In this document: positions 1-10,382 of the stretch, piece by piece
How the letters are laid out: each line of letters starts with the position of its first letter
Position numbering within the stretch: the first letter of the stretch is position 1
NCBI GenBank assembly: GCA_043785185.1
Contig: JAYVXL010000840.1
Location: forward strand, 1-10,382
DNA length: 10,382 nt
Reading direction: 5' to 3'
Source of the DNA: Myxococcales bacterium
Lineage (GTDB): Bacteria > Myxococcota_A > Polyangia > Polyangiales > Polyangiaceae
Translations under genes and position numbers: made by a program
The notes under the pieces: generated by a model
Database searches by the model: none
The model's input: only the letters and a program-made list of their open reading frames with translations
Told to the model about the DNA's origin: nothing

Positions 1-1
1 G

Positions 2-811
2 CAGCTCGCGTTCGCCGCCGAGCGGCACCTGTTCGGGGGTCTGGTGCGCGCGCTCTTCGGCCTCGGTTTTTCGAACACGGTACTCCGGCAATACACCGGT
101 CGACTCACCGACGCGGACGGCGCGGGCGGCACCGTGCAAGCGCCCGAGGCGCCGACGCGCCTGGCGACCGACTGCGCGGCGGGTCGCGTCGTCGGGTGCA
201 GCGGCGGCTGGGACAACGTGCTGCGCCTCGGCCTGTCGATCGACACGCGCGACTACGAGCCCGATCCGAACTCCGGCGTCTACGCCGAGCTCTCCAGCGA
301 GTACGGCTTGCGGGGCCTCGGCTCGGACTACAGCTACGCGCGCGTCCTGGGCTCGGTGCGCCTCTTCTACAGCCCGATCCCGGAGATCGCCGATCTCGTC
401 CTGGCGTCACGCCTGCTCTACGAAATCCAGACGAAGGGGACGCCCTTCACCTCGATGAACAACCTGCCGTTCATCGACGACAACCACGCCGGCCTCGGCG
501 GCTTCCGCACGCTGCGCGGCTATCGCGACAGCCGCTTCGTCGGCCCCGTCATCGCGCTCACGAACTGGGAGGTGCGGTGGACCTTCGCGCGCTTCCGCGC
601 GCTCGGCCAGAGCTTCGCGCTCATCGGCGTGCCGTTCCTCGACGTAGGTCGCGTGTTCGACGACGTCGCGACGACGTCCTTCAAGAGCTGGAAGCGCACG
701 CAGGGCGGCGGGCTCCGCATCGCGTGGAACGATTCGACGATCGTGATGGTGGACTACGGATTCAGCGACGAGGACGCGGGGCTCTATGTGAACTTCAACC
801 ACATCTTCTAG
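2..811 (+). CDS. Omp85/BamA-family (bacterial surface antigen) outer-membrane beta-barrel protein, C-terminal part; 5' end lies outside the window
   Basis: The frame is open from the window edge, so the GTG at 44 is only the first start-like codon. It carries the barrel motif GLGGFRTLRGYRDSRF and alternating hydrophobic strand patterns. It ends in the typical OMP signature with a C-terminal aromatic residue (...LYVNFNHIF*). Third-codon-position GC is high. Confidence 0.7.
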   Translation, partial: QLAFAAERHLFGGLVRALFGLGFSNTVLRQYTGRLTDADGAGGTVQAPEAPTRLATDCAAGRVVGCSGGWDNVLRLGLSIDTRDYEPDPNSGVYAELSSEYGLRGLGSDYSYARVLGSVRLFYSPIPEIADLVLASRLLYEIQTKGTPFTSMNNLPFIDDNHAGLGGFRTLRGYRDSRFVGPVIALTNWEVRWTFARFRALGQSFALIGVPFLDVGRVFDDVATTSFKSWKRTQGGGLRIAWNDSTIVMVDYGFSDEDAGLYVNFNHIF

Positions 812-815
812 CGCC

Positions 816-1544
816 TCAGCACCGGCACGCGAACGAGGCGCCCGACGGCGAGCACGTCTCACCGCCGATGAACCCGCAGCAGAAGAAGCCGAAGCAGCAC
901 GAGTTGCCGCACCGGCCGCAGTTGTTGTCCGACGAGAGCGACGTCTCGCAGCCGTTGGCCGGATTGCCGTCGCAGTCGCCCCAGCCGGGGAGGCACCCGC
1001 TGCACACGCCGACGGTACCGCCGTTGCCACACATCTGGTGGCCGGGGCAGTCCGAGGCGGCGCAGCAAGAGTGGCACGCTCCGTCGGCGCAGACGCGCTG
1101 GCCGACCGGACAGCCGCAGCTCCCGCCGTCGAGGATCGAGCCCTCGGGGCAGCCGAAATCGCAAGTGCCCGCGTCGCTGCACGTCGCAAAGCCGGAGCCG
1201 GGCGACGGGCACATCTCGCCGCAGCCGAGCGCGCAGCCCGCTTCCGGAAAATTCGACTGGGTCGGCGCGCAGGTCTTGCCGCACGCGTGGAGACCGGGCG
1301 TGCACGTCCCGCAGCCGGGCCCGGTGAAGCCGTCGGGGCAGCCGGCGTCGGCGCGCGGGCCGCCGGTATCGCTGTCCGCGGACGCTTCGGAGACCGTCGC
1401 GTCGCTCGGACCCGGTGTCCCGGCTTCGTCGGTGCCGTCGCCGCCGAGCGTGTCCGTCGCCGCGCCGTTGGCGCACGCGACGAGCCGGAGCAGCGCGCCG
1501 ATGGCCGCGAGCGTGAGGACGTTTCGGGGGAGGCTCAGCCGCAT
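816..1544 (-). CDS. Cysteine-rich secreted lipoprotein (33 Cys in 242 aa), EGF-like / C-x-x-C rich repeats
   Basis: The signal peptide has a canonical lipobox (LLRLVA|C) and is followed by an acidic low-complexity linker. Dense Cys patterns follow, e.g. CPDGFTGPGCGTC and GDCDGNPANGCETSLSSDNNCGRCGNSC. It is convergent with the Omp85 gene, with 4 nt between the stops. Confidence 0.7.
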   Translation of the reverse strand: MRLSLPRNVLTLAAIGALLRLVACANGAATDTLGGDGTDEAGTPGPSDATVSEASADSDTGGPRADAGCPDGFTGPGCGTCTPGLHACGKTCAPTQSNFPEAGCALGCGEMCPSPGSGFATCSDAGTCDFGCPEGSILDGGSCGCPVGQRVCADGACHSCCAASDCPGHQMCGNGGTVGVCSGCLPGWGDCDGNPANGCETSLSSDNNCGRCGNSCCFGFFCCGFIGGETCSPSGASFACRC

Positions 1545-1556
1545 CGTCGGTGGCGC

Positions 1557-1585
1557 AATCTACGAGGGAAGTCCGAGCGGGGCAA
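1557..1585 (-). promoter_or_regulatory. Candidate sigma-70-type promoter for the Cys-rich lipoprotein (-35 TTGCCC, 17-nt spacer, -10 TAGATT); predicts a very short leader
   Basis: On the minus strand, TTGCCC (1585-1580) is separated by 17 nt from TAGATT (1562-1557). The ATG at 1544 lies 12 nt downstream of the -10. No Shine-Dalgarno is visible. Confidence 0.3.
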
Positions 1586-1655
1586 ACCAATAGGTGGGCA
1601 GGTGTAGGGCGCGCTTGCCGCGCGCCGACGCGCGAGGCCTTGCCTGCGCGGCGCG

Positions 1656-2987
1656 TCAGAGCGTCGCGAGGTAGGCGCGGAGCGCGGCGCGATCCGCGTC
1701 GCCCAGCGCGAGGCCGAAGAGGTGGCCGCGGACGGGGCCGCCGCGCTCGCTCTCGAAGTCGGGGCGGACGCGCGCAGGATCGAACATCGCATCGAGGCTC
1801 GGGAGCGACGCGTCGTGAAGGAGCGCGCGACGCGACGCGACGCCGTGGAGCGACGGCACGCGGTAGCTTCCGGTGCCGCGGTCGGTGGAGAGGCCGATCG
1901 CCGGATCGGTGCCGACCACGTCGAGCGGCACCGGCGGCCCTGAGAGCGCGGGCGGCGCGTGGCAGCGCGCGCAGGTCGCCTCGAAGACCGCCGCGCCCCG
2001 GGCCTCTGCGCCGTCCCTCGGCGGCGCCGCCGGGAGCGCATCCGCGAGCGACCACACGAAGGCCGCGAGCCCCAGCGACACCTCGCGCGGCGGACGAACC
2101 TGCGCGCCGTGCGTCGTGATGATCAGCGTCTCGATGCGCACCGCCAAGGTCGCGCGATCCTTCTGCGCGACGGACGCGTCGGCCTGGAGATGCGTGAGCC
2201 ACCGCACCGGGCGCAGGTCGGCGATCTTGACCGGCTCCGCGCCGCGCAACGTCGTGACGTCGACGCGCCCCGGCCCCCACGCGCGCCACGGCGCTGCGGC
2301 CTCGGGCGACTGGCCGCGGCGCACGGCGGCGTCGCCGAAGAGGCGCCCGAGCTCGAGCCGCTCGTTGCCGAGGCCGACGATCAACCCGCCTTCGGGCGCG
2401 CGCGACGACGCGTGGCACGTCGCGCACGTGAACGCGAGCGCGGGCGCGCGCGCCGGCAGCTCCACGCGCACGAGCGCCGCCGCGCCGCGCGCATCGTCCG
2501 TCCAGAAGCCGTAGCTCGCGAACGCCTCGCGCGACGCGGTCGCGATCTGCGCGGAGGCGTCGATCTGCATCGGGTAGCGGAAGAACGCGTCCTCGCCGAG
2601 CGCGCGCAGCGCCGCCTCTTCGCCGCGCCGCGCTTCGTCGGAGATCGCGAGCGCGCGCGCGTCGGGACCGAGCGCCGCCGCCCCATCGACGCCGCCCGGC
2701 GCGTCGAGATCCGTCGCGCGCACGACGTCGACGCGCGGGTTCCACTCGGGCAGCGCGGCCCAGTCGCCCGCTTGCCCCGTCTCGTAAGCCGCGAGGCGCC
2801 GTCGCGAGTAGCCGTTGTCGGGGTTCACGAGCGACGCCACGAGCGTCGCGCGGCGGAACGCGCCGCTCGCGAGGTAGGGCTCGTTCGACGGCGCGGCGAC
2901 GCTGCCGGCGAAGCACGCCGACGCGAGGGCCGCGCTCGCCAGCGCTGCCACGGCGCGACGAACGAAGGGACGCGAGGGCGCGGGCAT
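1656..2987 (-). CDS. Di-haem cytochrome c, cytochrome-c-peroxidase/MauG-like superfamily, exported
   Basis: There are two CxxCH haem-binding motifs: CATCH (2412-2426) and CARCH (1959-1973). The C-terminal haem-domain stretch YRVPSLHGVASRRALLHDASLPSLDAMF resembles the CCP/MauG motif (F/Y)KxPSLRN...HDGS..LE. An N-terminal signal peptide is present (AVAALASAALASA|C). Confidence 0.8.
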   Translation of the reverse strand: MPAPSRPFVRRAVAALASAALASACFAGSVAAPSNEPYLASGAFRRATLVASLVNPDNGYSRRRLAAYETGQAGDWAALPEWNPRVDVVRATDLDAPGGVDGAAALGPDARALAISDEARRGEEAALRALGEDAFFRYPMQIDASAQIATASREAFASYGFWTDDARGAAALVRVELPARAPALAFTCATCHASSRAPEGGLIVGLGNERLELGRLFGDAAVRRGQSPEAAAPWRAWGPGRVDVTTLRGAEPVKIADLRPVRWLTHLQADASVAQKDRATLAVRIETLIITTHGAQVRPPREVSLGLAAFVWSLADALPAAPPRDGAEARGAAVFEATCARCHAPPALSGPPVPLDVVGTDPAIGLSTDRGTGSYRVPSLHGVASRRALLHDASLPSLDAMFDPARVRPDFESERGGPVRGHLFGLALGDADRAALRAYLATL

Positions 2988-3132
2988 GCTGCGGACGGAG
3001 CACAGACGATGCCATCGCGCAGACGCGCGTGACCGCGCGAACTTTCGCCCCGACCCACCGATCGCCGACGCACACCTGGCCCACGTTGGCCCACCGGACC
3101 GGGCGCATCCGCCCGCGTACCGCCGGCCCCAG

Positions 3133-3753
3133 CTACTTTTTCGCGGCGGCGGCGGCGCGAACCTGCGCGAGGATGTCCGCCGGCGACGGGCGATCGGTCA
3201 TCTCCTCACCGACGCGCTTCCACGCCACGGAGCGGTCCTTGCGGACGATGAACGTCGCCGGCACCGCGATGTCGCGCCCGTCCATCGCGACGCCGTACGC
3301 CGTGATGACGTGCAAATCCATGTCGGAGAGCAGCGGGAACTGGAGCCCGAGCTCCTGGGCGAGCTTGGCCGACTCGTCGGCCGCGTCGACGCTGATGGCG
3401 ACGACCTGGGCGTGCTGGGCCTCGAGCTGCGGTCGAATCTGCTCCAGCTGCACGAGCTGGCTGCGGCAGAAGGGTCACCAGAAGCCGCGGTAAAAGACGA
3501 GCACCGCGGGCCCGTTGGCCGTGAGCGTCGCGAGCGAGACCTTCGCGCCCGTTTGGTCGGCGAGCGTGAAGTCGGGCGCTTGCGCCGCCGCGAGCGTCTG
3601 CCCGGCGCGTCGGGCGATGGGCCTGTAAACGCCCGCCGCGACGATCGCGCCGAGCACCACGACGACGATCGCGAGCCCGATGAGGACGCGCCGCACGACG
3701 CGTCGTGTGCGGGACGGCTGCGGTGCGACGACTTCGGCGGACATCGGTGGCAC
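3133..3753 (-). CDS. Membrane-anchored AhpC/TSA (Prx-like) thioredoxin-fold redoxin with an in-frame TGA at the first Cys of the CxxC motif (candidate Sec; otherwise a pseudogene)
   Basis: ORFs 3475..3753 and 3133..3453 are in the same frame. Read-through gives ...AVLVFYRGFW-[TGA 3475-3477]-PFCRSQLVQLEQ..., 206 aa in total. The N-terminus has RTRRVVRR followed by one TM helix (LIGLAIVVVVLGAIVAAGV). The start is either GTG 3753 or ATG 3744. Confidence 0.6.
3438..3470 (-). promoter_or_regulatory. Candidate bacterial SECIS-like hairpin directly downstream of the in-frame UGA
   Basis: On the mRNA, the lower stem is UCUGC/GCAGA and the upper stem is CCAGCU/AGCUGG (3444-3460). The apical loop is CGUGC and begins 21 nt after the UGA. 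There is an asymmetric internal loop. Confidence 0.35.
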
Positions 3754-3796
3754 GAATCTACCACGCCTCGAGAAGATCGGTCTTGTGGAGGCCGGG

Positions 3797-3825
3797 TTGC
3801 CCGGGGCCCCGCGAGGTCTTATGTT
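3797..3825 (+). promoter_or_regulatory. Candidate ssrA promoter (-35 TTGCCC, 17-nt spacer, -10 TATGTT)
   Basis: TTGCCC lies at 3797-3802 and TATGTT at 3820-3825. This would give a short 5' leader, removed by RNase P, before the mature G at 3848. It is a motif match only. Confidence 0.25.
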
Positions 3826-3847
3826 CCTTGAGCCTCATCCCCAATTC

Positions 3848-4278
<431 letters not shown>

Positions 4279-4410
4279 CGTGCTCCGTCTCTCAGAGCAG
4301 AGCCAAAGCTCAGTCGCGCCGGCCGATGCGGCGCCCGATGTGTTTCCGGGCGGGCTCGGCAGCCGTCACAGTCGAGATCGCCCTACGCATGCCCTCGACG
4401 GAGTCGCAGG

Positions 4411-4725
4411 TCACGAGCAGTTCGCCCGCGAGCGTAACGAGCGCGTAATCAGCAGAGACATCGCGGCGAGGCCGAGCCCGAAGGCGCCCGCGTGCAACGC
4501 GCTCCGCGGCTCGAAGTCTCCAACGCGCAAGAGCAGCGCGTAGGCGACGACGAGGTTGCCCAGTCCATACATGACGTTCACGCGCGGCGACGACAGCCCG
4601 CGGAACGGGGGCGAGGCGAACGGGGTCGGAAACGTGCGCCCCAGCACCCCCGAGACGAAGTGCGGGACGAAGTTTGCGAAGAAGGCGCCCGCGAAGAAGT
4701 ACGTCGGGAAGTGAAACCAGAGCAT
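4411..4725 (-). CDS. Small hydrophobic membrane protein (about 3 TM helices), function unknown
   Basis: The protein reads MLWFHFPTYFFAGAFFANFVPHFVSG...VNVMYGLGNLVVAYALLL...AGAFGLGLAAMSLLI. GC3 is high. It is divergent from the TetR gene. Confidence 0.5.
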   Translation of the reverse strand: MLWFHFPTYFFAGAFFANFVPHFVSGVLGRTFPTPFASPPFRGLSSPRVNVMYGLGNLVVAYALLLRVGDFEPRSALHAGAFGLGLAAMSLLITRSLRSRANCS

Positions 4726-5374
4726 GCGACCTCCGAACGCCGAGCTGGCCGAGTCCGGCTACAGGGCATTTCGCATGGACGTGGCGAGCGCGGCGGCCGG
4801 GGTCAACAAGACCACGATCTACCGGCGCTGGCCCGGCAAGAAGCAACTCGTGGCGGCCGCTGTCGACTGGATGCGCAGGTTCGTGCATGACGTGCCGCTG
4901 CCCGACACGGGCTCGCTTGAGCGGGACCTCATCGAGGCCTTCCGGCGCAGGGTGAGGTTCAAGGATCGCGTCGAGGGGCAGGCGTGGGCGCGACTGCTCG
5001 CGGAGAAAAACGACCCCGACGTCAGCGCCGTCATCGGCGACGCTGTCAAGGAGCGCAGCGAGTCTTGGTACGCGATGGTCACGCGGGCGATCGCGCGCAG
5101 CGATCTCCCCGACGGCACCGACGCGCGGCTGCTCTTGGGGATGCTCGGGGCGGTCGTCGACGCGTGGAACGCGAGTTCGTCAGGCCGGCTGAAGGTCGAG
5201 CTGCTCCAGGCTGCCGTGCGCACCGTCGTCGCCGGCGCGCGCTCGGGCTCACTGGTTCGCTCCAGCGGGCGTCGCGGGACCGTGCGCGCGCTGCCACGAA
5301 TGGCGCCGGACGCGTCCGGGTTGACCCGTCATCGGAGCTCGGGGATCGCGAGCTCCGTCAAGAAGCGCAATTGA
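4724..5374 (+). CDS. TetR/AcrR-family transcriptional regulator, apparently lacking part of helix alpha-1
   Basis: The HTH region reads SGYRAFRMDVASAAAGVNKTTIYRRWPGKKQLVAAAV. Only about 10 residues precede the GY position, where TetR proteins usually have about 20-25. The stop lies 4 nt before repeat copy 2. Confidence 0.7.
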   Translation: MRPPNAELAESGYRAFRMDVASAAAGVNKTTIYRRWPGKKQLVAAAVDWMRRFVHDVPLPDTGSLERDLIEAFRRRVRFKDRVEGQAWARLLAEKNDPDVSAVIGDAVKERSESWYAMVTRAIARSDLPDGTDARLLLGMLGAVVDAWNASSSGRLKVELLQAAVRTVVAGARSGSLVRSSGRRGTVRALPRMAPDASGLTRHRSSGIASSVKKRN

Positions 5375-5378
5375 ATCG

Positions 5379-5468
5379 CGATTCCCGGCGCCTCCACCAC
5401 GGGACCGCGGTTTTCCGGGGTTTCGTCGTCTTGTGGGGACGTGTTGTGCACCCGTTGTGCAGGTCGGA
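5379..5468. repeat. Direct repeat copy 2 (attR-like): an orphan 3' end of ssrA with a degenerate terminator hairpin
   Basis: It shows the same 32-nt exact block as copy 1. The terminator stem carries a 1-nt deletion and mismatches (ccgggg ttt versus ccgcgg tcc). Downstream blocks ttgtggggacgtgttgtgcacc and gttgtgcag are conserved. Confidence 0.9.
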
Positions 5469-5530
5469 GGCCGCGATGGTGGGACGGCGACAGTTGCCGC
5501 AGGCTCCATCTACCCCGTAGCCTCAGGCGC

Positions 5531-6031
5531 ATGGGCAACGATGGCGTTCGCGTGGTACCGCCGCTGCAGACGCCGGAAGAACTCGAACAAGCCGCAGACG
5601 ACGCTGTCGAGACTTACGGCAAGACGACGACGATCGCGACGCGGTGACCGCCGCGAACGCGATCAACAAGGCGTTCCGCAAGACGGGCAGCGACGACCTC
5701 AAGAGCGCTCTCGACAAGTTCGACCCGCAGGGTGGTGCAGTCGTGGGCCCCCGCGACTCCGCGAAGCCATCAGCACGACCTCGGACCGCCTTCTGCGCCT
5801 CGTCGTGGCTCGGGGCTGGCCGGTCGACCTCGGACCGCTCCACGGCTCGAGCCGGATCTTCAGCCTGGATACTCGACGCAGTTCACGACGGCGCCCGGCG
5901 TCGCGCGGCAGCCACGCGGACGCCAGCAGGCCGAGGCCAGGGGGTATGGCTCGATGTCGGCGTCGATTCCGCACGTGTCCGGACGCTCGGGACCGACGGC
6001 TCGTTTCGTTTGCTTCGACTGTTTCGAATGA
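5531..6031 (+). pseudogene. Unknown gene disrupted by three successive frameshifts
   Basis: Protein-like, high-GC3 coding signal moves between frames: frame 2 at 5531-5646, frame 1 at 5644 to about 5762, frame 0 at about 5763-5875, and frame 2 at about 5873-6031. No frame stays convincing throughout. Confidence 0.3.
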
Positions 6032-6066
6032 TTCGGATGGTGCTACCTTCTCTCTGAGGTCTCGCC

Positions 6067-6519
6067 ATGAACACCGCCGCCGTGAAGGTCCCCACGACCG
6101 AAGCTGCCGAGCAAGCCCAGTTCGCGCTCCGTGCCCTCGGCAAGATCAAGTCGAAGAAGACCGCGCGCACGCTTCAGGTGAGGCCCGAGGGTGGTCCCGA
6201 CGTGGCCGTCACGGTGCCGCGCGAGGCGTTCGAGCTGTTCCTGGAGATCCTCGGGCAGATGGCCAACGGCAACGCCGTTACCATCGTTCCGGTTCATGCG
6301 GAGCTGACGACCCAAGAGGCCGCCGACATGCTCAATGTCTCACGCCCCCACCTCATCGAGCTGCTGGAGACTGGCAAGATCGGCTTCCGCAAGGTCGGCA
6401 CGCACCGGCGCATTCGCGTGGGGGACCTTCTGGGCTATCAGCAGGCGGATCAAGCCGAGCGAAAGGCCGCGCTCGACGAGCTTAGCCAAGAAGCCCAGAA
6501 GCTCGGCCTCGGGTACTGA
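6067..6519 (+). CDS. Excisionase-family helix-turn-helix DNA-binding protein (HTH_17 type), probable antitoxin of a PIN toxin-antitoxin pair
   Basis: The protein contains ELTTQEAADMLNVSRPHLIELLETGKIGFRKVGTHRRIRVGDLLGY. A GAGG RBS lies 7 nt upstream of the ATG. A PIN start follows 8 nt downstream. Confidence 0.8.
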   Translation: MNTAAVKVPTTEAAEQAQFALRALGKIKSKKTARTLQVRPEGGPDVAVTVPREAFELFLEILGQMANGNAVTIVPVHAELTTQEAADMLNVSRPHLIELLETGKIGFRKVGTHRRIRVGDLLGYQQADQAERKAALDELSQEAQKLGLGY

Positions 6520-6527
6520 CGGCGGCG

Positions 6528-6620
6528 ATGGCCTTCGTCGTCGTCTACGACGCCTGCGTCCTCTACCCGGCGCCCCTTCGCGACCTACTCCTTCGGCTCG
6601 CCGCCATGCACGCATCCTAG
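6528..6620 (+). pseudogene. PIN-domain toxin gene remnant (first 30 codons only)
   Basis: The remnant reads MAFVVVYDACVLYPAPLRDLLLRLAAMHAS*. The VVYDACVL...LRDLLLRLA pattern matches the N-terminus of the PIN toxins paired with HTH_17 antitoxins, including the first acidic residue. The 8-nt gap to the antitoxin stop is typical of a TA operon. Confidence 0.55.
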
Positions 6621-6626
6621 CCTCAC

Positions 6627-7052
6627 TTGGCGTTGGTCCTTCTCACCGGTGGAGCAAGGCACGGAAGCGGGGGATCTTCAGTCCGCAAGCTCGTCTGGAC
6701 GAGCTCCGACCCCGAGCTTCCGAACGCGAGCGACATCGAATGGCAGGTCGCGCACAGCTGGCTGTTTCGTCTGCGGATCCTTCCTCAGATCTCGGTGAAT
6801 ACGGCCGAGCACGAGCGCCAGGCCGGTAACTTGTCGGGCGCTGTCGAGCATCTGCGGCTCGCCGTCGAGGCGGATCCCGAAGATGCCGGGGCCTGGATTG
6901 CGCTCGCCCTCACCCTCGAGCAGTCCGACCGCACGACGGAGGCAGAGGCCACTTGGCGCCACGCCATCGACCTTTTCCCCGGCGATCCGCGGACCCACGG
7001 CGAAGCGGCGCGATTCTTCCGCCAACGCGACAGGGGCGGTGGGAACCTTTAG
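6627..7052 (+). CDS. TPR-repeat-containing ORF, probably a 5'-truncated fragment
   Basis: The TPR-like sequence is AGNLSGAVEHLRLAVEADPEDAGAWIALALTLEQSDRTTEAEATWRHAIDLFPGDPRTH. GC3 is good from about 6680. There is only a TTG start, and the ORF is in the same frame as the PIN remnant, separated by a single TAG. Confidence 0.4.
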   Translation: MALVLLTGGARHGSGGSSVRKLVWTSSDPELPNASDIEWQVAHSWLFRLRILPQISVNTAEHERQAGNLSGAVEHLRLAVEADPEDAGAWIALALTLEQSDRTTEAEATWRHAIDLFPGDPRTHGEAARFFRQRDRGGGNL

Positions 7053-7081
7053 CGCGCGTTGTTGTGCGGCAAGCGCGTTTT
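7053..7081 (+). terminator. Candidate intrinsic terminator after the TPR ORF
   Basis: The stem CGCGC(G)UUG / CAAGCGCG has 8 bp and one bulge. The loop is UUGUGCGG and the hairpin is followed by UUUU. Confidence 0.4.
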
Positions 7082-7151
7082 CCCCGAAGAGCCATCTCAC
7101 CGGGCGCGTGGCAGGCGATCGATCCGCCGTCCGCTCGATACGTTCGCTCAT

Positions 7152-7169
7152 GATCCATCATCCTGGATC
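7152..7169. promoter_or_regulatory. Perfect inverted repeat GATCCA-N6-TGGATC, a possible activator (EBP) site
   Basis: The palindrome is seen directly in the sequence. It lies about 90 bp upstream of the sigma-54-like element. Confidence 0.25.
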
Positions 7170-7241
7170 GGGGCACACCCACGCGCGAAGTGCGTCCCGC
7201 CCTATCGCACGAGAAAGAATCGTGAAAAAGACTCATGCGAG

Positions 7242-7257
7242 TGGCACACAGCATGCT
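7242..7257 (+). promoter_or_regulatory. Sigma-54 (-24/-12) type promoter candidate for the lysyl-oxidase-like gene
   Basis: TGGCAC-acagc-ATGCT compares with the consensus TGGCAC-N5-TTGCW. The GG (7243-7244) and GC (7255-7256) have the canonical spacing. It lies about 50 nt upstream of ATG 7307. Confidence 0.4.
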
Positions 7258-7306
7258 ACTGACTCCCACCCTGTACCTGACGACGACAAATGGGGAGGCG
7301 GTTCCA

Positions 7307-9214
7307 ATGGGCATGGGATGGAAGACGGGTCTTGGGGGGATTGGAATCGCGCTGAGCATGCTGGGGTACGCGTGCAGCAGCGATCCCGGAGCGCTGAGCG
7401 GCGCTAGGGAGAATCCGTCCCAAGTGACGTCGGGTTTGACCACGGCGGGTGCTCTCGTGCGCATGGACATGAGCTCCACGGTCGGCGTGCTCCTCGACGA
7501 TCTCCCGCTGGCCAACCGCGACGCGGCCGCGGCCGCCGCGCTCGCCCAGCCCGCCAGCTTTTGGACCGACCGCGCGACGCGGCAGGCGCGACTCACGTAC
7601 TACCGACTTGCGTTCCGGGGAGGCTTCTACACGACGACGCCTCCGAAGGGGCCCCTGCCTCTGCCTCCGGATCCCGTCTGGCACATCCAGCTCACGGGAC
7701 GGCCGCAGCGCGCAACGATCGGCGGTCACGATCTGGTCGTCGTGAACTACTCGTTCAACTCGTACATCCTCAGCGATACGACGTCGCCGGGGATCGTGGA
7801 GCCCTCGCTCGGCACAGTTGGCGGAACGTGGGACGAACCCTTCAATCTCCCCATCGATCCGGAGCTTCTGCTCCAGCGCACGGGCTACGCCTGCATGGAC
7901 GAGTTCGAGTACCCCGCGGGGAGCGTGTTCGAGGAGAACGCCTACTATTTCTACGACCAGACCTGCACGGCAGGGTCAAAGTACTGCCACGTCACGAATT
8001 TCCCAAGCTTGGGATGCGGCGACGCGCTCGAGAAATACGTGGGGAACATCAAGCCGGAACTGCATTTCGCCCGCGTTGCGTACGATGCAACGCTCGCGAG
8101 CCAGTTTCGGGTCGGCACCGTCACGCCCGCAACGCAGAGCATCGCGACCGGGGCCGCCGATCTCGCGGTCGTCCAGGAGCCGCTGCGCGACGAGCACCGC
8201 ATTGCCTACCGTTTCTTCGGGCCCGGCTCCTGCGACCTCGGTGAGGGGACGATCGCGCAGCTCGGTTGGCGCCGCCTGCTCATGTTCTCGGCGGTGGTTC
8301 GAAACGACGGGACGGGGCCGGTCCACATCGGCAACGTGACCGATCCCACAAACCCATGGGTCCAGGCAGGCGCCTTCGAGTACAGCGCTTGCCACAAGCA
8401 CTACCACTTCAGCCACTACGGCTCCTTTAGCTACAACGGCTTGCCCGGGAGCAAGCGGGCGTTCTGCCTCGAAGACACGAACCGGTACCACAACGACGAG
8501 GTCACGCCGCTTACGGCGGTTCACCAGAGCTGCGAGTACCAAGGGATCGGCGCCGGATGGGGAGACGAGTACCAGTTCGGTCTCCCCGGACAGTGGGTCG
8601 ACATCACCGCCACCAGCACTTCGGCGACATCGGGCCTCTCGAACCAGCTGACGTTCGTCTCGAACAAGGATCAGTACATGTGTGAGGGAGCGCTTGGCAG
8701 CCCGCTTTTCCCCGTGGACGCGAGCGGCAAAATCATCTTTGGGTCGAAGCCCAACTGCACGTTCTTCTCGGGTTGGGGTAGCAACAACTCAGGCAGCGTG
8801 ACGGTCACCTCCCCGGGCGGGAGCTTCGTCACCGAGGCTTGCACGCGCGGACAGATCGGACCCAAACGCGATTGCGGCTTCACGGACACGCAGGCCCTCC
8901 ACAGCTGCGCATCCGGAAGCACGGTCAGACTCAAGTGCTCGACCACCGCAAGCACGCCCCAAGTCTTGCGCCTCTGCGAAAGGAGCGCGCAGCTCGGCGT
9001 GGGCGTCGCCTGCACCCTCGCCGACTCGGCCGCGAACGCGCTGGTCGATTCCGGCGGCACGAACGTGACCTTTGCGTGCCCAGCGGTGCGCGACGCCGCG
9101 CTCGACACCTCCGGAAATCCGACGACCAGCCCCGGGGTCGGCGGCTACTCCGTTTACAACGCGCCGCTCAGCCCGTCGGACACGGCCGGAGCGATCACCT
9201 GCACGGGCTGGTGA
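7307..9214 (+). CDS. Secreted lysyl-oxidase-family (copper amine oxidase, LTQ-type) protein with large unassigned N-terminal and Cys-rich C-terminal regions
   Basis: Several segments parallel human LOX:
- WRRLLMFSAVVRNDGTG matches HRVLLRFPQRVKNQGTS.
- FEYSACHKHYH matches WEWHSCHQHYH (the Cu His triad, at 8393-8407).
- GSKRAFCLEDT matches GHKASFCLEDT (Lys at 8453-8455).
- GWGDEYQFGLPGQWVDIT matches GCYDTYGADIDCQWIDIT (Tyr at 8570-8572).
The start is placed at ATG 7307, with GGAGG at 7294-7298 and the signal peptide MGMGWKTGLGGIGIALSMLGYA|C. Confidence 0.85.
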   Translation: MGMGWKTGLGGIGIALSMLGYACSSDPGALSGARENPSQVTSGLTTAGALVRMDMSSTVGVLLDDLPLANRDAAAAAALAQPASFWTDRATRQARLTYYRLAFRGGFYTTTPPKGPLPLPPDPVWHIQLTGRPQRATIGGHDLVVVNYSFNSYILSDTTSPGIVEPSLGTVGGTWDEPFNLPIDPELLLQRTGYACMDEFEYPAGSVFEENAYYFYDQTCTAGSKYCHVTNFPSLGCGDALEKYVGNIKPELHFARVAYDATLASQFRVGTVTPATQSIATGAADLAVVQEPLRDEHRIAYRFFGPGSCDLGEGTIAQLGWRRLLMFSAVVRNDGTGPVHIGNVTDPTNPWVQAGAFEYSACHKHYHFSHYGSFSYNGLPGSKRAFCLEDTNRYHNDEVTPLTAVHQSCEYQGIGAGWGDEYQFGLPGQWVDITATSTSATSGLSNQLTFVSNKDQYMCEGALGSPLFPVDASGKIIFGSKPNCTFFSGWGSNNSGSVTVTSPGGSFVTEACTRGQIGPKRDCGFTDTQALHSCASGSTVRLKCSTTASTPQVLRLCERSAQLGVGVACTLADSAANALVDSGGTNVTFACPAVRDAALDTSGNPTTSPGVGGYSVYNAPLSPSDTAGAITCTGW

Positions 9215-9596
9215 AACGCTTGGCCTCCGAACCGAGCCGCCAACGCGGACCTTCGCCGCACGCAGCGTCGCGGGGGTGAGCTTCGCCCGCGGCCTCGAGC
9301 GCGCGGCTGTTGGCGAGCGCGCGGTGGTAGGGGTAGTGCAGTGCGAGCAGCGGTCGGTCGGGTATGGCGTCGTCGAGCTCCTGGCGGGTCGGCGCGCGCC
9401 GTTCGGCCAATCCCGCCTCGTCCCAATCGGCGGCGATGAGCCACTGCCCGGGGGGCGGCGGCGGCGCTGGCAGCAGCAAGAGCGCGCTGCAATCCCGCGA
9501 TATCGACGATCGCGGGCGGCCGAGGCGCACCGTTCCCCCGTAGAGGGCGTGGATGCAGGGGTGGTGGGGCGCGTCGATGAATCCGGGGGTGACGGT
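9195..9596 (-). pseudogene. Amidohydrolase (Amidohydro_3-type) gene remnant lacking both the N-terminal about 50 aa and the C-terminal about 300+ aa
   Basis: The minus-strand frame reads TVTPGFIDAPHHPCIH...GQWLIAADWDEAGLAERRAPTRQELDDAIPDRPLLALHYPYHRALANSRALEAAG. There is no proper start; an upstream in-frame TGA lies at 9654-9656. The metal-site DAHxH reads DAPHH. Recognisable similarity ends near 9285 and the frame runs into the 3' end of the LOX gene. Confidence 0.55.
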
Positions 9597-9806
9597 TGAA
9601 CGCGCCGACGCTTGCAGAATGCAACAAGGCGCTCGACAACTCTTGGCGATATCTCACGGCACAGCGCCTCGCGGTCTCGTGTACTCTCGCAGAATGCCCG
9701 CCGGCGCCCCACGCACCTCGTGGCTACGCCAGGGGTTAGCGGTGCTCATTGGTACCGTCACCCTTGGCGAAGAAGGCAGAGATCGATCGCACGTTGGGGT
9801 GCGGTC

Positions 9807-10382
9807 GTGAAGGGGTCAATCCTTCTCGCCTTCTTCGCGGCGATGGGGTGCTCGCGAACCGCCACGCGTCCGGCACCGTCCTCGTCGAGCAGCACGGATG
9901 CGACAACGTTGGCCGCTCCGCAGTCGACTACGCGTGAACAGGTCTCGGTGACCGCCAAGGGAGATCCCTTCGGACTTCGCGTTGAAGGCGGAACGATCTC
10001 CTTCTGCGACAAGCGCGGGGGTCGAAAGATCGACCTCGCAACCGGCGAGGATGCTGCGTTCGAGCGAACGTGCTCGAGAGACCGCGAGCCGAACACCGCG
10101 TGTGGTGAGCTTCCGCTTGAGGTCACAGTGAGTACGCCCGACCTCGGCCCAAACGATCTCGTAGACGTGAACGGCTCGCGCTTTCCACTCGACGGTCGAG
10201 TTCACGACTGCACGGCCGACGTGAAGGTGCTCACCATCGTCACGGGGGCGTCGGTGGTGGTGATCGACGCGGCAACGAATAAGAGCAACGTTCTCGATCA
10301 CACGGGAGGGGATCGGGCGGCGATCGGGCCGGGGTGGATTGCGTGGACGAGCGGCTCGACGGTTCGGGCGAAGCGCCGATGA
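9807..10382 (+). CDS. Hypothetical small exported protein, possible lipoprotein
   Basis: The GTG start at 9807 gives VKGSILLAFFAAMG|CSRT followed by a Ser-rich linker. The upstream 65 codons of the longer ORF (9612-) are Arg-rich and not protein-like. The stop is at the window end. Confidence 0.5.
   Translation: MKGSILLAFFAAMGCSRTATRPAPSSSSSTDATTLAAPQSTTREQVSVTAKGDPFGLRVEGGTISFCDKRGGRKIDLATGEDAAFERTCSRDREPNTACGELPLEVTVSTPDLGPNDLVDVNGSRFPLDGRVHDCTADVKVLTIVTGASVVVIDAATNKSNVLDHTGGDRAAIGPGWIAWTSGSTVRAKRR

Follow-up and report, generated by a model that had tools for sequence, protein, structure and literature searches.

The interrupted redoxin gene and its surroundings

On the minus strand of the window (the whole stretch of 10,382 nucleotides analyzed here), a single reading frame runs from an ATG at 3744 to a TAG ending at 3133, and its sole interruption is a TGA at 3477-3475. 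In a list of open reading frames the gene appears as two pieces, 3475..3753(-) and 3133..3453(-), which lie in the same frame. The upstream piece ends in ...VLVFYRGFW-TGA, and the 21 nt directly 3' of the TGA (3474-3454) encode PFCRSQL. Translation of the minus strand over 3133-3780 gives ...GPAVLVFYRGFW*PFCRSQLVQLEQ...AAAKK* in one frame. The original prediction, made from the letters of the window, had described two ORFs in one frame joined by PFCRSQL into a 206-aa read-through product, and all of these statements about the sequence hold.

The length of the read-through product depends on the start codon, being 206 aa from a GTG at 3753 and 203 aa from the ATG at 3744. In the Logan assembly of run SRR23617254, the gene was called as an 89-aa piece and a 106-aa piece, with the ATG as the start. 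Because the upstream call counts 89 aa from the ATG, we take ATG 3744 as the likely start, which yields a product of 203 aa with the UGA as codon 90. Residues are numbered from this ATG throughout (hence U90), while the 206 aa and column 93 of the original prediction were counted from GTG 3753. The features of the gene are as follows:

3133..3744, minus strand: complete gene of the proposed selenoprotein, from ATG 3744-3742 to TAG 3135-3133, 203 codons, with UGA as codon 90
3753, minus strand: alternative GTG start, giving 206 aa
3625..3687, minus strand: hydrophobic segment V20-Y40, a putative signal anchor judged from sequence, preceded by five Arg
3220..3585, minus strand: AhpC/TSA (thioredoxin-fold) domain, residues 54-175 (Pfam PF00578, E=1.3e-30, and sequence matches in the PDB)
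3475..3477, minus strand: in-frame UGA, putative Sec (U90), at the N-terminal nucleophilic position of U-P-F-C
3466..3468, minus strand: UGC codon of Cys93, the proposed resolving partner of U90, invariant in two homologue alignments and equivalent to the peroxidatic Cys of BCP-type peroxiredoxins

The proportion of G and C at third codon positions (GC3) is 0.90 upstream of the TGA and 0.94 downstream of it. A region of 648 nt is identical between the window and the separately built Logan assembly, and the same TGA is present in both.

Just downstream of the gene, the window encodes a 443-aa two-haem cytochrome c (1656-2987), a gene that is missing from the nearest orthologous locus. The window and that locus share a tmRNA, a Cys-rich protein, and an Omp85 protein. 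Across 62 loci no neighboring gene was conserved family-wide, and synteny was found within sub-clades only. No repeated tmRNA 3' end, the mark of a genomic island, was found in the window.

Conservation of the UGA codon among homologues

Alignment of 20 database homologues places the stop at the first Cys of a nearly invariant F-Y-R-G-x-W-C-P-x-C block, which bears out the original proposal that the stop occupies the first Cys of a W-C-P-x-C motif. The TGA column holds C in all 18 database homologues covering it; a further one, P0001, shows W there, and another, P0050, begins past the motif. The contig that encodes P0001 (L001) reads FYRGFW-TGA-TYC, the TGA having been rendered as W by JGI, while P0050 is a C-terminal fragment of a gene that was split in two, and its contigs (L002 and L003) read FYRGHW-TGA-AHC. 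These two proteins are among the closest database homologues, and both have the TGA. The relatives retrieved by the protein search were all Cys-type or oddly annotated.

With a small family alignment as the query, we scanned GTDB representatives, one genome for each species, and retrieved 80 loci, about 60 of which have TGA at exactly the same codon. When duplicates were removed and metagenome loci and the window were counted, there were 62 distinct TGA sequences versus 20 non-TGA sequences, the latter having TGC or TGT in 19 more distant homologues and TCC in one. In the tree the window groups with seven loci (L004-L009 and L011, 52-63% identity), every one of which has TGA; locus L010 falls just outside this group. 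The original prediction had turned on which residue orthologues carry in this column, and it stood to be contradicted by close relatives with TGC and by a hairpin without conservation; instead, every close relative found is among the 62 distinct TGA forms, and the hairpin is conserved, as described below.

On the myxobacterial side, the TGA forms come from Polyangiaceae and Polyangiales MAGs, Nannocystaceae, Kofleriaceae, Anaeromyxobacter, and Archangium. Others come from Planctomycetota, Chloroflexi, Dormiibacterota, Acidobacteriota, and one Spirochaetia MAG. The TGC and TGT forms belong mainly to Bacteroidota (Hymenobacter and others), Verrucomicrobiota, and Proteobacteria (a gammaproteobacterial MAG and a Burkholderiales MAG). 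A neighbor-joining tree of the domain gathers the Sec forms into a single large clade, where the window is sister to L004, the nearest orthologue, which lies in MAG JBBRLQ01. The only exceptions inside this clade are one Cys form (L022) and one Ser form (L056); most Cys forms fall in an outgroup clade.

We compared the window protein with its orthologues separately for the 45 residues that precede the UGA and the 105 that follow it, and identity was alike on both sides (0.71 before and 0.68 after for L004; 0.53 and 0.67 for L005). Together with the conserved hairpin described below, the shared UGA and the equal constraint on the protein to either side of it establish, by comparison, that the codon is recoded.

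A conserved hairpin downstream of the UGA

Positions in the hairpin are counted from the first base 3' of the UGA. Two nested elements are distinguished:

3444..3460, minus strand: conserved SECIS-type hairpin (type A), stem CCAGCU/AGCUGG at nt 15-20/26-31, loop CGUGC at nt 21-25
3438..3470, minus strand: full hairpin as originally drawn, which adds a lower stem UCUGC/GCAGA at nt 5-9/33-37 that is specific to the window sequence

The hairpin of the original prediction stood in part. Its upper stem, CCAGCU/AGCUGG, is comparatively supported and represents the common register, whereas the lower stem, which forms part of the minimum free energy fold of the window sequence, showed no conservation among the orthologues. 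The apical loop CGUGC has G as its second base. A hairpin right after the UGA, with a small G-containing apical loop at a defined distance, is what a bacterial SECIS element calls for, and the window has each of these; bSECISearch sets numeric limits for such hairpins. Taken alone, the 66 nt of the window form a hairpin no more stable than shuffled sequence (z=+0.77), and RNAfold favors a register shifted by three nucleotides (-15.9 versus -13.3 kcal/mol for the structure originally drawn). A scan of the whole window against Rfam, with E values up to 10, retrieved no SECIS family, and its sole strong match was the neighboring tmRNA. Since the window hairpin is unexceptional on its own, the weight of the argument rests on comparison.

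The type A hairpin is found in 44 Sec forms, which pair at least six of the seven positions 15-21 with 25-31. Its consensus is C-CAGCUC-GGN-GAGCUG-G, and the window reads CCAGCU-CGUGC-AGCUGG. Pair 15/31 occurs as C-G in 25 sequences, G-C in 13, U-A in two, and G-U in one, the exchange at nt 31 being non-synonymous; pair 21/25 occurs as C-G (28), G-C (2), and U-A (1). The covariation score is 0.177, compared with 0.063±0.013 for shuffled alignments (0 of 500 reach the observed score) and no more than 0.073 for slid pairing partners. Of the type A cells, 94% are paired, a percentage that is inflated by the sorting of sequences into the type A and type B sets according to pairing ability; double substitutions are unaffected by the sorting, and cells with a double change number 19 versus 5.6 in shuffles. 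We would like to note that the hairpin overlaps the codons of a conserved Q-L-G-E-L, and part of its sequence conservation is driven by the protein. Among the 20 non-Sec homologues, type A was found in one, the Ser form L056 inside the Sec clade, where the hairpin is probably a relic.

A second register, type B, has a stem at nt 11-16/22-27 and an AGUUG loop at nt 17-21, and was found in 10 Sec forms, with five weaker cases. Pair 15/23 is G-C in 10 sequences and C-G in seven, pair 12/26 is C-G, U-A, or A-U, and the covariation score is 0.382 versus 0.102 for shuffled alignments (0 of 500). Both registers use the same conserved Gln-Leu codons, either as CAGCUC, a stem arm, or as CAG-UUG, the end of the stem plus the AGUUG loop.

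Over the 42 nt that follow the codon, the mean folding energy is -13.9 kcal/mol in Sec forms versus -8.8 kcal/mol in non-Sec forms (p=5.7e-6), a difference that is confounded by GC content. In the high-GC loci, a hairpin of loose type A geometry was found behind 60 TGA triplets outside the family, of about 20,400 (0.3%), and behind 39 of the family's Sec codons. A strict type B pattern (TGA-N10, a perfect 6-bp stem, and an AGTTN loop) was scanned over 2.4 Mb and gave 10 matches, every one of them at an in-frame UxxC site and nine of them in this family. The tenth lies in L013, a Polyangiaceae MAG, in a gene for a protein of LVIVD repeats that carries an AhpC/TSA domain at its C-terminus (Pfam E=1.5e-11). 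This fusion reads VVVLAYFALF-TGA-PIC, and its stem, GUCUGG/CCAGAC, is unrelated in sequence but has the same position and loop. The match therefore lends independent support to an element that acts at the RNA level and to the decoding of Sec by Polyangiaceae-type genomes. Separately, a scan for further genes with an in-frame TGA by continuity of GC3 was very noisy, and L013 was its one credible candidate.

Domain, active site, and predicted location

When Cys is written in place of the stop, residues 54-175 of the read-through product are recognized by Pfam as AhpC-TSA (E=1.3e-30) and Redoxin (E=3.6e-23). The best sequence matches in the PDB are a BCP-type peroxiredoxin (2cx3, 9e-17) and ResA (4nmu, 3e-13). 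In the 2cx3 alignment, FFPAAFSPVC corresponds to FYRGFWUPFC, which puts Cys93 on the peroxidatic (PVC) Cys, and in the ResA alignment U90 and C93 take the places of the two cysteines of CxxC. From these two alignments, the center reads as a thioredoxin-type UxxC on a Prx-like scaffold and not as that of a canonical peroxiredoxin.

The positive N-terminus and single hydrophobic segment of the original prediction are both present, as five Arg followed by the 21-residue hydrophobic stretch V20-Y40 (top 15-residue Kyte-Doolittle mean 3.25). A crude screen by regular expression and hydropathy found a lipobox-like motif or a strongly hydrophobic N-terminal segment in 37 of 63 Sec-form loci. Many orthologues begin with lipoprotein signals, such as LVASGC and LLATGC, and the Chloroflexi and Dormiibacterota forms are without an N-terminal extension. 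For the Myxococcota forms, these N-termini make it plausible that the redox domain lies outside the cytoplasm, in the periplasm.

Comparison with known families

Since 2004-2005, the Prx-like protein with a thioredoxin-like UXXC instead of TXXU has been recognized among the selenoprotein families predicted by computation in bacteria (PMC1088965), and the GOS study listed 225 sequences as "Prx-like 1, pfam00578, UxxC" (PMC2398784). The Prx-like UxxC family is by now an established predicted selenoprotein family, its function being predicted by bioinformatics alone (PMC1088965, PMC2398784, PMC9312934, PMC13188914). An example of the catalogued "Prx-like thiol:disulfide oxidoreductase" (PF00578, UxxC/UxxU) is WP_010940744.1 of Geobacter sulfurreducens, and related catalogue entries are "Redoxin family protein PF08534 UxxC" and "Peroxiredoxin-like family protein cd02970 UxxS". 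The family is defined by domain plus motif (PMC9312934, PMC1088965). The window protein scores 106.4 bits against PF00578 (gathering cut-off 26) and has the UxxC motif as U-P-F-C; since families of this kind are defined in this way, the gene, which comes from a Polyangiales-like myxobacterium, is by that definition a member of the Prx-like thiol:disulfide oxidoreductase family. It has in common with that family the AhpC/TSA domain, UxxC in place of TxxU, Sec at the N-terminal position of the motif, a SECIS right after the UGA, and widespread Cys homologues. The clade of the window differs from it in having a signature of its own, VLVFYRGxW-U-xxC...DR, in being concentrated in MAGs of Myxococcota (Polyangia), and in being mostly exported, by lipoprotein signal or signal anchor.

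Three other groups show partial likeness. The best NCBIfam match is NF040769, "SelL-related redox protein" (71.6 bits, E=5.8e-20), and no NCBIfam model reaches its cut-off. The second Cys of the CxxC motif (Cys93 in the window protein) lies at the Prx peroxidatic position, as in the PRX_like2 (cd02970) and SelL-related proteins, and Cys homologues of the window protein are named "peroxiredoxin-like family protein" in the database, a further likeness to PRX_like2. The NF040769 score falls well short of the curated cut-off of 120, however, and the match covers model positions 2-100 of 173. Eukaryotic SelL has UxxU. Additionally, the only cd02970 entry in the table of a 2026 review is UxxS, while the window protein has UxxC.

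Similar to ResA, TlpA, and DsbE (CcmG), the window protein appears to be a thioredoxin-fold domain held outside the cytoplasm by a membrane anchor or, in relatives, as a lipoprotein, and the W-C-x-x-C of those proteins aligns with its U. In contrast, its scores lie far below their cut-offs (65.5 versus 170 for NF002854 and 25.8 versus 123 for TIGR00385), the orthologous loci have no conserved cytochrome-c-maturation neighborhood, and Sec stands in place of Cys. BCP/PrxQ proteins belong to the same Pfam family and, through Aeropyrum pernix BCP (2cx3), give the best match to a solved structure by sequence. Of the canonical Prx/BCP signature PxxxT/SxxC, however, only the Cys is kept, with Arg replacing Pro and Sec replacing Ser/Thr. 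The window Sec also lies three residues before the peroxidatic-Cys position, rather than at it, and the score against NF040737, the model for the Sec-containing peroxiredoxin PrxU, is 24 bits versus a cut-off of 270.

Selenium machinery and the Sec trait

The source genome is represented by 10.4 kb, and the Logan contigs of the same sample are 5-6 kb long. ARAGORN detected no tRNA-Sec in the 10.4-kb window or in the orthologous loci, and no selA, selB, or selD was seen in the window and about 1.2 Mb of orthologue flanks. Searches of these 1.2 Mb of flanks with E. coli SelA, SelB, and SelD using tblastn retrieved nothing besides one GTPase match, a SelB-like one in L010 that proved to be IF-2.

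Among cultured myxobacteria, Sec use is on record for Anaeromyxobacter, Myxococcus, Corallococcus, Haliangium, and Plesiocystis, and the cultured Polyangiaceae Sorangium and Chondromyces are absent from the same 2016 list of Sec users (PMC5029168 supplement). Plesiocystis pacifica SIR-1 reportedly has 6 selenoproteins. A literature search for Sec in Myxococcota by name returned nothing relevant, and the main texts of BSepDB and deep-Sep made no mention of this family under the terms searched.

Alternative readings of the UGA

The original prediction took as its null hypothesis a pseudogene, in which a recent TGC to TGA nonsense mutation in an ordinary Cys redoxin leaves the downstream part untranslated. 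Such a mutation takes one base, gene callers split the gene, and Sec machinery was seen neither in the 10.4-kb window nor in the roughly 1.2 Mb of orthologue flanks. Against it, the TGA is common to 62 distinct orthologues from several phyla and is ancestral to the clade of the window, conservation is as high beyond the TGA as ahead of it with GC3 staying at 0.94, and the hairpin covaries; the comparative data effectively refute this null, which we now regard as very improbable. One base likewise decides the reading if 3475-3477 is a sequencing or assembly error and the true codon is TGC or TGG, but the 648-nt region is identical in the separate Logan assembly (possibly built from the same reads) and dozens of unrelated assemblies likewise read TGA at this codon, so that an error has next to no likelihood. 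Hardly any credence can be given, either, to a genome-wide reassignment of UGA (code 4 or 25), by which the codon would be Trp or Gly everywhere. The rendering of an orthologous TGA as W by the JGI pipeline would agree with it, but code 11 is the one used by the taxa concerned (Myxococcota and others), and the aligned residue in homologues is Cys, neither Trp nor Gly. TGA is, moreover, the ordinary stop of five of the eight likely, well-supported genes in the window, which therefore follows the standard code, and this usage of stop codons refutes a reassignment.

It is also conceivable, though improbable, that the UGA is recoded to a residue other than Sec, either to Cys by a SelB-dependent tRNA with a UCA anticodon or to Trp or Cys by near-cognate read-through. 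Cys-recoding systems of the first kind are known, and by either route the hairpin would be at the service of that recoding. The comparative evidence shows recoding and leaves the identity of the inserted residue to inference, and the absence of cultured Polyangiaceae from the 2016 list of Sec users (PMC5029168 supplement) would be in keeping with a residue other than Sec. Nevertheless, the site is the Cys/Sec-interchange position of a catalogued selenoprotein family, the Sec trait is found in many myxobacteria (PMC5029168 supplement), and Cys-recoding systems are rare. We are accordingly confident, short of certainty, that 3744-3133(-) is one gene encoding a 203-aa selenoprotein with UGA codon 90 read as Sec. 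The UxxC selenoprotein with a SECIS-type hairpin that had been predicted from the window is supported by the conserved TGA, the Sec clade, and the compensatory changes in the hairpin.

Proposed mechanism

Which residue is inserted, how the protein is oriented, and what chemistry it performs are argued here from what is known of the family, and the steps that follow are worded accordingly. SelB carrying Sec-tRNA(Sec) would bind the hairpin at nt 15-31 after the UGA, and codon 90 would be decoded as Sec in place of a stop, with selenium incorporated into the product. The full-length protein would be anchored in the inner membrane by its N-terminal signal anchor, with the redox domain outside and probably facing the periplasm. 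There, U90 would serve as the nucleophile and C93 would resolve it, giving a selenenylsulfide, such that U90-P-F-C93 cycles with the selenol/thiol form, and some reductant would recycle the U90-C93 center. The likeliest activity would be that of a thiol:disulfide oxidoreductase or reductant, and peroxides or sulfenic acids may be among the substrates.

Implications for the family

We also consider a broader proposal, which we hold only tentatively and as somewhat more doubtful than probable: that the VLVFYRGxW-U-xxC clade is a distinct, uncurated subfamily in which Sec is ancestral, that it uses two SECIS registers, and that the AGUUG element reflects a lineage-specific SelB consensus. If so, the members of a large and mostly exported group, spread over Myxococcota/Polyangia and several further phyla, would descend from a form that already had Sec, and an element with an AGUUG loop and a 6-bp stem at UGA+11 could serve as a selenoprotein finder for high-GC MAGs.

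For the gene itself, knowledge of how selenoproteins are made is left unchanged, the call is unsurprising, and its wider value is modest. It adds a UxxC selenoprotein, probably extracytoplasmic, to Polyangia-type myxobacteria, whose cultured relatives (Sorangium and Chondromyces) are without a Sec listing, and it supplies a compact, comparatively validated two-register SECIS pattern for high-GC Myxococcota genomes. The call also puts right a systematic error of annotation that recurs in many MAGs: in public protein sets, a widely distributed redox clade is present in truncated or wrong form, with the gene split or its TGA given as W, and this is especially so for Myxococcota MAGs.

Loss of selenocysteine and lineage-specific forms

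Selenocysteine (Sec) has been lost in two members nested within the Sec clade, the clade of TGA-bearing homologues that includes the window gene. At locus L022 (6684) the codon is TGC and the hairpin downstream is lost, with four of seven pairs remaining. At locus L056 (6115) the codon is TCC, encoding serine (W-S-S-H-C), and six of the seven hairpin pairs are still kept; this hairpin looks like a relic SECIS.

Six loci (L019, L023, L026, L027, L029, and L035), from one sub-clade of Nannocystaceae and unclassified proteobacterial MAGs, carry a glutaredoxin-like gene directly 3' of the Sec redoxin, about +300 to +700 nt past the motif. The glutaredoxin-like protein has a CPYC motif and a hydrophobic segment at its C-terminus, and may be a redox partner of the Sec redoxin in that sub-clade. 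The Sec forms in five other loci (L061, L063, L071, L079, and L082), from Kofleriaceae and one deltaproteobacterial MAG, are 314-348 aa long, with a C-terminal extension of ~130-170 residues past the redoxin domain.

The selenoprotein family is mis-handled by public pipelines. The JGI protein P0001 has W at the position where its DNA (L001, JGI 3300086342) reads TGA, and ENA and Logan gene calls make two ORFs from one gene, as in L002 and L003 (P0050).

A second candidate selenoprotein

A second candidate was found at L013, in a Polyangiaceae MAG:

L013 7794-10052 (plus-strand coordinates), minus strand: candidate selenoprotein

It is an LVIVD-repeat protein with an AhpC/TSA domain at the C-terminus, which contains the sequence VVVLAYFALF-U-PIC, U being an in-frame TGA. 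Downstream of this TGA lies a 6-bp stem capped by AGUUG as its loop, whose spacing from the UGA is that of the family's 'type B' hairpins (6-bp stem, AGUUG loop), although its stem sequence is unrelated to theirs.

Genomic context of the window selenoprotein gene

The selenoprotein gene is divergent from a tmRNA gene ~100 nt upstream, whose tag peptide is ANDNAIALAA per ARAGORN:

Window 3848-4208, plus strand: full-length tmRNA gene (Rfam score 162 bits, E=5e-65; ARAGORN)
Window 4208-4236: strong terminator hairpin, 3' of the tmRNA

This tmRNA recurs in L004, ~1.7 kb from the nearest selenoprotein orthologue, and its tag peptide there is identical. No repeat of the tmRNA 3' end (as an island att site) was found within the window.

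On the other side, 145 nt downstream and on the same strand, is a cytochrome c gene:

Window 1656-2987, minus strand: 443-aa cytochrome c, two CxxCH haem motifs
Window 1841-1924, plus strand: 84-nt tRNA-Arg(CCG) call (ARAGORN)

The 443-aa protein weakly matches Pfam Cytochrom_C and NCBIfam di-haem peroxidase, and its gene was found beside the orthologue in neither L004 nor the other loci. The tRNA-Arg(CCG) call lies antisense within the cytochrome c gene (GC3 0.93), where Rfam detected no tRNA, and is probably a false positive.

Three further genes were annotated:

Window 4724-5374, plus strand: TetR regulator
Window 7235-9214, plus strand: 659-aa protein, lysyl-oxidase domain
Window 816-1544, minus strand: 242-aa Cys-rich secreted protein

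The HTH of the TetR regulator begins almost at residue 1, and a high-GC3 in-frame stretch lies upstream of a TGA at 4712. This gene may have lost its N-terminal part, or its start may be wrongly placed. A copy of the 242-aa protein, 59% identical, is present in L004.

Follow-up and report, generated by a model that had tools for sequence, protein, structure and literature searches.

A Myxococcales gene encodes a lysyl oxidase-family protein, probably an exported amine oxidase, with conserved domains on both sides of the catalytic domain

[quoted passage not shown] The regions on either side of the catalytic domain are conserved domains of a three-domain LOX family and not orphan sequence. The catalytic assignment as such is already made by standard annotation, which names the product a "lysyl oxidase family protein".

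Gene structure and coding signal

The gene occupies an open reading frame that is unbroken from 7235 to 9214 (+ strand). Its limits are given by the following features:

7307..9214, + strand: complete LOX-family gene of 635 aa, with the stop codon at 9212-9214 and an end-to-end alignment with homologues
7292..7298, + strand: ribosome-binding site GGGGAGG, read from the sequence and separated by 8 nt from the start codon ATG (7307)

A start at 7235 was rejected in favor of 7307, as the GGGGAGG site, the public gene call P0001 (635 aa, 100% identical to the window protein) and the N-termini of the homologues all place the start there. Homologues with 50-61% identity spanned 85-100% of the query (>90% in nearly all cases) and showed no frameshifts, and GC content at third codon positions was 84%, as compared to 59% and 54% at first and second positions, respectively; these data indicate an intact gene that is maintained by selection. 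The GC content of 55-60% per 60-nt line claimed in the original prediction was too low, as the measured value was 65.7% for the whole gene (range among 60-nt lines 53-80%, mean 65.5%). Its GC content is, as had also been claimed, lower than to the left, where the cytochrome c ORF has 76.8%. A scan for promoters and terminators around the gene found nothing beyond chance.

Catalytic domain and active-site residues

The catalytic domain and the residues assigned within it are as follows:

8147..8818, + strand: LOX catalytic domain (aa 281-504), from profile, sequence and fold matches
8258-8617, + strand: core of this domain matched by Pfam PF01186 (aa 318-437)
8390..8407, + strand: copper motif CHKHYH (C362-H363-K-H365-Y-H367), corresponding to LOXL2 C625 and H626/H628/H630 (CHRHYH)
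8453..8455, + strand: K383, the predicted LTQ lysine, in SKRAFCLED, aligned to LOXL2 K653
8570..8572, + strand: Y422, the predicted LTQ tyrosine and fourth metal ligand, in GWGDEY, aligned to LOXL2 Y689
8672..8782, + strand: family-specific insertion of variable length (aa 456-492), which the short LOX protein of Polyangia locus L025 lacks

Domain limits were inferred from the numbering of LOXL2 and from how the same short protein aligns, and LOXL2 equivalents were assigned by counting positions along the 5ze3 chain and the alignment.

Membership in the LOX family was confirmed. Pfam PF01186 (Lysyl_oxidase) matched the window protein above threshold (E = 4e-12; 46.6 bits, cut-off 20.4; profile positions 48-162 of 204), and the PF01186 annotation was found precomputed on all 120 listed homologues. 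Human LOXL2 (5ze3) was matched by sequence, at E = 1.7e-7 when the protein alone was the query and at 1.6e-14 with a family profile, and also by fold, when the full-length AF2 model (pLDDT 85, pTM 0.84) was used as a Foldseek query (E = 2e-8, probability 1.00, 226-264 aligned columns); LOXL2 was the only significant Foldseek match of the full-length model. The family assignment of the original prediction is thus borne out by profile, sequence and fold. The beta-sandwich catalytic fold is shared with LOXL2 and the animal enzymes LOX and LOXL1-4, although the window protein is no more than about 20-30% identical to them and matches just part of the Pfam profile. As the match is also weaker than that of short, 444-aa LOX proteins found in Polyangia metagenome-assembled genomes (E = 1e-32), the window protein appears to represent a divergent LOX branch.

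The window protein shares with the animal LOX family the C-H-x-H-x-H motif, the Lys in K-x-x-F-C-L-E-D-T and the Tyr in D-x-Y. The roles of the corresponding LOXL2 residues (K653, Y689 and H626/H628/H630) have been described (PMC5899467). K383, Y422, C362 and C387 were invariant in 30 of 30 family members aligned, while the histidine triad was retained in 25 of the 30, and the LOXL2 alignment upholds the earlier identification of the three His, the Lys and the Tyr together with their positions. The catalytic domain hence appears to bear the whole catalytic set, i.e., H363/H365/H367 as predicted Cu(II) ligands, Y422 and K383. By analogy with LOXL2, LOX and the Haloterrigena enzyme, bound copper would oxidize Y422 to a quinone, the epsilon-amine of K383 would add to this quinone to form LTQ, and LTQ would deaminate primary amines to aldehydes, with release of NH3 and H2O2. 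Putative substrates are either free amines or the lysine side chains of proteins and peptides located outside the cell or on its surface.

Other structural positions are conserved in part. Judged from sequence, C309, C362, C387 and C409 of the window protein are candidates for forming two of the five LOXL2 disulfides (C573-C625 and C657-C673), with Cys equivalents at the C625 and C657-C673 positions, whereas three lack a counterpart; equivalents of C579-C695 and C663-C685 were not found in the sequence alignment. D285/L286 and N493/N494 are conserved at the positions expected from the LOXL2 calcium site (D549/L550 and N727/N728, respectively), and equivalents of the LOXL2 calcium-site residues E722 and D724 were not identified in the alignment of the window protein. 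Unlike animal LOX, the window protein has a 37-aa insertion late in the LOX domain (aa 456-492), which is bracketed by two invariant cysteines (C459 and C484).

Export signal

Two features precede the conserved domains:

7307..7375, + strand: signal peptide MGMGWKTGLGGIGIALSMLGYAC, read from the sequence
7376..7441, + strand: low-complexity, poorly conserved linker (aa 24-45; mean column conservation 0.24)

Model confidence is low over aa 1-45 (pLDDT below 50). Cys23 is a possible lipid-attachment site, with an atypical lipobox (L-G-Y-A-C), and lipobox-like motifs were present in 37 of 112 full-length homologues. A hydrophobic N-terminus was observed in 107 of these 112 proteins, in agreement with the original description of the protein as secreted, and the mature protein contains 18 Cys, an even number that is sufficient for nine disulfides. 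The signal peptide with Cys23, the signal-like N-termini of the homologues and the mature Cys content together support an extracytoplasmic location. The signal peptide would direct the protein out of the cytoplasm, perhaps with a lipid anchor at Cys23; animal LOX enzymes are secreted, as the window protein is predicted to be.

Flanking domains

The catalytic domain is preceded and followed by one domain each:

7442..8146, + strand: N-terminal alpha/beta domain (aa 46-280), conserved and family-specific
8819..9211, + strand: C-terminal Cys-rich beta domain (aa 505-635), modelled as all-beta with pLDDT about 85-96

The N-terminal domain contains four invariant Cys (196, 220, 227 and 237) and the motifs GPLPLPP and LPxDPELLxxRTGYACMDE. 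Among its 289 representative relatives, the long ones bear the domain at their N-terminus, and PF01186 was present in 8 of 10 distant relatives tested. The C-terminal domain contains eight Cys (512, 523, 534, 544, 557, 569, 591 and 632); the nine Cys originally counted within the last ~170 residues were recovered, running from C484 to C632. Pfam gave zero matches for either flank at E <= 10, NCBIfam gave none for the whole protein, the C-terminal region, searched as a profile against the PDB, returned a chance match alone (E = 1.1), and a Foldseek search of the PDB with a separate model of the N-terminal domain yielded no match (best E = 0.23). The statement in the original prediction that neither flank is recognizable therefore stands, even though both are conserved domains of the family.

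In the full-length model, the N-terminal and C-terminal domains appear to pack with the catalytic domain as one compact unit, and the most likely function of the flanking domains is control of substrate access or targeting. We regard as unlikely that the N-terminal domain is instead a pro-domain, which, by analogy with the animal LOX propeptide, would keep the oxidase latent until a protease cleaves the linker at ~aa 270-284. The linker between the N-terminal and LOX domains varies in length, with indels in the family alignment, and is modelled with lower confidence (pLDDT 57 for aa 271-280), and the Haloterrigena enzyme was more active after N-terminal truncation (PMC6452851), all of which is consistent with a zymogen. 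However, mean column conservation of the N-terminal domain (0.66) is close to that of the catalytic core (0.71; C-terminal domain, 0.59), and the domain modelled separately is autonomous and well folded (pLDDT 90.4, pTM 0.88), unlike the disordered animal propeptide. Moreover, the linker shows no visible conserved cleavage motif and no protease gene is linked to the LOX gene.

Comparison with other amine oxidases

The three-domain architecture separates the window protein from the animal enzymes, as the window protein lacks the SRCR domains and the propeptide of the animal LOX family and animals lack its N-terminal domain and its Cys-rich C-terminal domain. Among short bacterial LOX proteins, the 444-aa proteins of the Polyangia genomes (loci L025 and L026) align with the window protein along the LOX domain and the greater part of the Cys-rich domain (30% identity over aa 275-592, with the Cys-rich domain shared through aa 592) and have far better Pfam LOX matches; they lack the N-terminal domain and the aa 456-492 insertion. 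A comparable Cys-rich C-terminal domain has previously been noted in the Sorangium cellulosum LOX (WP_012233967.1; PMC6452851), which we infer to be equivalent to the 444-aa proteins.

The LOX of the prokaryote Haloterrigena is an active amine oxidase that is copper-dependent, BAPN-sensitive and relaxed in its substrate specificity (PMC6452851). It likewise has a hydrophobic N-terminus and the conserved His triad, Lys and Tyr, but its published description mentions nothing equivalent to the 235-aa N-terminal domain or to the Cys-rich C-terminal domain. By analogy, this enzyme is the best guide to the activity to be expected of the window protein, which would be copper-dependent, BAPN-sensitive and broad in its range of amines.

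Sequence and fold searches with the window protein found no similarity to copper amine oxidases or to LodA/GoxA. Like LOX, copper amine oxidases (with TPQ) and the bacterial lysine and glycine oxidases LodA/GoxA (with CTQ) convert an amine and O2 to an aldehyde, NH3 and H2O2, using a quinone cofactor that is built from the enzyme's own residues, and bacteria secrete LodA-type enzymes, whose effect is exerted through H2O2. The folds and cofactors of both groups are unrelated to those of LOX.

Genomic setting

Several features around the LOX gene point to past insertion and decay, and largely bear out the original prediction of a decay-rich tract next to ssrA:

3848..4208, + strand: tmRNA gene ssrA, tag ANDNAIALAA (ARAGORN; Rfam RF00023, 162 bits)
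4188..4278, + strand: left copy of a direct repeat, comprising the ssrA 3' end, a terminator hairpin and ~50 nt more
5379..5468, + strand: right-hand copy of this repeat, 87-97% identical
9195..9530, - strand: Amidohydro_3 gene fragment, covering only profile positions 55-128 of 472

The ssrA gene is located 3.1 kb upstream of the LOX gene, and the two copies of its 3' end enclose a 1.19-kb insert with a TetR gene (4724..5374), which ends before the LOX gene. A third copy to the right of the LOX gene was not found within the window, and the ORFs scanned contained no integrase domain, with an HTH_17 protein (6067..6519) as the only find. A tRNA-Arg call at 1841-1924 was rejected, as it was unsupported by Rfam and located within a strongly coding ORF. 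In 500-nt intervals, GC content was 62-70% from ~3500, just left of ssrA, to ~9000, as compared to 70-78% at ~750-3500, and climbed back to 73% past the LOX stop codon, where the Amidohydro_3 fragment overlaps this codon by 20 nt. A short ORF with TPR repeats, possibly also a fragment, is found in the surroundings of the gene. That the LOX gene is part of a genomic island targeted to ssrA is a possible reading: the base composition of the tract is in keeping with it, the lack of an integrase among the scanned ORFs speaks against it, and the two repeat copies enclose the TetR insert alone.

The Amidohydro_3 piece, the short TPR ORF and the duplicated ssrA ends could suggest that the LOX gene is itself an inactive relic that decays with its neighbors, or that it encodes a non-catalytic binding protein with the LOX fold as a scaffold, and a related clade does lack the copper ligands (see below). 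The intact frame, the full-length colinear alignment with homologues and the coding-type third-position GC content, along with the presence of all catalytic residues and all 18 mature Cys, make this reading very improbable, and a functional oxidase remains the preferred interpretation.

Family distribution and gene neighborhoods

At least 563 protein clusters (at 90% identity) showed the complete three-domain architecture, with 50-61% identity to the window protein. All 22 of 22 genome matches were to uncultured Myxococcota, Acidobacteriota, Rokubacteria or Binatia, and Kofleriaceae were the nearest relatives in a neighbor-joining tree built from the LOX protein alone. The original statement that LOX homologues are uncommon in prokaryotes therefore fits cultured genomes and does not fit soil metagenomes, given the number of clusters found. 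In one related clade of Acidobacteriota, all copper histidines are replaced by Asp or Glu while the Lys and Tyr are kept, which suggests that copper chemistry is not obligatory across the family.

Gene neighborhoods were surveyed by means of the called genes at six homologues, an all-against-all BLAST of ORFs from 28 loci and a Pfam census of 42 neighboring ORFs. No conserved operon partner emerged from this survey; MacB/FtsX alone recurred, in closely related Acidobacteriota. Genes for collagen-like, elastin-like or other candidate substrates did not recur beside the LOX gene in 17 loci.

These neighborhoods bear on the role of the predicted oxidase. It is possible, though short of probable, that the protein is a broad-range extracellular amine oxidase, which would act on free amines, polyamines, peptides or cationic antibiotics and thereby serve nitrogen acquisition, H2O2 production against competitors or prey, or inactivation of aminoglycosides and polymyxins. 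The sole characterized prokaryotic LOX oxidizes taurine, glycine, aminoglycosides and polymyxin (PMC6452851), and the solitary position of the LOX gene, with no dedicated substrate gene, is consistent with such a role. In addition, the distribution of the family over soil phyla is patchy and the LOX protein tree intermingles phyla, a pattern that suggests an accessory, transferable trait and is typical of one. On the other hand, two large and strongly conserved accessory domains are not obviously required for small-molecule turnover, and NAD(P) oxidoreductases (SDR/ADH) that could process aldehydes, while adjacent to the LOX gene in 4 of the first 6 loci, were not reproduced in 11 further loci.

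Somewhat more doubtful is a role as a structural cross-linker, in which lysines of the organism's own surface or matrix proteins would be oxidized to aldehydes that condense to covalent cross-links, as happens with collagen and elastin under animal LOX, and a biofilm matrix, sheath or spore coat would thereby be hardened. The catalytic machinery is of the protein-lysine oxidase type, the protein is predicted to be exported and possibly membrane-anchored, and the closest relatives, Kofleriaceae, belong to the matrix-rich Myxococcota. The accessory domains could also dock on a polymer, as beta-sandwich fold matches of the full-length query might suggest (e.g., the ColH collagen-binding domain, E = 0.2, probability 0.57), but these matches to binding domains are below significance. 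What speaks against this role, besides the lack of a recurring substrate gene in the 17 loci, is that Acidobacteriota, Rokubacteria and Binatia carry the family just as often, although these groups are not known to develop multicellular stages. Grau-Bove et al. judged cross-linking of bacterial collagen-like proteins unlikely (PMC4448552).

A wider proposal, to which we attach a low probability, is that three-domain LOX proteins constitute a distinct and widespread class of extracellular enzymes of uncultured soil bacteria, in which the undescribed N-terminal fold and the Cys-rich domain would steer the LTQ reaction to one particular substrate, either a bacterial polymer or a component of prey, and in which the clade without the His triad would make or use the quinone with another metal, or not at all. 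If this were true, that Acidobacteriota clade would represent a second mode of LOX chemistry.

Significance

Although LOX homologues in bacteria came to light in 2015, what they do is still described as enigmatic or cryptic. To our knowledge, a single archaeal enzyme is the only prokaryotic LOX that has been assayed, and we know of no member of the three-domain family with biochemistry and of no active-state structure for any LOX. The window gene is a clean, intact example of a large and well-conserved subfamily, with hundreds of clusters in at least four phyla, and in soil, bacterial LOX may most often take this three-domain form rather than that of a minimal LOX-only protein. It offers two handles for further work, i.e., a confidently modelled N-terminal domain with no Pfam or PDB relative and a natural clade without the histidines beside a copper-binding majority. 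As animal LOX enzymes are difficult to produce and an active-state structure is lacking, a well-expressing bacterial LOX could help structural work on LTQ.

Identification of the gene and its product

The LOX open reading frame, listed at 7235..9214 (+), represents a genuine, intact gene that starts at the ATG at 7307. This start is supported by a GGGGAGG ribosome-binding site 8 nt upstream, by the public gene call (P0001), which is exactly the 635-aa window protein (100% identity), and by the N-termini of LOX homologues, which begin at the equivalent position. The gene has a GC content of 65.7%; the values at the first, second and third codon positions (59%, 54% and 84%) are normal for a coding sequence in a high-GC organism.

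By every test applied to sequence and model, the encoded protein is a predicted lysyl oxidase (LOX). Pfam PF01186 matched aa 318-437 (E 4e-12; 46.6 bits, cut-off 20.4), and the sole sequence match in the PDB was human LOXL2 (5ze3), with an E of 1.7e-7 for the single-protein query and 1.6e-14 when a profile of 30 family members was used as query. An AlphaFold2 model built on the alignment of these 30 members was confident (pLDDT 85, pTM 0.84), and a Foldseek search of the PDB with this model gave 5ze3 as the sole significant match (E 2e-8, probability 1.00, 226-264 columns). The Pfam match and the LOXL2 matches by sequence and by fold bear out the family proposed in the original prediction, the observation behind which was also correct. 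This catalytic identity is already given by routine annotation; several homologues from metagenome-assembled genomes (MAGs) carry the NCBI label "lysyl oxidase family protein".

The motif alignment proposed from the sequence was likewise recovered, with CHKHYH, SKRAFCLEDT and GDEY corresponding to CHRHYH, HKASFCLEDT and WDMY of LOXL2. Counting along the 5ze3 chain placed these motifs on H626/H628/H630, K653 and Y689, with spacings in agreement with LOXL2 (a His-Lys distance of 27 residues and a Lys-Tyr distance of 36). In LOXL2, the three histidines are zinc/copper ligands, and K653 and Y689 are the precursors of the lysine tyrosylquinone (LTQ) cofactor (PMC5899467).

Catalytic residues of the window protein
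8390-8407 (+), C362 and H363, H365, H367 (CHKHYH), aligned to LOXL2
8453-8455 (+), K383, aligned to LOXL2 K653
8570-8572 (+), Y422, aligned to LOXL2 Y689

K383, Y422, C362 and C387 were invariant among the 30 homologues aligned. By analogy with LOXL2 (PMC5899467) and the Haloterrigena enzyme (PMC6452851), H363, H365 and H367 would bind Cu(II), copper would drive oxidation of Y422 to a quinone, and addition of K383 to this quinone would form LTQ, which would convert primary amines to aldehydes with release of NH3 and H2O2.

Domain architecture

Domains of the window protein
aa 1-23, hydrophobic signal peptide ending at Cys23 (MLGYAC, an atypical lipobox); from sequence
aa 24-45, linker, unconserved and disordered; from the model and column conservation
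aa 46-280, N-terminal alpha/beta domain; from a separate model and searches of Pfam and for relatives
aa 281-504, LOX domain; from PF01186 and the LOXL2 sequence and fold matches
aa 456-492, variable-length insertion inside the LOX domain, between the invariant C459 and C484; from alignment
aa 505-635, all-beta C-terminal module with eight Cys; from the model, Pfam and PDB searches and alignment to shorter LOX proteins

Among 112 full-length relatives, the N-terminus was hydrophobic in 107, and a lipobox-like motif was present in 37. The mature protein contains 18 Cys, a number that would fit an oxidising extracytoplasmic location; the nine Cys originally counted in the last ~170 residues are indeed there.

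Neither the N-terminal nor the C-terminal region matched Pfam at E<=10. Modelled alone, the N-terminal domain was very confident (pLDDT 90.4, pTM 0.88), and Foldseek against the PDB gave a best E of 0.23 with TM < 0.2; as far as Foldseek shows, the modelled domain thus appears to have no relative among solved structures. When 1.84 billion representative proteins were searched exhaustively with phmmer, 289 relatives of this domain were found at E<=1e-3, 84 of them at E<=1e-30. Those that are long (520-810 aa) carry it at or near their N-terminus, and the shorter matches are compatible with fragments. As PF01186 was present in 8 of 10 distant relatives tested (31-45% identity), the domain accompanies LOX in these members. 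A function as a pro-domain is conceivable, if rather unlikely; mean column conservation in the N-terminal domain was nearly that of the catalytic core (0.66 vs. 0.71).

A PDB profile search with the C-terminal region found nothing. Up to aa 592, this Cys-rich module can be aligned to the C-terminal end of LOX proteins of 444 aa encoded in Polyangia MAGs (30% identity over aa 275-592), which, unlike the window protein, lack the N-terminal domain. We infer that the module is the domain remarked on in the Sorangium cellulosum LOX (PMC6452851). The aa 456-492 insertion is missing from the shorter LOX proteins. Two such 444-aa ORFs, from Polyangia/Deltaproteobacteria MAGs (L025, 5644-6975; L026, 5584-6915), begin with a low-complexity segment, which is followed by a canonical LOX domain (Pfam E 1e-32) and by the same Cys-rich C-terminal module, and are without the N-terminal domain; they probably represent the S. 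cellulosum type and are possibly the ancestral two-domain form.

The window protein has a predicted export signal, a modelled LOX fold and the complete putative set of copper and LTQ residues, and all three domains are strongly conserved, as under purifying selection. That it is an inactive relic is highly improbable.

Distribution

In a search that scored only 8000 candidates, the whole window protein matched at least 563 clusters at 90% identity; the best 120 of these were 531-682 aa long and 48-61% identical, with query coverage of 85-100% (>90% in nearly all). In species-representative genomes, all 22 homologue loci were from MAGs (Kofleriaceae, Polyangiales, Myxococcales, Thermoanaerobaculia, Terriglobales, other Acidobacteriota, Rokubacteria and Binatia). 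In a neighbor-joining tree, the window protein clustered with two Kofleriaceae sequences and phyla were intermixed elsewhere, a pattern that gene transfer among soil lineages, or noise from binning, could produce. In the same tree, a Kofleriaceae and an Acidobacteriota LOX protein (loci L014 and L018) were mutually closest, and Polyangiales sequences were nested among Acidobacteriota and Rokubacteria, suggesting either cross-phylum gene transfer or mis-binned contigs.

Bacterial LOX has been described as widespread, with a mostly LOX-only architecture (Grau-Bove et al., PMC4448552), and no description of the three-domain form was found in the literature searched. The LOX gene, itself intact and unexceptional, belongs to an extensive but uncharacterised bacterial LOX subfamily, in which the new elements are the N-terminal domain without known relative and the fixed three-domain architecture.

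Genomic context

No recurrent neighbour of LOX was found among called genes around six homologues, in an all-against-all ORF comparison of 28 loci, or in a Pfam census of 42 flanking ORFs.

Features around the LOX gene
3848-4208, ssrA (tmRNA), 3.1 kb left of the LOX gene
6067..6519, HTH_17 protein, right of the ssrA-repeat insert
6627..7052 (+), 141-aa ORF with TPR repeats (TPR_14, E 4e-11; Pfam)
9195-9530 (-), Amidohydro_3 fragment, 111 aa, restricted to profile positions 55-128 of 472

A stretch made up of the final 21 nt of ssrA, the terminator hairpin and ~50 further bases (4188-4278) recurs as a direct repeat at 5379-5468 (87-97% identity, 1191 bp apart). Between the two copies is a 1.19-kb insert, which carries a TetR-family gene (4724..5374) and, on the opposite strand, an ORF of 192 aa; the arrangement resembles a scar left by a small element that integrated at ssrA, and no integrase was found in the ORFs scanned. 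The TPR ORF, possibly a gene fragment, overlaps a publicly called 157-aa gene at 6678-7151 (-), which has no Pfam match and a non-coding-like composition (GC3 0.70 < GC1 0.79); the public record may have assigned the wrong strand. The LOX 3' end appears to be a rearrangement breakpoint that removed most of an amidohydrolase gene, since Amidohydro_3 is truncated there, overlaps the LOX stop codon by 20 nt and coincides with a GC jump from ~65% to ~73%. In 500-nt windows, GC was 62-70% from ~3500 (just left of ssrA) to ~9000 and 70-78% at ~750-3500. The repeats, the Amidohydro_3 fragment, the TPR ORF and the lower GC support the "decay-rich tract next to ssrA" of the original prediction and suggest acquired DNA. 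The LOX gene may or may not belong to a genomic island; within the window, it is bracketed by neither a repeat nor an integrase. Separately, an ARAGORN call of an 84-nt tRNA-Arg(CCG) at 1841-1924 (+) is probably a false positive, as no Rfam tRNA was found at the gathering threshold; it lies inside a strongly coding minus-strand cytochrome c ORF (1656..2987, GC3 93%).

Possible roles and loss of the copper histidines

Two roles compete. The leading candidate, albeit a tentative one, is a broad extracellular amine oxidase that would release nitrogen, produce H2O2 or inactivate cationic antibiotics; an enzyme that cross-links surface or matrix proteins of its own cell is somewhat less probable. 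The pro-domain function ranks third and could be combined with either.

The most surprising observation lies outside the window, in a monophyletic Terriglobales/Acidobacteriota clade of the three-domain family that has lost the copper histidines.

Members of the histidine-less clade
Loci: L015, L019, L021, L024
Proteins: P0078, P0092, P0094, P0097, P0100, P0101, P0106, P0107, P0111, P0114, P0115, P0117, P0119; also P0110, P0113, P0142

These proteins share ~50% overall identity with the window protein. In them, C-H-x-H-Y-H-F-S-H-Y is replaced by C-D-x-E-W-D/A-F-N-x-Y (M-x-E-x-E in a few members) and H406 by Y, and the LTQ Lys (KRAFC[LI]ED) and Tyr (GWGDEY) motifs are kept in nearly all members. 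The clade may either use a different metal or consist of pseudoenzymes.
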